A DNA stretch of 64,000 nucleotides, taken from an uncultured Candidatus Saccharibacteria bacterium. Lineage in GTDB: Bacteria > Patescibacteriota > Minisyncoccia > Phycocordibacterales > DSPV01. Position 1 is the first letter of the stretch; each line of letters starts with the position of its first letter. The DNA lies in NCBI GenBank assembly GCA_964574355.1, contig CAZNMD010000001.1, forward strand, positions 26,180-90,179, in the 5' to 3' direction. A program made the position numbers and the translations under genes. Shown piece by piece: positions 1-64,000 of this stretch. The notes below the pieces were generated by a model. The model saw only the letters and a list, made by a program, of their open reading frames with translations. It was not told where the DNA came from and ran no database searches.

Positions 1-118
1 TTGCTACGCATTGACGGATAGCGCCCTTCATACCGTCGTCGCTGTCGCGGGACACCCGCGTACGTGCGCATCAAATACCCGAGCCTACATTTTAGGTGAG
101 GGTATTTTCTTTTTGCAT
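1..118 (+). CDS. Possible 3' end of an upstream gene (partial)
   Basis: Frame 2 is open from the window edge to TGA at 116-118. The stretch is GC-rich and no homology is recognised. Confidence 0.15.
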
Positions 119-135
119 GTTTGACGTTCTGTCGC

Positions 136-141
136 TATAAT
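136..141 (+). promoter_or_regulatory. TATAAT -10 element 9 nt upstream of the grpE ATG
   Basis: Exact TATAAT at 136-141. No Shine-Dalgarno follows, so the grpE mRNA may be leaderless. Confidence 0.3.
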
Positions 142-150
142 GCTCCCACT

Positions 151-744
151 ATGACAGACGAAAATGATATTCAAATAGAAGAAGAGGGCACACAAAAGAA
201 AGGGGCTCATCCTGACGCAGACACATTAGATGATTCCGTTCTCGCCGAAGAATCTTCGCACGAAACAATCAAAAAACTTCGCGAAAAACTGAAAGTTGTT
301 GAGGCTGAAAAAGTGGAGTATTTAACGGGTTGGCAACGAGCAAAAGCAGATCTTATCAACGCCCGAAAACGTGATGAGGAGGATAAACGAGCTTTTGCCA
401 AGCGCGCTACAGAAGATTTGATAGTTGAACTCGTCCCTGTTTTGCAAAGTTTCGAATCCGCAATGGCAAATAAAGAGGCCTGGGAAAAAATAGATAAAAA
501 TTGGCGCGTTGGCGTCGAATATATTGCGGGGCAACTCAAAAAAGCTCTCGTTGATCATGGTCTTGCAGAAATTGACCCACTCGGAAAAGAATTTGACCCA
601 ACTCGTGACGAAGCAATAGAACATGTTGTGGTTACAGAAGAAAAGAAACATAATGTGGTCACTGAAGTGCTACAGAAAGGATACGAATTAAACGGTACTG
701 TTATTCGTGCTCCGCGAGTAAAAGTAGCTCAGTTTATTAAGTAA
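151..744 (+). CDS. grpE: Nucleotide exchange factor GrpE
   Basis: Translation shows the GrpE coiled-coil and C-terminal domain (…GWQRAKADLINARKR…LVPVLQSFE…). The ORF track starts at TTG 121; ATG 151 (MTDEND…) is the more likely start. It lies immediately upstream of dnaK. Confidence 0.88.
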   Translation: MTDENDIQIEEEGTQKKGAHPDADTLDDSVLAEESSHETIKKLREKLKVVEAEKVEYLTGWQRAKADLINARKRDEEDKRAFAKRATEDLIVELVPVLQSFESAMANKEAWEKIDKNWRVGVEYIAGQLKKALVDHGLAEIDPLGKEFDPTRDEAIEHVVVTEEKKHNVVTEVLQKGYELNGTVIRAPRVKVAQFIK

Positions 745-749
745 AGTAT

Positions 750-776
750 AGTGTTTGACCATAGCTCTTTTGTGCT
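750..776 (+). promoter_or_regulatory. Sigma70-like promoter with extended -10 (TTGACC-N15-TGcTATAAT)
   Basis: TTGACC at 750-755 and TGcTATAAT at 768-776, sitting between grpE and the 792 ORF/dnaK. Confidence 0.5.
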
Positions 777-791
777 ATAATCACTTTTCAA

Positions 792-1115
792 ATGAGTACG
801 GCGATTTTACAAAATCCGGGGTACACCATCGTTGAGCGCGTTGTCACAAACAAGCGGGGTGAATTGATGCGTGTTATTTTTGCTATCGCCACATTCAATG
901 GAATAACGCGAGCTCGAATTATTAAAGCCGAAAAAATTCAAAGTCTTACCGGTGATTCTCAACCGCAATCAACAATCTTTCTCTTGGTAGGTGAGACCAC
1001 TGTTCCTTCGCTTGACTCCATCCCTGATTTAAAATCAATTCCATCGCCCTACGTTTTTACAATTGATCTCTTTTTTAGAAGCCAGATGACTCGCGCACCT
1101 GCGCAGAGCATATAA
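792..1115 (+). CDS. Hypothetical small ORF in the grpE-dnaK spacer (could be a non-coding leader instead)
   Basis: 107-aa ORF with no recognisable domain and no SD. ATG lies 15 nt after the -10. Confidence 0.25.
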   Translation: MSTAILQNPGYTIVERVVTNKRGELMRVIFAIATFNGITRARIIKAEKIQSLTGDSQPQSTIFLLVGETTVPSLDSIPDLKSIPSPYVFTIDLFFRSQMTRAPAQSI

Positions 1116-1197
1116 GCTGCTTAGCGAATTAACTTCTTGGCTTTTAAACAAGAAGGTTGTGCTAGCAGCATAAACCTGTTTTTACAGGTTTTTTGTA
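1116..1197 (+). promoter_or_regulatory. Long imperfect hairpin (1116-1169) followed by a terminator-like hairpin + T-run (1171-1197) just upstream of dnaK
   Basis: GCTGCTTAGCG…CAAGAAGGTTGTGCTAGCAGC forms nested inverted repeats. After it comes AAACCTG-ttttta-CAGGTTTTTTGTATTT. The half-sites TTAGC/GTGCTA resemble CIRCE, but the spacing is wrong. Confidence 0.45.
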
Positions 1198-1243
1198 TTT
1201 ACTCTTAATTCTTCATTTATTAGTCTTTAGTCTTTTTTAAACT

Positions 1244-3142
1244 ATGGGAAAAATAATTGGAATCGACCTTGGAACAACCTTTTCAGCTGTCTCTGTTATT
1301 GAAGCTGGTAATCCGCGAGTACTTGAAAATGCAGAGGGTGCGCGCACAACTCCATCAATTGTCGCAACAAGTAAAACGGGCGAACGATCGGTTGGCCTTC
1401 TTGCTAAGCGTCAAGCTGTCACAAACCCAAAAAATACACTCTATCAAATCAAACGCTTCATGGGTCACAATTTCGACGAAGAAGCTGTTCAAAAGGATAT
1501 AAAAAATATTTCGTACGAAGTTCAAAAATCATCGAATGGTGGTATTGAAGTAAAAATGGGGGACAAGTGGTATCGTCCGGAAGAAATTTCGGCAATGATT
1601 TTGGCAAAGCTAAAAACAGACGCCGAAGCTCGTTTAGGCGAACCAGTAACTGAGGCGGTCATTACAGTACCTGCTTACTTCAACGATACACAACGACAGG
1701 CAACAAAAGATGCTGGAAAAATTGCAGGACTTGAAGTAAAACGAATCATCAATGAACCGACTGCTGCAGCCTTGGCATATGGTTTCAACAAAAAAAAGAA
1801 CGAAAAAATTGCCGTCTTTGATTTCGGCGGAGGTACCTTCGATATTTCTATTCTCGAAGTTGGTGACGACGTCGTTGAAGTAAAATCAACAGATGGTGAC
1901 GCTCACCTTGGAGGTCGCGATATCGACGCTAAGATCTTAAACTGGCTTGCGGAAGAGTTTAAAAAAGAAAATGGGATTGATCTACGAAACGATCCCCTTG
2001 CAAAACAGCGACTCGATGAAGCATCTGAAAAAGCAAAAATTGAGCTTTCAACCGCAACACAAACTGAAATTAACATCCCGTTTATCACATCAGGATCTGA
2101 TGGACCAAAGCACCTTTTGGTTACTATGACTCGAGCAAAACTCGAAGAGCTCACTCAAGAATTCATTGATCGAGCAATGGCGATTACCAAACGAGCCATG
2201 GAAGCATCACCATTCAAAAAACCAGAAATTAATGAGGTTGTTTTGGTTGGTGGACAAACCCGAATGCCGGCAATACAGGCGGCAGTAAAAGAATTCTTTG
2301 GCAAAGAACCACACATGGGAGTGAATCCAGACGAAGTGGTTGCTATCGGAGCAGCTATTCAAGGAGGTATTCTTCAAGGAGACGTTAAAGATGTTCTCTT
2401 GCTAGACGTTATTCCGCTTTCGCTTGGTATTGAAACAATGGGAGGGGTTGCAACAAAGTTAATCGAGAGAAACACAACAATTCCAACCGCAAAATCTCAG
2501 ATTTTCTCCACAGCGGCAGACAATCAAACATCGGTTGAAATTCATGTCACTCAAGGAGAGCGCGCGATGGCGGCTGACAACAAGTCGCTTGGTAAATTCA
2601 TGCTCGATGGTATTCCGCCTTCACCACGAGGTATGCCACAAGTTGAAGTTACTTTCGATGTTGATGCCAACGGAATTCTTTCTGTAAAAGCGAAGGAAAA
2701 AACGACAGGCAAAGAACAATCAATTCGTATTGAGGGTTCGTCAGGTCTTTCAAAAGACGATATTGCCCGAATGCAAGGTGACGCTGAAAAGAATGCCGCC
2801 GAAGACGCAAAAAAACGCGATCTTATTGAAGCAAAAAATGGCGCTGAACAGATAATCTATTCAAGTGAAAAGGCCTTGCGTGATAATAAAGACAAAGTTA
2901 GTGCCGATATCGTAAAAGAAGTTGAAGAGAAAATTGCAGCAGCTAAAAAGGAAAAAGATGGTAGTGATGTTGAAGCTATAAAAAAGGCGGTCAGTGAACT
3001 TTCTACGTCACTTTCAAAGATTGGTGAAGCAATGCAAAAAGCTTCACAACAAACACCTCCACCAACAGGGGAAAAGAAAGACGATAAGGGAAACGATGGT
3101 CCAGTTCGAGATGCGGACTTTAAGGAAGGGGATAAAAAATAG
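1244..3142 (+). CDS. dnaK: Molecular chaperone DnaK (Hsp70)
   Basis: Hsp70 signatures are present: [32 protein letters not shown]. Confidence 0.97.
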
Positions 3143-3176
3143 AAATAAGAAAAACAGATAGTAAAAATGAGAAAAA

Positions 3177-3216
3177 CCGCGGACGCATCTTAACAGTTAA
3201 CAACCTGCGTCCGCGG
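3177..3216 (+). promoter_or_regulatory. Intercistronic stem-loop between dnaK and dnaJ (11-bp stem CCGCGGACGCA/TGCGTCCGCGG, no T-run)
   Basis: Perfect 11-bp inverted repeat. The loop contains the palindrome GTTAAC. Not followed by a U-tract, so a processing or stability element is more likely than a terminator. Confidence 0.5.
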
Positions 3217-3238
3217 AGGAAAACCGGATTCTACAAAA

Positions 3239-4294
3239 ATGGCAAAAAATTATTACGAGATATTAGGCGTTAAAAAAGACGCCTCAAAAGAGGAGATAAA
3301 AAAGGCCTTTAGAACATTGGCTCATAAATACCATCCTGACAAAAGTGGAGGAGATGAGGCAAAGTTTAAAGAGGCCTCTGAAGCCTACGCCGTACTCTCA
3401 GACGATACAAAACGTGGTCAATATGACCAGTACGGTAGTGCCATGCCTGGAGGAGGGGGAGGAAATCCTTTTGAGGGTTTTGACTTCTCAGGTTTCGGAG
3501 GAGGTGCTCCTTTTAACGTAGATTTTGGTGACATTTTTGGAGATTTCTTTGGTGGGGGAGGTCATCGTGTAAAACGAGGTCAAGATATCACCGTTGACCT
3601 TGAGCTCTCATTTGCAGAATCTATTTTCGGAGTTGAAAGAGTTATTCGGATTAGAAAAGGAACATCTTGCGACACATGTAGTGGAACTGGTGCTAAATCT
3701 GGTTCAAGTGAAATAACGTGTACTGTTTGTGGAGGACAAGGACAAGTGCGAGAATCAAAACGGTCTATACTTGGATCATTTTCAACCGTGCGTCAGTGTT
3801 TTGAGTGTCACGGTCGTGGAAAAGTTCCAAAGGAAAAATGTGATACCTGCAAAGGGGCAGGTATCACTCGACGCGAAGTCGAAATTACCATTGCCATACC
3901 AGCGGGAATTAATCACGGAGAAGCTGTTCGTCTTTCCGGTCTAGGAGAAGCTATTCCTGACGGAGAACCGGGAGATTTATTTGCTCGTATCCATGTAAAA
4001 TCACATCCAACTCTTAAAAAAGTTGGTGACAACTTAGTTACTGATATTTCAATAAAATTAACAACAGCCCTACTGGGAGGTAACTATCCCCTTAAAACAC
4101 TTGATGGGGATATTACAGTCACTATTCCGGCAGGAGTTGTTCACTCGGAGGTACTTCGAATTAAAGGGAAAGGTGTACCAACCACAAAAGGTAAACGGGG
4201 TGACCTTCTTATAAAAATTTCAATTGATTTACCAAAACGTTTATCAAAATCAGCGGCAAAACTTGTAGAAGAACTTAAAAACGAGGGCTTGTAG
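3239..4294 (+). CDS. dnaJ: Chaperone DnaJ
   Basis: J-domain with HPD (YHPDK), a G/F-rich linker, and four CxxCxGxG zinc-finger repeats. Confidence 0.95.
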
Positions 4295-4308
4295 ACACTT
4301 TGTTGTTT

Positions 4309-4342
4309 TTGATGAATGGGTAGGGTACCTGTATAATACAGG
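4309..4342 (+). promoter_or_regulatory. Promoter TTGATG-N17-TATAAT embedded in the 15-bp palindrome CCTGTATAATACAGG
   Basis: -35 at 4309-4314, -10 at 4332-4337, perfect palindrome at 4328-4342, immediately upstream of ATG 4350. Confidence 0.4.
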
Positions 4343-4349
4343 CACTACC

Positions 4350-5099
4350 ATGTTCTCTGATTATGTGCTCTCGCCACTCATCCTTCAATGGCTGATTTGG
4401 CCTGTTGTACGCCCTGCATTTTGGTTTTTTGGACGATTTCAAGTCCGAGGATTAGAGAACTTAAAGAATCTTCCTCCTGGGGTTATCTTTGCTAGTAATC
4501 ATACCGGCGAACTCGACGCCATACTCATTCCGGCAGCTCTGCCGTTTTTTTCAAGATTTCGACCGTTTTTTTATACTTCCCGAGAGCAATCTTTTTACAA
4601 AACATCAGGATGGCGTCAAGCTTTTTATGGAGGTTCTTTATTTAAACTTCTCGGTGCGTATCCTATTTTGCCTGGTAAACATAATTACGAACTATCACTC
4701 GCTACCCACATTCGAATTGCCAAACTGAAACAAAGCATCATTATTTTTCCAGAAGGCAAAGCTGGGCACAAAGAAATAATGAACGAAGGGAAGGGTGGTG
4801 TTGCCTATATTGCCCATGCTACCAACAAACCAATTGTCCCTATTGCGATTTACGGAACGTACGATTTGAGAAAGAAAGAATTTTACGGAAGAAAAAAACA
4901 ACTTGTTCTTTCTTTTGGAGCACCTATATACTCACAAGAACTATTTTCCGGAAAAACTCCTGTATTAAGCGAAGAACAAAATGACTTTAAAAAAGCATCT
5001 CAAAGTGTAATGGATAAGATAAAAGGTATGTATGATGCAATTTCACTAGAATATAAACAAAAAAATAGCTTGGTAAAAAATGATATCTTACTTTCTTAA
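4350..5099 (+). CDS. 1-acyl-sn-glycerol-3-phosphate acyltransferase family (lysophospholipid acyltransferase)
   Basis: NHTGELD (HX4D acyltransferase motif) and FPEGK motif, with an N-terminal hydrophobic segment. Confidence 0.75.
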   Translation: MFSDYVLSPLILQWLIWPVVRPAFWFFGRFQVRGLENLKNLPPGVIFASNHTGELDAILIPAALPFFSRFRPFFYTSREQSFYKTSGWRQAFYGGSLFKLLGAYPILPGKHNYELSLATHIRIAKLKQSIIIFPEGKAGHKEIMNEGKGGVAYIAHATNKPIVPIAIYGTYDLRKKEFYGRKKQLVLSFGAPIYSQELFSGKTPVLSEEQNDFKKASQSVMDKIKGMYDAISLEYKQKNSLVKNDILLS

Positions 5100-5115
5100 T
5101 TAGTTACTTAGTTTC

Positions 5116-5958
5116 TTAAATTTTCCAAAATCTTTTCTCGGCCTTTACTAGGGCAGAGTGTTTTTTCTTAGGTATTTTTTGGTCGTTATTTTCCGCTCTC
5201 ACATTCCACAGTTTAGCTTTTTGTAATGCCAACAGAAGTAAGGTTTTTATACCATTGGCAAATTCAACACTTTCTACTGTGCACGCAAATTTTTCTCGCG
5301 GAGAAATAAAAGTGGTTTGATTACCATAGACAGCGAGCTCAGAACCAAAGCCACTTTCGGGAATTAACGCGTATTCAATTGAACCCGACGCATTTTTTGT
5401 AATTAGATCACGTATTTGAGAGGTATTATGAGAAAGTATTTTTGTAGAGACGTTTCTTTTGGCTTGTCGTTCGCGCACGGTTGAAATATAATTCGGCATC
5501 TCTTTTATAAGTTCATTTTCAGTGGCATATGAAAAAATGGGCTCTTTTGATAAAAGCATGTTTTCATAAGCAGTCTTAATACCGGCAATTCCTTCAAAAA
5601 ATTTAATGTTCGGTTTTGTTGAATCTTTACTTTTTTCTATCGTTTCTAATTCAGAAAGCATTTCGCGTCCAAGTTTTGCGAGTTCAGCATGCTCTCTAGC
5701 TGAATCTTCGGCTTTTTGAACTAACCTGTCGGGAGAAGCGGGGGAATAACTACGAACTCCATCACGAATTTCAATCGCAGCTAAACCTTTTTTTGTAAGT
5801 GATTCAAGAACAACGTATGCCGTACTCCTGTTTACTCCCGATTTTTTTGCAATGTCACTTGCGGGAACGGTTCCAAGATGAAGAAGCGCTAAATATATAT
5901 CAGCCTCTTTTTCTGACAGGCCAAACCTTTGAAGTTTTTGTATAGTTTCTGTGGCCAT
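5116..5958 (-). CDS. TrmB-family HTH transcriptional regulator
   Basis: N-terminal winged HTH typical of TrmB (…EADIYLALLHLGTVPASDIAKKSGVNRSTAYVVLESL…) followed by a C-terminal TrmB-like domain. Confidence 0.75.
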   Translation of the reverse strand: MATETIQKLQRFGLSEKEADIYLALLHLGTVPASDIAKKSGVNRSTAYVVLESLTKKGLAAIEIRDGVRSYSPASPDRLVQKAEDSAREHAELAKLGREMLSELETIEKSKDSTKPNIKFFEGIAGIKTAYENMLLSKEPIFSYATENELIKEMPNYISTVRERQAKRNVSTKILSHNTSQIRDLITKNASGSIEYALIPESGFGSELAVYGNQTTFISPREKFACTVESVEFANGIKTLLLLALQKAKLWNVRAENNDQKIPKKKHSALVKAEKRFWKI

Positions 5959-6020
5959 AGATTAAGGTTTTAACATATGATCTTTGCGCGTAAATGATTT
6001 TAGTGTTGTTATATACTACC

Positions 6021-6081
6021 AACAATTGTTTACAAATGCAAGTTTATACTTCATATTGTTGTTACTCTTTGACAACAATAT
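6021..6081. promoter_or_regulatory. Operator-like palindromes in the divergent trmB / 6189 promoter region
   Basis: Perfect 10-bp palindrome AACAATTGTT (6021-6030). Inverted repeat ATATTGTTGT-N9-ACAACAATAT (6053-6081) overlaps a TTGACA -35 (6068-6073). Confidence 0.4.
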
Positions 6082-6188
6082 GAACATAACCGTAAAATTT
6101 ACTACGGAACCGACTTTTCGCTTCGCGATCTGGTCGTTAGTTCTTCAAAACAAAATGGTCTGAAAAGACCATAGTTGGAAGAGTTAGT

Positions 6189-6707
6189 ATGAAAAGATAC
6201 ATCGTTAGTGTTTGTCTGGCCGCAGCCGCTTTGTTTGCGGGGAAGTTGGAGGCGAGTGCGCAAACTTGGCATCAGCTGACTCAAAGTCAGCGAAACACGC
6301 TAATATTGGCGCAGGGCAATGTCGATAATGGAAAGATGACAAGTTATACCTGCAAGACATGGGTTCAGTTGAGGGTTATCCCCATGATTTCTGGTGGCGC
6401 AGTGACTATTCCACAAAATCGAAATAACTACAGTTGGTTTCCGGCGCCATATGTCTATGCACACCAGCAACCATTCCGTATTGAATGGTCCAGTCCTGGA
6501 CAGATTGTCCAGATGCAGGTGCCAAATAGAACCACAGGCATACTCGGTCCTCATACTGCAATTATCGCCTCATTTACGAGTTCAGAAGTAATACTTCTTG
6601 ACTGTAACTGGTACGGGGATGGCAAAGTTCAGTACCATCCTGTCGCTTACAATGACTTTTACAGGTGGGTTCAGAATTACAACTATACGGTGTACACCAT
6701 TCAGTAG
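6189..6707 (+). CDS. Hypothetical secreted protein (signal peptide)
   Basis: N-terminal MKRYIVSVCLAAAALFAGKLEASA looks like a signal peptide. An RBS GGAAGAG lies 8 nt upstream. No domain recognised. Confidence 0.55.
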   Translation: MKRYIVSVCLAAAALFAGKLEASAQTWHQLTQSQRNTLILAQGNVDNGKMTSYTCKTWVQLRVIPMISGGAVTIPQNRNNYSWFPAPYVYAHQQPFRIEWSSPGQIVQMQVPNRTTGILGPHTAIIASFTSSEVILLDCNWYGDGKVQYHPVAYNDFYRWVQNYNYTVYTIQ

Positions 6708-6762
6708 TGTTAACATAGGATTGTTCGCGATGCGGGCAATCCTAACTTTTATATTTCACTTT

Positions 6763-7677
6763 ATGAATAAAACGCATTTTTTCAAATTAACAGCAATGAG
6801 CATTCTCCTCGTAGGAGGAGCTTTTGTTGTAAAAGATTACTTAAATTATCAACCGGACGATTGGATAACATACGAAGACACAGAGAACGGTTATAGTGTG
6901 AAATATCCACAAGGCCTCGTCGTTCAAAAGATGGGTAATTCTCTTAGAATTGATTCTCCAGACTATACAGTTTCCAGTAGCTCAATATTGATCTCATTCG
7001 TATGGAAATCCAACATACAAATTCCGGCGACGCATGATACAACAACTAAAAATGAACTTAATCCTTTTCTTAGAGAGGAGCAAATCAAGATCGATGGTAG
7101 GGAAGGGTTTGTCGCCTATAACAACCAAAGAGGTGCCACTTTAAATTTCGAGGACAATATCTCTATGTTTTTTGTTAATACATTAAACATCGATCACGAA
7201 CGAGTGTGGAAAAGTCTTAAGTTTAATAAAGTGCCAGAAAAACAGGATTATACTGTTGTTGCTAATGGAACAAATAAGACAGTGAATAACAAAACGCTCG
7301 GCTTTAAAATTGATGTGCCAAACGAATGGAAGGTGGTTCCTGTTAATAAATTTTCCATGTTCTTTTTTGATGGGGACGGAAACAATCAGAAAATATCTAT
7401 ACCCATATTAACCATTGATGTACGACCTCCCGGCGAAGGTTTCATCCCCAAGAAAGATTTTGTTCCTACGATAGATGAAACAGGAATAAATCTACCAAGC
7501 GAGCACAAAGAAGTAACTATTGATGGAAATCGCGCACTTTATACTCACTATACGGAATTCTTTAGTGATCCAGAAACATGGAATCTAAACCTGTATCGAG
7601 ATGGAAGATTCTATTATATTTCAACAACACAATCTGATTACGAAAAAGTGTGGAATAGTTTCAAATTTCTGAAATAA
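6763..7677 (+). CDS. Hypothetical membrane-anchored/secreted protein
   Basis: ATG at 6763 (MNKTHFFKLTAMSILLVGGAFVV…) gives an N-terminal TM/signal segment. The track ORF starting at 6598 overlaps the upstream gene and is probably too long. Confidence 0.55.
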   Translation: MNKTHFFKLTAMSILLVGGAFVVKDYLNYQPDDWITYEDTENGYSVKYPQGLVVQKMGNSLRIDSPDYTVSSSSILISFVWKSNIQIPATHDTTTKNELNPFLREEQIKIDGREGFVAYNNQRGATLNFEDNISMFFVNTLNIDHERVWKSLKFNKVPEKQDYTVVANGTNKTVNNKTLGFKIDVPNEWKVVPVNKFSMFFFDGDGNNQKISIPILTIDVRPPGEGFIPKKDFVPTIDETGINLPSEHKEVTIDGNRALYTHYTEFFSDPETWNLNLYRDGRFYYISTTQSDYEKVWNSFKFLK

Positions 7678-7769
7678 ATATATTTTGGTAATTAAATTTT
7701 TACCTCTCCCTCATTTTCGCTTTGGACACAAACCATGGTATTGTTCTGGCGATAAGAGTTTAACCTCCA

Positions 7770-9437
7770 ATGGAAATTAATTTTTACGCGATTATTGACT
7801 GGTTAACAGCTGTAATACTCGGAAGTCTTGCCTTTGCTATTTTTCTGGGCAGTAAAAAGCACTCATCCAGAGCTTTTGTTCTAATGATATTTTTTGTGAT
7901 GATTTGGACTCTGAATGCAGGTATTCGTGCCGCGGTAATAGATTCAACGACAGCTTTATATCTGACACGGATAAGCTACTTCTTGGGCACCCTTATTGCG
8001 ACATGCTTTGTAAATTTTTTTATTGCTTATCCGGACGATAAAATATTAGGACGTAAATTAAAAATATTCTTAATCATATGTGAAACAGCTCTTTTTTACG
8101 TAATTGTACTAACAAATTATGTAATATTGAACGCTGAAAAAATTCCTGAAACCTTATTTTGGTCTTGGAATCACGGATCTTTGTGGATGGTTTTTGCTGG
8201 ATATTTTTTTGGTTGCTGGACGGCCGGTCTTGTTGTTCTTTTTAAAAAATACAGAGTATCAACTGAAAACGAAACAAAACATAACCTCAAGTTTATGTTT
8301 TGGGCATTACTAATTGGAATAATTCCACCCTCTTTTTTTAATATAATTCTACCAGCCGCTGGCAGTTATCAGTTTGATTGGCTTGGACCACCAACGGGTT
8401 TGATTTGGATTATTATCATTGGTTATTCAATTGTAAAATATCGCCAAATGAATGTTCGCGTTGTTGCCGCCGAAATTTTTACATTTTCAATAATTACAAT
8501 CTTTTTTCTAAACATTTTTACCGACTTTCAGTTGGGGATCTTAGGGAGAGTTATATTTTTTGTGACATCAATAATTCTTGGATATTTTATTATCAAAGGA
8601 GCCTTAGCAGAAAGAGATCAAAAAGAAACTCTCACATCCTTTAATAAGACCCTAAATGAAAAAGTAGCCGAGCAAACAGTCGAAGTTAAAAGAGCCTATG
8701 AAGTTGAAAAGAAGGCTAATCGAGAATTAAAGCAAGTAGACCAAAATAAAAATGATTTTATTTTGATTACCCAACACCACCTTAGAACTCCGCTCTCACA
8801 AATCAGATGGTATTCTGATTCTATTATAAATGGTTTGTATGGTGATATTTCTGTAGAACTTGGTGAAGTAATTTCTAAAATTGACAAAGCAGCAGAAAAA
8901 CTCACAAAGACATTAAATGATTTTTTAGCTATTACTCAGTTAAAAATTGGAACAAAAGTTTTAAATGTTCAGCCCATAAATCTTAAAGATGTTATCGAGA
9001 CAGTCCTATATGATCTTTCAAGCGAGATAAAAAGAAAGAAAATCACCGTTAGCTTTCCAGCTAATGATAACCATTGGCACCTTGTTTCAGCCGATTCCGA
9101 TAGAATGAAAGATGTTTTTGCAATAATTTTGGATAACGCTATTTTGTACAACCACCAAGAGGGTGGGAAATTGAGGATAAGCACAGAACAAAAAAATGGT
9201 ATTCTGATAGTGAACGTTGCGAACACAGGCATAGGCCTTAGTAAAATCGATAAATTGGGTTTGTTGAAGCAAAGTTTTTATAGGTCAAAAGAAGCGAAAA
9301 AAGTAAATCCGTCTGGTATGGGGGTAGGATTATTGGTAGCTAAAACAATTGTAGAAGCACATCATGGAAGTATTGTACTTGAATCAGATGGGGTAAAGAA
9401 AGAAGTAAAAATTGAAATAAAACTTCCGATAGCGTAG
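7770..9437 (+). CDS. Sensor histidine kinase with N-terminal multi-pass (7TM-like) membrane domain
   Basis: About 8 hydrophobic helices in the first 270 aa, an H-box ITQHHLRTPLSQI, and HATPase_c N/G boxes (…GMGVGLLVAKTIVEAHHGSI…). No receiver domain. Confidence 0.85.
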   Translation: MEINFYAIIDWLTAVILGSLAFAIFLGSKKHSSRAFVLMIFFVMIWTLNAGIRAAVIDSTTALYLTRISYFLGTLIATCFVNFFIAYPDDKILGRKLKIFLIICETALFYVIVLTNYVILNAEKIPETLFWSWNHGSLWMVFAGYFFGCWTAGLVVLFKKYRVSTENETKHNLKFMFWALLIGIIPPSFFNIILPAAGSYQFDWLGPPTGLIWIIIIGYSIVKYRQMNVRVVAAEIFTFSIITIFFLNIFTDFQLGILGRVIFFVTSIILGYFIIKGALAERDQKETLTSFNKTLNEKVAEQTVEVKRAYEVEKKANRELKQVDQNKNDFILITQHHLRTPLSQIRWYSDSIINGLYGDISVELGEVISKIDKAAEKLTKTLNDFLAITQLKIGTKVLNVQPINLKDVIETVLYDLSSEIKRKKITVSFPANDNHWHLVSADSDRMKDVFAIILDNAILYNHQEGGKLRISTEQKNGILIVNVANTGIGLSKIDKLGLLKQSFYRSKEAKKVNPSGMGVGLLVAKTIVEAHHGSIVLESDGVKKEVKIEIKLPIA

Positions 9438-9477
9438 CACTATCCTAAAAATAAATTTAGCTATTCTTTGAACACAA

Positions 9478-10701
9478 ATGCACAACTCAGATATTAAGGG
9501 TGTTCTTTCATTTATTGAAAAGAATATTGAATATCCAGACTTTACTCAAATAACAGGCGCTTCTACCAACCCCGAAATCATTGTTAAAGATCAAAAGAAA
9601 CTGATTTTTTGCTCAAATAACTATTTGGGTATTGCAACTGATCCGCGCACCAAAGAAGTGATGCACCAAGCGGTTGATACCTATGGTATGGGATCAGGCG
9701 GCTCTAGATTAGTCTCTGGAAGTACCGACGTACAAGCTCTGCTAGAGGCTAAAATTGCCTTATTTAAAGGGCAACCGGCGGCAATTACGTTTTCAACAGG
9801 TTATATGGCGAATACCGGTATTATTCCTGCCCTCATGCAGCCTCCGGGTAGTTCAACCTTAAATTACCTTAAGAATTTAACTATTTTGAGAGATAAGGCT
9901 GCAATTATCAGTGATGAGTTAAATCATGCAAGTATTGTTGATGGTATTCGACTTTCAAAAGCTGAAAAGTTTATTTACCCTCACCGTGATATGGAAAAAT
10001 TAGAGCAACTTCTCGATAAGGTTAAAAAATACAAATACAAAATGGTAGTGACTGATGGAGTATTTAGTATGGATGGTGACATCGCACCTCTTCCGGAAAT
10101 AATAAATCTAGCTCGAGCATACGACGCTACCGTTATGGTTGATGATGCACACGCAACAGGAATTATCGGAAAAACAGGTAGAGGGACCTCTGAACATTTT
10201 GAATTAAAAGATGAACCTGATGTGACAATGGGCACATTCACAAAAGTTTTTGGTGGGGTAGGTGGGTATGTGGTTGGCTCTGAAGAGCTAATCAGGTATT
10301 TAAGAGTAACCGCAAGGTCATACATATTTTCTGCACCAATCCCACCTGTCATTGCCGCAGGACTCGTGAAATCAATTGATATTGTTCAAAATGAGCCATC
10401 GTTAAGGCTCCGTTTATGGGAAAATGTTACATATCTGAAAAATTTACTGCTTGAATATGGTTTTAACACTCTTGGCAGCGAAACTCAGATAATGCCGATT
10501 TTTATTGGTGATGAAAAAAAAGCTATCGCTGTTTCGAGGCGGTTACTGGAACTTGGTTTTTATATTGCTTGTGTACGTTGGCCGGCAGTCTCTAAAGGAC
10601 AGAGCCGACTTCGTCTTACCTTAATGGCTCACCATACCAAAAAACAGATTGATTCACTTATTCATGCTCTTGTGCGAGTAAAAAACGAATACTCTTTTTA
10701 A
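9478..10701 (+). CDS. PLP-dependent acyl-CoA:amino-acid C-acyltransferase of the AONS/BioF/Kbl/CqsA family (class II aminotransferase fold)
   Basis: GSGGSRLVSGST motif, PLP-lysine motif GTFTKVFGGVGGYV, and VDDAHATG. Overall it is collinear with 8-amino-7-oxononanoate synthase-like enzymes. Confidence 0.85.
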   Translation: MHNSDIKGVLSFIEKNIEYPDFTQITGASTNPEIIVKDQKKLIFCSNNYLGIATDPRTKEVMHQAVDTYGMGSGGSRLVSGSTDVQALLEAKIALFKGQPAAITFSTGYMANTGIIPALMQPPGSSTLNYLKNLTILRDKAAIISDELNHASIVDGIRLSKAEKFIYPHRDMEKLEQLLDKVKKYKYKMVVTDGVFSMDGDIAPLPEIINLARAYDATVMVDDAHATGIIGKTGRGTSEHFELKDEPDVTMGTFTKVFGGVGGYVVGSEELIRYLRVTARSYIFSAPIPPVIAAGLVKSIDIVQNEPSLRLRLWENVTYLKNLLLEYGFNTLGSETQIMPIFIGDEKKAIAVSRRLLELGFYIACVRWPAVSKGQSRLRLTLMAHHTKKQIDSLIHALVRVKNEYSF

Positions 10702-10706
10702 TCAAC

Positions 10707-11732
10707 ATGAAATACAGTGATCTTTTTAAAAAGTATCTCGCAATAAAAAAAAGTACAGGTGCAGTGTTTTACGATTCACATGTTCACCCGTTTGAAGTAT
10801 TTGGGTTAAAAAAAGAAGGTAAAGAAATAGAATTACCGGTAAACTCATCCACTTTTTCTCCAACTCTTTTAGAAAAACTTAAATTTAATGACGTTTCTTT
10901 ACTTATACTTCAAGGATTATTTCGATTTTTTCCGAAATATATACGAGGAGAAATTCGAAAAAGCTATCGACCATCTGGAGATAAAATATTACAAACATTA
11001 CTTTCGAATGCTGGTATAGACAAAGCAACACTCGTACCCATTTATCCAGAGGCGTCACCCCATGATATTTATAAAGTATTTACTGATAAGACAGCTATAA
11101 GGCTGGGCTCAGTAAATTTTTCATTATCGGAAACAGAACTTATACGAGATCTTGAAAACCAACTAAGTACCTATAAGATTCGAGGAATAAAACTGCATTC
11201 AAATATTCAGTCTTTTTACCCCAATCCAAGCGAGAATGAAGAACTTCTTGCTTTAAAATTACGCGCCACGTACAACTATGCCGAAAAAAACGGACTCTAT
11301 CTCTTATTTCATGGTGGAAGATCGTTTATTCCCGAAAACAGTATTTTTCAAAAAAAAGAATTTGCATTACCTAAACACTTTATTACTGCATTAAAAGAAT
11401 CGTTGAATACAATTAGGGTACCCATTATCATTGCACATTTGGGAGTTTATAACATTCCTAGTCCCCACATAGATGACCTGCGGCCACTTATAGAACATGA
11501 TAATGTGTATTTTGACACCGCAGGTGTAAACCCAAAACATGCTGTCAATTTTTTGAAGTTATATGGCTCAAAACGCTTGATCTTTGGCTCTGATGCTCAA
11601 TATTTTAATTGCAAGCATGCGGTAGTACTGCTTCTTGGAGCACTGAATAAATTTAATCCTAGTGATTTTGAAGAAAACGTCTTAAATGTTTTTAGCACCA
11701 CATATGAACATCTCATTTTAAAGACCAGCTAG
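10707..11732 (+). CDS. Amidohydrolase-2 family (TIM-barrel metal-dependent hydrolase)
   Basis: N-terminal DSHVH metal-binding motif, internal conserved His residues (IKLH, HGG, IIAHLG), and C-terminal FGSDA typical of PF04909-like enzymes. Confidence 0.6.
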   Translation: MKYSDLFKKYLAIKKSTGAVFYDSHVHPFEVFGLKKEGKEIELPVNSSTFSPTLLEKLKFNDVSLLILQGLFRFFPKYIRGEIRKSYRPSGDKILQTLLSNAGIDKATLVPIYPEASPHDIYKVFTDKTAIRLGSVNFSLSETELIRDLENQLSTYKIRGIKLHSNIQSFYPNPSENEELLALKLRATYNYAEKNGLYLLFHGGRSFIPENSIFQKKEFALPKHFITALKESLNTIRVPIIIAHLGVYNIPSPHIDDLRPLIEHDNVYFDTAGVNPKHAVNFLKLYGSKRLIFGSDAQYFNCKHAVVLLLGALNKFNPSDFEENVLNVFSTTYEHLILKTS

Positions 11733-11735
11733 CAT

Positions 11736-13322
11736 ATGCAATATATAATCCTTTTTTTTAGTCTCATAAATTTACTACTGGGTATTATTGTATTAATGCA
11801 TAGTAAACATGAACGAGACAAAGTATCTTTTCTTGCGTTTGCTCTCGTTGCAAGTTTTTGGACTTTTAATAATTTTTTACTCCGACTTAGTCCTGACGTA
11901 GCAACAATTAGAATTTCTTATGGTCTTGGACTTACAGTAGCAACATTCGGACTTATTTGGACATTCTTTTTTCTTAAGAAGAACTTACCGAAACTGGTTA
12001 AATTTGTCATTGTTCCTATTTCGGCACTCTTCTTCTTTATCACTCTCTTTAGCGATACGATCGTCTTAAGTCTCCGATCAGTTGAAACACTTGGGTATGA
12101 GGGTTCATTAGGATCACTTTTTTACCTGTATTCCTTCTATATTTCGCTTGTTTTTCTTTCAATTATTGGTGTTTTGTTTAATGAATATCGAACAACAAAC
12201 GATACCGAAAAGAAAAAACAAGTCGGAACAATTCTCGCAGGAGCTCTATTTTTTACTGCAGTGTCATCAATTGTTAGTTTTGTTATCCCAATCTTTTTTC
12301 AAACGTTACGATTTACAATACTAGACAATTTCAGCTTCTCTATTTTTCTTGGATCAATCGTGTACACAATCCTTAGACACAGATTTTTGGATATAAAAAT
12401 CGCAGTTACTGAAATCTTCACATTTCTCCTTTGGGGACTACTTCTCATGCGCGTTATTTTATGGACAGATCTTAACGATTTTCTTGTTGGTTGTGTAATA
12501 TTAATTTCTAGTGTTATCTTTGGAATCTTTTTAATTAGAAGTGTGCTAAGTGAAATTTCTCAACGAGAACATATTGAAAAACTTGCCGGAGAACTCTCTA
12601 AAGCTAATACGCGACTCAAAGAAATTGATAAACAAAAATCGGAATTCGTCTCCTTTGCCAGCCATCAATTACGCTCACCTCTCACGGCCATAAAGGGTTA
12701 TGCATCAATGATTCTTGAAGGTGATTTTGGTGCCGTTACTGACGGTCTCAAAGACGCCGTCGAGAAAATTTTTGAATCATCAAAAACACTTGCGAATGTG
12801 GTTGATGACTACCTCAATATTTCTCGTATTGAACTTGGAACAATGAAATATAATTTCATACCGCTTGATTTACGAGAGCTTACAGAAAATGTCATTGGCG
12901 AATTAAAACCAAACTTTGAAAAAGCTGGCGTAACGCTTTCTTTTGCTTGCGACACATCACAGACGTATCGAGTAAATGCTGACCCAGATAAACTAAAACA
13001 AGTTATTGCCAACATCATTGATAACTCGATGAAATACTCACCTAAAGGTGCTTCAAAAATTAGTGTTTCGCGAGATGATACTCGAAAAATTGCCCGTTTT
13101 GAGATCAGCGATAACGGAATTGGAATGTCTTCCGTTACACTCGCAAAACTCTTCAACAAATTCACACGAGCTGATAATGCCAATCAGACAAATATTCGTG
13201 GAACCGGTCTTGGCCTCTATGTTGCGAGAGATATTATTGGCGCTCATAAAGGTAAAATTTGGGCAGAATCAGATGGTGAAGGGAAGGGTTCAAAATTTAT
13301 TTTTGAGTTAGCTCTTATATAA
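11736..13322 (+). CDS. Sensor histidine kinase, paralog of 7770-9437 with multi-pass membrane domain
   Basis: About 8 TM helices, a shared AxEIFTF motif, an H-box ASHQLRSPLTAIKGY, and an HATPase_c domain (GTGLGLYVARDII). No receiver domain. Confidence 0.85.
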   Translation: MQYIILFFSLINLLLGIIVLMHSKHERDKVSFLAFALVASFWTFNNFLLRLSPDVATIRISYGLGLTVATFGLIWTFFFLKKNLPKLVKFVIVPISALFFFITLFSDTIVLSLRSVETLGYEGSLGSLFYLYSFYISLVFLSIIGVLFNEYRTTNDTEKKKQVGTILAGALFFTAVSSIVSFVIPIFFQTLRFTILDNFSFSIFLGSIVYTILRHRFLDIKIAVTEIFTFLLWGLLLMRVILWTDLNDFLVGCVILISSVIFGIFLIRSVLSEISQREHIEKLAGELSKANTRLKEIDKQKSEFVSFASHQLRSPLTAIKGYASMILEGDFGAVTDGLKDAVEKIFESSKTLANVVDDYLNISRIELGTMKYNFIPLDLRELTENVIGELKPNFEKAGVTLSFACDTSQTYRVNADPDKLKQVIANIIDNSMKYSPKGASKISVSRDDTRKIARFEISDNGIGMSSVTLAKLFNKFTRADNANQTNIRGTGLGLYVARDIIGAHKGKIWAESDGEGKGSKFIFELALI

Positions 13323-13324
13323 AT

Positions 13325-13774
13325 ATGCCGAAAGATTTTTCATATGGTGTAATTCCCGTATACAAAGGAGAAGGCGGGGTCGTTTCTGTACTCATTGTTG
13401 CCAAGGGAAAAAAGGATGGGGAAAAATGGTGGGGTTTTCCAAAAGGACACCCAGAATCGACAGATAAAACGATACGAGAAAGCGCCTTACGGGAATTCAA
13501 AGAAGAAACTGGTCTTATTCCTACCTTTTTGGGTGAAAAAGAATACTTTGATCACTACATCATTGAACGTAACGGAGAGTTAAAAGATAAAACGGTCACT
13601 TATTTTGTGGGCATCGTAGACACAACAGAAGTAACCATTGATAAAGAAGAACTTGATGAATACCGGTGGGTACCAAGCAACCTTGTCGATCATTTTCTTA
13701 CTCGAGACTCAACAAAATCTATGTACTACCAAGCAGAACATGAAGTAGAAAATATCGGTATAAAAACCACTTAG
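13325..13774 (+). CDS. NUDIX hydrolase
   Basis: Nudix box GFPKGHPESTDKTIRESALREFKEETGL (GX5EX7REUXEEXGU). Confidence 0.8.
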   Translation: MPKDFSYGVIPVYKGEGGVVSVLIVAKGKKDGEKWWGFPKGHPESTDKTIRESALREFKEETGLIPTFLGEKEYFDHYIIERNGELKDKTVTYFVGIVDTTEVTIDKEELDEYRWVPSNLVDHFLTRDSTKSMYYQAEHEVENIGIKTT

Positions 13775-13776
13775 CC

Positions 13777-15168
13777 TTAGTCTAATTTGCCGTGAAGATA
13801 CGAGGAAATTTCAGAAATTTTTATTCGTTCTTGTTTCATTGAATCACGGTCGCGAATTGTCACACACTCATCTTTTTCAACAGTATCAAAATCAACTACC
13901 ACACAAAAAGGAGTACCTATCTCATCTTGTCGACGATATCGTTTACCAATGTTTCCATTGTCGTCATACATCACTCGACCAAACTCTTTTTTCAATGCTT
14001 TAAAAATAGCTTCAGCTTTCTCAACCAAAACAGGTTTATTACGAAGAAGTGGAGAAACAGCAACTAGTACAGGAGCTACTTTTGGTGAAAAGCGCATAAC
14101 GACACGTTCATCACCTTCTTTTACAACCTCTTTTGTATAAGCACTCGAAAGAACCGCCAGAAGAGTTCTATCTAAACCGAATGAAGGCTCGATACAATGA
14201 GGAATAAACCGTTCCTTGGTATCTTCGTCCAAATAAGACAAATCCATGCCGCTATCGCGTCCGTGGGCGCTTAAATCGTAATCTGTACGATAAGCAAGAC
14301 CATACAACTCTTTGCGACCAAAAGGGAAGTCGAATTCAAAATCAATAGTACGTTTACTATAAAATGCACGGTCAGCATCAGAAATTTCGTTCTCATGAAC
14401 GTTATTTTTTTGTATACCGACATCAGCATTAAACGCATGAACTTCTTTTACAAAATCATTGAACACTCTTTCCCACTCTTTTGGATTTACAAAATATTCA
14501 ATTTCCATCTGCTCAAACTCACGCGATCGAAATGTAAAATCACGTGGAGCAATTTCATTTCGAAAAGCTTTACCAATTTGAGCCAAACCAAAAGGAAGTT
14601 TCGGATGAAGGGAATCCATCACATTTTTGAAATTCACAAACATTCCTTGGGCAGTTTCAGGTCGAAGATACGAAATTGATGTTTCATCTTGCATCGCTCC
14701 AACATGTGTTTTAAACATCATGTTAAATTGACGAACCTCACCAAGCAGATTACCTTCAGGACTTTTAATCCCCTTTTCTTTAATAATTTTTGCCATATCC
14801 TCAAGCTTCATTCCCCGAACATCAATTCCAGCATCTTCAAGAAGGTGGTCTGCGCGATACCGCTTACCAGTTTTCATATCATTAACAAGAGGGTCAGCAA
14901 ACCCACCAACATGTCCTGTTGCTACCCACACCTTCGGATTCATTAAAATAGACGCATCCACGCCGTACATATCGTCACGATCAAGCACAAACCGTTTCCA
15001 CCACAATCGACGTATATTTTCTTTTAAAGAAACACCGAGGGGACCATAATCCCATGTTCCAGCTAAACCACCATAAATTTCAGAGCCTTGAAAAATAAAA
15101 CCTCGACGCTTGCATAATGAAACAAGCTCTTCCATTACCTGATTTTTTTCTTCGGTTTTCTTTGCCAT
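13777..15168 (-). CDS. glyQS: Glycine--tRNA ligase (dimeric GlyQS type)
   Basis: N-terminus …RRGFIFQGSEIYGGLAGTWDYGPLG and class II motifs are those of the dimeric GlyRS. Confidence 0.95.
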   Translation of the reverse strand: MAKKTEEKNQVMEELVSLCKRRGFIFQGSEIYGGLAGTWDYGPLGVSLKENIRRLWWKRFVLDRDDMYGVDASILMNPKVWVATGHVGGFADPLVNDMKTGKRYRADHLLEDAGIDVRGMKLEDMAKIIKEKGIKSPEGNLLGEVRQFNMMFKTHVGAMQDETSISYLRPETAQGMFVNFKNVMDSLHPKLPFGLAQIGKAFRNEIAPRDFTFRSREFEQMEIEYFVNPKEWERVFNDFVKEVHAFNADVGIQKNNVHENEISDADRAFYSKRTIDFEFDFPFGRKELYGLAYRTDYDLSAHGRDSGMDLSYLDEDTKERFIPHCIEPSFGLDRTLLAVLSSAYTKEVVKEGDERVVMRFSPKVAPVLVAVSPLLRNKPVLVEKAEAIFKALKKEFGRVMYDDNGNIGKRYRRQDEIGTPFCVVVDFDTVEKDECVTIRDRDSMKQERIKISEISSYLHGKLD

Positions 15169-15462
15169 ATATCGTGATACGTTATGGCGTAATACTATAT
15201 GAAAATACGTTTTTTGTCCCAGTCCTTTTACAGTCCTTACCTATAAACTTCTCAGACAAAAATCCCAGCACCGAGGTCATACGGGCTCGTGCTTCGCACA
15301 TACCGAAGGATGCGCTATTCGCGCCCGCACTCGCCCTGGGCTGGTACGGGATTAGTATTTGCACTTCGCAGTTTCTGCTTGCAGAGAAACGTGCGAGCAA
15401 ATACTAAAAAAATAAGGCCGCCACCTACTTTGCTCACGCAAAACAAGTATTGGCCCATAAAC

Positions 15463-15720
15463 CTACTCGCCGTTACCTGAAGGAAGATTCCGCATCTTTC
15501 CCAAAAGGCGACGAAGTTCTTCACCATGAAAATCTCTGACAAGGTCACTGCCACCCGGACATGAAACCAAACCGTCTCTGACAGGATCCATGTGACAAGA
15601 CCTTTTCCCAACACAAGAATCTCCTCGTAAACGAAACACCGTGAGGACGTCATTGGTTGGTGGCACAGGTCTGCCGCATTTTGTACAAAGCGGCAAAATA
15701 TAGCCTGGTTCTTTTTGCAT
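15463..15720 (-). CDS. Hypothetical small Cys4 (zinc-ribbon-like) protein; uncertain
   Basis: 85 aa with CTKCGRP…CVGKRSC. An AGGA RBS lies 5 nt upstream of the ATG. It lies in a GC-rich, possibly RNA-structured spacer. Confidence 0.3.
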   Translation of the reverse strand: MQKEPGYILPLCTKCGRPVPPTNDVLTVFRLRGDSCVGKRSCHMDPVRDGLVSCPGGSDLVRDFHGEELRRLLGKMRNLPSGNGE

Positions 15721-15861
15721 AACAATCCTTTTTGTTTAGTTGTTCTGTTCACAATGAGCAGTACGTTTGAACTTTTAAAAGTCCATCCAACTTTACAATA
15801 CTCTTTTGGTCAAAAAGTACAAAGGAAAAGCTGCTTTAACTGAAAGCATATTTTTGATACG

Positions 15862-16821
15862 ATGGAGAGTATGATTCAAAAGAAAATTCTCCTTTCTGGT
15901 GTAAAGCCGACAGGATTGCCACACATCGGCAATTATTTTGGCGCGATGAAACAATTTGTCGATTTGCAAGATGAATACCAGTGTTACTACATGATTGCCG
16001 ACTATCACGCCCTAAACCTCATACAACGCCCAAAAGAAATGCGAGAACTTACTGAAAGTCTTATTCTTGATTATCTCGCCATTGGTCTTGATCCAAAAAA
16101 AGTAATAATTTTTAAGCAATCTGCTGTTTCAGCTCACACAGAATTGGCTTGGATTTTTGACACAATTACCACCATGCCATATTTAATGCGCGCACACGCC
16201 TTTAAAGATGCAGAGGCAAAGGATAAAGAAATTAGTGTTGGAACATTCAACTACCCAATGCTTATGGCCGCCGATATCCTTTTATATGACGCCGATGTTG
16301 TACCCGTAGGACAGGACCAAAAACAGCATATCGAATACACACGCGACACGGCAGAAAAATTCAATCGCCTATTTGGTGAGACGTTTAAATTACCCAATCC
16401 AATTATCTACGAACACGTTGCGACTGTACCTGGAACTGATGGTAAAAAGATGAGTAAAAGTTATGGCAATACGATTCCGTTATTCGCCGATAAAGACGAA
16501 ATCGCAAAACTTGTTATGAGTATCGTGACCGACTCAGCTGCCGGTGTTCCAACAAATGTCTATGCCATCCATTCACTACTTAAAGACAAAGCTTCACTCG
16601 ACGCCCTCTATGAGGAGAAAAAAGGGAAGTATAAAGATCTGAAAGACGCTCTCATCAGTGACCTTGAAACCTTTATTGCACCACTTCGGGCTCGTCGTGC
16701 TGAACTTACAAAAGACAAGACTTATATTCAGGCGGTCCTTTCCGAAGGATCAGCAACTGCTCGTGAAATTACCGAAGCTAAAATGAAAGTGGTTCGTGAA
16801 AAAATTGGAGTAAGCAACTAA
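15862..16821 (+). CDS. trpS: Tryptophan--tRNA ligase
   Basis: Class I motifs GVKPTGLPHIGNYFG (HIGH-like) and KMSKS. Confidence 0.95.
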   Translation: MESMIQKKILLSGVKPTGLPHIGNYFGAMKQFVDLQDEYQCYYMIADYHALNLIQRPKEMRELTESLILDYLAIGLDPKKVIIFKQSAVSAHTELAWIFDTITTMPYLMRAHAFKDAEAKDKEISVGTFNYPMLMAADILLYDADVVPVGQDQKQHIEYTRDTAEKFNRLFGETFKLPNPIIYEHVATVPGTDGKKMSKSYGNTIPLFADKDEIAKLVMSIVTDSAAGVPTNVYAIHSLLKDKASLDALYEEKKGKYKDLKDALISDLETFIAPLRARRAELTKDKTYIQAVLSEGSATAREITEAKMKVVREKIGVSN

Positions 16822-17294
16822 GCCTCTCTCAACAAATTTTCAACATCAAGCGGTTCGGTGACCATCTCAACTTCACCGTCATTTTTAACTTTCCATTGAT
16901 CTTTTGGTCTATCCACGTACAACTCGACACCGATACCATCAGGATCATTTAAATAAATTGCTTCCGATACTCCATGGTCAGCCGCACCACCAAGAGGATA
17001 GTCGGCATCAAGCAAGCGCTTTAAGATTTTTGCTAATTCCTTACGCGTCGGAAAGAGGATTGCAAAATGATATAAGCCGGTACGACCGTGAGGAGGAGGA
17101 AGGGCACCTTTTCCAGACCACGTATTTAAACCGATATGGTGATGGTATCCCCCAGCCGAAAGAAATACCGCACGGTCGTCGTAGCGTGCCGTGACCTCAA
17201 AACCAAGTAAATCGCGATAAAATTCAAGCGATTTATCTAAATCAGACACTGTAAGATGTACATGACCAATGCCAACCTGTGGATGAATACTCAT
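16818..17294 (-). CDS. VOC-family (glyoxalase/bleomycin-resistance/dioxygenase) protein
   Basis: IGHVHLTVSDLDKSLEFYRDLLGFEV is typical of VOC/glyoxalase I-like folds. There is a 4-nt overlap with the trpS stop. Confidence 0.8.
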   Translation of the reverse strand: MSIHPQVGIGHVHLTVSDLDKSLEFYRDLLGFEVTARYDDRAVFLSAGGYHHHIGLNTWSGKGALPPPHGRTGLYHFAILFPTRKELAKILKRLLDADYPLGGAADHGVSEAIYLNDPDGIGVELYVDRPKDQWKVKNDGEVEMVTEPLDVENLLREA

Positions 17295-17411
17295 CTAGTC
17301 ATTTTACACCAGTACACCATTCTTTTGTTCTAGAGTGGCTCAGGTTAGGTTATAATTACGGGGAATCACGTATATCTAAATACGTACCTTTATAAATAAA
17401 CGTTTGTTTTT

Positions 17412-18005
17412 ATGAAAGCAAAGAAATATATAGCTGAGGCGCTCGGAACATTCGCTCTCACCGCCGCTGTTGCATTATCACTCGCGGGAGTATTTCCTGT
17501 ATCAACACCGGTTATTGCAGCACTCGTTCTTGGTTTATTCGTCTACTCACTTGGTCACATCTCTGGCACACACATTAATCCAGCCGTCACAATCGGCGCA
17601 TGGTCTATTGGGAAAATAAAAACTCCTGATGCTTTTGCATACATCGTTTCTCAATTTATTGGTTCTGTCCTTGCCCTTATTCTCGTTAACAGCACCACAA
17701 TCCCAGTCGAAGCTTCGATGATAAATAGCCTTCCTGTGTTTTTTGCAGAAGCTTTTGGTATGGCATTTTTTACCTTTGGAATAGCCTCTGTTGTTTATGG
17801 AAAAACCCCAGCTCCTATGTCAGGATTTGTGGTTGGTGGTTCGCTCCTCCTTGGTATTACATTTGCAGCACTCCTAGGTTCAGATGGTATTCTTAATCCT
17901 GCAGTAGCTCTTGGGGTTGGATCACTTAATCTTGTCTACGCACTAGGACCAATTATTGGATCTATTGTTGGTATGCAAACCTATCGGGCACTCGCGAGCG
18001 AATAA
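17412..18005 (+). CDS. Aquaporin / MIP-family channel
   Basis: Two NPA boxes (SGTHINPAVTIG and GILNPAVALG) and about 6 TM segments. Confidence 0.85.
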   Translation: MKAKKYIAEALGTFALTAAVALSLAGVFPVSTPVIAALVLGLFVYSLGHISGTHINPAVTIGAWSIGKIKTPDAFAYIVSQFIGSVLALILVNSTTIPVEASMINSLPVFFAEAFGMAFFTFGIASVVYGKTPAPMSGFVVGGSLLLGITFAALLGSDGILNPAVALGVGSLNLVYALGPIIGSIVGMQTYRALASE

Positions 18006-18100
18006 GGTTCCATCATGTTTTATTCACGTTTAAACTAGAGAATAGCCACTAAGAGCTATACTGAATAGTAAAAAATTATTTTTATCTAATACTAAAAAAT

Positions 18101-18547
18101 ATGGACGGAGAAACACAGCAACCAATGCGATCAGACGGAAATGGAAAATCATTAATTTTTATTATTGCAATTCTTATTATTTTGGCTGGCGTTGGTTATG
18201 CCATCTGGAGTAATAAGACAAAGCAAGCAGCACCTGTCGAAACAACCCCTCTCACTACGGAAGTTAATTCGAACGCAATTGTGTTCAATATCACTGGAAA
18301 AATGTTCGAATATTCGATTAAGGAGATCAGGGTCAAAAAAGGAGATCTTGTTACCATCAACTTTGAAAGTACCGATGGTCTCCACGATATAGTAAACGAT
18401 GAAATAGGATTTAGAACCGAAGCAGTTAATCCAGGAAAGAAAACTTCTTTAACGTTTCTCGCCGATAAAACAGGAACATTTGAATACTACTGCTCAATTG
18501 GTCAGCATCGCCAAAATGGCATGGTCGGAAAATTAATAATTGAATAG
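18101..18547 (+). CDS. Membrane-anchored cupredoxin (type-1 copper, plastocyanin/azurin-like) domain protein
   Basis: N-terminal TM, then a beta-rich domain with candidate Cu ligands H (GLHD) and C-x4-H-x4-M (YYCSIGQHRQNGM). Confidence 0.65.
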   Translation: MDGETQQPMRSDGNGKSLIFIIAILIILAGVGYAIWSNKTKQAAPVETTPLTTEVNSNAIVFNITGKMFEYSIKEIRVKKGDLVTINFESTDGLHDIVNDEIGFRTEAVNPGKKTSLTFLADKTGTFEYYCSIGQHRQNGMVGKLIIE

Positions 18548-18569
18548 TCACATAAAACAACATAAAAAA

Positions 18570-18600
18570 TTCCGCGAAAGCGGAATTTTTTACAATAGAT
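18570..18600. terminator. Bidirectional Rho-independent terminator (ATTCCGC-gaaa-GCGGAAT flanked by A/T runs)
   Basis: AAAAAATTCCGCGAAAGCGGAATTTTTT. Confidence 0.75.
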
Positions 18601-18628
18601 AAATCAAAATGTTATACTGGCTTAACGT

Positions 18629-20443
18629 ATGACAGAAGAAACTGAAAACAAAGAAGAAAAACCTCAAAAAATAACAAAAAAAGGCTTAAAACAAAGCTTT
18701 GGTGTTCTTTTGATTTATCTTAAAAAATATCGAAAAGAAACTATCGCTCTTTCGATCTTAGGTATTGTTTCGGCTATTGGAAACGGCACAATTCCTTTTA
18801 TTGCTGGTCGGTTTTTTGACGCGATCATTAAACCTGACACGGTACCCCTCTTTGGCCACGTCGTCCCTCTTTTTGCTGTTCTCCTGGGCCTTTGGTCTCT
18901 CATCCAAATTGTTACGTACCTTATGGATTGGCAAATTAACATCAAGAGTGAAAATTTTTCAAACAGTGTCTGGGTTGATTATTGGGCAAAAGGGGTAGGG
19001 CACCTTTTAACCCTCCCTATGGCTTTTCATAAAGCTAAAAAAATTGGTGAAGTAGGGGAAAAAATAAATCGAGCAGCATTTTCTTTGGAAACCATCGTTG
19101 GCCGTATCGTTATTGATCTTGCACCTCAATTTCTTTCAATCGCCATCGCTCTTGGTGTCGGTTTTTATATTGAACCGCTACTCGCACTCGTTCTTGTAGC
19201 TGGAATCGTGTTGTATACCATCGTCCTTGCACGATCAGTTGCACCAATTGCTGAAATTCAACGAGAGTATCAAACTCACTTATGGGGTGTTTTTGGTGAC
19301 AGTTTTGACCTCATGGGCAATACCCAAACAGTAAAACAAGCTGGAGCAGAAAAACATGAATTTGATCGAATGGAAAATAAGCTGAAGGGTCCCGTTCTCG
19401 GTTTATGGGGCAAAATGAATCGTGTATGGAGTGACTTAACGCTCTATCAACGAATCATTATTCTTGTCACTCAGCTGACTATTTTTATCGCTTCAGTTGT
19501 TTTTATTGCTCGCGGTAACATGACGATTGGAGATCTTCTGGCCTTTAACGCTTACGCCACCATGGTCTTTGGTCCTTTTGTAGTTGTTGGTCGTAATTGG
19601 CAAACAATTCAAAATGGTGTCATTCAACTTGAAGAAGCAGAGGCGGTTATGAATGAAATACCTGAAAACTACCACCCATCAGGAAAACATATTCATACAC
19701 CTATACGAGGCGATATCACATTTGAAAATGTTGTTTTCTACTACGACGAAAAGAAGCAAGTACTCCAAGATATTTCATTCAAAGCTAAAGCCGGAGAAAT
19801 AATCGCCCTTGTTGGCGAATCCGGCGTTGGTAAATCAACCCTCGTCGAACTCATTGGGGGATATCATTTTCCAGTGTCAGGAAAAGTTCTCGTTGATAGT
19901 ATTCCAATTGAGGATATTGATCTTGTCTCTCTTCGTTCACAAATCGCAATCGTGCCACAAGAAGTTGTGCTGTTTAACGACACCATCATTCACAACATTC
20001 GCTACGGAAAATTTGACGCAACTGAAGAAGAAGTCAAGGAAGCTGCAAAAAAGGCACATGCGCATGACTTTATCGAAAAATTTCCTGACAAATGGCAACA
20101 AACGGTGGGTGAGCGTGGTGTAAAACTTTCTGTTGGACAAAAACAGCGTGTCGCTATTGCGCGGGCTATTCTTCGAAATCCTCGCATTCTCATACTCGAT
20201 GAACCAACATCAGCACTTGATGCCGGCTCAGAAAAAATAATCACTGAATCACTTGAAAAATTAATGGAAGGAAAAACAACATTCATCGTCGCTCATCGAC
20301 TTTCAACTGTTCGCAAAGCAAATAAAATTCTCGTATTTAAGGAAGGCAAAATTGTTGAATGGGGAACGCACGACGAGTTACTCAAAAAGGAGGGTGGGGA
20401 ATATCGACGACTGTACGAACTCCAGATCGGTTTACATGAATAA
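18629..20443 (+). CDS. ABC transporter, fused permease/ATP-binding protein (exporter type)
   Basis: Six-TM N-terminal domain, Walker A GESGVGKST, signature LSVGQKQR, and Walker B ILILDE. Confidence 0.9.
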   Translation: MTEETENKEEKPQKITKKGLKQSFGVLLIYLKKYRKETIALSILGIVSAIGNGTIPFIAGRFFDAIIKPDTVPLFGHVVPLFAVLLGLWSLIQIVTYLMDWQINIKSENFSNSVWVDYWAKGVGHLLTLPMAFHKAKKIGEVGEKINRAAFSLETIVGRIVIDLAPQFLSIAIALGVGFYIEPLLALVLVAGIVLYTIVLARSVAPIAEIQREYQTHLWGVFGDSFDLMGNTQTVKQAGAEKHEFDRMENKLKGPVLGLWGKMNRVWSDLTLYQRIIILVTQLTIFIASVVFIARGNMTIGDLLAFNAYATMVFGPFVVVGRNWQTIQNGVIQLEEAEAVMNEIPENYHPSGKHIHTPIRGDITFENVVFYYDEKKQVLQDISFKAKAGEIIALVGESGVGKSTLVELIGGYHFPVSGKVLVDSIPIEDIDLVSLRSQIAIVPQEVVLFNDTIIHNIRYGKFDATEEEVKEAAKKAHAHDFIEKFPDKWQQTVGERGVKLSVGQKQRVAIARAILRNPRILILDEPTSALDAGSEKIITESLEKLMEGKTTFIVAHRLSTVRKANKILVFKEGKIVEWGTHDELLKKEGGEYRRLYELQIGLHE

Positions 20444-20454
20444 ATAACAAAAGG

Positions 20455-20486
20455 ACCTCGCATCTGCGGGCCCTTTTTAATTTATT
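20455..20486 (+). terminator. Rho-independent terminator after the ABC transporter
   Basis: CTCGCA-tc-TGCGGG stem followed by a CCCTTTTTAATTTATTTTTT tract. Confidence 0.6.
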
Positions 20487-20647
20487 TTTTCTTTTTTCTT
20501 TTTTATTTTTTGTCTCTTTCCGCGCATTTAGAGACGCGCTGCGACTATTCGCCCCCTATTCCAACAGCGTAAGCCTCAATGTAAGGCTCAAAACTGCTCT
20601 TTGAAGAGCTATCCTGCCACCTAAGTTAGTACTAGCATAATAATCAT

Positions 20648-22507
20648 ATGGTGTCAATTATTATTGAATACCTACTAGAAAAAGGATACACTGTCGAAAT
20701 GTCTAAACAAAAACAAAATCCTAAAAAAGACTCAGGAATCAAGACTAAATGGGATTTAACTCTACTCTATAAAAACGAAAACGATCCGCAGATTGAGGCT
20801 GATGTGAAAGCAGCTGAAGCGGCATATGATGCATTTGCTACAAAATACAAAGAGAACTCAACCTATCTTACCAATGAAACCAACCTGAAAGAGGCCCTTG
20901 AAGATTACGAAAAACTGTACACGCTTCACGATACAAAAGCCTACCTCTATTTTATGTATCGGATTTCACTGGAAAGCCAGAACACAAAGATAGGAGCAAA
21001 GCTTACCATGCTCACAGAAACCCTTAATAAGCATGCAAATAAAATTGTCTTTTTTGATGTCTCTCTATCAAAAATTTCTCTAGACCAACAAACAATCTTT
21101 TTGAAAAGCGACCTCTTGAAACCGTACCGCTACTTTCTTGCACGAAAATTTGAAAAAGGTAAACATACGCTCACAGAAGCCGAAGAAAAGATTTTAAATT
21201 TGACTGGCTTGCCGTCATACATGCTGTGGGTAAAGGGCAACGAAACAATTCTAGGAAAACAAGTTGTTATCTGGAAAAAAAAGAAAGTGTCACTTTCTGA
21301 GGCAATGAATAAAATTGTCACCCTTCAAACAAAAGAACGTCGTGCACTTTCCGCCATTGTTCATGAAAAATTAAAAGAGGTTTCTGATTTTGCCGAAAAT
21401 GAACTAAACGCAATTGTTATAGATAAAAAAATTAGTGACGAACTTCGAGGTTACAAAACTCCTTTCGATGAAACGATCCGTGCATACCACAATGAACCCG
21501 ATACCGTGAAAAATCTTGTTGAAACGGTTACAAGACATTTTTCTCTTTCGCATCGTTTTTACAAGCTGAAAGCAAAACTCCTAGGAGAGAAAAAACTTGT
21601 CTACGCTGATCGTAGCGCTGAAATAGGAAAAACAAATAAAAAAATCTCTTTTAATGAAGCGGTTGGTATTGTTTCCCGCGGTTTTGCAAAGGTTCACCCA
21701 GATTACGCTGCTATTTTTTCTTCAATGCTTTCAAAGGGTCAAATTGACGTCTACCCCTATCAGGGCAAGGAAAGCGGAGCATTTTGCTCTGGTCATAAAA
21801 ATTTACCAACGTTTGTTCTTTTGAACCAAGTCAACAATTTTGACTCCGTTACCACCATGGCTCATGAAATGGGTCACGCGATTCACTCTGAATTATCGAA
21901 CCAAAACCAGCGGCCGCTCTACAGTAATTACTCTACTGCCGTTGCCGAAACAGCAAGTACTTTCTTTGAAAATTTTGTTTTCGATGAAATTTTTGAAACA
22001 CTTTCAAAAAAAGAAAAAATTGTTGCCCTTCATGATCGAATTACCGATTCGATTCAAACAGTTTTTCGACAAATCGCCTGTTTTAATTTTGAACTTGAAC
22101 TACACACAACCATAAGAGAGCGGGGCACTATTTCAAAAGACGAGATCCTTGTGCTTATGAACAAACACATGCAAGCGTACCTAGGTCCAGCTTTCAAACT
22201 AGTTCCTGATGACGGTTATATGTTTGTTGCATGGTCACACTTGCGACGTTTCTTTTATGTCTACTCATATGCTTTTGGAAAAATTATTTCAACCGCACTT
22301 TATGAGATGTACAAAAAAGATGTAGGTACAGAAAAGAAAATTCGACAATTTCTTTCAGCGGGGGGTTCAGCTTCACCTGAAGACATTTTTGCATCAATCG
22401 GTATTGATATTCGAAAACCTGACTTTTTTGAGCTTGGACTCAAAAAAATTGAGGCGGATATTATTACACTTGAGAAGTTAAGCAGTTTATCCGCGAACAA
22501 GCTATAA
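20648..22507 (+). CDS. pepF: Oligoendopeptidase F (M3B family)
   Basis: HEXXH zinc motif TTMAHEMGHAIH and M3-family length and architecture. An alternative start is ATG ~20699 (MSKQKQ…). Confidence 0.88.
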   Translation: MVSIIIEYLLEKGYTVEMSKQKQNPKKDSGIKTKWDLTLLYKNENDPQIEADVKAAEAAYDAFATKYKENSTYLTNETNLKEALEDYEKLYTLHDTKAYLYFMYRISLESQNTKIGAKLTMLTETLNKHANKIVFFDVSLSKISLDQQTIFLKSDLLKPYRYFLARKFEKGKHTLTEAEEKILNLTGLPSYMLWVKGNETILGKQVVIWKKKKVSLSEAMNKIVTLQTKERRALSAIVHEKLKEVSDFAENELNAIVIDKKISDELRGYKTPFDETIRAYHNEPDTVKNLVETVTRHFSLSHRFYKLKAKLLGEKKLVYADRSAEIGKTNKKISFNEAVGIVSRGFAKVHPDYAAIFSSMLSKGQIDVYPYQGKESGAFCSGHKNLPTFVLLNQVNNFDSVTTMAHEMGHAIHSELSNQNQRPLYSNYSTAVAETASTFFENFVFDEIFETLSKKEKIVALHDRITDSIQTVFRQIACFNFELELHTTIRERGTISKDEILVLMNKHMQAYLGPAFKLVPDDGYMFVAWSHLRRFFYVYSYAFGKIISTALYEMYKKDVGTEKKIRQFLSAGGSASPEDIFASIGIDIRKPDFFELGLKKIEADIITLEKLSSLSANKL

Positions 22508-22515
22508 TATCTTTT

Positions 22516-23919
22516 ATGTCACGCACACTCATTGGCGAACTCCATGCTCATATTGGCACCGAAATAACTCTCAAGGGCTGGGTTGATATTCGACGCGACC
22601 ATGGCAAACTTGTCTTTTTTGATTTTCGTGACCGTTCTGGAAAAGTACAGATGGTCGCACTTCCTAACAATAAAGAAGCTCATGCAGCGGCCCAAACAGT
22701 TCGACCAGAATGGGTATTGGAAATAAAAGGGAAGGTTAATGCGCGTCCAGAGCGAATGATAAAAAAGGAAGAACTAAATGGCGATATTGAAATTGAAGTG
22801 TTGGGTATTACCGTATTAAACGAATCAGGCACACCACCTTTTGATCTTGGAACTGATGGACGAGACATAAACGAAGAACGCCGACTTGAATACCGCTACC
22901 TCGACTTACGTCGCCCACGCCTTCAGAAAAATATTCGTATGCGCCACAAAGTAAGCGCTTTTATTCGAGAACAACTCTCAAACGAAGATTTTGTTGAAAT
23001 AGAAACACCACTCCTCTCTAAAACAACTCCGGAAGGATCACGAGACTATGTTGTTCCGTCACGTCTCTACAAAGGCTCTTTTTACGCGCTTCCCCAATCA
23101 CCTCAGCAATATAAACAACTCTTAATGACCGCGGGCTTTGAACGCTACTTCCAATTTGCACGTTGTATGCGCGATGAAGATACTCGAGGGGATCGACAAC
23201 CTGAATTTACCCAACTCGATCTTGAAATGAGTTTTGTTGAACGCGAAGATGTTATGGCCCTGAACGAAAAACTACTTATCGAACTTATTGAGAAACTTTA
23301 TCCAGAAAAAATTATTCAGGAGGTTCCTTTTCCACGCCTTACATACAAAGAAGCCATGGAAAAATACGGTAACGACAAGCCAGACCTAAGGCAAGATAAA
23401 GCAAATGAAAATCTTCTCGCCTTTTGCTGGGTTGTTGATTTTCCTTTCTTTGAAAAAACAGACGACGGATCGTGGACATTTACCCATAATCCATTTTCTG
23501 CACCAAAACCAGAACATCGAACATGGCTTATGGAGAAAAAGTCTGTCGGTGACATTTTAACGACTCAGTACGACATCGCTCTCAACGGCTTCGAAATTGG
23601 AGGCGGATCAATTCGTAACCACCAACCAGAATCACTAAAAAAGGTATTCGAAATCATGGGATATACAGAAGAAGAAATCGAAGAAGATTTTCACCACATA
23701 CTTGAAGCATTTTCTTTTGGAACTCCGCCTCATGGTGGTATTGCCTGGGGTTTTGACCGTCTTATGGCTATTCTCGAAAACGAACCGAATATCCGTGAAG
23801 TTATCGCCTTCTCAAAAACTGGTGAGGGTAGGGACCCAATGATGAAATCTCCTTCAACCATTACACCCGAACAACTCATCGAACTAGGTATCACCGTCAA
23901 AAAAGAAGAAAAGAAATAA
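22516..23919 (+). CDS. aspS: Aspartate--tRNA ligase (bacterial type but lacking the GAD insertion domain)
   Basis: N-terminal OB fold, QSPQQYKQLLM, and motif 2 FARCMRDEDTRGDRQPEFTQLD. Only 467 aa, and collinear with E. coli AspRS except that the ~130-aa GAD insertion is absent. Confidence 0.93.
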   Translation: MSRTLIGELHAHIGTEITLKGWVDIRRDHGKLVFFDFRDRSGKVQMVALPNNKEAHAAAQTVRPEWVLEIKGKVNARPERMIKKEELNGDIEIEVLGITVLNESGTPPFDLGTDGRDINEERRLEYRYLDLRRPRLQKNIRMRHKVSAFIREQLSNEDFVEIETPLLSKTTPEGSRDYVVPSRLYKGSFYALPQSPQQYKQLLMTAGFERYFQFARCMRDEDTRGDRQPEFTQLDLEMSFVEREDVMALNEKLLIELIEKLYPEKIIQEVPFPRLTYKEAMEKYGNDKPDLRQDKANENLLAFCWVVDFPFFEKTDDGSWTFTHNPFSAPKPEHRTWLMEKKSVGDILTTQYDIALNGFEIGGGSIRNHQPESLKKVFEIMGYTEEEIEEDFHHILEAFSFGTPPHGGIAWGFDRLMAILENEPNIREVIAFSKTGEGRDPMMKSPSTITPEQLIELGITVKKEEKK

Positions 23920-23924
23920 CGTAA

Positions 23925-23965
23925 TTAAAAAATCTCCGCGTATAAGACGCGGAGATTTTGATTTT
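23925..23965. terminator. Bidirectional Rho-independent terminator (TCTCCGCG-tataaga-CGCGGAGA + TTTTGATTTT)
   Basis: Perfect 8-bp stem flanked by an A-run and a T-run. Serves the convergent aspS and the 23977-24516 ORF. Confidence 0.85.
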
Positions 23966-23976
23966 ACTTCTCGACT

Positions 23977-24516
23977 TCAATCGAGGAAGAAGATCCTTGT
24001 TCCGGAAGGCCACTCCGTGTCTTCCGTGGGCTCTTGAGCGTCCAAGAGCCACGAACCGTCACCTTTTGACGTTACAACAACCAAATGACCCATCTGATTG
24101 GTCCCCATCATGTAAAGCAGGTTGGGTTGACGCCGAGAGAGAACCACCCCCAACGACAAGGGAGCCTTGAGTAACCCAAACAAGTGTACCGTGTGAGGAA
24201 GGCGAAATGATCCATAATGGACCACATCATGAATGTCCCTGTTTCTTGCCGGGCAAACCGTAGTCAATGGCCTGATTCTGGATTCCGGTTCACGGTTATA
24301 CTTTCGTCCACAAAAGTAGGGACGAAAGTTTTCCGACATTTCCGCTAACGGAGCTTGAAAATCTGTCCACGGCGTAAAATCTTCGACCGCGGACAAGGTA
24401 AACACTGAACCAGAGGGACGAAACAAGTCTCGTCGCCGACCACTTCCATTTCTGGGACCTGTTGCAGCTAACACACCGGTCCCAACCAGCGAATCAGAAA
24501 CATAAAAACGACCCAT
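23977..24516 (-). CDS. Hypothetical protein in a GC-rich block (alternative: structured RNA)
   Basis: 179-aa ORF with an AAAGG RBS 7 nt upstream and codon third positions resembling host genes, but the GC is far above the window average and no domain is recognised. Confidence 0.4.
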   Translation of the reverse strand: MGRFYVSDSLVGTGVLAATGPRNGSGRRRDLFRPSGSVFTLSAVEDFTPWTDFQAPLAEMSENFRPYFCGRKYNREPESRIRPLTTVCPARNRDIHDVVHYGSFRLPHTVHLFGLLKAPLSLGVVLSRRQPNLLYMMGTNQMGHLVVVTSKGDGSWLLDAQEPTEDTEWPSGTRIFFLD

Positions 24517-24724
24517 AGATCAAACCTTTCTATTCTATTTTTTTGAGTTTAGCCCCAAAACAGACAGCATTGCTATCTGTTTATATCCTATAATAAATTA
24601 CTCTTAATATTACACTTTGTCAACTATTACAGCCTTCTGTTTCCCAAAAAAGAACTGCCCGAAGCCCCATCTTCAGTGGATATACACCCTAACAATTGGC
24701 CACAAAATAGGGTAAAATGCGAGA

Positions 24725-25453
24725 GTGAACGAACAATATACGGTTAAAACAGAGGTTTTTGAGGGGCCCCTCCATCTCCTCCTGGATCTTATAGAAAAGC
24801 GGAAGCTTTTAATTAACGACGTCTCATTAGCCCAGGTAGCTGATGATTTTATTGCATACCTAGAAAAACAGGATGCGTTCTCAATGAAAGATACTGCAGA
24901 ATTTATTCTTATTGCCTCAACGCTACTTCTTATAAAATCAAAATCGCTCCTTCCAACACTGAACCTGACAAACGAAGAGCAGGGCGATATTGCAAATTTA
25001 GAATTGCGCCTAAAACTCTACCAACGCTTCAAAGAACTCGCGGGACATCTTCGATCAGTATTTGGTAAAACCCCTCTTTTTTCTCCTGAGCCTCGTCCTC
25101 GCGAAATTGTTTTTTCAGCGCATGCACGAATTACAAATGGGAATCTTCTTACAGCTATACGGGAAGCTCTCAACAATGTTCCTCGGCTTGTTCATACTCC
25201 GAGCGTCACAGTAAAAAAAGTAGTTTCTCTAGAAGAAATGATTGTTAACCTTTCTGATCGTATTAAAGGCGCCCTTACCATGAGCTTTCGTGATTTTTCT
25301 GGAATTGGTAAAAAAGAAAAAGTTGAAGTTATCGTATCATTTCTCGCCATGCTTGAATTAGTAAAACGTGGTGTTCTTTTAGTAAAACAGGAGAATCACT
25401 TTGACGACATTACCATTGAGACTGATTCTATTTCTATTCCAAGCTATGCCTGA
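24725..25453 (+). CDS. scpA: Segregation and condensation protein A
   Basis: N-terminus FEGPLHLLLDLIEKRKLLINDVSLAQVADDF is typical of ScpA. Confidence 0.9.
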   Translation: MNEQYTVKTEVFEGPLHLLLDLIEKRKLLINDVSLAQVADDFIAYLEKQDAFSMKDTAEFILIASTLLLIKSKSLLPTLNLTNEEQGDIANLELRLKLYQRFKELAGHLRSVFGKTPLFSPEPRPREIVFSAHARITNGNLLTAIREALNNVPRLVHTPSVTVKKVVSLEEMIVNLSDRIKGALTMSFRDFSGIGKKEKVEVIVSFLAMLELVKRGVLLVKQENHFDDITIETDSISIPSYA

Positions 25454-26030
25454 CCAAAACCAACAACCCCTAGCCCTTTCTTCTCAACTTGAAGCCGTAT
25501 TGTTTTTCCATGCAGAACCGTTAAGTTTAAAAGAGCTTACTGTCATTTTGAAAGAACCGATAGAAACGGTGAAAGTGGCTCTCAAAGAACTAGAGACGGC
25601 TTTATACGGTCGAGGTATTTCTCTTATCCAAATTAACGACGTATATTCCCTCGGAACCGCAAAAGAAGCTTCTTCTTTAATCGAAGAAATGACAAAAGAG
25701 GAGCTCTCAAAAGATATTGGAAAAGCGGGCCTTGAAACATTAGCAATTATTATGTACAAAGGCGCCGTTACACGAAAAGAAATTGATTTTATTCGTGGAG
25801 TAAATTCAACATTTATTATCAGAAACCTTTTGATTCGCGGCTTGATTGAAAAAGTTGAAGACGAGGGGGACAAAAGACAATTTCGATACAGAGCAACTAT
25901 TGATTTACTTTCTCATCTTGGTCTTTCAAAAACAGAAGATTTACCTGAATTTACCACCATGAAAACTGAACTTGAAAAACTACACGAACATACGGAGACA
26001 AAACAAGAGTTACCTGTACTCCCTGAATAA
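25446..26030 (+). CDS. scpB: Segregation and condensation protein B
   Basis: LEAVLFFHAEPLSLKELTVIL… indicates ScpB winged-helix repeats. ATG 25446 overlaps the scpA stop by 8 nt. The track start TTG 25401 is probably too far upstream. Confidence 0.88.
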   Translation: MPDQNQQPLALSSQLEAVLFFHAEPLSLKELTVILKEPIETVKVALKELETALYGRGISLIQINDVYSLGTAKEASSLIEEMTKEELSKDIGKAGLETLAIIMYKGAVTRKEIDFIRGVNSTFIIRNLLIRGLIEKVEDEGDKRQFRYRATIDLLSHLGLSKTEDLPEFTTMKTELEKLHEHTETKQELPVLPE

Positions 26031-26032
26031 AT

Positions 26033-27022
26033 ATGGATACATACGAACAAAAAGAAAATCTATTTGAAACAAAAGAGCTTTTACAGTACTCACTTTTTTT
26101 TGTTGGTATTATTTCTGTTTTTCTCATTACAAAATCAATACATCAATCACCAACCTCAGCTACTGCATTAGTAACTACAGCAACGGAAACAGCCATTACT
26201 CCTCCAAACCCATTTGAATCTGTTTCATTTCGTTCTCAAGCAGCGGCAGTATACGACGTGAACTCTGAAAGTTTTTTATTTACAACAAACGCTGATGCAC
26301 CACTCGCACTTGCTTCGCTAACAAAACTAATGACCGCAGTTGTCGCTGTTGAATCTGCTCCAGAAAACAAAACAATTACTATTCCTCGCACCGCATTACT
26401 CAAAGAAGGGGATAGCGGGCTTCAGTTAGGTGAAACCTGGAACCTTTCTGAACTTATTGATTACATGATGGTTGTATCATCAAACGACGGAGCAGCCGCT
26501 CTCGCTATTTCTATAGGTGCCCAGCCACTTCCAGGCCAAGGAGATGGAACACCAACCCCCTATCCTGATCCTGAGGCTCGATTTATTTCAAGAATGAACG
26601 CTACAGCAAATCGTCTTAACCTGAGAAATATGCATTTCAATAATGAATCAGGACTCGATAGTACCGCCAACCAAGGAGGAAGTTATGGCTCAGCTCGCGA
26701 TGTGGCAAAACTTATGGCATATACACTCATTAATCATCCAGAAATTTTGAAAGAAACAACAAAAACAAAAACAACTATATCCTCTCTTGAAAAAACAAGA
26801 GAGGCAATAAACACAAATCCTTTTGTTGATACAATTCCTGGCATCATTGGTAGTAAAACTGGTTTTACTGATATCGCCGGAGGTAACTTGGTTGTCGCCT
26901 TTGATGCTGGATTTAACCAACCAGTTGTCGTTGTTGTTCTTGGTTCAACTCCTGAAAGCCGTTTTACTGATGTTGATACACTGATCTACGCAACAAGACA
27001 GTGGTTTGCTAATCAACCTTAA
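26033..27022 (+). CDS. D-alanyl-D-alanine carboxypeptidase (PBP5/S11-like serine peptidase)
   Basis: SxxK (ASLTK), SxN (SSND) and KTG (KTGFT) motifs, with an N-terminal membrane anchor. Confidence 0.8.
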   Translation: MDTYEQKENLFETKELLQYSLFFVGIISVFLITKSIHQSPTSATALVTTATETAITPPNPFESVSFRSQAAAVYDVNSESFLFTTNADAPLALASLTKLMTAVVAVESAPENKTITIPRTALLKEGDSGLQLGETWNLSELIDYMMVVSSNDGAAALAISIGAQPLPGQGDGTPTPYPDPEARFISRMNATANRLNLRNMHFNNESGLDSTANQGGSYGSARDVAKLMAYTLINHPEILKETTKTKTTISSLEKTREAINTNPFVDTIPGIIGSKTGFTDIAGGNLVVAFDAGFNQPVVVVVLGSTPESRFTDVDTLIYATRQWFANQP

Positions 27023-27033
27023 ATAAAGATTTT

Positions 27034-28119
27034 ATGAACTTTATCATTACCGATTTTGTAAAACTACTTTTACCAGCAACACTATCTTTCGTCGTTGGTA
27101 TCGGGCTAGCAGTTATTCTTTCCCACTATCTATACAAATACAAATTATGGAAACCAAAAGCAGGGAAAATTGATCTTTCTGGCAACGAAACACCTATATT
27201 CAACGCCCTTCACAAAGACAAAGAAATAAACACTCCGCGAATGGGAGGCATTATTGTATGGCTGTCACCTCTCGTCACTGTTATGCTTTTGTGGATTGTT
27301 GCATTTGTATATCCTGCAGCATCATTTGTTAAACTTGATCTTCTTTCACGAAATCAAACATGGCTACCTCTTTTTGCATTGGTTATTGGAGGGCTCATTG
27401 GAATAATCGATGACTGGTTTGAAATAAAAGGTTTTGGCGGCAGAAAAGCGGGAGGGTTGTCTCTAAAGAAACGACTCTTTCTTGTTTCTCTTATTGGACT
27501 CGTCGGCGGTTTTTGGTTTTACGAGAAGTTAGATGTTATTACAATTGGTTTTTCTTATTTTGGCAGCAGTGAAATTCCACTTGGAATACTTTTTATTCCT
27601 TTCTTCGTTATTGTTACTGTAGCTGTGTATTCGGGGGGTATTATTGACGGAATTGATGGTCTTGCCGGAGGAGTTTTTGCAACTGTATTTACTTCATATG
27701 CCGTTATTGCTTTTGTGCAACAACAAATAAATCTTGCAGCCTTCTGTTTAACCGTCGTCGGAGCAATACTTGCTTTTCTCTGGTTTAATATTCCACCAGC
27801 CAGATTTTATATGTCTGAAACAGGAAGCATGGCCTTAACAGTAACTCTTGCCATCGTTGCATTCATGACAGATAGCCTTGGCGAGGGAAGAGGTGTTATC
27901 GTTCTTCCCATTATCGCTCTTCCTCTTTTTCTAACAACTCTTTCAGTTATTATTCAAACACTCTCTAAAAAAATCCGTGGCAAAAAGGTGTTCCTGGCAG
28001 CACCAATACATCACCACTTTGAAGCTATTGGCTGGCCCGCCTACAAAGTTACTATGCGTTATTGGATTTTTGGGGCCCTCTCAGCATTTATTGGTATAGC
28101 GCTCGCGTTGATTAATTAA
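27034..28119 (+). CDS. mraY: Phospho-N-acetylmuramoyl-pentapeptide transferase
   Basis: GIIDDWFEIKG and IDGIDGLAGG motifs, about 10 TM segments, and position upstream of ftsW-murG. Confidence 0.92.
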   Translation: MNFIITDFVKLLLPATLSFVVGIGLAVILSHYLYKYKLWKPKAGKIDLSGNETPIFNALHKDKEINTPRMGGIIVWLSPLVTVMLLWIVAFVYPAASFVKLDLLSRNQTWLPLFALVIGGLIGIIDDWFEIKGFGGRKAGGLSLKKRLFLVSLIGLVGGFWFYEKLDVITIGFSYFGSSEIPLGILFIPFFVIVTVAVYSGGIIDGIDGLAGGVFATVFTSYAVIAFVQQQINLAAFCLTVVGAILAFLWFNIPPARFYMSETGSMALTVTLAIVAFMTDSLGEGRGVIVLPIIALPLFLTTLSVIIQTLSKKIRGKKVFLAAPIHHHFEAIGWPAYKVTMRYWIFGALSAFIGIALALIN

Positions 28120-28134
28120 TCAACAAAAAAAACA

Positions 28135-29262
28135 ATGGCCGTGCAACAAAAAGCTGTCGATAAAATCCTTCTTGGAATAATTGGAATATTCATTGTTGTC
28201 GGTTCTGCCTTTTTCATATCAGCTTCTCTTGGATTATTAGCAAGAGAAGCAGGACCGAGCGTTTCACACCTTGCTGTTAAGCAGCTTGTTATTGGTCTTT
28301 GCTTGGGTAGCCTTATTTTGTATATCTTTTCTCGCGTCCCCGTGCTTTTTTGGCGCCGTAATGGTTTCTTTTTGTATATTGCAGGACTTCTAGCCTGCCT
28401 TTTAGTATTTATTCCAGGCCTTGGATTTGAATTTGGCGGAGCACGACGTTGGATTATACTTTTTGGAATCTCTATTCAACCAGCCGAACTACTCAAATTA
28501 GGGGCTGTTGCATACTATGCAGCACTTCTTACTGCGGTTGGAAAAGGAGTACGTGATTTTAGAACCGGCGTCCTTCCAATTTTTTTTGTATTACTTCCCA
28601 TCATTGGCGTGCTCTTTTTACATCCAGACCTAAGTACCCTCGCTGTCACCGTCGCGGCTTTGTTTGGAATGTATATAGCCGGAGGAGGAAAATTTTATCA
28701 CGCAACACTTATTGTTCTTTTTGTTGGACTTATTGGTATTGGAACAATACTCGTCAAACCATACGCCATGGAACGAGTCCAAACATTTCTACACCCAGAA
28801 GCTGACACGGCAGGATCAGGATATCAGATCAATCAATCTCTCACCGCGATTGGTGCCGGTAACTTTTTTGGAAGAGGATTTGGCCAAGGAATTCAAAAAT
28901 TTCGCTATCTACCAGAACCTGTTGGAGATTCCATTTTTGCTGTTATAGGCGAAGAATTTGGGTTTATTGGAACAGGAGGGCTCATTCTTCTTTACCTCGT
29001 TTTTACAGGGCGAGCCCTCACTATTGCCGCAAAAAGTCGCGATCGCTATGGTGGACTCCTCGTTGTTGGAATTGTTATACTAATAATTACTCAATCATTT
29101 TTTAACATGGCATCAATGCTTGGGCTTGTTCCTCTTTCTGGTATGCCACTTGTCTTTGTAAGCCAAGGAGGAACGGCGCTCGTAACGGCTTTAGCGAGCG
29201 TTGGTATAATATTGTCAGTCTCAAGAATAAAACCTCTATCCACTACTCAAACATCTCTATGA
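28135..29262 (+). CDS. ftsW: SEDS-family peptidoglycan glycosyltransferase FtsW
   Basis: Polytopic SEDS protein. Context mraY-ftsW-murG. Confidence 0.88.
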   Translation: MAVQQKAVDKILLGIIGIFIVVGSAFFISASLGLLAREAGPSVSHLAVKQLVIGLCLGSLILYIFSRVPVLFWRRNGFFLYIAGLLACLLVFIPGLGFEFGGARRWIILFGISIQPAELLKLGAVAYYAALLTAVGKGVRDFRTGVLPIFFVLLPIIGVLFLHPDLSTLAVTVAALFGMYIAGGGKFYHATLIVLFVGLIGIGTILVKPYAMERVQTFLHPEADTAGSGYQINQSLTAIGAGNFFGRGFGQGIQKFRYLPEPVGDSIFAVIGEEFGFIGTGGLILLYLVFTGRALTIAAKSRDRYGGLLVVGIVILIITQSFFNMASMLGLVPLSGMPLVFVSQGGTALVTALASVGIILSVSRIKPLSTTQTSL

Positions 29263-30383
29263 AAATTGTCATGACAGGAGGGGGAAGTGGCGGCCACTTA
29301 TATCCCATTCTCGCTATCGCAGACGCAATCGAAGAAATCGTAAAAAAAGAACACCTTGTTGAGCCAAAAGTTTGGTTTGTATCTTCTGAAAGTTACGACA
29401 AAGGACTTCTGTATCAGCATGGATTACGCGGAAAAGTAATTCAAACAGGGAAGCGCAGACTGTATCGTTCGTCCAAAAACTTTTTTGATATTTTCAAAAC
29501 GGGCCATGCTATTATTCGAGCCCTTTTTTTCCTTTTTAGAACTTACCCCGACGTCGTTTTTGGAAAAGGTGGATATGCAAGTTTTCCCTCCCTTTTTGCG
29601 GCTCGCCTCCTTAGAATTCCGGTCGTTGTTCATGAATCAGACACAGTACCAGGACGAGTAAACTTGTGGGCAGGCAAATTTGCTAAACGAATTGCAGTTT
29701 CTTACCCCGAAGCAGCAAAATATTTTCCGGAAGATAGGGTGGCCTGGACAGGGAATCCTATTCGAAAAAGCATCATTACTCCGATAAAAGATGGCGCGGC
29801 TGCATTTTTAAATCTTGAATCAGATATACCCACCGTCTTTATTGTGGGAGGTTCACTTGGTTCACAAAAAATTAACGAGGTTATTTTAGACACACTTGTT
29901 TCCATTCTTCCACAGTGCCAAATTATTCACCAAACGGGCAAAGAAAACTTTGCAGAAATTACCCGCTTAGCCGAAGTTGTTTTAGAAAACAACGAACACA
30001 AAAGTCGTTACCATCCTTTTGCTTATCTCGATGATCAAGCCCTGCAACTTATAGCTGGAAACGCAACGCTGGCCATAACTCGGGCCGGTTCAACTCTTTT
30101 TGAAATAGCCACCTGGGGAATTCCCTCTGTTGTTATTCCTATTACTGAATCAAACGGTAATCATCAGAAAAAAAATGCTTTTGCTTATGCACGAACAGGG
30201 GCTGCTGTTGTCATAGAAGAAGCAAACCTTGCACCCCATGTTCTCTCAAGTGAAATACTACGCCTCCTCAAAGATGAAGTTTTGCGACATAAAATGCGTG
30301 ATGCTGCGAAATCGTTTGCCCGTCTCGATGCCGCAGAGCTTATCGCACGAGAACTTATTGACGTTTGTCTTAAACATGAATAA
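29259..30383 (+). CDS. murG: Undecaprenyl-PP-MurNAc-pentapeptide-UDP-GlcNAc GlcNAc transferase MurG
   Basis: N-terminal TGGGSGGHLYPILAIAD and GT28 architecture. 4-nt overlap with ftsW. Confidence 0.93.
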   Translation: MKIVMTGGGSGGHLYPILAIADAIEEIVKKEHLVEPKVWFVSSESYDKGLLYQHGLRGKVIQTGKRRLYRSSKNFFDIFKTGHAIIRALFFLFRTYPDVVFGKGGYASFPSLFAARLLRIPVVVHESDTVPGRVNLWAGKFAKRIAVSYPEAAKYFPEDRVAWTGNPIRKSIITPIKDGAAAFLNLESDIPTVFIVGGSLGSQKINEVILDTLVSILPQCQIIHQTGKENFAEITRLAEVVLENNEHKSRYHPFAYLDDQALQLIAGNATLAITRAGSTLFEIATWGIPSVVIPITESNGNHQKKNAFAYARTGAAVVIEEANLAPHVLSSEILRLLKDEVLRHKMRDAAKSFARLDAAELIARELIDVCLKHE

Positions 30384-30386
30384 GTA

Positions 30387-31751
30387 ATGACTGCTTCAAA
30401 AAATAAAATCGTTGTCCGTATACCACCGTCACCTACAGGAAACCTGCATGTTGGAACAGCTCGAACAGCTCTTTACAACTACTTGTTTGCAAAAAAACAA
30501 GGAGGACTCATTCATTTGAGAATGGAAGATACGGATAAAGAACGATCGAAGTTAGAATTTGAAAAAAATATTATCGAAGGATTAGAATGGCTTGGTATAG
30601 AACCAACAAACAAAACGCCCGTTCGACAATCAGAACGAGGGGAACTCTATAAAAAAATACTACAACAGCTTATTTCGGAAAAAAAAGCCTACATATCAAA
30701 AGAAGCTCCCAAAAATGAAGGTGACCGATCTGAGGTAATCCGTTTCAAGAATCCAAACAGCACAATTACTTTTACCGATTTAATTCGCGGCGACATTTCT
30801 TTTAACACAACAGAGCTCGGAGATTTTGTTATCGCCAAAAGCATAGATGAGCCGCTCTACCACCTTGCGGTTGTGGCGGATGATATCGATATGGGAGTAA
30901 CTCATGTTATTCGAGGAGAAGACCATATCAGTAACACCCCAAGACAAATTCTTCTTATTGAAGCCTTGGGCGCGCCACGACCATCGTATGCCCATATCCC
31001 ACTTATTCTTGCGGCAGACCGTTCAAAAATGAGTAAACGCCATGGAGCTACGGCTGTAACCAGTTATCGTGACGCTGGTTATCTTCCAGAAGCTCTTATT
31101 AACTTTCTTGCCCTTTTAGGATGGAACCCTGGAACAGAGCAGGAGCTTTTCTCTTTGGAAGAGCTTATTCAAGCATTTGATTTATCAAAAGTTCAAAAGG
31201 GTGGGGCAATCTTCAATAACGAAAAACTCAACTGGTTCAATCGTGAATATATTAAAAAACTATCACCAGAAAAACGGCAAACGCTCATTAAAGAAGCTCT
31301 TAAGGCGGGAATAAAAAAAGAAGTCTCCATTGATGATGAGATGCTGCATCGTTCTGATGCGGTTATTACTGAACGTATCGCAACTTTTGGAGAAATAACG
31401 GAACAGGCAAAAATAGGAGCTTACGATTATTTATTTGAAAGTCCTTCCTTGGTACGTGATAAAATGCTCTTTAAGGGCGAAGGCGATTTTGCCCTAACCG
31501 CAACACACCTTGAAACAGCAATAAAACTCCTTGAGGAAATCTCAACGGAAAACCCTAACGCAGAAGAGGTAAAAGCTGTTCTTATGCCGTACGCGGAAAA
31601 AGAAGGTAAGGGAAGTGTTCTTTGGCCAATTCGTTATTCATTAACAGGCCTTGACCGCTCACCAGATCCTTTTACGGTGATTGCTCTTTTAGGTAAAACA
31701 AAATCAATCAATCGTCTCACGCTGGCAGCACAAATCGCCCTGCCAAAATAA
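30387..31751 (+). CDS. gltX: Glutamate--tRNA ligase
   Basis: HIGH region PTGNLHVGTA, KMSKR, and GluRS-type anticodon-binding C-terminus. Confidence 0.93.
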   Translation: MTASKNKIVVRIPPSPTGNLHVGTARTALYNYLFAKKQGGLIHLRMEDTDKERSKLEFEKNIIEGLEWLGIEPTNKTPVRQSERGELYKKILQQLISEKKAYISKEAPKNEGDRSEVIRFKNPNSTITFTDLIRGDISFNTTELGDFVIAKSIDEPLYHLAVVADDIDMGVTHVIRGEDHISNTPRQILLIEALGAPRPSYAHIPLILAADRSKMSKRHGATAVTSYRDAGYLPEALINFLALLGWNPGTEQELFSLEELIQAFDLSKVQKGGAIFNNEKLNWFNREYIKKLSPEKRQTLIKEALKAGIKKEVSIDDEMLHRSDAVITERIATFGEITEQAKIGAYDYLFESPSLVRDKMLFKGEGDFALTATHLETAIKLLEEISTENPNAEEVKAVLMPYAEKEGKGSVLWPIRYSLTGLDRSPDPFTVIALLGKTKSINRLTLAAQIALPK

Positions 31752-31760
31752 AAAGAAGGG

Positions 31761-33074
31761 GTGTTCCACATACCACAAAAAAAGATACATACTTTAGGTA
31801 TTGTCGCATCTATTATTGCGAGTGTTTTTTCTTTTACAACTTATGTAGTTGCACAAACAACTTCCGCCTCAGACCCAACAGCCCTCAACGAAAAAATTGA
31901 ATCAAGAAGAAAAGACATTGAAGCACTTGAAAAAGAAATAGAGCAAGATCGAGCTGAACTTTCAAAGCTTGGTGGTCAAAAAAACTCTCTCGCAAATGAA
32001 ATTAAGGTTCTCGACCTTACTCGAACAAAACTACAAAAAGAAATTTCGGTAACAACCAATAAAATATCTATTACTGACTCCGAACTTATTGGATTAGGTG
32101 ACAGCATAGCTGAAAAAGAAACTCGACGAATAAAAACCGTAGCCTCCTTGGCTCAAACAGTGAGATCATTACGAGAAACAGATGATTTATCTCTTGTTGA
32201 AACTCTCCTTTCAAGTAAGACACTTTCAGAAATTTGGGAAGACGTTGATATGATTAACTCTCTTCAAACAGCGCTTTCATCTAACCTTTCTTCGGTTATC
32301 GCCATAAAAGCAGACCTTGAGATAAAAAAAACTGAGACTGAGGGTAAACGCAAAGAATTAGCTTCTTATCACAGAACACTTGCTGATCAAAAATCAGTCG
32401 TCGACTATACAACTCGACAAAAAAATACCCTACTCGGAAGTGTAAAAAGCAAAGAATCAGAGTATCAAAAGCTAGTAGCGGCCAAGCTTGCAAAAAAACA
32501 AGCATTCGAAAAAGAATTGCTCGATATTGAAGCTGAATTACGCTACATTACCGATCCTTCGATGATACCTCCTGCACAGCCTGGGATGTTACGCTGGCCA
32601 CTTGCTTCAATAAAAGTCACTCAACAGTTTGGTGACACAGATTTTTCTCGAGCTAACCCAGGTGTATACAGCGGTAAAGGACACAACGGAGCTGATTTTG
32701 GTGCACCAATCGGAACTCCTATCCTTGCGGCACAATCAGGGGTTATTGAAGGTGTTGGCGACACCGACAAAACCTGCCCTGGGGCTTCGTACGGAAAGTG
32801 GATTCTTATTCGACACAAAAATGGCCTCTCAACGCTCTATGCTCACCTTTCAGTAATTCGAGCAGAAGAAGGACAATCAGTTGAAGCAGGGCAGACTATT
32901 GGATATGTTGGTCTTACCGGCTATACAACTGGTCCCCATTTACACTTTACGGTTTATGCAACAGCTGGTGTTAAGATTGTAGACAGAAAAAGTGCCGTAT
33001 GTGGTGGCACCTATCACATGCCCATAGCTGATTTACGCGCCTACTTAAATCCACTTCTTTATTTACCCTCTTAA
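31761..33074 (+). CDS. Coiled-coil M23 (LytM) metallopeptidase, EnvC-like
   Basis: Signal/TM, long coiled-coil, and C-terminal M23 motifs (GHNGADFGAPIGTPI…HLHF). Start codon is uncertain (GTG 31761 abuts the RBS). Confidence 0.85.
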   Translation: MFHIPQKKIHTLGIVASIIASVFSFTTYVVAQTTSASDPTALNEKIESRRKDIEALEKEIEQDRAELSKLGGQKNSLANEIKVLDLTRTKLQKEISVTTNKISITDSELIGLGDSIAEKETRRIKTVASLAQTVRSLRETDDLSLVETLLSSKTLSEIWEDVDMINSLQTALSSNLSSVIAIKADLEIKKTETEGKRKELASYHRTLADQKSVVDYTTRQKNTLLGSVKSKESEYQKLVAAKLAKKQAFEKELLDIEAELRYITDPSMIPPAQPGMLRWPLASIKVTQQFGDTDFSRANPGVYSGKGHNGADFGAPIGTPILAAQSGVIEGVGDTDKTCPGASYGKWILIRHKNGLSTLYAHLSVIRAEEGQSVEAGQTIGYVGLTGYTTGPHLHFTVYATAGVKIVDRKSAVCGGTYHMPIADLRAYLNPLLYLPS

Positions 33075-33112
33075 GAACCTCCTTTACTTGCAAAAGTAAA
33101 GTAATTAACCTC

Positions 33113-33418
33113 ATGCATCACACAACAACAGACAAGGGCGGTTTTATAAAAATGCTTATTCTTATAGTTATCGCCGTTGGTACACTTTGGTACTTCAAAA
33201 TCGACGTTCGCGGTTTAAGTGGCATAGAACCAGAGTCTCGTTACAAATATGTTTGGCGAGCCAAAATTGATTACTATTGGTACAGCTTTTATGTATGGTA
33301 TGACTCACAAACCACATCCAGTAAGCCAATTGGCTGGATTCAAAATAAAGTAAACTCATTGATCAGGGAGGATAAAATAAATACTCCCACATCCACCAGT
33401 ACTCAAAGTCTCCTTTAA
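33113..33418 (+). CDS. Hypothetical small membrane protein
   Basis: One TM (MLILIVIAVGTLWYF) and a Trp/Tyr-rich tail. No homolog recognised. Confidence 0.4.
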   Translation: MHHTTTDKGGFIKMLILIVIAVGTLWYFKIDVRGLSGIEPESRYKYVWRAKIDYYWYSFYVWYDSQTTSSKPIGWIQNKVNSLIREDKINTPTSTSTQSLL

Positions 33419-33696
33419 ACAACATCGGCTTACTGAAACCTGAACCAACCACATTAAGATACCAAACCTTTTCTGTGCGGTATCAGAACTTTTTTACTCT
33501 TGGTCTATGTCGTAAAAGATATATTGTGCGACACGTATACAAGAAAGAACGCTCGCAAAGACTTATCCTTCAAAATGTGAAACTTCTCTACCCTCATGAC
33601 TATGCTGGCTAAAAGACTTCAGACTACACATTTAGAATACAAAGATATTTTCATATCTCTTCTCTTTTAAAAAATGATATTCTTCGTTCCAATCGC

Positions 33697-33738
33697 AAAA
33701 ACAAAAAATCTCCCGGAAAGGGAGATTTTTTGTTTTTG
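33697..33738. terminator. Bidirectional terminator (TCTCCC-ggaaa-GGGAGA flanked by A/T runs)
   Basis: AAAAAATCTCCCGGAAAGGGAGATTTTTTGTTTTT. Confidence 0.8.
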
Positions 33739-33741
33739 GAG

Positions 33742-34278
33742 TTATGAATTTGCAGCATCCCAACAAGCTGATGATGCATTCCAAGGTTTTACTCCCTGTT
33801 TTTCAAAAAGATATCGCGCATAAGCCATATTGCCGCGAAGCGTGTAAATGTCGTACCCGAGATCTTTTGCCTGCTTACCGTGGTAGCGCTCATTGATCTG
33901 CATAATACCAACATCTTTCGAATCAACTTTTCCTCGAAGCACTGAACCGTTTGTATCATTGTGCTTGAATGTTGACTCACAAAACGCAATACGAGCTAAA
34001 ACGGGCTGATGTTCGAAAAAAGCTTGAACGTACTCTCGACGGTCTTCTATAGGAAGCGTCGCATCAAGTGTCTCAATTGATAATAGATCAACCCCTCCTT
34101 TTTCTTTTTGTGAAGTATCTCCCTCAACATCTGTGACAGAGAAATTTGATAACTCTCTCACTTCAACAACTTGATTCGTCGCATCAACAAGCATAAGAGG
34201 TGTTGGATAAGACGTTGTTGATTGGGCAGATGTTGCCACAAACATAATGCCTATAAACAATTCTTTTACTATATTCAT
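33742..34278 (-). CDS. Secreted lysozyme-like / lytic transglycosylase (SLT-type) domain protein
   Basis: Signal peptide, then AFCESTFKHNDTNGS…DVGIMQIN, which resembles the catalytic E-S…GLMQI core of SLT domains. Confidence 0.6.
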   Translation of the reverse strand: MNIVKELFIGIMFVATSAQSTTSYPTPLMLVDATNQVVEVRELSNFSVTDVEGDTSQKEKGGVDLLSIETLDATLPIEDRREYVQAFFEHQPVLARIAFCESTFKHNDTNGSVLRGKVDSKDVGIMQINERYHGKQAKDLGYDIYTLRGNMAYARYLFEKQGVKPWNASSACWDAANS

Positions 34279-34413
34279 ATATTTTTGTTTTGAGGTGTCC
34301 TAAATAACAGACCTGCCACAAATTAAAAATCAGAGTCGTTCGGCTCTGATACCCTACTATGTTAGCATAAAGAATATACCCTGTCAATAGTCTAAAACAT
34401 AAAAACAACAAAA

Positions 34414-34442
34414 TAACGGCTTAGTTTAGCCGTTTAAACAGA
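34414..34442 (-). terminator. Rho-independent terminator downstream of 34462-35208 (AACGGCT-N6-AGCCGTT + U-run on minus strand)
   Basis: 7-bp stem. The minus strand follows it with ATTTTGTTGTTTTT. Confidence 0.5.
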
Positions 34443-34461
34443 ATCCCTAATAGGCCACATT

Positions 34462-35208
34462 TTAACGATTTTCGCTACTTTCGATGTACCGAACCTCAAA
34501 TTTGGTTTTTTCTCCTGCCTCTGCTGAAACAATTGCATCTTTTAGGTTTACACTCGCTTTACTGCCAGGCAAAACACGTACTTCATACTCACCAGAAGGT
34601 ACTACTACCTCAAAAGAGCCGTTTTCATTAGACTCAACAACTCTTTCAACTTTACCGTTTTTAAATAGAGCAAATTTTGTCTGATAAGGTCGCGGTGGAC
34701 ACTTTTGACGTTCCGTAGTGCTCCCTACACTGCTCTCATCACACGCTTCATCCAAAAGAACGATCCCGTACAAAGTAGACGTTTGAGTCACCCTTTCTCC
34801 ATTTGAAATCTTTTTTTCTACAAGAATCTCTTGCTTGCCTATCTCTTTAAAGCCGAACACGTCAGTTACAGTAGCAAGAGCTATAATTCCAAGACTTAAC
34901 GTTGTGTACAAAATAACCACCACCGTCCGATTTCCTCTTCGTAAAGGAATAATCCGATCGCCATATACCTGATCCCAGGTCTTAAGTCCTTGTACAACTC
35001 CAACAATCAAACCTACCGCAACAAGAGCAAGATACACATAATTAAAAGGGTCTTGTTTACCAAAAGCATATCCAAGGGTTGTAGAAATATCGTCAATCGA
35101 CTGAAAATCGAGCATGGTAAGGTATGCAAATTCTGTTGACCAGGCAACAATAGCACCTATCACCAAACCCAACGCAGCAAACAATACTACATAAAAAGGC
35201 CTCTTCAT
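34462..35208 (-). CDS. Hypothetical membrane protein with C-terminal beta-rich (carboxypeptidase-regulatory/Ig-like?) domain
   Basis: Three N-terminal TMs. The C-terminus …NGSFEVVVPSGEYEVRVLPG… resembles a CarboxypepD_reg-like fold (tentative). Confidence 0.55.
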   Translation of the reverse strand: MKRPFYVVLFAALGLVIGAIVAWSTEFAYLTMLDFQSIDDISTTLGYAFGKQDPFNYVYLALVAVGLIVGVVQGLKTWDQVYGDRIIPLRRGNRTVVVILYTTLSLGIIALATVTDVFGFKEIGKQEILVEKKISNGERVTQTSTLYGIVLLDEACDESSVGSTTERQKCPPRPYQTKFALFKNGKVERVVESNENGSFEVVVPSGEYEVRVLPGSKASVNLKDAIVSAEAGEKTKFEVRYIESSENR

Positions 35209-35275
35209 GTAAGAATTTTAACATGACATCGGTTTAGTTCCGATATCCTTTTATCTGTGTTTTCTCAAAAAAATA

Positions 35276-35707
35276 CTATTTTGTTCCCTTGCAAGCGGTT
35301 GATGGTTTATACCCCTGCCGAACAGCGGCTTCAGACGAAGCAAAACGAACAAGATTCTCTGGCTTAATGCGACTTACAGCCGAACACCATGGTAAGTAGT
35401 ACACCGTTCCATTTTTACTCGCGACTACCTCTCCTTCACCTTCTATAGAAGCCGTAGTTGTTGTCTCAATTGCTATAGGTATAAAACTATCAGCGACCTT
35501 GGCAACATATGACCCATTCTGAAGATAAGGACCGACAATTTGGACCTTATCAGAGCTTTCACGAGAAAGAGAAAGTCGCCCAAGAGAAAATGAGGTTATT
35601 CCAACAAAAATAAGAACTAACGGTATGTAAAAATGGGGTAAATACCTCCAAACACGGCCAAGAAGGGCCCTTCCCTTGCTTTCTTTCAATTCATCAGGTA
35701 TACTCAT
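35276..35707 (-). CDS. Hypothetical membrane-anchored protein; C-terminus with Ada-like metal-binding-domain-type motif
   Basis: One TM. The C-terminus GTVYYLPWCS…ENLVRFASSEAAVRQGYKP…C resembles the Y-H/Y-x-P-x-C…ENV-F-S-AEA-GY-P-C pattern (tentative). Confidence 0.5.
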   Translation of the reverse strand: MSIPDELKESKGRALLGRVWRYLPHFYIPLVLIFVGITSFSLGRLSLSRESSDKVQIVGPYLQNGSYVAKVADSFIPIAIETTTTASIEGEGEVVASKNGTVYYLPWCSAVSRIKPENLVRFASSEAAVRQGYKPSTACKGTK

Positions 35708-35738
35708 TCAACTTTGATTATAGCAAACACGACTAACC

Positions 35739-36125
35739 ATGGCATCAACTAAATCCGGCGGAACAGCAAGTAACCTAAACGACTCCAACCCAAAGTACCT
35801 CGGGGTGAAGCTTTATGATGGTGAAAAGGCTCAAATTGGCTCAATTATTGTTCGTCAACGTGGAACGAAAATCCTCGCAGGAAAAAACGTTGGCACAGGC
35901 AAGGATCACACCCTCTTCGCTTCAGCGACAGGCACGGTTTCTTTTGGAACTAAACGAAGTATGCGCTTTAACAACAGACAAGTTATTAAACGAACAGTGA
36001 GCGTCATTCCGTCCGAAGGAACACCTACCTCAAAGAAACCAAAAGAAAAGAAAATTACCCCAAAAGAGACGATCAAAGTTGAAGCACCAAAAACCCCGAA
36101 GAAAAAAGCAGCTGGTACCAAATAA
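35739..36125 (+). CDS. rpmA: 50S ribosomal protein bL27 with Lys/Pro-rich C-terminal extension
   Basis: [28 protein letters not shown] matches the bL27 core, and about 45 extra basic residues follow. Confidence 0.93.
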
Positions 36126-36160
36126 CAAAAAAGCTCCACACGGTGGAGCTTTTTTGTTAT
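36126..36160. terminator. Bidirectional terminator (AGCTCCAC-acgg-GTGGAGCT + T6)
   Basis: AAAAAAGCTCCACACGGTGGAGCTTTTTT. Confidence 0.85.
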
Positions 36161-36348
36161 TGATTCTTTTGTTTCTTTTGGGGCAAAATTGCGTCCAATT
36201 CTTCAAGGGTCACATCAGCCCCAACTATTGCGATTGAAAAACCTTCATCCGAAAGCATGCCGGCTACCACATGCTCGGGCGGCTGCTCTTTATTTTTTCT
36301 ATCTTTTTGATCCATTACAATCAACACCTAACTAGCCAACCTACCTAA

Positions 36349-36798
36349 TTATTTACTCTCAGCAACGATAGTTACGGTAATAGCACCTTTTTTATCTCCT
36401 ACCTGAATATGAACACGCTCACTACCAACCTTCTTAAGGGCCGCTTCAAGCTTGATATGTCGTGGCTCAAAAGAAACCTTATATTTATCCAAAATTGCCT
36501 TAGCAATATCTACCTCATGAACAGCAGCAAACAGATGTCCTTGTTCATTAACCGCACGAGAAATGATAACCTCTTCGCCATTTACCTTCCCCACTTCAGC
36601 AGCAATTAATGACTCAATAGCCGCTCGCTTTGCCTCTTCTTCTGTTTTTATCTTGGTAAGACGACGAAGGGCCGCTGGAGTAGCTGTCTCAGCCTTACCC
36701 TGTGGAATAAGCGCATTCGCAGCGTAGCCGTCAGCTACGTCTTTTACCTCATACTTGCGTCCAACCTTTGCAATATCGTGCAATAAAATGACTTTCAT
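36349..36798 (-). CDS. rplI: 50S ribosomal protein bL9
   Basis: MKVILLHDIAKVGRKYEVKDVADGYAANALIPQGKA matches the bL9 N-domain. Confidence 0.93.
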   Translation of the reverse strand: MKVILLHDIAKVGRKYEVKDVADGYAANALIPQGKAETATPAALRRLTKIKTEEEAKRAAIESLIAAEVGKVNGEEVIISRAVNEQGHLFAAVHEVDIAKAILDKYKVSFEPRHIKLEAALKKVGSERVHIQVGDKKGAITVTIVAESK

Positions 36799-36883
36799 GC
36801 AGTTAAATCGTTATATGTGATTATGTGTTGTGCTATCGTAACCCGTTTTTAGCTTATCTGCAATATGCCAAACAGAAAGGTGA

Positions 36884-38176
36884 TTAACGAGCTTTTGTTG
36901 TTGTTGCGGAAGACATACTAGGTTTTTTCCCTGTTTTAAGAAACTCTGCTGCAGCCTCAAGTTGAGTATCTTTTTTTGCCTCAAGATCTTCTTTCGTTAT
37001 TGTAATCTGAATATCAGGGACAATACCATTCTTACTAATTGAAACCCCACTTGGTGTAAGCCAACGAGCAATAGTTACCTTAAGTGCGGTGTCTTCCGTA
37101 ATAGGAACAAGCTCCTGAACTGAACCTTTTCCAAAAGAGGTTTTACCAACCAAGGTTGCTCTCTTATGATCACGAAGTGCTCCTGCAAAAATTTCTGACG
37201 CAGAAGCTGAACCCTCATCAATCATGACAACAATTTTTATATCATTACCAAAGACATTATATCCACGACTTCGATATACCTCCGATCCTTCATGAGCACC
37301 TCGATCCTCAGAAACAATCAACTCACCTTGCGGCAAAAACCAACTAGCCATATCAACAGCAGCTTCAAGATATCCCCCCGGATTAGATCGAAGATCAATA
37401 ATTAAATTTTTATTCTCAGAAACAACGAATTCTCGGAGGGCTTCACGAAATTGATTTACCACAACTCCAGAAAAACTATGCACTCGGATAACAAAAACTC
37501 CATCTTTGCGAGCAATAGTTTCAACCGTTGGAACGGTTATCACGTCACGCACAATAGAAACTTCAAAAGGATCACTGGTTCCTGCCCGAAACAAAAGCAA
37601 ACGGACCGTTGTTCCTTTTGTTCCTCGAATCTTTTTAACAGCGTCATCAACACCCATCCCAGTTGTAAGAATGTCATCAATTTTCAAAATCTTATCACCA
37701 GGTTTTATACCTGCTCGCTCAGCCGGATTTCCTTTCAAAGGAGCGACGACCGTTAACACTTCTTCCTTAATTCCAATTTCCATTCCAACTCCTTCAAACT
37801 GTCCACTAACCTCTTCATCAAATTCTTTCTTTTCTACGGGTGGAAAAAATTGAGTATAAGGATCACCAAGAGATGCCGCCAATCCAGCTATTGCACCATA
37901 CACCTTCGTTTGATCGTCGGTTGTTGTCGAACTAACGAAACGATCATTAATAACATTCCAAGCTTTCCAAAATGAGCCAAAATCAATATCACTTGACCCA
38001 ACAAGAGGTTCTTTATTAGCAAGACCGATAACCTTATCAACCTCTCTTGCGGCTGATTCTGCCCCAAAGTAATACCCAAGAGCCCCAACAGAGAGAAGTG
38101 AAAAAACAAAAATGAGAGTAAACGGCAAGGTGCGCCCGAATGAAATCGAGCGGATTTTTTTTCTTATTTCAATCAT
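36884..38176 (-). CDS. Carboxyl-terminal processing protease (S41, PDZ-containing)
   Basis: PDZ domain (GIKPGDKILKIDD) and S41 catalytic region (IIDLRSNPGGYL…GKTSFGKGSVQ). Confidence 0.9.
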   Translation of the reverse strand: MIEIRKKIRSISFGRTLPFTLIFVFSLLSVGALGYYFGAESAAREVDKVIGLANKEPLVGSSDIDFGSFWKAWNVINDRFVSSTTTDDQTKVYGAIAGLAASLGDPYTQFFPPVEKKEFDEEVSGQFEGVGMEIGIKEEVLTVVAPLKGNPAERAGIKPGDKILKIDDILTTGMGVDDAVKKIRGTKGTTVRLLLFRAGTSDPFEVSIVRDVITVPTVETIARKDGVFVIRVHSFSGVVVNQFREALREFVVSENKNLIIDLRSNPGGYLEAAVDMASWFLPQGELIVSEDRGAHEGSEVYRSRGYNVFGNDIKIVVMIDEGSASASEIFAGALRDHKRATLVGKTSFGKGSVQELVPITEDTALKVTIARWLTPSGVSISKNGIVPDIQITITKEDLEAKKDTQLEAAAEFLKTGKKPSMSSATTTKAR

Positions 38177-38243
38177 GTATGGGCATTATCTCAGGTTTTA
38201 AACAAAGCAGTCAACCATATCGCTAAACAAGAGATACGCGTGT

Positions 38244-38249
38244 TATAAT
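38244..38249 (+). promoter_or_regulatory. Extended -10 (TGtTATAAT) only 6 nt upstream of the corA ATG (leaderless candidate)
   Basis: TGTTATAAT at 38241-38249, ATG at 38256. Confidence 0.4.
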
Positions 38250-38255
38250 TTTTTC

Positions 38256-39170
38256 ATGTTACAGCGACGAACACATCGCGACTTAGTTTGGATTGACGTT
38301 GAATCACCAACCACGCACGACATTCGACCACTCGCAGAAGAATATGGCATTCATCCACTCGTAGCAGACGAACTTCTCGGCCCTTCCCTGAAACCAAAAG
38401 TTGATTACCACGGAACACTGATTTATTGTGTTCTCCACTTTCCTGCACTAAAACATAGCCATCGTGAATCAACTGACCAAGAAATCGATTTTGTTATTGG
38501 AAAAAATTTCCTCATTACAGCTCATTATGACACCATCGATCCCCTTCTTAAATTTTCAAAAGTTTTTGAGGTAAATTCAACACTCAATCACGACACCTTA
38601 GGAGAACACGCAGGATACATTTTCTATTATTTAGTTAAAAAATTGTATCGATCTTTACACAATGAACTTGCAATAATCAGCGGTTCACTTTCAAAAATAG
38701 AAAAAGAAACGTTCAGAGGGAGAGAGCGAGATATGGTCATAGAGTTATCTAAAACCGCACGCGACATTTTAACTATGAAACGAGCCTTATCTTTGCACGG
38801 TGATGTTTTAAGCTCTTTGCGCCACGCAGCAAAAAGAATGTTTGGTGAAGAATTTGATTTTTATCTTCGTGATATTGAAGACGAATACACCAAAGTTATT
38901 CATTCATTACGAGACCTCTCGGAATCTTTGCATGAACTTCGAAGTACCAATGACTCACTTTTAACAACCAAACAAAATCAAATTGCCCAAACATTAACCG
39001 TTATGGCGTTCATGGTTTTGCCAACCTCACTTATTGCAACGCTGTTTTCAATGCAAGTTGAATCTATTCCCTTCACTGGTCAACCAAACGGTTTTTGGCT
39101 CGTCTTTGGAATAATTGTCACAGTGATTTTATTTATCTATCTATTCTTTAAGCGCAAAGAGTGGATCTAA
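38256..39170 (+). CDS. corA: CorA-family divalent cation transporter (variant GMN region)
   Basis: Cytoplasmic N-domain and two C-terminal TMs, with CorA-like LVWIDVESPT…PLVADEL. The canonical YGMNF is replaced by FSMQV. Confidence 0.75.
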   Translation: MLQRRTHRDLVWIDVESPTTHDIRPLAEEYGIHPLVADELLGPSLKPKVDYHGTLIYCVLHFPALKHSHRESTDQEIDFVIGKNFLITAHYDTIDPLLKFSKVFEVNSTLNHDTLGEHAGYIFYYLVKKLYRSLHNELAIISGSLSKIEKETFRGRERDMVIELSKTARDILTMKRALSLHGDVLSSLRHAAKRMFGEEFDFYLRDIEDEYTKVIHSLRDLSESLHELRSTNDSLLTTKQNQIAQTLTVMAFMVLPTSLIATLFSMQVESIPFTGQPNGFWLVFGIIVTVILFIYLFFKRKEWI

Positions 39171-39177
39171 CACATCT

Positions 39178-40671
39178 ATGAAACACTTTTTAGATCTCTT
39201 TTTTCATAGACAGCAAAAAGAACCCAACAAGCACGAACCTCGAGGCAGCGTCGTTCTTTTTAATACCAAAACAAAAAAGAAAGAACTGTTTGGAGCGCTC
39301 ACTCCTCCCAAAGTACGAATGTATAATTGCGGACCAACTGTCTACGCTGGTGCCCATATTGGGAACCTGCGCTCGTACGTATTTGCTGACACACTACGAA
39401 GAACACTCATAGAAGCAGGTTTTGAAGTAGACCAGGTTATTAACATCACCGACGTTGGACACCTTACTTCCAACGGTGACGAGGGGGCGGACAAAATGGA
39501 AGAAGGTGCAAAATTAGCAGGACTTCAAACCCAAGCAATTGCCGCAAAATATACGGCACAATTTCTTGACGATATCACGTCTCTTAATATTGAAGCCGAA
39601 GACGTTTCATTTCCTCGGGCGACAGATCATATTCCTGAACAAATTGCCCTCATTAAAACACTTGAGGAAAAGGGCTACACCTACAAAACAAATGATGGGA
39701 TTTATTTTGATTCGTCACTCTTTAAGCACTACGGAGCTCTCGGCGGTATTGATCTTCAAGGATTAAAAGAAGGGGCTCGTGTAGAAAAAAATATTGAAAA
39801 AAAGCATCCAACAGACTTTGCTCTCTGGAAATTCTCTCCCGCTGATTCAAAAAGACAACAAGAATGGCCCTCTCCGTGGGGAATTGGCTTTCCTGGTTGG
39901 CACATTGAATGCTCAGCGATGTCTATGAAATACCTTGGCCCAACACTCGATATTCACACAGGGGGTATTGATCACATCCCTATTCATCACAATAACGAAA
40001 TTGCTCAATCTGAGGCCGCAACCGGCCGTACCTACGCTCGTTTTTGGATGCACAACGAACACCTCATGATTGAGGGGAGAAAAATAAGTAAATCACTCGG
40101 AAACACAGTGGCTCTTTCACAAATAAAAGATAAAAACATTTCGCCACTTGCGTATCGATACTTTTTACTAACCGGACACTATCGAACTCAAATGAATTTT
40201 ACCTGGGAGGCCCTTGAAGGGTCTTCTGTTGCACTCTTTCGATTAAGAAAATACTTTGTTGAAAAACTAAGCTCATCAAAAGGTGGAACCCCCGATGAAA
40301 AAATTTTAGCCGAATTTCGTGAGCGTATGAACGACGACCTTGATAGCCCTCGAGCAATTTCTCTCTTGTGGGAAACTGTTAAAAATGAAAAACTAAAACC
40401 AAACGTAAAACGAGAAACCCTTCTTGTGATGGACAAATGGCTTGGCCTTGGATTACTTGAATCAAACGACATCATCGAAGACATGCAGTTGTATGATGAT
40501 ACTGACCCTTCTCTGCCAGAAGAAATTCGAGACCTTCTTTTAAAGAGAATGACTGCTCGAAAAAATAAAAACTGGACTGAAGCGGACCAATTTCGAGCCT
40601 CATTAAATGAAAAAGGTTATGAGGTAACAGATACAGACAAAACACAAAGAGTTTCGCTTAAAAAGCGCTGA
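39178..40671 (+). CDS. cysS: Cysteine--tRNA ligase
   Basis: MYNCGPTVYAGAHIGN (HIGH), KISKS, and zinc-binding Cys residues. There is an N-terminal ~25-aa extension, or the start is mis-set. Confidence 0.93.
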   Translation: MKHFLDLFFHRQQKEPNKHEPRGSVVLFNTKTKKKELFGALTPPKVRMYNCGPTVYAGAHIGNLRSYVFADTLRRTLIEAGFEVDQVINITDVGHLTSNGDEGADKMEEGAKLAGLQTQAIAAKYTAQFLDDITSLNIEAEDVSFPRATDHIPEQIALIKTLEEKGYTYKTNDGIYFDSSLFKHYGALGGIDLQGLKEGARVEKNIEKKHPTDFALWKFSPADSKRQQEWPSPWGIGFPGWHIECSAMSMKYLGPTLDIHTGGIDHIPIHHNNEIAQSEAATGRTYARFWMHNEHLMIEGRKISKSLGNTVALSQIKDKNISPLAYRYFLLTGHYRTQMNFTWEALEGSSVALFRLRKYFVEKLSSSKGGTPDEKILAEFRERMNDDLDSPRAISLLWETVKNEKLKPNVKRETLLVMDKWLGLGLLESNDIIEDMQLYDDTDPSLPEEIRDLLLKRMTARKNKNWTEADQFRASLNEKGYEVTDTDKTQRVSLKKR

Positions 40672-40710
40672 CATAAACATTTTCTCATCAATACGCTATA
40701 CTAGCGAAAG

Positions 40711-41178
40711 ATGAATACACCTGCCTCGTTCATTGTAAGGAAAGGCCTAAAAAACCCTTCGTATAGAACGCTTTTTCCGTCGCCTTTGTTACGTTTTTAT
40801 ACCAGTGGAGAGAAAAAATTCAGAAGGATTTCACTCGATATAGAGATCGTCGCGCAGGCTCGACGTGAATTACGACGTTTTGCCAAACGGCTCTCCATTT
40901 CTGATCTTTGTTCTTTGTGTCGGGCACTCAAAAAAGGAGAGCTAACTGAATGCGTTCGGGATGATAGCTTTGTTGGAACAATAATCAAGTACCGAAAGCG
41001 CCGCCAGCGAACCGACAGGTTGAATCCAGATGATTACAATCACCTAGAAGAAAGTAGGGCTCTTGTTTACTGGTTTAAACAACACGTGGGGAGACTTCCT
41101 CCGGATAGTGATGACTATGTCGCAACCACTATCTGCTGGCTGGAGCAAATCATCAAAGAACGACGCTCTGGAAACTGA
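40711..41178 (+). CDS. Hypothetical basic (Arg-rich) protein
   Basis: 155 aa with its own -10 TATACT and GAAAG RBS. A terminator follows. No domain recognised. Confidence 0.45.
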   Translation: MNTPASFIVRKGLKNPSYRTLFPSPLLRFYTSGEKKFRRISLDIEIVAQARRELRRFAKRLSISDLCSLCRALKKGELTECVRDDSFVGTIIKYRKRRQRTDRLNPDDYNHLEESRALVYWFKQHVGRLPPDSDDYVATTICWLEQIIKERRSGN

Positions 41179-41193
41179 AACCAGAATTAATTT

Positions 41194-41227
41194 CCGTCGC
41201 CTATTCGAAGGCGACGGTTTTTTTATT
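41194..41227 (+). terminator. Rho-independent terminator (CCGTCGCC-N8-GGCGACGG + T8)
   Basis: Perfect 8-bp stem followed by TTTTTTTATT. Confidence 0.8.
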
Positions 41228-41318
41228 AAAACAAATCTTTATCCACACGCATCCACATGTTCTGCACCTTTTTTATGCTTCCCGCAAGATAAAGACAGCT
41301 GTTACAATACACCGACAA

Positions 41319-42719
41319 ATGACCAAACGCCCCTCATCAGGTTTACGCCTTCCTCCTCAATCACTTGAAAGTGAACATGCACTCTTGGGCTCCATCATGC
41401 TCCGCCCTGATGCAGCGCTGGATATTATTCCAACTGTTCCACCCGGTTCATTTTATGCGGAAAAAAATCGCCTGATCTATCAAGCAATGATAGAGCTAGC
41501 CGATATGCACTCACCAATCGATCTTGTTTCGATTGCCAACCATCTTAGTGGAAAAGGAATTTTGGAATCAGTTGGGGGGAGAGCATACCTTGCTGATCTT
41601 GCCGGAAGTGTCCCTTCTGCGGCAAATATTGAATACTATGCAGAAATTGTTACTAGTAAATACCTCTTACGAAAACTCATTGAGGCTTCAGAAGGAATTT
41701 CAAAACTTGGCTACAGCGAAGATCGTAACGTCACAGATCTTATAGATGAAGCTCAGCGAACCATTTTTGAAGTAGCGAACGCCTCCACTCACGGAGTTAA
41801 ATTTATCGAACTGAAACACGCACTTGGTGACGCTTGGACACGCCTCGATACACTTCATAAAAACAAAGGTGAACTCCGCGGTATTCCAACAGGATTTAAA
41901 CAAGTTGATAATCTTCTTGCGGGACTCCAACGATCAGATCTCATTATTCTTGCCGCCCGTCCTTCTGTTGGTAAAACTTCTTTTGCCTTGGATATTGCCC
42001 GCCAGACAGCAATTCGTCACCAAAAACACGTCGCTATTTTCTCTCTGGAAATGAGTTCGCAACAACTTGTTGATCGTATGTTGGCAGCCGAGTCTCAAGT
42101 AAACGCATGGAAACTTCGTACCGGAGCATTGAGTACCGAAGATGAGTTTGGTCGCATTCGTGACGCGTTAAATACGCTTTCGACCGCACCCATCTTTATA
42201 AACGACGAAGCAGGAATTACCGCCATGAAGATGCGTTCCATTGCCCGACGCCTCATGGTTGAGAAAAAATTAGATTTGATTGTTGTTGATTACTTGCAGC
42301 TCATGATGCCAATGCACACACGCTCATCAGATTCTCTTGTTCAGCAAGTAACCGAAATCAGTCGTTCATTAAAACATCTTGCCCGCGAATTGGATGTTCC
42401 AGTTTTAGCACTCTCTCAGCTTTCACGTGACGTTGAAAAACGTGGTGGTAAACCTCGGCTTTCAGATTTGCGTGACTCTGGTTCTATTGAACAAGATGCC
42501 GATGTTGTTATGTTTATTCATCGCCCAGACCGTTTCAATGAAGGTTCAAATCGAACAAACATCGCGGAAATCCATGTCGAAAAACACCGCAACGGTCCAA
42601 CCGGACAAGTTGATTTATTTTTCGACGACAAACGTGCAACCTTCCTCGATCTTGAAAAAGACGACTTTGGAGCACTTGCTGCCGGTGTTGATGACGCCTC
42701 TTTGGCTCCTGGTTTTTAA
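41319..42719 (+). CDS. dnaB: Replicative DNA helicase DnaB
   Basis: N-terminal ESEHALLGSIML and Walker A ARPSVGKTSFALDIA, with RecA-like fold motifs. Confidence 0.95.
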   Translation: MTKRPSSGLRLPPQSLESEHALLGSIMLRPDAALDIIPTVPPGSFYAEKNRLIYQAMIELADMHSPIDLVSIANHLSGKGILESVGGRAYLADLAGSVPSAANIEYYAEIVTSKYLLRKLIEASEGISKLGYSEDRNVTDLIDEAQRTIFEVANASTHGVKFIELKHALGDAWTRLDTLHKNKGELRGIPTGFKQVDNLLAGLQRSDLIILAARPSVGKTSFALDIARQTAIRHQKHVAIFSLEMSSQQLVDRMLAAESQVNAWKLRTGALSTEDEFGRIRDALNTLSTAPIFINDEAGITAMKMRSIARRLMVEKKLDLIVVDYLQLMMPMHTRSSDSLVQQVTEISRSLKHLARELDVPVLALSQLSRDVEKRGGKPRLSDLRDSGSIEQDADVVMFIHRPDRFNEGSNRTNIAEIHVEKHRNGPTGQVDLFFDDKRATFLDLEKDDFGALAAGVDDASLAPGF

Positions 42720-42722
42720 TCC

Positions 42723-43346
42723 ATGAAATCAATAGACGAACTCGCAGAATTATTTAAAAAACTTCCCGGGGTTGGCCCACGCCAAGCACGACGTTTTGTC
42801 TATCACCTCCTCACCGCGTCAAGAGATGAAGCTGCCCGAATCGCCGCTCTCATCAAATCCATGCACGAAGAAACGCTCGTTTGCACAGAATGTCATCGAT
42901 TTTTTCCAAAAGATCTAAAAGAAAATCGTCTCTGCAAAGAGTGTCGAGATCATAGCCGTGACGCAACTCTCTTGGCAATCGTTCCGAGAGATTCTGATCG
43001 TGAGGCTATAGAAAAAAGTGGTACATACAAAGGATACTACTTTATTCTTGGTGGCTCTGTGCCAGTACTAGGAGATCACCCAGAAAAAAGAATTCGGCTC
43101 CCCGCCCTTCTTACCCTTATTAAAAAAAGAAAAGCGATGGGACTCAAAGAAATTATTATCGCCATGGACGCCAACCCTGAAGGTGATCACACCGCAGAAT
43201 TTCTCGCATCATGCCTTGAACCTTTAGTAAAAGAATTTTCTCTTACCATAACCACACTTGGTCGAGGCCTCTCAACCGGCACCGAACTTGAATATGCAGA
43301 TTCTGACACCATCAAAAATGCCTTTGGAAATAGGCTTAAAATTTAA
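42723..43346 (+). CDS. recR: Recombination protein RecR
   Basis: HhH (LPGVGPRQARR), C4 zinc finger (CTECHRF…CKEC), and a Toprim domain. Confidence 0.93.
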   Translation: MKSIDELAELFKKLPGVGPRQARRFVYHLLTASRDEAARIAALIKSMHEETLVCTECHRFFPKDLKENRLCKECRDHSRDATLLAIVPRDSDREAIEKSGTYKGYYFILGGSVPVLGDHPEKRIRLPALLTLIKKRKAMGLKEIIIAMDANPEGDHTAEFLASCLEPLVKEFSLTITTLGRGLSTGTELEYADSDTIKNAFGNRLKI

Positions 43347-43362
43347 CAAGCTTTATAAAGAC

Positions 43363-43391
43363 TTGTCAATATATCCCACTTTTGCTATAAT
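43363..43391 (+). promoter_or_regulatory. Strong sigma70-like promoter TTGTCA-N17-TGcTATAAT
   Basis: -35 at 43363-43368 and extended -10 at 43383-43391. It is followed by the RBS GGAAGGAG and ATG 43413. Confidence 0.55.
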
Positions 43392-43412
43392 TCGTAGCTG
43401 GAAGGAGCACTC

Positions 43413-43664
43413 ATGAAAAATGTTATTGACGATGTTATCCTGCGCCTGCTGCATCAAGTAACAACTCCTCGTCAGCACGAAAGCAATACCTGTCCAAAAT
43501 GTGAAGGTACCGGACTTAATCTCCGGGATTACGCCTACGAACTCAAAGACTACAAGATGGTTCCTTACCATCCAAAGTGTCTCTTGTGCAAAGGCACAAA
43601 AACCGTGGACACCGTTCCGGTCATTGGCGTCAACGTCGGGGTTCCAGACGCCATCGCCATCTAG
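43413..43664 (+). CDS. Small protein with two DnaJ-type CxxCxGxG zinc-finger motifs
   Basis: CPKCEGTG and CLLCKGTK. Strong RBS; its own promoter and terminator. Confidence 0.65.
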   Translation: MKNVIDDVILRLLHQVTTPRQHESNTCPKCEGTGLNLRDYAYELKDYKMVPYHPKCLLCKGTKTVDTVPVIGVNVGVPDAIAI

Positions 43665-43666
43665 GT

Positions 43667-43725
43667 CTCATCGAGACCAAACAAAAAAACCGCCTCGGGC
43701 ACTCCGTAGCGGTTTTTCTTGTTCT
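43667..43725. terminator. Hairpin GGTCTC-atc-GAGACC followed by bidirectional terminator ACCGC…GCGGT with flanking A/T runs
   Basis: Seen directly. Serves the convergent 43413 gene and rplU. Confidence 0.6.
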
Positions 43726-43728
43726 TTA

Positions 43729-44082
43729 TTATTTAATGGATTCAATCATCACCTCCATAAACGGCTGACGATGACCATTCTTTTTCGCGTTGCGGCTCTT
43801 TTGTTTATACTTCATAACAACCACCGTCTTTTCACGTCCAAGTTTTGTAATTTTTCCAACAACCGAAGCTCCATCAATATAAGGCGTGCCAATAGTAGTA
43901 GCTCCACCATCATCTACAAGTAATACTTTATCAAAAGTGATGGTTTCTCCCTCTACTTTTCCAGGCAAAATCTCAGTGTGAATAGTGTCACCTGCTGCTA
44001 CCCCATACTGCTTACCACCAGTCTCAACGACGGCGTACAAGCTCGAATTTGCTTCAGTTTTTGCTGTTTTTTTAGCAGGCAT
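43729..44082 (-). CDS. rplU: 50S ribosomal protein bL21 (with short N-terminal extension)
   Basis: YAVVETGGKQYGVAAGDTIHTE…TKLGREKTVVVMKYKQK matches bL21. Confidence 0.9.
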   Translation of the reverse strand: MPAKKTAKTEANSSLYAVVETGGKQYGVAAGDTIHTEILPGKVEGETITFDKVLLVDDGGATTIGTPYIDGASVVGKITKLGREKTVVVMKYKQKSRNAKKNGHRQPFMEVMIESIK

Positions 44083-44174
44083 GTCAGTAATGAAGCATTC
44101 TACCTAATTTTAAGGATTATGCAAATTTCTAACCCTAAAAAGCCGTTTTCTGGGAAAAAATCAATAGTACAGCC

Positions 44175-45269
44175 TTATTCTTCAAGATCTGGCTTATCTA
44201 ATACCTCTACCTCAATACCCGGTGCCGCACCTGCAATACGAAGCACATCCTTATCAAGCTGACGAAAAGCTTTACCCGATGCGTTGTAATGATTCACCAC
44301 TGTCCCGAGCGCATTTCCAAGCTTGGCGTGATACTCCTCATAACCTTTTAAATGCTTTCCTAGCTCCTCAACACGCTTTCGAATCTCTTTAGCCGTTTCC
44401 TCAATTTGAAGCGCCTTAAGGCCCTGTAAAACGGTCTGGAGGTAGGCCAGGAATGAGGTCGGAGAAACAATTATGACGTGATACTTTCCGGCCGCACGCT
44501 GGACCAGGTTTTCCGTGTCATCGGTGACTGCACCAACCTTATTGATCAATAAATCGTAATAAATTGCCTCATGGGGAATAAACATGAATGCAAATTCGGT
44601 TGTCCCCTGCTCTGGTTGAATATATTTTGATGTTTCAACTATTCGATTCTTCAAATCGTTCGTAAATACTTTCTGAAGCCGGTCTTTTTCACTCGGATCC
44701 CTCGCCTCAACAATACGATTATAATTTTCAAGAGAAAACTTTGAATCAACCGGAATAACTTTGTCTTTTACAAAAACCGCAGCATCAACAATCGTGCCGT
44801 CTGGAAACGCGTACTGCATTTGATATGAATCCGGTGGCAACACATTTTTCAAAAGCGTTTCAAGGTAATACTCGCCAAGAACGCCACGTTGTTTTGGATT
44901 TTTTAAAAGATCGCCAAGATTTTGCAATTCTGATGCGAAACCAACCATTTGTTTTCCGGTCTCCTCAACGCGCGTGACCTTTTCAGTCATGGACGTCACT
45001 TCTTTAAGAAAGCGGTCGACAAGCTTTTGCGATTCACCAAATTGTGAACGCATAGCTTCGCTCATAAACTTATTTGTCTCCCCAATTTTACTATCTACTG
45101 TCCGAGACAATGAATTCATCTGATCCAACAAAAGCCGCAATGAGGAGTCATCTTGTTGAACAGGTTTCTGTTTTCTTACTAATAAGAAAATAACAGCCAC
45201 AAGAAGTGCTGCAATAACTGCCAAAAATCCAATCAGTGCTGGGTCCATAAGTAGCATTCTAACATCCAC
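44175..45269 (-). CDS. rmuC: DNA recombination protein RmuC
   Basis: N-terminal TM, long coiled-coil, and C-terminal RmuC nuclease-like region (FAFMFIPHEAIYYDL…). Confidence 0.85.
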   Translation of the reverse strand: MDVRMLLMDPALIGFLAVIAALLVAVIFLLVRKQKPVQQDDSSLRLLLDQMNSLSRTVDSKIGETNKFMSEAMRSQFGESQKLVDRFLKEVTSMTEKVTRVEETGKQMVGFASELQNLGDLLKNPKQRGVLGEYYLETLLKNVLPPDSYQMQYAFPDGTIVDAAVFVKDKVIPVDSKFSLENYNRIVEARDPSEKDRLQKVFTNDLKNRIVETSKYIQPEQGTTEFAFMFIPHEAIYYDLLINKVGAVTDDTENLVQRAAGKYHVIIVSPTSFLAYLQTVLQGLKALQIEETAKEIRKRVEELGKHLKGYEEYHAKLGNALGTVVNHYNASGKAFRQLDKDVLRIAGAAPGIEVEVLDKPDLEE

Positions 45270-45344
45270 GCTTGTATATCAAAACCTAAAATAAAAACCT
45301 CGTGGTAGTGCTACCACGAGGTTTATGTAAAACGACCCACTCCT

Positions 45345-45932
45345 TTACTCCAAACGGACACTCACCGTACGTTTTGTGAGCATCGAAGGACGAACGAGGA
45401 GAATCGTTACGACAATGCTTTCGATCACAAAAAAGGTGATCGGCTGAGCAGCATCTGCAAAGGTCCACCGCGGAATGGCGATGACGGCACAGAAACACGA
45501 CAACCAAAAAAGAGTCCACGCCAACTTGTTTTCCCGAGCTGGATCTTCCCACGCAGATTGAAAAGTTGGAAGCGCACCGATAAACAGAGCAACTTGTGCA
45601 ACTCCGATTCCAAAATTTGCCTCCTTGAAAACCACCCAAAGAACAATGGCAAACGCAGCGCCAACAAGACACAGCTTATCGAGCTTCGTCCAGCCAGGTG
45701 TTCCGTGCATGATCGCGAGTACAACAACAATCCATACTCCGATAACGGCTCCAATAATCTGGCCATTGACCGTACCTTTTGCATACATACCAGCAAACGT
45801 AACAGTATCCAGAACTCCCCAGATAACCCACGAAGCCTTGGCAGGCTTCGTTGTCTTTTGAAGAATGGCAAGAATGTATGGAACGAAAGCAACAAGAACC
45901 AACAAGCCCGCAATGAATGACAGCGTTTTCAC
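45345..45932 (-). CDS. Hypothetical polytopic membrane protein (GC-elevated)
   Basis: 5–6 TM helices, a GTG start with an AAGGAAGAG RBS, no domain recognised. Two alternative-frame ORFs overlap it, a sign of high GC. Confidence 0.55.
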   Translation of the reverse strand: MKTLSFIAGLLVLVAFVPYILAILQKTTKPAKASWVIWGVLDTVTFAGMYAKGTVNGQIIGAVIGVWIVVVLAIMHGTPGWTKLDKLCLVGAAFAIVLWVVFKEANFGIGVAQVALFIGALPTFQSAWEDPARENKLAWTLFWLSCFCAVIAIPRWTFADAAQPITFFVIESIVVTILLVRPSMLTKRTVSVRLE

Positions 45933-46089
45933 TCTCTTCCTTTTTTTGTTTTTTTACGAAGAACGTATGATAAAATAATAACAGTTTAATTTAATACTGT
46001 CAATAAATGTCTTCCTGCACAAACATCTTCAACTAGATTTTTATACCTGAAAGCGGTAAGCTCTACCTATCAACTAAACACTACTATCA

Positions 46090-46536
46090 ATGTCACTTCA
46101 AACCGATATAAAAGCAGGAATCAAAGAGGCGATGATGAAAAAAGACGAAGTACGATTGACCGTGCTTCGCTCTATTCAGGCTACAATCACCAACGAAATA
46201 ATCGCGAAAAAAGCAACGGAACTTCTCGATGAAGACGTTCTCACCATCATCCGCCGATCGGTAAAACAACACAAAGACTCAATTGATCAATTTACGAAGG
46301 GTAACCGCATGGATTTGGTTCAGAATGAACAAGCTGAACTAACCGTTCTTGAAGAATTTCTTCCAACAATGATGAGCCGAGAAGAAATCAAAAAAATTGC
46401 TGAAAAGAAAAAAGCAGAACTTGGTATCACAGACAAATCAAAAGCCGGAATGTTGACGGGCGCTCTCATGAAAGACTTGAAAGGTCGTGCAGATGGTAGT
46501 GATGTAAAATCAATTGTTGAAGAACTTTTAGGGTAA
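46090..46536 (+). CDS. GatB/YqeY-domain protein
   Basis: LQTDIKAGIKEAMMKKDEVRLTVLRSIQA… matches the YqeY family. Confidence 0.85.
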   Translation: MSLQTDIKAGIKEAMMKKDEVRLTVLRSIQATITNEIIAKKATELLDEDVLTIIRRSVKQHKDSIDQFTKGNRMDLVQNEQAELTVLEEFLPTMMSREEIKKIAEKKKAELGITDKSKAGMLTGALMKDLKGRADGSDVKSIVEELLG

Positions 46537-46632
46537 AAACCTAAGGACGCCTGCCCCGTAGTGAAGCGAATCCCTGAGCTTCTACTACTGGAGTTAAAAG
46601 CTGTTGTCGAGAAACCGCTCGGATAAGAATAC

Positions 46633-46662
46633 AAAAACCCGCTACGGTAGTAGCGGGTTTTT
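46633..46662. terminator. Bidirectional terminator (CCCGCTAC-ggta-GTAGCGGG flanked by A5/T5)
   Basis: AAAAACCCGCTACGGTAGTAGCGGGTTTTT. Confidence 0.8.
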
Positions 46663-46905
46663 AAAGTCTCAAACGATGGACCTGTCACTATCGCCTTTTC
46701 GGCATTGTCGCCCTCACCGAGGGCTGACGATCATCCGGCTCGAGCATCATGTAACGCTCACGTCGTGCCTCAGGATACCGAGGGACATGCCGATAACGGT
46801 GCTCCTTACCAGAGTGCCTGTTGCCAAGCCCCGCCGATGCTAACCTTGCATTGTTGCTCATAGTAATTAACCGATCCGTATAGAATACTCACAAAAATGA
46901 AGTTT
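46663..46905 (-). ncRNA. Candidate ~250-nt minus-strand transcription unit (GC-rich; encodes at most a 57-aa Arg-rich peptide) – sRNA or small protein
   Basis: It sits between a minus-strand TTGACA-N17-GAGTAT promoter (around 46880-46913) and the 46633-46662 terminator. It starts ATGAGCA like its divergent partner. No ribosomal-protein or known-RNA match was confirmed. Confidence 0.3.
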
Positions 46906-46906
46906 T

Positions 46907-46949
46907 TTGTCAATCCACAAACTTGACAATAGAGATTTCTCTACTATAA
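46907..46949. promoter_or_regulatory. Back-to-back divergent promoters on inverted repeat TTGTCAA-N8-TTGACAA; plus-strand consensus TTGACA-N16-TATAAT
   Basis: Plus -35 at 46922-46927 and -10 at 46944-46949. The minus -35 is the reverse complement of 46908-46913. Confidence 0.6.
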
Positions 46950-46962
46950 TTTAAACCAGATT

Positions 46963-47169
46963 ATGAGCACCCTAAGACGTCGGAAAATCCCGTCGAGGTG
47001 GTGGTTTAGTCGAATGAGACAGGCGGCAGCAGGAACACTTTCTGCTCCAACTCCAAAAACAACTTTGGGAGTTCCCTACTCTCAAATCGAACTCGCAGCA
47101 AAACTGACAGCCAACCCTGATGATGACGTACAACACCGCACCGAAGTATTACGCGGCGAATGGGATTAA
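46963..47169 (+). ncRNA. Candidate ~250-nt plus-strand transcription unit (68-aa Arg-rich ORF with unbiased codons, or sRNA)
   Basis: A consensus promoter lies 13 nt upstream of the ATG, there is no SD, and a terminator follows at 47186-47214. Arg is encoded by six different codons, which argues against a conserved CDS. Confidence 0.3.
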
Positions 47170-47185
47170 ATCCCCCCACAACACA

Positions 47186-47214
47186 AAACAGAGTCGCAAG
47201 ACTCTGTTTTATTT
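47186..47214. terminator. Rho-independent terminator (AACAGAGTC-gcaa-GACTCTGTT + TTTATTTT)
   Basis: Perfect 9-bp stem with a GNRA-like loop. Confidence 0.8.
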
Positions 47215-47217
47215 TAC

Positions 47218-47430
47218 TTACTCATTTGAATTTATAAGTGCATCAATTGCGGCAAGACGCGCAGTTTGATTTTCAATTTCATCCCTTTTTTCAGCAGCTA
47301 ACAACTCACCAAGTGCCTGCACGTCAGACGGAGGAAGCACATCAAGCCGTGCAATAAGGTCACCTTTAAGCTCGTGACTAAAAAGTCCACTCCATCGTAT
47401 TAAAACTGAAAGCGCTTCTTTTTTAGTCAT
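47218..47430 (-). CDS. Hypothetical small protein, translationally coupled to 47423-47977
   Basis: 8-nt ATGACTAA start/stop overlap with the upstream gene. 70 aa, helical, no domain recognised. Confidence 0.5.
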   Translation of the reverse strand: MTKKEALSVLIRWSGLFSHELKGDLIARLDVLPPSDVQALGELLAAEKRDEIENQTARLAAIDALINSNE

Positions 47431-47977
47431 TATTTTTTACTTGGTTTGCTTCAGGTAAAAATACTGAAACGGCTTCATCTATTTCCTCTTGATGGGCCTT
47501 ATATGTTTCATCATCTAATTTCATTGTCTCCCGCAAAGATACAAAGGCATCGTGTATAGCTTGCTTATCACCTTTAAAAAATTGATAGAGCGTTTCGTAC
47601 AAATGAGACGGCATAGCGCCTCCAACAACTTCGGTTGCTTCTGTTGCAAGTGCTCCAGCAAGAGGAACATCTGGTGTTAAAAAATTCAACCGTCTAAACC
47701 AGCGCAACTTTGCCAACGACTTAAACGCATCAGCACTCCAAGAACCAGTCTCTCCAGCGACCGGAACAATATCAAGAAGACTGATCCCCGTATTTGCCAT
47801 CGTACGCAACAAAGCCTTTCCCCCTTTTTGAATTGAAGGATTTCGCAAAAGCATTTCCCACTTTGAATACGTCACCGCATACTCTCCAACAAGTTTCGGA
47901 GGAATTTCTTGCGGACGTTCTAGAGAAGCCTCCCATTCATTTTCATTCGCTATTTCATTTTTTGGTATAGATTCCAT
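47423..47977 (-). CDS. Hypothetical protein (first gene of a two-gene operon)
   Basis: 184 aa, no domain recognised. GC-elevated. Confidence 0.55.
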   Translation of the reverse strand: MESIPKNEIANENEWEASLERPQEIPPKLVGEYAVTYSKWEMLLRNPSIQKGGKALLRTMANTGISLLDIVPVAGETGSWSADAFKSLAKLRWFRRLNFLTPDVPLAGALATEATEVVGGAMPSHLYETLYQFFKGDKQAIHDAFVSLRETMKLDDETYKAHQEEIDEAVSVFLPEANQVKNND

Positions 47978-48229
47978 GAGTTATATCTCTATATTACGTT
48001 GATTCAATCTCGGTGAAAAGCATCGTATTACATCAACTGCCCAAAGGGGTAAAGAGTGGAGAAAATATTCGTCTGTTACCTTGGTTTGTTAATAAAAAAA
48101 TACAACAACAGATACGAGCTCAAAATTGACATATATACTATTTTATGCTAATTTAATAGTAGACTGCACCTCTCCATGAAAAGTCACGTAGGGCCGGAAA
48201 CCTTACATGATGAGCCGGAAGCTCCCTGG

Positions 48230-48241
48230 CATGTGCACATG
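48230..48241. promoter_or_regulatory. Perfect 12-bp palindrome CATGTGCACATG 16 nt upstream of ATG 48258
   Basis: Seen directly. It is preceded by the direct repeat GCCGGAAAC / GCCGGAAGC and a TTGACA at 48124. Confidence 0.35.
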
Positions 48242-48257
48242 AAAGGTACCTCACAAC

Positions 48258-48875
48258 ATGACGACGAAGCAAACAGAGTTTGAAATAGTGAAATATTTTC
48301 TCAAACACAACAGCTACGGGCAGGCACGGATTCGAGCCGTTCACGCCAACGTTGTTGCGCGTCGACAGTTCGGACAGAGCCTACTGATCACATTGTTGGG
48401 CATCTTCGTAGCATTGGTGGGAACACTCATCAACAACGCTCCCCAGATTCCCCACAATGTAAGAATCGGAGAAGTGCTCTTCGCACTTGGCGGAGGTTTA
48501 ACTATCCTCTTTATAATCCGTGGCGTAATCAAGCTCTACAATGTGCGCAGCGGCTGTGATTACGAAAACGGTGCTTGGGAAGATGGCCTCCAAGATATTC
48601 TCGAAACCATCAAAACCTTCGAGAAACTTTTCGGAAAACGTCCGGAAAAACTTGGCCTTCAGGGAACAGCCCGTTTCCTTACCCATGAAGCAGGAACGAT
48701 CCTCCGCCTGAACGCGCAACGACGAAGTCCGGAAGAACTTATTTTGCGCAAACGCTTCAGGGACATGCACGATGTGGCAAGCAAGCTCATGCCAATGTCG
48801 AGCTACGAGGAAATCTACCACGCTGCCCAAAACAAGCAGCAACGACCAACCTTCATTCCTGGTTTTACCAGCTGA
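48258..48875 (+). CDS. Hypothetical two-TM membrane protein (GC-elevated)
   Basis: 205 aa with two hydrophobic helices. No domain recognised. Confidence 0.5.
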   Translation: MTTKQTEFEIVKYFLKHNSYGQARIRAVHANVVARRQFGQSLLITLLGIFVALVGTLINNAPQIPHNVRIGEVLFALGGGLTILFIIRGVIKLYNVRSGCDYENGAWEDGLQDILETIKTFEKLFGKRPEKLGLQGTARFLTHEAGTILRLNAQRRSPEELILRKRFRDMHDVASKLMPMSSYEEIYHAAQNKQQRPTFIPGFTS

Positions 48876-49247
48876 CGTGGTCTTGATGCCTCATTGTTCT
48901 TTAGAACGACACAGCAACCCTACCCTAAACCGGTGGGGTTGTTTTTTTGTTTACGTGAACCTACGGGGACCGCTCCGCGTATCGATCCTTACAGGATCAG
49001 TACAGGTTTCCCATTTTTTCACCATCAGAATGGCTCAAAAATATGGGAGAACCTTTTCGATTCCTACAGGGAAACGCGGAGTACCGCTTTCGGTCAGGAA
49101 TATTTTATTCGCCGTCGCTCATAAAATTTCCCGACCCGGACTCGCGCTTCGCCCAAGCTTGGGCTCAAGGCACTCCGTCTTTCGATTCCCCGTAGCGTCT
49201 ACAAAAATATAGTCGGCCAATGCTTCGCGCTGGCCTCATTATTTTTG

Positions 49248-49319
49248 TGACCCTACGGGGAATCGAACCCCGATTTAAGCCTTGAGAAGGCTCTGTCCTA
49301 ACCGTTAGACGATAGGGCC
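49248..49319 (-). tRNA. tRNA-Glu (anticodon CUC), CCA not encoded
   Basis: Cloverleaf read by hand: acceptor GGCCCTA/TAGGGTC, D-arm GTCT/GGAC, anticodon stem GAGCC/GGCTT with loop TTCTCAA (anticodon CTC), T-arm CGGGG-TTCGATT-CCCCG, discriminator A. Confidence 0.88.
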
Positions 49320-49371
49320 ATATCTGAATAAAAAAATAATAGCTTAAAATAATGCCTTTATCAAGATGGAA

Positions 49372-49400
49372 TTGACATTTGCCAATATATTTGTTATTAT
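49372..49400 (+). promoter_or_regulatory. Promoter TTGACA-N17-TGtTATTAT upstream of 49468
   Basis: -35 at 49372-49377 and -10 at 49395-49400. An AAGGAG RBS lies 8 nt before the ATG. Confidence 0.5.
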
Positions 49401-49467
49401 TTTAAATAGAGGTTGATATCACTTCAACCGCCCTAAACAGTCACCACACAGGTGACAAGGAGTATAG

Positions 49468-49890
49468 ATGAAATTGAAATTGATGATGCCGGCAATCTAC
49501 AAATTGACTAGGTGGTCGGCAAACGAGGCAAATGTTCAGGTACCAAAGGCAAGGATATGGGGATGGCACAGAGTTGACGACCTCATTGAAGTCGTCAACA
49601 ACATCCGAGAAGAAAAGGGGCTTTCCCCTTTAACCCCGCAGCAAATGGGGGAAACATACCTTCTCAAGGATCTGCCGATCGACCAGGAAGCGATTCCTGA
49701 GGCTCGCAGCTGGTGCCACCCGTTGTGTTTCGCAATGGAGGATCCCTCGGATGGGACATTCTATCCAACCCTCATGAACTGTCATCCAACATTTTGGCTC
49801 CACCATCTGAAAGAAGACTACAAATGGTGTAAGGACAAATTTGTCCCAGCCGGAGTCGGCATGGCCCTCATCAAAATGGTGAAAGCTTAA
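49468..49890 (+). CDS. Hypothetical Cys/His/Trp-rich protein
   Basis: 140 aa with good promoter, RBS and terminator. No domain recognised. Confidence 0.55.
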   Translation: MKLKLMMPAIYKLTRWSANEANVQVPKARIWGWHRVDDLIEVVNNIREEKGLSPLTPQQMGETYLLKDLPIDQEAIPEARSWCHPLCFAMEDPSDGTFYPTLMNCHPTFWLHHLKEDYKWCKDKFVPAGVGMALIKMVKA

Positions 49891-49904
49891 GGCTAGCACC
49901 GCAC

Positions 49905-49945
49905 CCCGCTCTCGATTCAATCGAGAGCGGGTTTTCTTTTTTATT
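49905..49945. terminator. Bidirectional terminator (CCCGCTCTCGA-ttcaa-TCGAGAGCGGG + T-run)
   Basis: 11-bp perfect stem followed by TTTTCTTTTTTATT. Confidence 0.85.
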
Positions 49946-49973
49946 ATACTCTCTCACTTCCCCTTTTTTATTC

Positions 49974-51272
49974 TTACCTTCTCCCCCACTCTTCTTCTTG
50001 TCTCACTAAAACATCTTTTGCTATTTTTGGATCAGCTAACAGGGCAGCTGAAACGCGTTCCATTCGAGCACCTTGAGAACCTTTTACTAAAACAACATCA
50101 CCTTTTGCAACAATCTTTGAAAGATATTCTGCTGCCTCTGCTGAATTTGAAAAAAAGACAACGCTTTCTTTTGCTTTTCCAGATTTAAGTAAAGCTTCCC
50201 CTGCTCCACGTGCTCGTAAACCAACAGCGACAAATAAATCTACAAATGTCGCTTCTTTGCCAATTGCTTCATGCTCAGCAATTGAATATTTTCCAAGTTC
50301 GAGCATGTCACCAAATGCAACAATTTTTCGCCCCTGTACCGTAAGGCTCGACAAGGTATGCAACGCTTCTCGAGCGGCCACCGGAGATGAATTGTAACTA
50401 TCATCAATGATCACTGACCCCTCTTTACCTTCCAATAGCTTCATTCTTCCCGGAGGAGACACGTGAGTAGCCAGACGATCAGCGGCTTTACGAATATCAA
50501 AGCCGGCAGCTTTTGAAGCGGTAAGTGCGGCTAAAAGTGGATAGGCATGATGTTTACCAAGCGACCCTTTATAGGTCATAAAAAAAGATTCCCCTCCTGA
50601 TAAAATCTTCATTGAAAAACCAACTGGATAGCGCCGCCCATCTTTTTCTTCATAAACCACCTCATACGTTTCTGCACGAACAGTTACCCCCTCAGAAAAT
50701 CCATACGTGAGCATAGAAACACCTCGCTTCTTCACTCCATCAATAATCAATGGATCATCTCCGTTCGCGATAACGGTTCCGCCTTTTTGAAGTGAGTCAA
50801 CCAAGGAAAGTTTTTCTTCCACAACCTTTTGTGGCGAAGAAAAATATTCAACATGTACGGGAACATTTGGAAGACGCGTCAAAACAACCATATGCGGTTT
50901 AACCCAGGAGGCTATTTTTTTAATATCACCTGGCCGGTCAGCCCCAACCTCAAGCACAACCCACTTTGGATAGGTCGTAAAACCAAAAATAACCTTAAGA
51001 CCTTGAAAAATATTTACCGTCCAGGCAATAGGATCGCTCCAAGCGTTTTTAAGACCAAGAATAGTAAGAGGCACACCAATCTCACTATTAAAAGATTTTT
51101 CACTTTTTCGCGCCTGCACAAAACCAGAAAACGCAGTAAAAACTGCGTCTTTTGTTGAGGTCTTTCCAACACTACCGGTAACTGCAATAACTGATGGCTT
51201 AAACCTTTTTAAAACCGCCCGTGATTCTGCTTCCAAAATCGTGGCGATTACTTTCTTAAAAACAGCCTTCAT
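49974..51272 (-). CDS. murF: UDP-N-acetylmuramoyl-tripeptide--D-alanyl-D-alanine ligase
   Basis: Mur ligase P-loop AVTGSVGKTSTKD and MurF-type domain order. Confidence 0.9.
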   Translation of the reverse strand: MKAVFKKVIATILEAESRAVLKRFKPSVIAVTGSVGKTSTKDAVFTAFSGFVQARKSEKSFNSEIGVPLTILGLKNAWSDPIAWTVNIFQGLKVIFGFTTYPKWVVLEVGADRPGDIKKIASWVKPHMVVLTRLPNVPVHVEYFSSPQKVVEEKLSLVDSLQKGGTVIANGDDPLIIDGVKKRGVSMLTYGFSEGVTVRAETYEVVYEEKDGRRYPVGFSMKILSGGESFFMTYKGSLGKHHAYPLLAALTASKAAGFDIRKAADRLATHVSPPGRMKLLEGKEGSVIIDDSYNSSPVAAREALHTLSSLTVQGRKIVAFGDMLELGKYSIAEHEAIGKEATFVDLFVAVGLRARGAGEALLKSGKAKESVVFFSNSAEAAEYLSKIVAKGDVVLVKGSQGARMERVSAALLADPKIAKDVLVRQEEEWGRR

Positions 51273-51348
51273 AGATATGGAATAAATATATCAGATGAAT
51301 GGCTATTTTCATTGTGCATTTTGATTCGAATCTCTACCTCATCATACA

Positions 51349-51377
51349 TTGACTAAGCTACATTATTATGTTAATAT
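51349..51377 (+). promoter_or_regulatory. Promoter TTGACT-N17-TAATAT upstream of 51441
   Basis: The hairpin TGCAAC-aggtaaa-GTTGCA (51408-51426) lies between the promoter and an AAAGGA RBS. Confidence 0.45.
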
Positions 51378-51440
51378 TCTACTTAGAGCACTCATACGTG
51401 CACCCTTATGCAACAGGTAAAGTTGCATCAATAAAGGACA

Positions 51441-52130
51441 TTGATAATGAATACATTGGGTCTTCCCCAATTGATGGATAAGTCGTACTTCGACAGCGTC
51501 AGCCAGCTGATGAGGAAACAAGGTCTTCGTGAGTTCGCTCGCGTCGCTATCAGCACAGATGATGTGCGGTATCACGTTTTAGCATCAATTGCTCGGAGCA
51601 CCTCACTCTTCTTCTTACTCTCGCAACGCGCCTTCATGGTACAACTCACTTACACCGAGAGTAACCACGAAGACGAGCAGGAAAGACTGTACTATACCGG
51701 AAAACCTCCACAGGGGGTGCACGGGCATTGGAGCATACACTTCTACCATAAGTTCCTGGAGTACGGTAAACTTCTGGATCGAGTAAAACACCTAGATCAC
51801 GAATGTTGGGACGATGAATTGGCAAAAGTGCCTTTTCACGGACACGGTCCGAAATTCTCTGGGTTTCAGTGGTACGGAAACAAATACGAAGAACCTGGTC
51901 AAAATCCACAAGGTCTCGACCTTGGGAGATTAGCACAAGAAATAGGCTACAATACCTACCTCTGTGCCGACTGGCTCGCGGGCCCACAATTCGACGACCT
52001 TCAAGTCACATGCTTCCCTCCGTACTACACGTTCCCCGGATGTGAAAACATCTTCTGGGATCGGTTCGGAAGGCACAACCTTCGGCCACTCATCAAAAAG
52101 GCTTGGGGTTCGGAAGGACTCAGGAGATAA
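51441..52130 (+). CDS. Hypothetical protein (GC-elevated, His/Trp/Tyr-rich)
   Basis: 229 aa with no recognisable domain. Its own promoter and terminator. Confidence 0.55.
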   Translation: MIMNTLGLPQLMDKSYFDSVSQLMRKQGLREFARVAISTDDVRYHVLASIARSTSLFFLLSQRAFMVQLTYTESNHEDEQERLYYTGKPPQGVHGHWSIHFYHKFLEYGKLLDRVKHLDHECWDDELAKVPFHGHGPKFSGFQWYGNKYEEPGQNPQGLDLGRLAQEIGYNTYLCADWLAGPQFDDLQVTCFPPYYTFPGCENIFWDRFGRHNLRPLIKKAWGSEGLRR

Positions 52131-52153
52131 CTGACTCTTTTCATTTCAGTTCA

Positions 52154-52183
52154 AAGCCGCAGAGCAATCTGCGGCTTTTTTAT
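52154..52183 (+). terminator. Rho-independent terminator (AAGCCGCAGA-gcaa-TCTGCGGCTT + T6)
   Basis: Perfect 10-bp stem. Confidence 0.85.
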
Positions 52184-52251
52184 TGACAAATATACTTATA
52201 TATGATAAATTTTCTAGCAGGTAAAGTTCCTCGAAATTAGATTTCTGCACT

Positions 52252-52300
52252 TCGTCATAGCAGAGAGCAGCTAACTACTTAGCATTTCTCTGCTATGACG
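52252..52300 (+). promoter_or_regulatory. 14-bp perfect inverted repeat CGTCATAGCAGAGA…TCTCTGCTATGACG enclosing the ATG of the 52295 ORF
   Basis: The arms lie at 52252-52265 and 52287-52300. The 21-nt loop contains the mini-hairpin GCTAA-ctac-TTAGC, and the start codon lies inside the 3' arm. Confidence 0.5.
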
Positions 52301-52882
52301 AAATCAAACGGTTTCTCTGGCAAACGTTTACTCAAACGTTTCAAAACAGAGTACGTATGGCGACAACGTCACCGCCTAGTACATATGCAACCAATCATTC
52401 AGTTTTACTGGCAACTCCTCGAGCACTGCAGGAATGACATTGGAGGAAGTATACTCACACAAGGAATTCTTTCTTTGGCAAAAAAAGCAAAACCCTCGTG
52501 GATAGCGACCGAGGAAAATGTCCGCCTTGTGAGGGAGTGGTACCTTGATAGCAACGAGCTCAACTCGGGAACCAACGCAAAAGAAAAACGTCTCACCGCC
52601 CACAAGCTGATGCTGGACTTGTTGGCGGCGGCCTTCAAAGACCTCTCTCCTCTCAAAAATCCTGCGGCAATGGCACTCTTTTTTGAGATCAAGCAAGCGT
52701 TTTGTCTGCCCGAAGATGTCTTTGTATGGGCACGGAATATCAAGCAGCGCGAAGATGGTAGTGGAGTCATCATTCTCCACGTAAGTGATGTTGATACATT
52801 CAGACGCACTATGGAGGCCGGGCGGATGGGTGTCAGAGGTCGAACCCTCGAAAAGGTTCTGCTCATCGATGGATCAGAGTAA
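52295..52882 (+). CDS. Hypothetical protein (GC-elevated)
   Basis: 195 aa with no domain recognised. Two antisense ORFs of >130 aa overlap it, which reflects high GC. Confidence 0.5.
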   Translation: MTKSNGFSGKRLLKRFKTEYVWRQRHRLVHMQPIIQFYWQLLEHCRNDIGGSILTQGILSLAKKAKPSWIATEENVRLVREWYLDSNELNSGTNAKEKRLTAHKLMLDLLAAAFKDLSPLKNPAAMALFFEIKQAFCLPEDVFVWARNIKQREDGSGVIILHVSDVDTFRRTMEAGRMGVRGRTLEKVLLIDGSE

Positions 52883-52905
52883 TCAATTCCAAAATAAAAA
52901 GTTAC

Positions 52906-52938
52906 AACCCCAAGCTACGCGCTTGGGGTTCTTTTTTA
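52906..52938. terminator. Terminator (AACCCCAAGC-tacgc-GCTTGGGGTT + CTTTTTTAT)
   Basis: Perfect 10-bp stem. Confidence 0.85.
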
Positions 52939-53090
52939 TATTCCGAATATTGTGTCGTCATTCCGATGGCGCACCTTAGGGTAATTTGGTGCGAGGCTTT
53001 TGTACTAGAGAATGTAACGGAGGCCGATGAGGCCGAGTGTAGGGCGGCGCGAGCACGCGACGACCCGCATTCTCTGGTGCAAAGGCCGAG

Positions 53091-54818
53091 TTAACGGTCT
53101 GGAGGAATATTGTAATACGACAACAAAAATCTCGCTGTATCCATTGTTGGTATCGTCAACGTTTCAGATGCATACGTGGCACCTTTAGGATACACAGCAT
53201 ACATAAACACTAAAAATTTAGGATCGTACGCAGGAAAATAAGCGAAAAATGAGTGAAGGTATCGATCATCATAATATCCTCCCGAACTGTTAGCCATTTG
53301 AGCCGTTCCCGTTTTTGCAGCAACCGTATATTTAGCCAGTTTTGCTTTACCGTGCAAAAGAGCGTCATCAACCACCTTAACCAACATGCGAGTAATCGTC
53401 TTTGATGTGTTTTCTGAAATCACACGTCGCTCAGACGTATAATCTGGCCGACGCACCGAACCATCTTCATATCGAATTTCTTGAATTAAATGAGGATTTG
53501 GAAGTATGCCACCATTTCCAAGAGCCGAAAGCGCTCGAGCCATCATAATAGGGGTTACGGCGAAACCTTGACCATATGACGCAGTTGCAACCGTCACATC
53601 ACGCTTATTAGAAAGGTTGGCCACAAGTCCCGCAGATTCATTTGGTAAATCAATTCCTGTTTCTTCACCAATACCAAAACGATGTAAGCCCTCTATAAAT
53701 TTGTCATAGCCTAATTTCAAACCAACATAAGCTGCGCCCGTATTCAACGATTGGCTTAAAATTTCTTGCATTGGCACGGTCCCCCTTCCTTTACCATCAA
53801 AATTTTTAATAGTCTTTCCGTCCAAATCAAGAAATCCGGCATCAAAGTAGGTTGACTCTGCATTTACAATACCAGCATCAAGACCAAGCGCTACCGTAAT
53901 TGGTTTTGCAATCGAACCCATTTCATACACATTTTCAACAATTGGATTTCCAAACACAGATGGATCCGTAACTTCACCATAAAGATTTGGATCAAATGAC
54001 GGAAGTGAAGCCATGGCCAACAGTGCACCTGTTTTTGGATCCATAACAAGAGCCCCTACCTCATCAGCTTTCCAATTCTCATTAAATGACTCTAATGTTT
54101 TTTCTATTTCGAGTTGAACTGACGGCTCGATTGAAACAATAATATTTCCTGGACCCTCAAGTGTGACCTCTTCTTCTTTTGGCTTATCTTCAAATAAGGT
54201 AGCGAAAAGTGACGAATGAACTCCTGTATTACTGCGACCTAACACATGTTCATAGTACCGCTCGAGTCCATAACGTCCGGTTAACATATCACCCTCCCAA
54301 CCAACAAATCCCAAAAGATGCGACGCAAAATCACCGGCCGCATAGATACGCCAATGTTCATCACTAACAATGGTCCCTTCAAGTGCCCTCTCTTCAATCA
54401 ATCGTGCAGCATCGCGTGGAACACGTTTGGCGACTTCTTCATATGTATCATTTGTTTTTGCTGCTTTTTGCAAAAAAATGGCCTGATCAAGAGGTACGAT
54501 CGCAGCAAGAGACTGAAATGTTGTCTCGGGGTTTTTTATAACACTCGGATTAATTGCCAACGTGGCTCCCGATGCAATCGTCGCCGCACCAACTTCAATA
54601 CCTTTTTTATCTAAAAAATAAATAGATCCGCGATCGAACAGATTTCCAGAATTTCTTCGATATTGTCGGTCAGCAGCTTCACGATATTCATCACCATGAA
54701 CAATCGTGACCATATATAGTTTCACTAAAAGAATGAGGCCTGCGACAAGAATCAAAAAACCAATGAGACGAAGCCTGAGCGAAAAATCATGACCAAGAGC
54801 ATCGCGGCTATGACTCAT
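53091..54818 (-). CDS. ftsI: Peptidoglycan D,D-transpeptidase FtsI (class B PBP)
   Basis: N-terminal TM, a dimerisation domain, transpeptidase SxxK (SIAK) and KTG motifs. Context: mraZ-rsmH-ftsL-ftsI. Confidence 0.88.
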   Translation of the reverse strand: MSHSRDALGHDFSLRLRLIGFLILVAGLILLVKLYMVTIVHGDEYREAADRQYRRNSGNLFDRGSIYFLDKKGIEVGAATIASGATLAINPSVIKNPETTFQSLAAIVPLDQAIFLQKAAKTNDTYEEVAKRVPRDAARLIEERALEGTIVSDEHWRIYAAGDFASHLLGFVGWEGDMLTGRYGLERYYEHVLGRSNTGVHSSLFATLFEDKPKEEEVTLEGPGNIIVSIEPSVQLEIEKTLESFNENWKADEVGALVMDPKTGALLAMASLPSFDPNLYGEVTDPSVFGNPIVENVYEMGSIAKPITVALGLDAGIVNAESTYFDAGFLDLDGKTIKNFDGKGRGTVPMQEILSQSLNTGAAYVGLKLGYDKFIEGLHRFGIGEETGIDLPNESAGLVANLSNKRDVTVATASYGQGFAVTPIMMARALSALGNGGILPNPHLIQEIRYEDGSVRRPDYTSERRVISENTSKTITRMLVKVVDDALLHGKAKLAKYTVAAKTGTAQMANSSGGYYDDRYLHSFFAYFPAYDPKFLVFMYAVYPKGATYASETLTIPTMDTARFLLSYYNIPPDR

Positions 54819-54842
54819 GTTGCATTGATGAACTCAAACCAA

Positions 54843-55199
54843 CTACTGGCTTGAGAGAGTAAAACCAGGCCCAAGAGAGCCACGAATAACGAAAGAAGGG
54901 TCGACAGGAACAAAACCAAGCATTTTTGCATTATCTCTATTTACTGAATCTAGCAAAGCGACATACACAGCCTCTTTTTCAGCAACATGAGCAACTAGCT
55001 CCACAAGATCAGATAAGCCTGTGCGTCTCTCAGCCGCCACAACAGTCGTCCCAACCATAAAAGCAACGTAGGCACCGGTCGCGATAAAACCAAAAAGTAA
55101 GAGTCCTATAAAAATCATCTTTCGCAATTCCAACGAAACCACTTCCCCAACAGCAAGATCGGATACTCCTCTATTTATTTTTTTAATTACTGTCATCAT
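54843..55199 (-). CDS. ftsL: Cell division protein FtsL-like (single-TM)
   Basis: 118 aa with one TM, positioned between rsmH and ftsI. 4-nt overlap with rsmH. Confidence 0.55.
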   Translation of the reverse strand: MMTVIKKINRGVSDLAVGEVVSLELRKMIFIGLLLFGFIATGAYVAFMVGTTVVAAERRTGLSDLVELVAHVAEKEAVYVALLDSVNRDNAKMLGFVPVDPSFVIRGSLGPGFTLSSQ

Positions 55200-56119
55200 G
55201 TGGTTATTTTTTCTATTTTTTCAAGAGCTCGTAATTTTGCGCTGCGACTTCGTGGATTATTTTTTATCTCTTCTTCGGTTGCAACAATTGGTTTTTTTAC
55301 AATAAGTTTTCCTTCTTTTTCTTTAGCTCTCTCTTTCATAAATCGTTTTACTATTCCGTCTTCACCGCTATGGAAAGAGATAACAACCAACCTTCCCCCA
55401 ACTCGCACATACTTCCACAAACCCAAAAGTGCCTCCTGAAGAGCGCCATACTCGTCATTAACCGCAATACGAAGAGCTTGAAACGACTTAGTGGCAGGAT
55501 TAATGCGTCCATGAGTATACGAAGCAGGTACTGCATTTTTAATAACATCAACTAATTCAAACGTTGTTTCTATAGGTTTAACCGTTCGAGCTCGTACAAT
55601 AGCTGCTGCAATTCGATGAGCATATCGTTCTTCGCCATATCCAAATAAAACATTTGAAATATCTGCTTCTTTCCATGTATTAAGAATTCTTTTTGCTGTC
55701 AACGCGTCAGCTTCTGGTTTATCAGATAACGTCATTAAAAGGGGTTCATCTTTTTGAAAAGAAAAACCGCGACCACTTGATTCCAATTGATCTGAGCGCA
55801 TTCCCAAATCAAGCAATACCCGATCAACACTACTTACTCCCGCCGATTCGAGCACAGACGGTGCCGTTTTGAAGTTAAAAGGATAAAAACGAACATTTGC
55901 AACACCAGCGGTACTAATTTTTCCTTCAGCGGCAGCAATAGCCTCACTATCAACATCAAAGCAGTGAAGAGAAATGTCACCGTGAACACGTTTCGCAATT
56001 TCAACAGAATGCCCTCCTCCGCCAACAGTACCATCAACAACAACATCACCCGGCTTTGGATCCAAAAGATCGACGGTTTCATGAAGCAAGACAGGAATAT
56101 GAATTGAAATAGCTGTCAT
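55196..56119 (-). CDS. rsmH: 16S rRNA (cytosine1402-N4)-methyltransferase RsmH (MraW)
   Basis: HIPVLLHETVDLL…DGTVGGGGHS SAM-binding motif. Confidence 0.93.
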   Translation of the reverse strand: MTAISIHIPVLLHETVDLLDPKPGDVVVDGTVGGGGHSVEIAKRVHGDISLHCFDVDSEAIAAAEGKISTAGVANVRFYPFNFKTAPSVLESAGVSSVDRVLLDLGMRSDQLESSGRGFSFQKDEPLLMTLSDKPEADALTAKRILNTWKEADISNVLFGYGEERYAHRIAAAIVRARTVKPIETTFELVDVIKNAVPASYTHGRINPATKSFQALRIAVNDEYGALQEALLGLWKYVRVGGRLVVISFHSGEDGIVKRFMKERAKEKEGKLIVKKPIVATEEEIKNNPRSRSAKLRALEKIEKITT

Positions 56120-56128
56120 GTCCTTTGT

Positions 56129-56563
56129 TTAAATAAATCCAATATCACCAAGTTTTTGAGCCAATGTATCGCCTTGTTGTTCAATTTTTGCCTTGTACGT
56201 TGCCCAAGCTTCTTTATTCCAAATCTCAACACGCTCTTGAACACCAACAAACACAGCCGATGTATCAATCTTTGCAAACGTGCGCAAAAAATCAGGTATT
56301 AAAATTCGTCCCGCCGAATCAACTTCAACATCAGCAGCACCACCAAAAAGAAAACGAGAAAAGCCACGAGATTCAGCGCTTCCCATTGAAAGGTCCTCGA
56401 GTTTTGCTGAAAATTTTTCAAATGCCTTTCCGGAATATAAAAACAAACACGCGTCTAGTCCGCGCGTGATCACAATTTTTTTACCTACCTCGCTTCGGAA
56501 TTTTGCCGGCAACGAGATGCGGTTTTTTTCGTCAAAAGAATGAGTATATTCGCCTATAAGCAT
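56129..56563 (-). CDS. mraZ: Transcriptional regulator MraZ
   Basis: Duplicated MraZ domain (EYTHSFDEKNRISLPAKFR and a second DxxxR repeat). Confidence 0.93.
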   Translation of the reverse strand: MLIGEYTHSFDEKNRISLPAKFRSEVGKKIVITRGLDACLFLYSGKAFEKFSAKLEDLSMGSAESRGFSRFLFGGAADVEVDSAGRILIPDFLRTFAKIDTSAVFVGVQERVEIWNKEAWATYKAKIEQQGDTLAQKLGDIGFI

Positions 56564-56593
56564 GATGTGATTCGAGCAGAAACTGCGTGTGGC

Positions 56594-56716
56594 GTACCTT
56601 GCGCGCTGCTGTCCGTATTAGACAACGCACAAGGTACACCGATTCGCAGTATGTGATACATTTTTGATATACCACAATTTCCCACTCAATGATTATTCTA
56701 TTACACTCTATCCCAC
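56594..56716 (-). promoter_or_regulatory. mraZ upstream region: 12-bp inverted repeat in the 5' UTR (56594-56637) and three GTGG(G/T) direct repeats (minus strand; 56671-75, 56681-85, 56712-16) resembling MraZ boxes
   Basis: Two of the repeats are spaced exactly 10 bp (GTGGGaaattGTGGT). MraZ is known to bind 10-bp-spaced GTGGG-like repeats in its own promoter. Confidence 0.4.
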
Positions 56717-56738
56717 CATGCTACAGATTTATCCACAA

Positions 56739-56770
56739 AATCGCCCTTGTTAGGGCGATTTTGTGTGTTC
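56739..56770 (-). terminator. Putative terminator after lysS (AATCGCCC-N6-GGGCGATT)
   Basis: 8-bp stem with a weak U-run on the minus strand. The plus-strand flank contains TTATCCACA. Confidence 0.45.
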
Positions 56771-56787
56771 TGATTTTCTACAAAAAG

Positions 56788-58254
56788 TTAAGAACTTTTA
56801 TCTTTTTTTGGTCGTACCAGAGGAAACAACTGCGTCTCTCGTACCGGTCTACCAGACAAAAGAGCAAAAAGACGCTCTCCAAAGCCGTACCCACAGGTTG
56901 GAGGCATTCCGTGCTCAAGCATTTCAACAAATTCATAATCACTCATCATGGCCTCATCATCACCCTTCTCTATCAATTTTTGCTGTTCTTCAAATCGGGA
57001 CGCTTGATCAATTGGATCATTTAGTTCTGAATACCCACGCCCAAGCTCACTTCCAGCAATAAGGGGCTGAAACATTTGAACAGTCTTTTTCTCAGCTGAA
57101 TCCAACTTTGCAAGTGGAGCAACTAAAACAGGGTGACCAACAAGAAAAGCTGGTCCAGATATATTTTTACGACAATATTTCCACAAAGTATCAGTTAATC
57201 GTTCTTTATTTTTTCCTGCATACTCAACATGTAACTCATGAAGTTTCGTTTCCATCTCCTTTTCAGTTGCAGAAGCAATATCAACACCTGTTTGTTTTTT
57301 AATTTCTTCAATATAGTCAATTCTTGGCCACTCGCCCGCTAAATCAAAAGTGTGTCCGTTTACATTAAATGCGGTTGTTCCAAAAACCTCTTTTGCAACC
57401 GTTTGATACAAATCCTGCACCAATTTCATACCCATCTCAAAATCTGTATACGCGGCGTAAAATTCAACATTAGTAAACTCTTGAAGATGCTCAGGACTTG
57501 TTCCTTCATTTCGATAAATACGACCAATTTCAAAAGTTTTTTCAAAACCAGCTGCCATAAGACGTTTTTGCCACAATTCACCAACAGAAATACGCAAAAA
57601 CATATCCATATCATAATCGTTGTGGTGCGTCTTAAACGGTCGAGCCTCCGCTCCACCAGTTGTAACTTCAAGTGTTGGAGTTTCAACCTCAAGAAAACCC
57701 TTACCCGAAAGATAGGTGCGAATAACATTCCAAAATTTTGCCTTACGTACAAAAAGTTCTCGTTCATCAGGGCGCATCAAAAGATCAAGATATCGTTGTC
57801 GTAAACGCTCTTCTTCATTTTGGAGACCATGCCATTTTTCAGGAAGTGGCCGAAGTGATTTCGCCCCCATTGTCCAACTAGTTACTGCAACGGTCTGCTG
57901 ACCTCGTTTAGTAACAAACAAGGTTCCAGTAAAAGATACAAAATCACCGATATCGACAACTTCAGTAAAAAAATCAAAAGACTCCTTGGGAGTATCACCT
58001 TCTTTTAAGAGCGCCTGAAACATACCGGTACCATCGGTAAAATTAACAAAAATCAAACCTCCCTGAGCACGAATAGCAAGTATTCTCCCAGCAAGAGAGA
58101 GCTCACCTTTCGTTGCAAGCGTCTCGAATTCTTTTATTGCAACCTCAATTGAGGCATCACGAGGAATTTTTGCCGGATACGGATTAATACCACGCGCACG
58201 AATTGCGTTTAATTTTTCAAGTCGGCCATTTCTTATTTCTTCGAGTGAGGCCAT
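56788..58254 (-). CDS. lysS: Lysine--tRNA ligase (class II)
   Basis: N-terminal OB fold and class II motifs. …RNEGTSPEHLQEFT… is typical of LysRS. Confidence 0.95.
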   Translation of the reverse strand: MASLEEIRNGRLEKLNAIRARGINPYPAKIPRDASIEVAIKEFETLATKGELSLAGRILAIRAQGGLIFVNFTDGTGMFQALLKEGDTPKESFDFFTEVVDIGDFVSFTGTLFVTKRGQQTVAVTSWTMGAKSLRPLPEKWHGLQNEEERLRQRYLDLLMRPDERELFVRKAKFWNVIRTYLSGKGFLEVETPTLEVTTGGAEARPFKTHHNDYDMDMFLRISVGELWQKRLMAAGFEKTFEIGRIYRNEGTSPEHLQEFTNVEFYAAYTDFEMGMKLVQDLYQTVAKEVFGTTAFNVNGHTFDLAGEWPRIDYIEEIKKQTGVDIASATEKEMETKLHELHVEYAGKNKERLTDTLWKYCRKNISGPAFLVGHPVLVAPLAKLDSAEKKTVQMFQPLIAGSELGRGYSELNDPIDQASRFEEQQKLIEKGDDEAMMSDYEFVEMLEHGMPPTCGYGFGERLFALLSGRPVRETQLFPLVRPKKDKSS

Positions 58255-58255
58255 C

Positions 58256-58371
58256 CCGTTAGAAGTCAGTTAGTTATGTAATGGCATACCTAGCAAATAA
58301 TTACCAAAATCAATCTTTACTTATGTTTTCCCACAACCTACGGTCGCGTCGCGCGACCTACTTCTAACGGG
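58256..58371 (-). promoter_or_regulatory. 12-bp perfect inverted repeat (CCCGTTAGAAGT…ACTTCTAACGGG) spanning the whole greA–lysS spacer, with central palindrome GGTCGCG-tcg-CGCGACC
   Basis: The arms lie at 58256-58267 and 58360-58371. On the mRNA the 3' arm ends 1 nt before the lysS ATG, so it could occlude the ribosome-binding region. Confidence 0.5.
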
Positions 58372-58376
58372 ACACG

Positions 58377-58838
58377 TTAGTCGATACTCACTATTTTACC
58401 AGATTGTTTACCTCCTGGCGTCTGCCACGAAACCTCATCACCCTTTTTCTTCCCCATAAGTACTTCTCCAATAGGTGAGTGGGCAGAAATTTTACCACTT
58501 GAAACGTCAACTTCTTCAGAACCAACGAGCATATACTTACGTTTTTCTCCCCCAACTGACAACGTTACCACTGAACCAATACTCACCGATGACGTTTTGT
58601 GAGTATCAATAATAGAAGCATTTTTAATAAGCTCTTCGAGTTTTGCAATTCGGTCTTCGGTATTTGCCTGCAATTCACGAGCTTCGTGATACTCAGCGTT
58701 TTCTGAAAGATCCCCCAACGATTTTGCATACTCTAAACTTTCCGCTACTTCTCTGCGCTTGCGGGTTTTTAAATCTTCAAGTTCTTTTTGAAGTTCTTCA
58801 AATTTTTCTTTTGTGAAATATTCTATTGAATCAGCCAT
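58377..58838 (-). CDS. greA: Transcription elongation factor GreA
   Basis: Coiled-coil N-domain and FKBP-like C-domain (SIGSVVTLS…). Matches the GreA family. Confidence 0.93.
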   Translation of the reverse strand: MADSIEYFTKEKFEELQKELEDLKTRKRREVAESLEYAKSLGDLSENAEYHEARELQANTEDRIAKLEELIKNASIIDTHKTSSVSIGSVVTLSVGGEKRKYMLVGSEEVDVSSGKISAHSPIGEVLMGKKKGDEVSWQTPGGKQSGKIVSID

Positions 58839-58931
58839 ATATTATTGTTACTGCCGTCACCTGAAGGGTAACGGCATTTGGGAGCTATTGTATCACGTGC
58901 TACGTCAAGGTCAATTTACAAAAAATAGCCC

Positions 58932-60635
58932 TTATTCTTTAAGGTACTCTGGAGCTTCATCTCTAATCCATTCCATTACTTCTCGCATAGCAACAACGGC
59001 ACCATACAAGTTTGATCGTGGACCACGTTCCATAAGTACCACAAACGCATACCGCGGTTTATCATAAGGAAAATATCCTGTAACCCAGGAATTCACTTCC
59101 TCCTTCTTCGTCCCAAGCTCGGCCGTTCCAGTTTTAGCACCAATCTTTACTCCGCTAATATTAAGTGCAGCAGCTGTTCCCCGTAAAACGCCTTGCCTCA
59201 TACCCTCACGAACAATAGCAAGATCTTTTTCTGGAAGAGAGAGCGTGGTACTTGTTCCTTCGCGTAAATCATTCCCATGAGCTACAATCGTCGGCGTAAC
59301 CAATATGCCACCATTACCAATAGCGGCAACAGCCCGAACAGCTTGTATGGGAGTAACCTGAAAACCATACTGCCCAATAGACGTATTATAGGTATCTCCT
59401 AGCCGCCACGGTTCATTTGGAAACACATCTTTCTTCCACTCTGGATTAGGCACAACCCCCTCAACTCCTGAAAAAAAATCACCCGGAACCTCGGAACCAA
59501 AACCAAAACGTTTAAGACCTTCTGATACTTTATCAATACCAAGCCCTTTTTGATCTTCATACCCTCCGCCCACAGTAAAAAAATACACGTTACTAGAGAC
59601 CGCAAGAGCATCTACCATATTTACCCATCCATGCGCCTTCCAGTCACGAAAAATGGTGGGCAATGTTGGATTATAAGGATTTGGAATAGAGATTGAGCCA
59701 GTTGAAAGAATCTCTTTGGTTGGAGAAATAGTTCCGTATTGCAAAGCGGTCAATGCAACATACGGCTTTACAATTGAACCAGGTGTATACAAACCATTAA
59801 CAGCTCGATTTAAAAAGGGCGAACGAAGGTCATCATTATATTTTTTAATTGCACTCGTATTTGTGGCCAGAGCCATGATTGCTGGAGAAAATTCAGGATA
59901 ACTCGTTAACGCAACAACTTCTCCCGTTTGAATATCCATAATAATCCCCGCCCCACCACGAAAACCAACTCGCTCACCTAAATCATGAATTGATTGATAC
60001 AGTTTATTTGTCAGCTTTGCATCAATCGAAAGAACAACTGATCGACCATCTTGGGGTGGCGTAAAAACACTCTCAGACTGAATCTCTCCATGAACATCAG
60101 TTTCTACTAATTTTTGACCATTTGTTCCTGTTAAAAAAGAATCGAAGAAAAGCTCAGCCCCACTTCCTCCAACATACGAAAGAGAATAATACCGACCAGA
60201 CGTATCACGCTTAGGAGGGCGAGCATAACCAACAACATGAGCAAGTCCTGGTAAAGCAAAATATGTTCGTGGAGTAAAATCTTCCCCGGCTTTTGGAATA
60301 TCATTCCAAGCCAAAAGTTCTTCATTTCTATCAAAAATAACCCCCCTATTTGCAAAGGCGGTATATTCACGAAGCCGATTACTACGACTCAATTCTTCGT
60401 ACGAATCACCACGAACAATTTCTAACGTATAGATTCTAAACGTGAAAACAGCAAAAACAATAAAAGAAATTCCCGCAACAAAAAAGACAGCGAAGCGCGA
60501 GATAGGCTTCTCGATTCTTCCTTCGAACCGTTCAGTTTCAAATTGGGGAAGATTTCTAGCATCAATCAAAACCTCATCGGGATTTATTTCACCACTTTGT
60601 CTTTTGCGTGATTTTAAAAATCTAAAAAACCTCAT
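58932..60635 (-). CDS. mrdA: Peptidoglycan D,D-transpeptidase MrdA (PBP2, elongasome)
   Basis: Class B PBP with SxxK/SxN/KTG motifs, located downstream of mreBCD. Confidence 0.85.
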   Translation of the reverse strand: MRFFRFLKSRKRQSGEINPDEVLIDARNLPQFETERFEGRIEKPISRFAVFFVAGISFIVFAVFTFRIYTLEIVRGDSYEELSRSNRLREYTAFANRGVIFDRNEELLAWNDIPKAGEDFTPRTYFALPGLAHVVGYARPPKRDTSGRYYSLSYVGGSGAELFFDSFLTGTNGQKLVETDVHGEIQSESVFTPPQDGRSVVLSIDAKLTNKLYQSIHDLGERVGFRGGAGIIMDIQTGEVVALTSYPEFSPAIMALATNTSAIKKYNDDLRSPFLNRAVNGLYTPGSIVKPYVALTALQYGTISPTKEILSTGSISIPNPYNPTLPTIFRDWKAHGWVNMVDALAVSSNVYFFTVGGGYEDQKGLGIDKVSEGLKRFGFGSEVPGDFFSGVEGVVPNPEWKKDVFPNEPWRLGDTYNTSIGQYGFQVTPIQAVRAVAAIGNGGILVTPTIVAHGNDLREGTSTTLSLPEKDLAIVREGMRQGVLRGTAAALNISGVKIGAKTGTAELGTKKEEVNSWVTGYFPYDKPRYAFVVLMERGPRSNLYGAVVAMREVMEWIRDEAPEYLKE

Positions 60636-60644
60636 ATACCCACA

Positions 60645-60950
60645 TTAAAAAGAATCTCCTTTTTTAATACGCAAACGCTTTCGCACAAACAAACCCGCAA
60701 ACAAAAAAATGACAGCACCGATTGTCATGAGCGCATCAATACCCATAACATGGCGATAAGGAACACTATAGAGTGCATCATGAATAATTGAAACAATCAC
60801 ACCCTCAACAAACCAAGAAAAACAAAAAGAAGAAACGATCACAAAACTCACAAAAAGCCACCACGGTCCATACAGTGCGGCAATAAATATGACACCGTCA
60901 ACAATACATCGAAGAAAAACTATGTGCGATTTGGACAATGTCTCATTCAT
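60645..60950 (-). CDS. mreD: Rod shape-determining protein MreD-like small membrane protein
   Basis: 101 aa with 3 TMs. It sits between mreC and mrdA, the conserved mreBCD order. Confidence 0.5.
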   Translation of the reverse strand: MNETLSKSHIVFLRCIVDGVIFIAALYGPWWLFVSFVIVSSFCFSWFVEGVIVSIIHDALYSVPYRHVMGIDALMTIGAVIFLFAGLFVRKRLRIKKGDSF

Positions 60951-61781
60951 TTATTTTGATGCTTTTGACTCATCAGGAAGACTTCGCGCGGGCACAATTT
61001 CAACAAAACCTAATTCATTCATATTAGCAGCAGGACGAATAATCAATGTTTTTAATGATCCAGCCGATTGCGTACCAATTGTTTCAACAGTCCCAACAAC
61101 CAGAACGTTTTCACCAGAAAGTCGCACAGGAGAACCTATTTCAACTTCTAAATCCTTTGGTACAGTAGCATGAATAACACCACCACCCGCACCATACGCG
61201 TCAACTGTCTGATTTCCTTTTAGCACAACGGCGTGAACTTCTCCGCTACTAGAAAAAAGTACCGCTCGAGACAATGATGAATATACTGTTTCAATTATTC
61301 CAAGGGCAATACCACCAGGAGACATCACAATACTTCCCTTTGTAATACCTTGTTTTGTACCAGCGTCAAGAATAATACTGTCATACAGAGAAGTTGGCGG
61401 TTTTGCCAAAACAAACGCCCTCACACCTTCATCATGAGAAATAGTATTGAAACCGCCTCTCAATTCTTTAATATCCTCAAGAAGAGCTGAAATAATAATA
61501 TCTTTCCCTCTTTCTTCTGCGATACGTTGTTTCAATTTTTGATTTTCAATAAAAAGAGAAGATTTTAAACTAACTGTACCAAAAAAACTTATAACCGTAT
61601 CGAGAACAAGTCCGCGGCCCTCAAGTGCAGGCTTAGCAAAAGAAACAATAGGATTAGCAACCTTATCAATGACTGTAAATTTTATAACCACAAAAAAAAG
61701 GACGACACACAAAAGAAACACCACCCAGAAAGGCAGCGAACGTCTTCCTCTTTCTCTAAAGAGATCCCTTTTCATCATCAC
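60951..61781 (-). CDS. mreC: Rod shape-determining protein MreC
   Basis: N-terminal TM, coiled-coil, and C-terminal beta domains. Adjacent to mreB. Confidence 0.85.
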   Translation of the reverse strand: MMMKRDLFRERGRRSLPFWVVFLLCVVLFFVVIKFTVIDKVANPIVSFAKPALEGRGLVLDTVISFFGTVSLKSSLFIENQKLKQRIAEERGKDIIISALLEDIKELRGGFNTISHDEGVRAFVLAKPPTSLYDSIILDAGTKQGITKGSIVMSPGGIALGIIETVYSSLSRAVLFSSSGEVHAVVLKGNQTVDAYGAGGGVIHATVPKDLEVEIGSPVRLSGENVLVVGTVETIGTQSAGSLKTLIIRPAANMNELGFVEIVPARSLPDESKASK

Positions 61782-62817
61782 TCGTCAAAAGAATGTCCTT
61801 ATGACGGACCAAATCTTCAAGAATAATACCCGTACCACGAGCAACTGCCGTCAGTGGATCCTCAGCAACATGAACAGGAATATGAGTGTACTCATGAAGC
61901 GCTTGCGGCAATCCGCGAAGCAATGCCCCTCCACCAACAAGATAAATTCCGCGCTGCATGACGTCAGAAATAACCTCAGGAGGAGTTGTTTCGATGACTT
62001 CCTTAACAGACTCCAAAAACACTTCCATCGATTGACCAATCGCCTCTCGAATATCACCATCCGTAATAACAACTTCTCGAGGTAAACCACTGACTAAATC
62101 ACGACCTTTCATAGAAGCTTCCATTGGTGTATCACCGGGTAAAACTGACCCAATTCCTATTTTTAAATCCTCAGCGGTTTTTTCACCAATCAAAATTTTA
62201 AATTCGCTACGAATATACGACATGATATCTGTATTGAGTCGGTCGCCGGCAATTTTCAAATTTTTTGAACGAACAATACCACCCATCGATATAATGGCGA
62301 TATCAGTCGTTCCACCACCAATATCAATAATCATGCTGCCAACCGGCTCATGAATCGGTAACTTAATACCAACAGCAGCAGCCATAGGCTCTTCAACAAT
62401 GTATACCTCTCGAGCGCCAGTATTACGAGTTGCATCACGAACCGCTCGAACTTCAACGTTTGTCACCCCTGAAGGAACACCCACAACAACCCGCGGTCCA
62501 AAAATCTTTTTTGCTTTTTCTTCAGCTCGTCTAATAAGATAGGCAATCATTTCTTCGGTTACTTCAAAATCAGAAATAACCCCATCAACAACCGGACGAA
62601 CCGCACGAATATGTGCAGGTGTGCGCCCGAGCATTGCTTTTGCCTGTCTTCCAACCGCAACAACTCGGCCGGTTTTATCGTTCACAGCAACCACAGACGG
62701 CTCATTAACAACAATACCCTGTCCTTTTACATAGACGAGCGTATTAGCTGTACCAAGATCGATTCCAATATCATTCGACCATATACCTTGAATTTTTTTC
62801 TGGAGCTTTGAGAGCAT
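61756..62817 (-). CDS. mreB: Rod shape-determining protein MreB (actin homolog)
   Basis: IGIDLGTANTLVYV, DIGGGTTD, VGGGALLRGL actin-fold motifs. Confidence 0.95.
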   Translation of the reverse strand: MLSKLQKKIQGIWSNDIGIDLGTANTLVYVKGQGIVVNEPSVVAVNDKTGRVVAVGRQAKAMLGRTPAHIRAVRPVVDGVISDFEVTEEMIAYLIRRAEEKAKKIFGPRVVVGVPSGVTNVEVRAVRDATRNTGAREVYIVEEPMAAAVGIKLPIHEPVGSMIIDIGGGTTDIAIISMGGIVRSKNLKIAGDRLNTDIMSYIRSEFKILIGEKTAEDLKIGIGSVLPGDTPMEASMKGRDLVSGLPREVVITDGDIREAIGQSMEVFLESVKEVIETTPPEVISDVMQRGIYLVGGGALLRGLPQALHEYTHIPVHVAEDPLTAVARGTGIILEDLVRHKDILLTSDDEKGSL

Positions 62818-62829
62818 GACAGAAGCAGT

Positions 62830-64000
62830 CTATGCTGTATTGCGAAGACCTGCAATCACCGCAGAAAGCGCTTCTCCAAGGGAAACAAGCTCGACTGAAT
62901 TGTTACCCCGACCACGAATTTCAATCTGTTTTTCAAGAAGTGTTTTTTTACTGATAACCACCTGAACCGGAATACCAATCAAATCAGCATCAGCAAATTT
63001 TTCACCCGGACGACCTGCGCGATCATCAATAAGAACTTCAACACCTTTTTTATGTAACTGTTCATACAATACTTCTGCTTCTTTCATCACATCAGCATCA
63101 TCAACTTGCAATGGTAAAACATGCACAGCAAAGGGTGCGACCGCTTTCGGCCAAACAATACCCTTTGAGTCAGACATGACTTCAACAATCGTACCCATCA
63201 AACGACCAGGCCCAATTCCATAACTCCCCATGACCACAGGAATATCTTTACCCGCCTCGTCTTTATAGGTAAGTTTCAGCGGCTCTGAAAAACGCGTACC
63301 GAGAGAAAAAATATTTCCAACTTCAACTGCCTTCTTTTCTACTAATTCCTCACGCTTAACACCTAGATCTTTTAACACCTCATCAATGAGCACTTCTTTA
63401 TTTATCGCAATCTTTTTCTTCTCATCAACATAAATAATATCCTCACCAGCATCAGTGATCGTCTGAAATTCGTGACTAAATTTTGAAAATAATCCGCCAG
63501 ACGCAAACGTGACATACGTCTTATCACCAAGCCCGACACGATTAAAAACATTTATATAAGCCTGCTTAGCTTTTTCATAAAAAGCATCATGTTCTTCTTT
63601 CGTCTTGGAGAACGAATACAAATCTTTCATCAAAAACTCTCGCCCGCGCATAATTCCGCTCTTGGCGCGTTGTTCGTTACGAAACTTCGTTTGAAATTGA
63701 TAGACATGGCGAGGTAAATCGCGATAACTGGAAATATGATCTCGCATCAAATTTGTTAGCGGATCTTCGTGCGTAAAACCTAAACCAAGTTCATTGCCGT
63801 TTTTAAGTTTTGTTTTAAACCAATTATCAACAACAGCATCATCCCAACGATTCGTTGTCTTCCACACTTCTGGGTTTTGCAAAGCGGTAAGAGAAAGTTC
63901 CACACCGCCAATAGCATTCATCTCTTCACGAATGATTTGAACAATTTTATTGAGAACAATATACCCCAACGGTAAGTAGGCATACACACCAGCCATTTCT
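62830..64000 (-). CDS. proS: Proline--tRNA ligase (partial; N-terminus beyond window edge)
   Basis: Class II ProRS motifs (YAYLPLGYIVLNKI…IIREEM…). The ORF runs to the window end. Confidence 0.85.
   Translation of the reverse strand, partial: EMAGVYAYLPLGYIVLNKIVQIIREEMNAIGGVELSLTALQNPEVWKTTNRWDDAVVDNWFKTKLKNGNELGLGFTHEDPLTNLMRDHISSYRDLPRHVYQFQTKFRNEQRAKSGIMRGREFLMKDLYSFSKTKEEHDAFYEKAKQAYINVFNRVGLGDKTYVTFASGGLFSKFSHEFQTITDAGEDIIYVDEKKKIAINKEVLIDEVLKDLGVKREELVEKKAVEVGNIFSLGTRFSEPLKLTYKDEAGKDIPVVMGSYGIGPGRLMGTIVEVMSDSKGIVWPKAVAPFAVHVLPLQVDDADVMKEAEVLYEQLHKKGVEVLIDDRAGRPGEKFADADLIGIPVQVVISKKTLLEKQIEIRGRGNNSVELVSLGEALSAVIAGLRNTA

Follow-up and report, generated by a model that had tools for sequence, protein, structure and literature searches.

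A candidate family of small, gene-less insertion elements behind tRNA genes of Parcubacteria/Patescibacteria

tRNA genes are targeted by elements that rely on tyrosine integrases, namely islands, prophages and integrase-less CIMEs, whose attL and attR sites form a direct repeat of the tRNA 3′ end that brackets the insert and leaves the tRNA intact. The T-loop is reportedly a classical crossover sublocation of such elements. The locus described here, an insert of 292 bp behind the tRNA-Glu(CUC) gene of a 64-kb window (the whole stretch of DNA that was analyzed), resembles them in this bracketing, in a boundary at the T-loop, in tandem accretion at the tRNA and in the occurrence of empty sites in relatives. 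It is unlike them in that the inserts of this family are only 100–290 bp long and carry no gene, contain a regular inverted copy of the target and conserved tandem G·A hairpins, and have no integrase in the scanned vicinity. MITEs, REP/BIME and Correia repeats are likewise small, non-coding and highly structured, are closed by inverted termini (in our insert, the inverted and direct copies, which pair), and lie at the 3′ ends of transcription units, beside terminators. Here, however, the termini reproduce whichever target is at hand and so differ between Glu and Tyr sites, the duplication spans 13–20 nt, there is one copy per 64 kb and no transposase family is implicated; the constant terminal inverted repeats, short duplication and many copies that mark a MITE are not the properties of this insert.

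Two further groups of described systems come close. Like the insert, functional tRNA 3′ trailers and tRNA-like RNAs (3′ETS-leuZ of E. coli, YrlA, mascRNA) immediately follow the 3′ end of a tRNA, are on its strand and have no promoter of their own, and the closing helix of the insert copies acceptor and T-stem strands. There is no sequence or Rfam similarity to 3′ETS-leuZ, YrlA or mascRNA, though, a terminator-like hairpin intervenes here between tRNA and insert, and the presence/absence pattern and tandem copies are typical of insertions. Integron attC sites show strand bias and conserve structure while their sequence varies. Together with the attP site of CTX phage, they resemble our locus in the order of parts, in structure being kept over sequence and in strand-specific conserved mismatches; they differ from it in that we found no integron integrase, attI or cargo genes here and that the target is a tRNA end instead of dif or attI.

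The only tRNA gene of the window, placed by ARAGORN at 49247–49319 on the minus strand, encodes tRNA-Glu(CUC), scores 61.8 bits as an Rfam tRNA and has a sigma-70-like promoter (TTGATA-17-TATTAT, 49364–49336, minus strand). Its last 21 nt (49247–49267), running from the T-loop to the 3′ end, are repeated nearby in both orientations. The repeat search paired a direct copy at 48947–48969 with 49239–49261 (23 nt, 83%, spacing 292), the core of which, GTGAACCTACGGGGA at 48955–48969, is identical to the tRNA end (49247–49261) at 14/15 positions. An inverted copy at 49181–49206 is 85% complementary to 49242–49267 over 26 nt, 35 nt apart, and its core, TTCGATTCCCCGTAGCGTC at 49181–49199, matches the tRNA end at 18/19 positions. 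Near-match searches covered the whole 64 kb on both strands. With up to three mismatches, the tRNA-end 21-mer occurred at these two places only, for an expectation of 0.00 in 100 shuffles; a 14-mer with up to two mismatches occurred only at the tRNA and at 48955–48968 (whole-window expectation, 0.11). The original prediction had described direct and inverted copies of the tRNA-Glu 3′ end and had made its case depend on their significance in alignment; both points are confirmed, the copies being unique in the 64 kb, with its coordinates 2–4 nt off. A third, weaker pair in the middle of the insert, in which TTTCGATTCC at 49055–49064 overlaps CCTACAGGGAAACG at 49063–49076, was absent from it. A direct repeat of the tRNA 3′ segment therefore brackets the insert at both ends.

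The stretch between the tRNA-Glu gene and the far end of the direct copy (48955–49246, 292 bp) is non-coding and holds no gene. We found no promoter inside it; that of the tRNA, located upstream in the same orientation, reads into it. Following the tRNA strand from the promoter side, the features are these:

49247–49319, minus strand: tRNA-Glu(CUC) gene (ARAGORN; Rfam, 61.8 bits; sigma-70-like promoter).
49203–49246, minus strand: spacer from the tRNA end to the inverted copy, with an A-run at 49240–49246, the hairpin GGCCAGCGCGAAGCATTGGCC at 49215–49235, which contains GCGAAGC, and a T-run at 49203–49211 (from the sequence).
49181–49202, minus strand: IC1, the tRNA 3′ end in inverted copy; tRNA-strand sequence, GTAGACGCTACGGGGAATCGAA (repeat search; core 18/19; unique in the window).
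49139–49179, minus strand: P2, GAC-G-GA-GUGC...GCGC-GA-GUC, in which a stem is followed by an internal loop of tandem G·A, (G)GA/GA, and by another stem that varies at its tip (motif table of seven elements; covariance model).
49092–49136, minus strand: P3, GGTCGGGAAATTTTAT-GA-GC-GACG-GC-GA-ATAAAATATTCCTGACC, a long hairpin, tipped by GACG, that contains a tandem G·A loop (12-mer common with the L004 elements).
49076–49087, minus strand: small hairpin GCGGTACTCCGC (repeat search).
49063–49075, minus strand: DR1, degenerate middle direct copy, GTTTCCCTGTAGG (repeat search).
49056–49070, minus strand: IC2, second inverted copy, CCTGTAGGAATCGAA, overlapping DR1 (repeat search).
48984–49054, minus strand: module 2, a hairpin at 49004–49054 and the hairpin GATCCTGTAAGGATC at 48984–48998, with GGAAACCTGTACTG before it (comparison with L002).
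48955–48969, minus strand: DR2, outer direct copy, with which the insert ends on its far side; tRNA-strand sequence, TCCCCGTAGGTTCAC (repeat search; 14/15; unique in the window).
48913–48943, plus strand: terminator of the convergent gene 48258–48875, abutting DR2 (terminator scan).

With this build, the 292 bp are an organized element and not debris. IC1 can pair with the tRNA 3′ end to give a long hairpin, H0, capped by a terminator-like stem, and can alternatively pair with DR1 or DR2, which would close P2–P3. The spacer, which would form the apex of H0, looks like a weak bidirectional terminator; its hairpin failed a strict terminator scan, and strong hairpins with an A-run, a GC-stem and a T-run occupy the equivalent position in the related loci L001, L002, L005, L020 and L049. 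The small hairpin with DR1 and IC2 (49056–49087) is the boundary between modules 1 and 2: the first module of L002 and that of L004-B end like the one in the window (GTGACCGATTCCCCGT and GTGACCGTTCCCGGTA). Both modules of the window recur in L002 in unchanged order, with GGAAACCTRTACTG ahead of a covarying hairpin; L002 shares GGAAACCTATACTG with the window and has it, with the covarying hairpin TCCATGTAATGGA, in front of its last direct copy. The predicted fold of the insert lies far below shuffles in energy (z = −7.2). We give about even weight to the view that the insert is one composite, two-module copy of a small, GC-rich, non-coding insertion element.

The best relatives of the window are metagenome genomes of Parcubacteria/Patescibacteria, in many of which a tRNA-Glu(CUC) gene is kept directly 3′ of murF. 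We obtained closer relatives through MurF homologs and, throughout the loci collected, checked every tRNA against the sequence on either side of it. A recurring order was seen 3′ of the tRNA, on the tRNA strand: a hairpin with an A-run, a GC-stem and a T-run, the inverted copy, a GC-rich body of 100–220 nt and the direct copy. This architecture stands behind tRNA-Glu in six distant Parcubacteria contigs (L001, L002, L004, L006, L020 and, loosely, L016), and L004 holds two elements in tandem, A and B, with a direct copy at the end of each. In L005 and L024–L026, which are from one species, it stands behind tRNA-Tyr(GTA) and the copies match tRNA-Tyr; here the direct copy includes CCA, and the tRNA-Tyr gene lacks it. 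In all of these tRNA-flank elements both the inverted and the direct copies match the tRNA of the local genome. Across the family the inverted copy corresponds to the T-loop, T-stem and acceptor 3′ strand of the tRNA in the reverse complement sense, and in L001, L004-B, L006 and L020 it is split into acceptor strand, hairpin and T-stem strand. The left edge of the direct copies is constant across elements, at the last nucleotide of the T-loop or adjoining it. The elements are richer in GC than their hosts (0.589 vs 0.427 in L020, 0.50 vs 0.409 in the window). The inverted copy, which the original prediction had taken for a scar, is thus a regular part of an element family.

Not every member sits behind a tRNA. 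In L057, P2–P3 lie behind a protein gene and the outer hairpin stem pairs with sequence just past the stop codon, while L049–L054, six contigs of one population that span the flank and are identical there, carry hairpin units in tandem without tRNA-end copies. Taken together, these loci indicate that the hairpin modules are the constant part and that the target copy changes with the site. The lack of clear tRNA-end copies in L049 and L057 also means that the repeats are not universal, and we counted this against an insertion, as we did the presence of one copy only in the 64-kb window.

The flank of the tRNA varies among relatives in the way expected of an insertion site. L003 and L020 (MurF identity, 72%) form a clean pair of empty and occupied sites: 148 nt plus a 19-nt repeat are inserted in L020 and the same 26–28-nt flank follows, the 28 nt past the L003 tRNA matching the 26 nt past the direct repeat of L020 (91% over 47 nt with the repeat counted in). 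The tRNA of L003, L021 and L022 is identical to that of L020 and L006 and has no insert. Moreover, L043, L044 and L046, which are closer to the window (murF, 58–59%), have the tRNA and no copies. L006 and L020 harbor different element types at the same site, with murF 3′ ends 85% identical, and the tandem elements of L004 are of two different types; L043 bears a 4-kb restriction-modification island at the tRNA 3′ flank, and in L034 and L012 the anticodon loop of this tRNA is the site of other rearrangements, with half-tRNA fragments. The 3′ flank of the tRNA is an insertion hot spot. Both the hot spot and the presence/absence polymorphism among relatives had been anticipated by the original prediction.

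That prediction read the repeats as degenerate scars of repeated integration and excision. Spelled out, this reading would make them decayed attL/attR sites of conventional integrase-bearing islands or prophages that were later deleted, with meaningless leftover DNA between them. The direct copy does behave as an att-type duplication with its left edge at the T-loop, and the variable flank, the island of L043 and the half-tRNA fragments of L034 and L012 agree with such a history. The leftover part of the reading fails: the intervening DNA is ~85% identical over aligned positions across genomes whose murF proteins are 43–50% identical, its architecture is fixed and its hairpins covary, and it recurs at 100–290 bp in at least seven independent genomes. 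Remnants of random deletion would give neither this recurrence nor a regular inverted copy, and we consider decayed att sites very improbable. We looked for an integrase, as the prediction had proposed, and found neither an integrase nor another recombinase in the selected ORFs of 33.7–64 kb (~15 kb on each side of the tRNA), where Pfam returned housekeeping families and unassigned ORFs; the same scan contained no integron integrase. Recombinases were also absent among the annotated genes of L041–L046 and L049–L060. The element had no phage match by blastn against 50,697 phage records, and a viral-contig scan with GGGAATCGAAAGACGGAG gave 0 matches. The tRNA-end 21-mer matched two giant ‘viral’ contigs.

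The core of the element is formed by P2 and P3. P2 starts directly past the inverted copy (…GGAATCGAA). A stem of 3–5 bp comes first, then a bulged G (optional) and GA; another stem, variable at its tip, leads to a further GA, and the closing strand completes the hairpin. Its outer stem covaries in the motif table of seven elements: GAC/GTC in the window, L002 and L004-B, CGCC/GGCG in L004-A, CGGC/GCCG in L001, AGTCT/AGACT in L006 and GTCTC/GAGGC in L005, with CGGC/GCCG in L020 by inspection. P3-type hairpins have the form N3+-GA-GC-loop-GC-GA-N3+; the 12-mer GAGCGACGGCGA is common to the window and both L004 elements, inside outer stems that differ and remain complementary, and related hairpins occur in L020, L006, L005 and L057. 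The motif GGRRKYGAA-N2-7-(G)GAGY occurs 10 times in ~0.6 Mb on both strands, always within elements. Since MAFFT alignments of whole elements were too poor for covariation analysis, we relied on anchored motif tables and on a small covariance model, R1, built from five cores. R1 scores 58.3 bits at P2 of the window and, beyond the sequences it was trained on, detects L001 (33.7 bits, E 6e-6) as well as a site in L057/L058 that had not been seen before (26.4 bits, E 4.5e-4). In its alignment, which is a small sample, 91.7% of cells are paired vs 19–38% with partners slid, and AU, GC and CG are all seen at one pair.

The cores are also far more similar than their hosts. Window and L004-B agree at 83/98 aligned positions (z = 11), while the nucleotide similarity of their murF genes extends over 30 nt at 83%; for L004-A and L020 the figures are 77/91 aligned positions (z = 14) and 146 nt at 66%. 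Cores are thus ~85% identical where murF hardly aligns, which is at odds with remnants of repeated integration and excision, and the similarity of the elements is incongruent with that of the host genomes, as judged from these sequence comparisons. Patescibacteria have tiny genomes with little non-coding DNA. That a non-coding module of 100–290 nt is kept at ~85% while essential genes have diverged too far to be aligned readily as nucleotides must reflect either strong selection or movement between lineages.

In a rival explanation the insert would encode a structured RNA that is resident at the locus: transcription of the tRNA would continue through the weak hairpin and give the transcript a functional, non-coding 3′ trailer, with the inverted and direct copies as closing strands that mimic the acceptor/T-stem stack of the neighboring tRNA. 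The repeats would then be pairing partners, the patchy distribution would reflect gain and loss, and the RNA could, for example, borrow tRNA-processing enzymes or switch pairing between the tRNA end and its own 3′ end. Consistent with a trailer, tandem G·A hairpins strongly favor one strand of the elements, with 28 on that of the tRNA vs 3 on the other (composition-preserving shuffles: mean 9.7, maximum 22, 200 trials), the P2 outer stem covaries, no internal promoter is present and the tRNA promoter reads in, and the split inverted copy of L001, L004-B, L006 and L020 looks tRNA-like. The window, L001 (z = −7.4) and L016 (z = −6.4) fold far below shuffles; the closing helix of L016 depends on 9 G·U pairs and loses much of its strength on the opposite strand; and this non-coding sequence is far better kept than murF. 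Conserved junction nucleotides with variable, covarying stems are what long-term selection on a functional RNA would leave, and not a recent transfer, and we counted this against an insertion. On the other side, a terminator-like hairpin with a U-run separates tRNA and element in most relatives, the element is wholly missing from closer relatives, related genomes have unlike element types at one and the same site, and in L004 A and B stand in tandem. L005 and L006 are no more stable than shuffles, the independent sequences number only 6–8, and Rfam gives no match. Stems contain G·U vs A·C in a ratio of only 30 vs 18; assignment of the strand by these counts was dropped as not decisive. A trailer RNA is possible, in our judgment, though on the unlikely side.

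We also compared the core with known RNA classes. Nothing but tRNA reached the gathering score in Rfam 15 at E ≤10 (window 47500–50500, L004 2800–3237, L049 4300–5130), so that neither self-cleaving ribozymes nor other families were matched in the regions searched, and at the gathering threshold six relatives likewise gave no family besides tRNA. tmRNA, RNase P, group I/II introns and hammerhead were dropped by inspection, and ARAGORN finds no tmRNA. In sequence, P2 does not fit a kink-turn or box C/D-type motif, in which a bulge of three nucleotides precedes tandem sheared G·A pairs: its tandem GA/GA comes with a bulge of 0–1 nt. TIGR-Tas had been a lead because it involves Patescibacteria, K-turn-type RNAs and pairing to both strands. 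TIGR arrays consist of two alternating 8–12-nt repeats with 9-nt spacers beside a Nop-domain Tas gene (PMC12045711); we rejected this candidate, as the window has no such array and the Pfam scans (33.7–64 kb) no Nop-domain protein.

Our best reading, held with roughly as much doubt as confidence, is a family of small, non-autonomous insertion elements, or tRNA-trailer RNA modules, behind tRNA genes of Parcubacteria/Patescibacteria. The mobile unit would comprise a copy of the last ~20 nt of the target, the terminator-like hairpin, the inverted copy, P2 and P3, and it may enter by a single recombination inside the T-loop-to-3′-end segment of the tRNA gene. This crossover would pair off the last ~20 nt of the tRNA with that arm of the long hairpin which matches them, the element being on circular or incoming DNA. 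A crossover there would leave the tRNA intact, ending in the element's copy and followed by the element's hairpin, and the original 3′ end would be displaced to become the far-side direct repeat. Each new arrival would again use the intact tRNA and shift earlier copies away from it, producing tandem arrays. Because the element has no protein gene, it would have to be moved in trans, perhaps by a tyrosine-type recombinase encoded elsewhere or by homologous recombination, for which the conserved tRNA would serve incoming DNA as an anchor. This single-crossover scheme is the simplest that covers the direct copy, the intact tRNA, the hairpin with its inverted copy, the arrays and the empty sites. 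That the inverted copy tracks the target (Glu vs Tyr) is beyond simple integrase chemistry, and we counted it against an insertion. The conserved hairpins may act as RNA, read through from the tRNA promoter, or as folded single-stranded DNA.

Folding of the DNA itself is the basis of another explanation, in which the insert would be a single-stranded recombination site or cassette by analogy with integron attC or CTX-phage attP: its tRNA-end hairpin would mimic the double-stranded end of the tRNA gene, and a Xer-like or integron-like tyrosine recombinase of the host would join it to the chromosome. The order of parts (target, spacer, inverted copy, body, direct copy) is what integration of a folded hairpin might be expected to give, and strand bias and conserved structure with variable sequence are shared with attC sites. 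In L004 a direct copy and the inverted copy that follows it are joined by a perfect 15-bp palindrome around GCGAAGC. As DNA, d(GCGAAGC) forms a mini-hairpin of unusual stability, and the motif lies at the hairpin apex in the window and L004-A, but in only 3 of ~10 apexes overall. Moreover, no recombinase is linked to the element and the bodies are just 100–250 nt without cargo. The integron core sites RYYYAAC/GTTRRRY are matched by the tRNA-Glu copies (ACCCTAC/GTAGGGT) at only 6/7 positions each, which may be chance, and by the tRNA-Tyr element not at all. We regard this explanation, which is entirely inferential, as improbable.

Returning to the insertion family, the feature is akin to known tRNA-flank insertion elements and to tRNA-trailer RNAs, and there is a real chance that it is something new in kind. 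It would be a structured RNA of a new sort, linked to tRNA 3′ ends, or else site-specific mobile DNA in a minimal form that is new. In its boldest form, which we put forward tentatively and think rather doubtful, this would be a new class of small, gene-less, structured mobile elements of Patescibacteria that install themselves at 3′ ends, mostly of tRNA genes, with complementary and identical copies of the last ~20 nt of the target. A target-matching hairpin (RNA or folded single-stranded DNA), and not a fixed att site recognized by a protein, would specify the site and allow retargeting (Glu, Tyr, the end of a protein gene). The order of inverted copy, P2, P3 and direct copy gives a model with which tRNA flanks can be searched. 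It also calls for caution, as ‘att scars’ at tRNA genes of such genomes can be organized elements. We found no described equivalent in the literature, and the family appears to consist of conserved, apparently undescribed small structured elements, not of decayed prophage scars.

Finally, we examined the surroundings of the insert. One side holds a division/cell-wall cluster (mraZ, rsmH, ftsI and a Mur ligase named MurF by the sources) and the other yqeY, rmuC, recR, dnaB and cysS. In L043 and L046 the order is murF, a gene X on the opposite strand, tRNA-Glu, homologs of ORFs 47423–47977 and 47218–47430, yqeY and rmuC. ORF 48258–48875 of the window, which has two database relatives only, is the ortholog of gene X (identity 31% to L043, 24% to L046 and 60% to L040), and we rejected it as cargo of the element because its ortholog adjoins the same tRNA in these three loci. 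The window has it on the opposite flank of the tRNA, and the place that X takes in L043/L046 is filled by an unrelated ORFan (49468–49890). The GC-rich block at 48150–49250, which had been proposed as what is left of an element, is real (GC 0.492 against 0.409 on average in the window, at the 99.8th percentile when 1.1-kb windows are ranked), but given this switch of position it is made up of the 292-bp insert and a relocated local gene instead of element remains. The closest contig, L041 (murF, 80%), stops inside the tRNA, and the element explains why contigs break frequently at tRNA-Glu (L004, L041, L055, L056).

Half-tRNA fragments are found at tRNA-Glu in some relatives. On contig L034, which belongs to the same species as L015, an outer tRNA-Glu(CUC) at 8836-9027 has about 113 nt inserted in its anticodon, between nucleotides 34 and 35, and this interruption holds a whole second tRNA-Glu(CUC). 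The insert is bordered by CCCGCCTGCC and GGCGGGCAGG, which are roughly complementary to each other, and CCA is present in the 3′ half of the outer gene and absent from the inner one. On contig L012 (11306-11650), and likewise on L030, a tRNA-Glu 5′ half running up to the anticodon CTC lies directly behind murF, separated from a complete tRNA-Glu by GC-rich hairpins and then an assembly gap; within 100 nt, no 3′ half to match it was found.

Hairpin modules also occur without clear copies of the tRNA end. In the relatives' contigs L049-L054 (4458-4880 in L049 coordinates), a diverged tandem pair of units lies behind tRNA-Glu(UUC), each unit made of a terminator hairpin plus two hairpins; these units contain no tRNA-end copies, and one of their hairpins (GUACUUAGGCUUUUGU...) also occurs in the L001 element. 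Two further contigs of this population, L055 and L056, end inside or just after the tRNA. The core formed by the conserved hairpins P2 and P3, of the type seen in the window, lies at 6345-6500 (minus strand) of contig L057, with the same arrangement in L058, behind the gene for a 93-aa protein and not behind a tRNA. There, the core comes after a long hairpin, the outer stem of which forms pairs with the bases immediately following the stop codon; the putative direct copy downstream is a doubtful one.

The surroundings of the tRNA differ as well. The window gene at 48258-48875, fast-evolving, membrane-protein-like and tRNA-adjoining, has counterparts at 9372-9941 in L043 and 9357-9875 in L046. 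Since these lie upstream of the tRNA, whereas the window copy lies downstream of the tRNA and its insert, a local rearrangement is implied. In L043, a 4-kb island (10297-14330) encoding an HTH regulator, a cytosine methylase, a 481-aa protein and an N6/N4 methylase separates tRNA-Glu from the conserved downstream genes; it carries no repeat of the tRNA end, and L046 is without it.

The division/cell-wall cluster of the window is broken up by GC-rich ORFans (regions 51273-53090 and 49468-49890), and a further one adjoins rmuC:

51441-52130, ORF between ftsI and murF
52295-52882, ORF between ftsI and murF
49468-49890, ORF between murF and the tRNA
45345-45932, ORF adjoining rmuC

Their GC content is 0.48-0.50, compared with 0.40-0.425 in housekeeping genes, and no Pfam match was obtained for the ORFans of 51273-53090, 49468-49890 and 45345-45932. 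In most relatives ftsI and murF are neighbours; homologs of ORF 51441 are found at the equivalent place in L041 (73%) and L042 (68%). Between the convergent ORF 49468-49890 and murF, a strong hairpin with a U-run (49864-49943) matches the Rfam PyrG leader weakly, at 31.6 bits where the gathering score is 65, and is most likely just a shared terminator.

Elsewhere on L034 (946-1385), a short stretch is flanked by a tRNA-Val and by another tRNA, a weaker one that Rfam scores at 33.9 bits and ARAGORN does not call; at a guess from reading the DNA, the stretch may encode a GIY-YIG-type ORF. An annotated GIY-YIG gene (90-aa, 2132-2404) is present in L041, from another genome.
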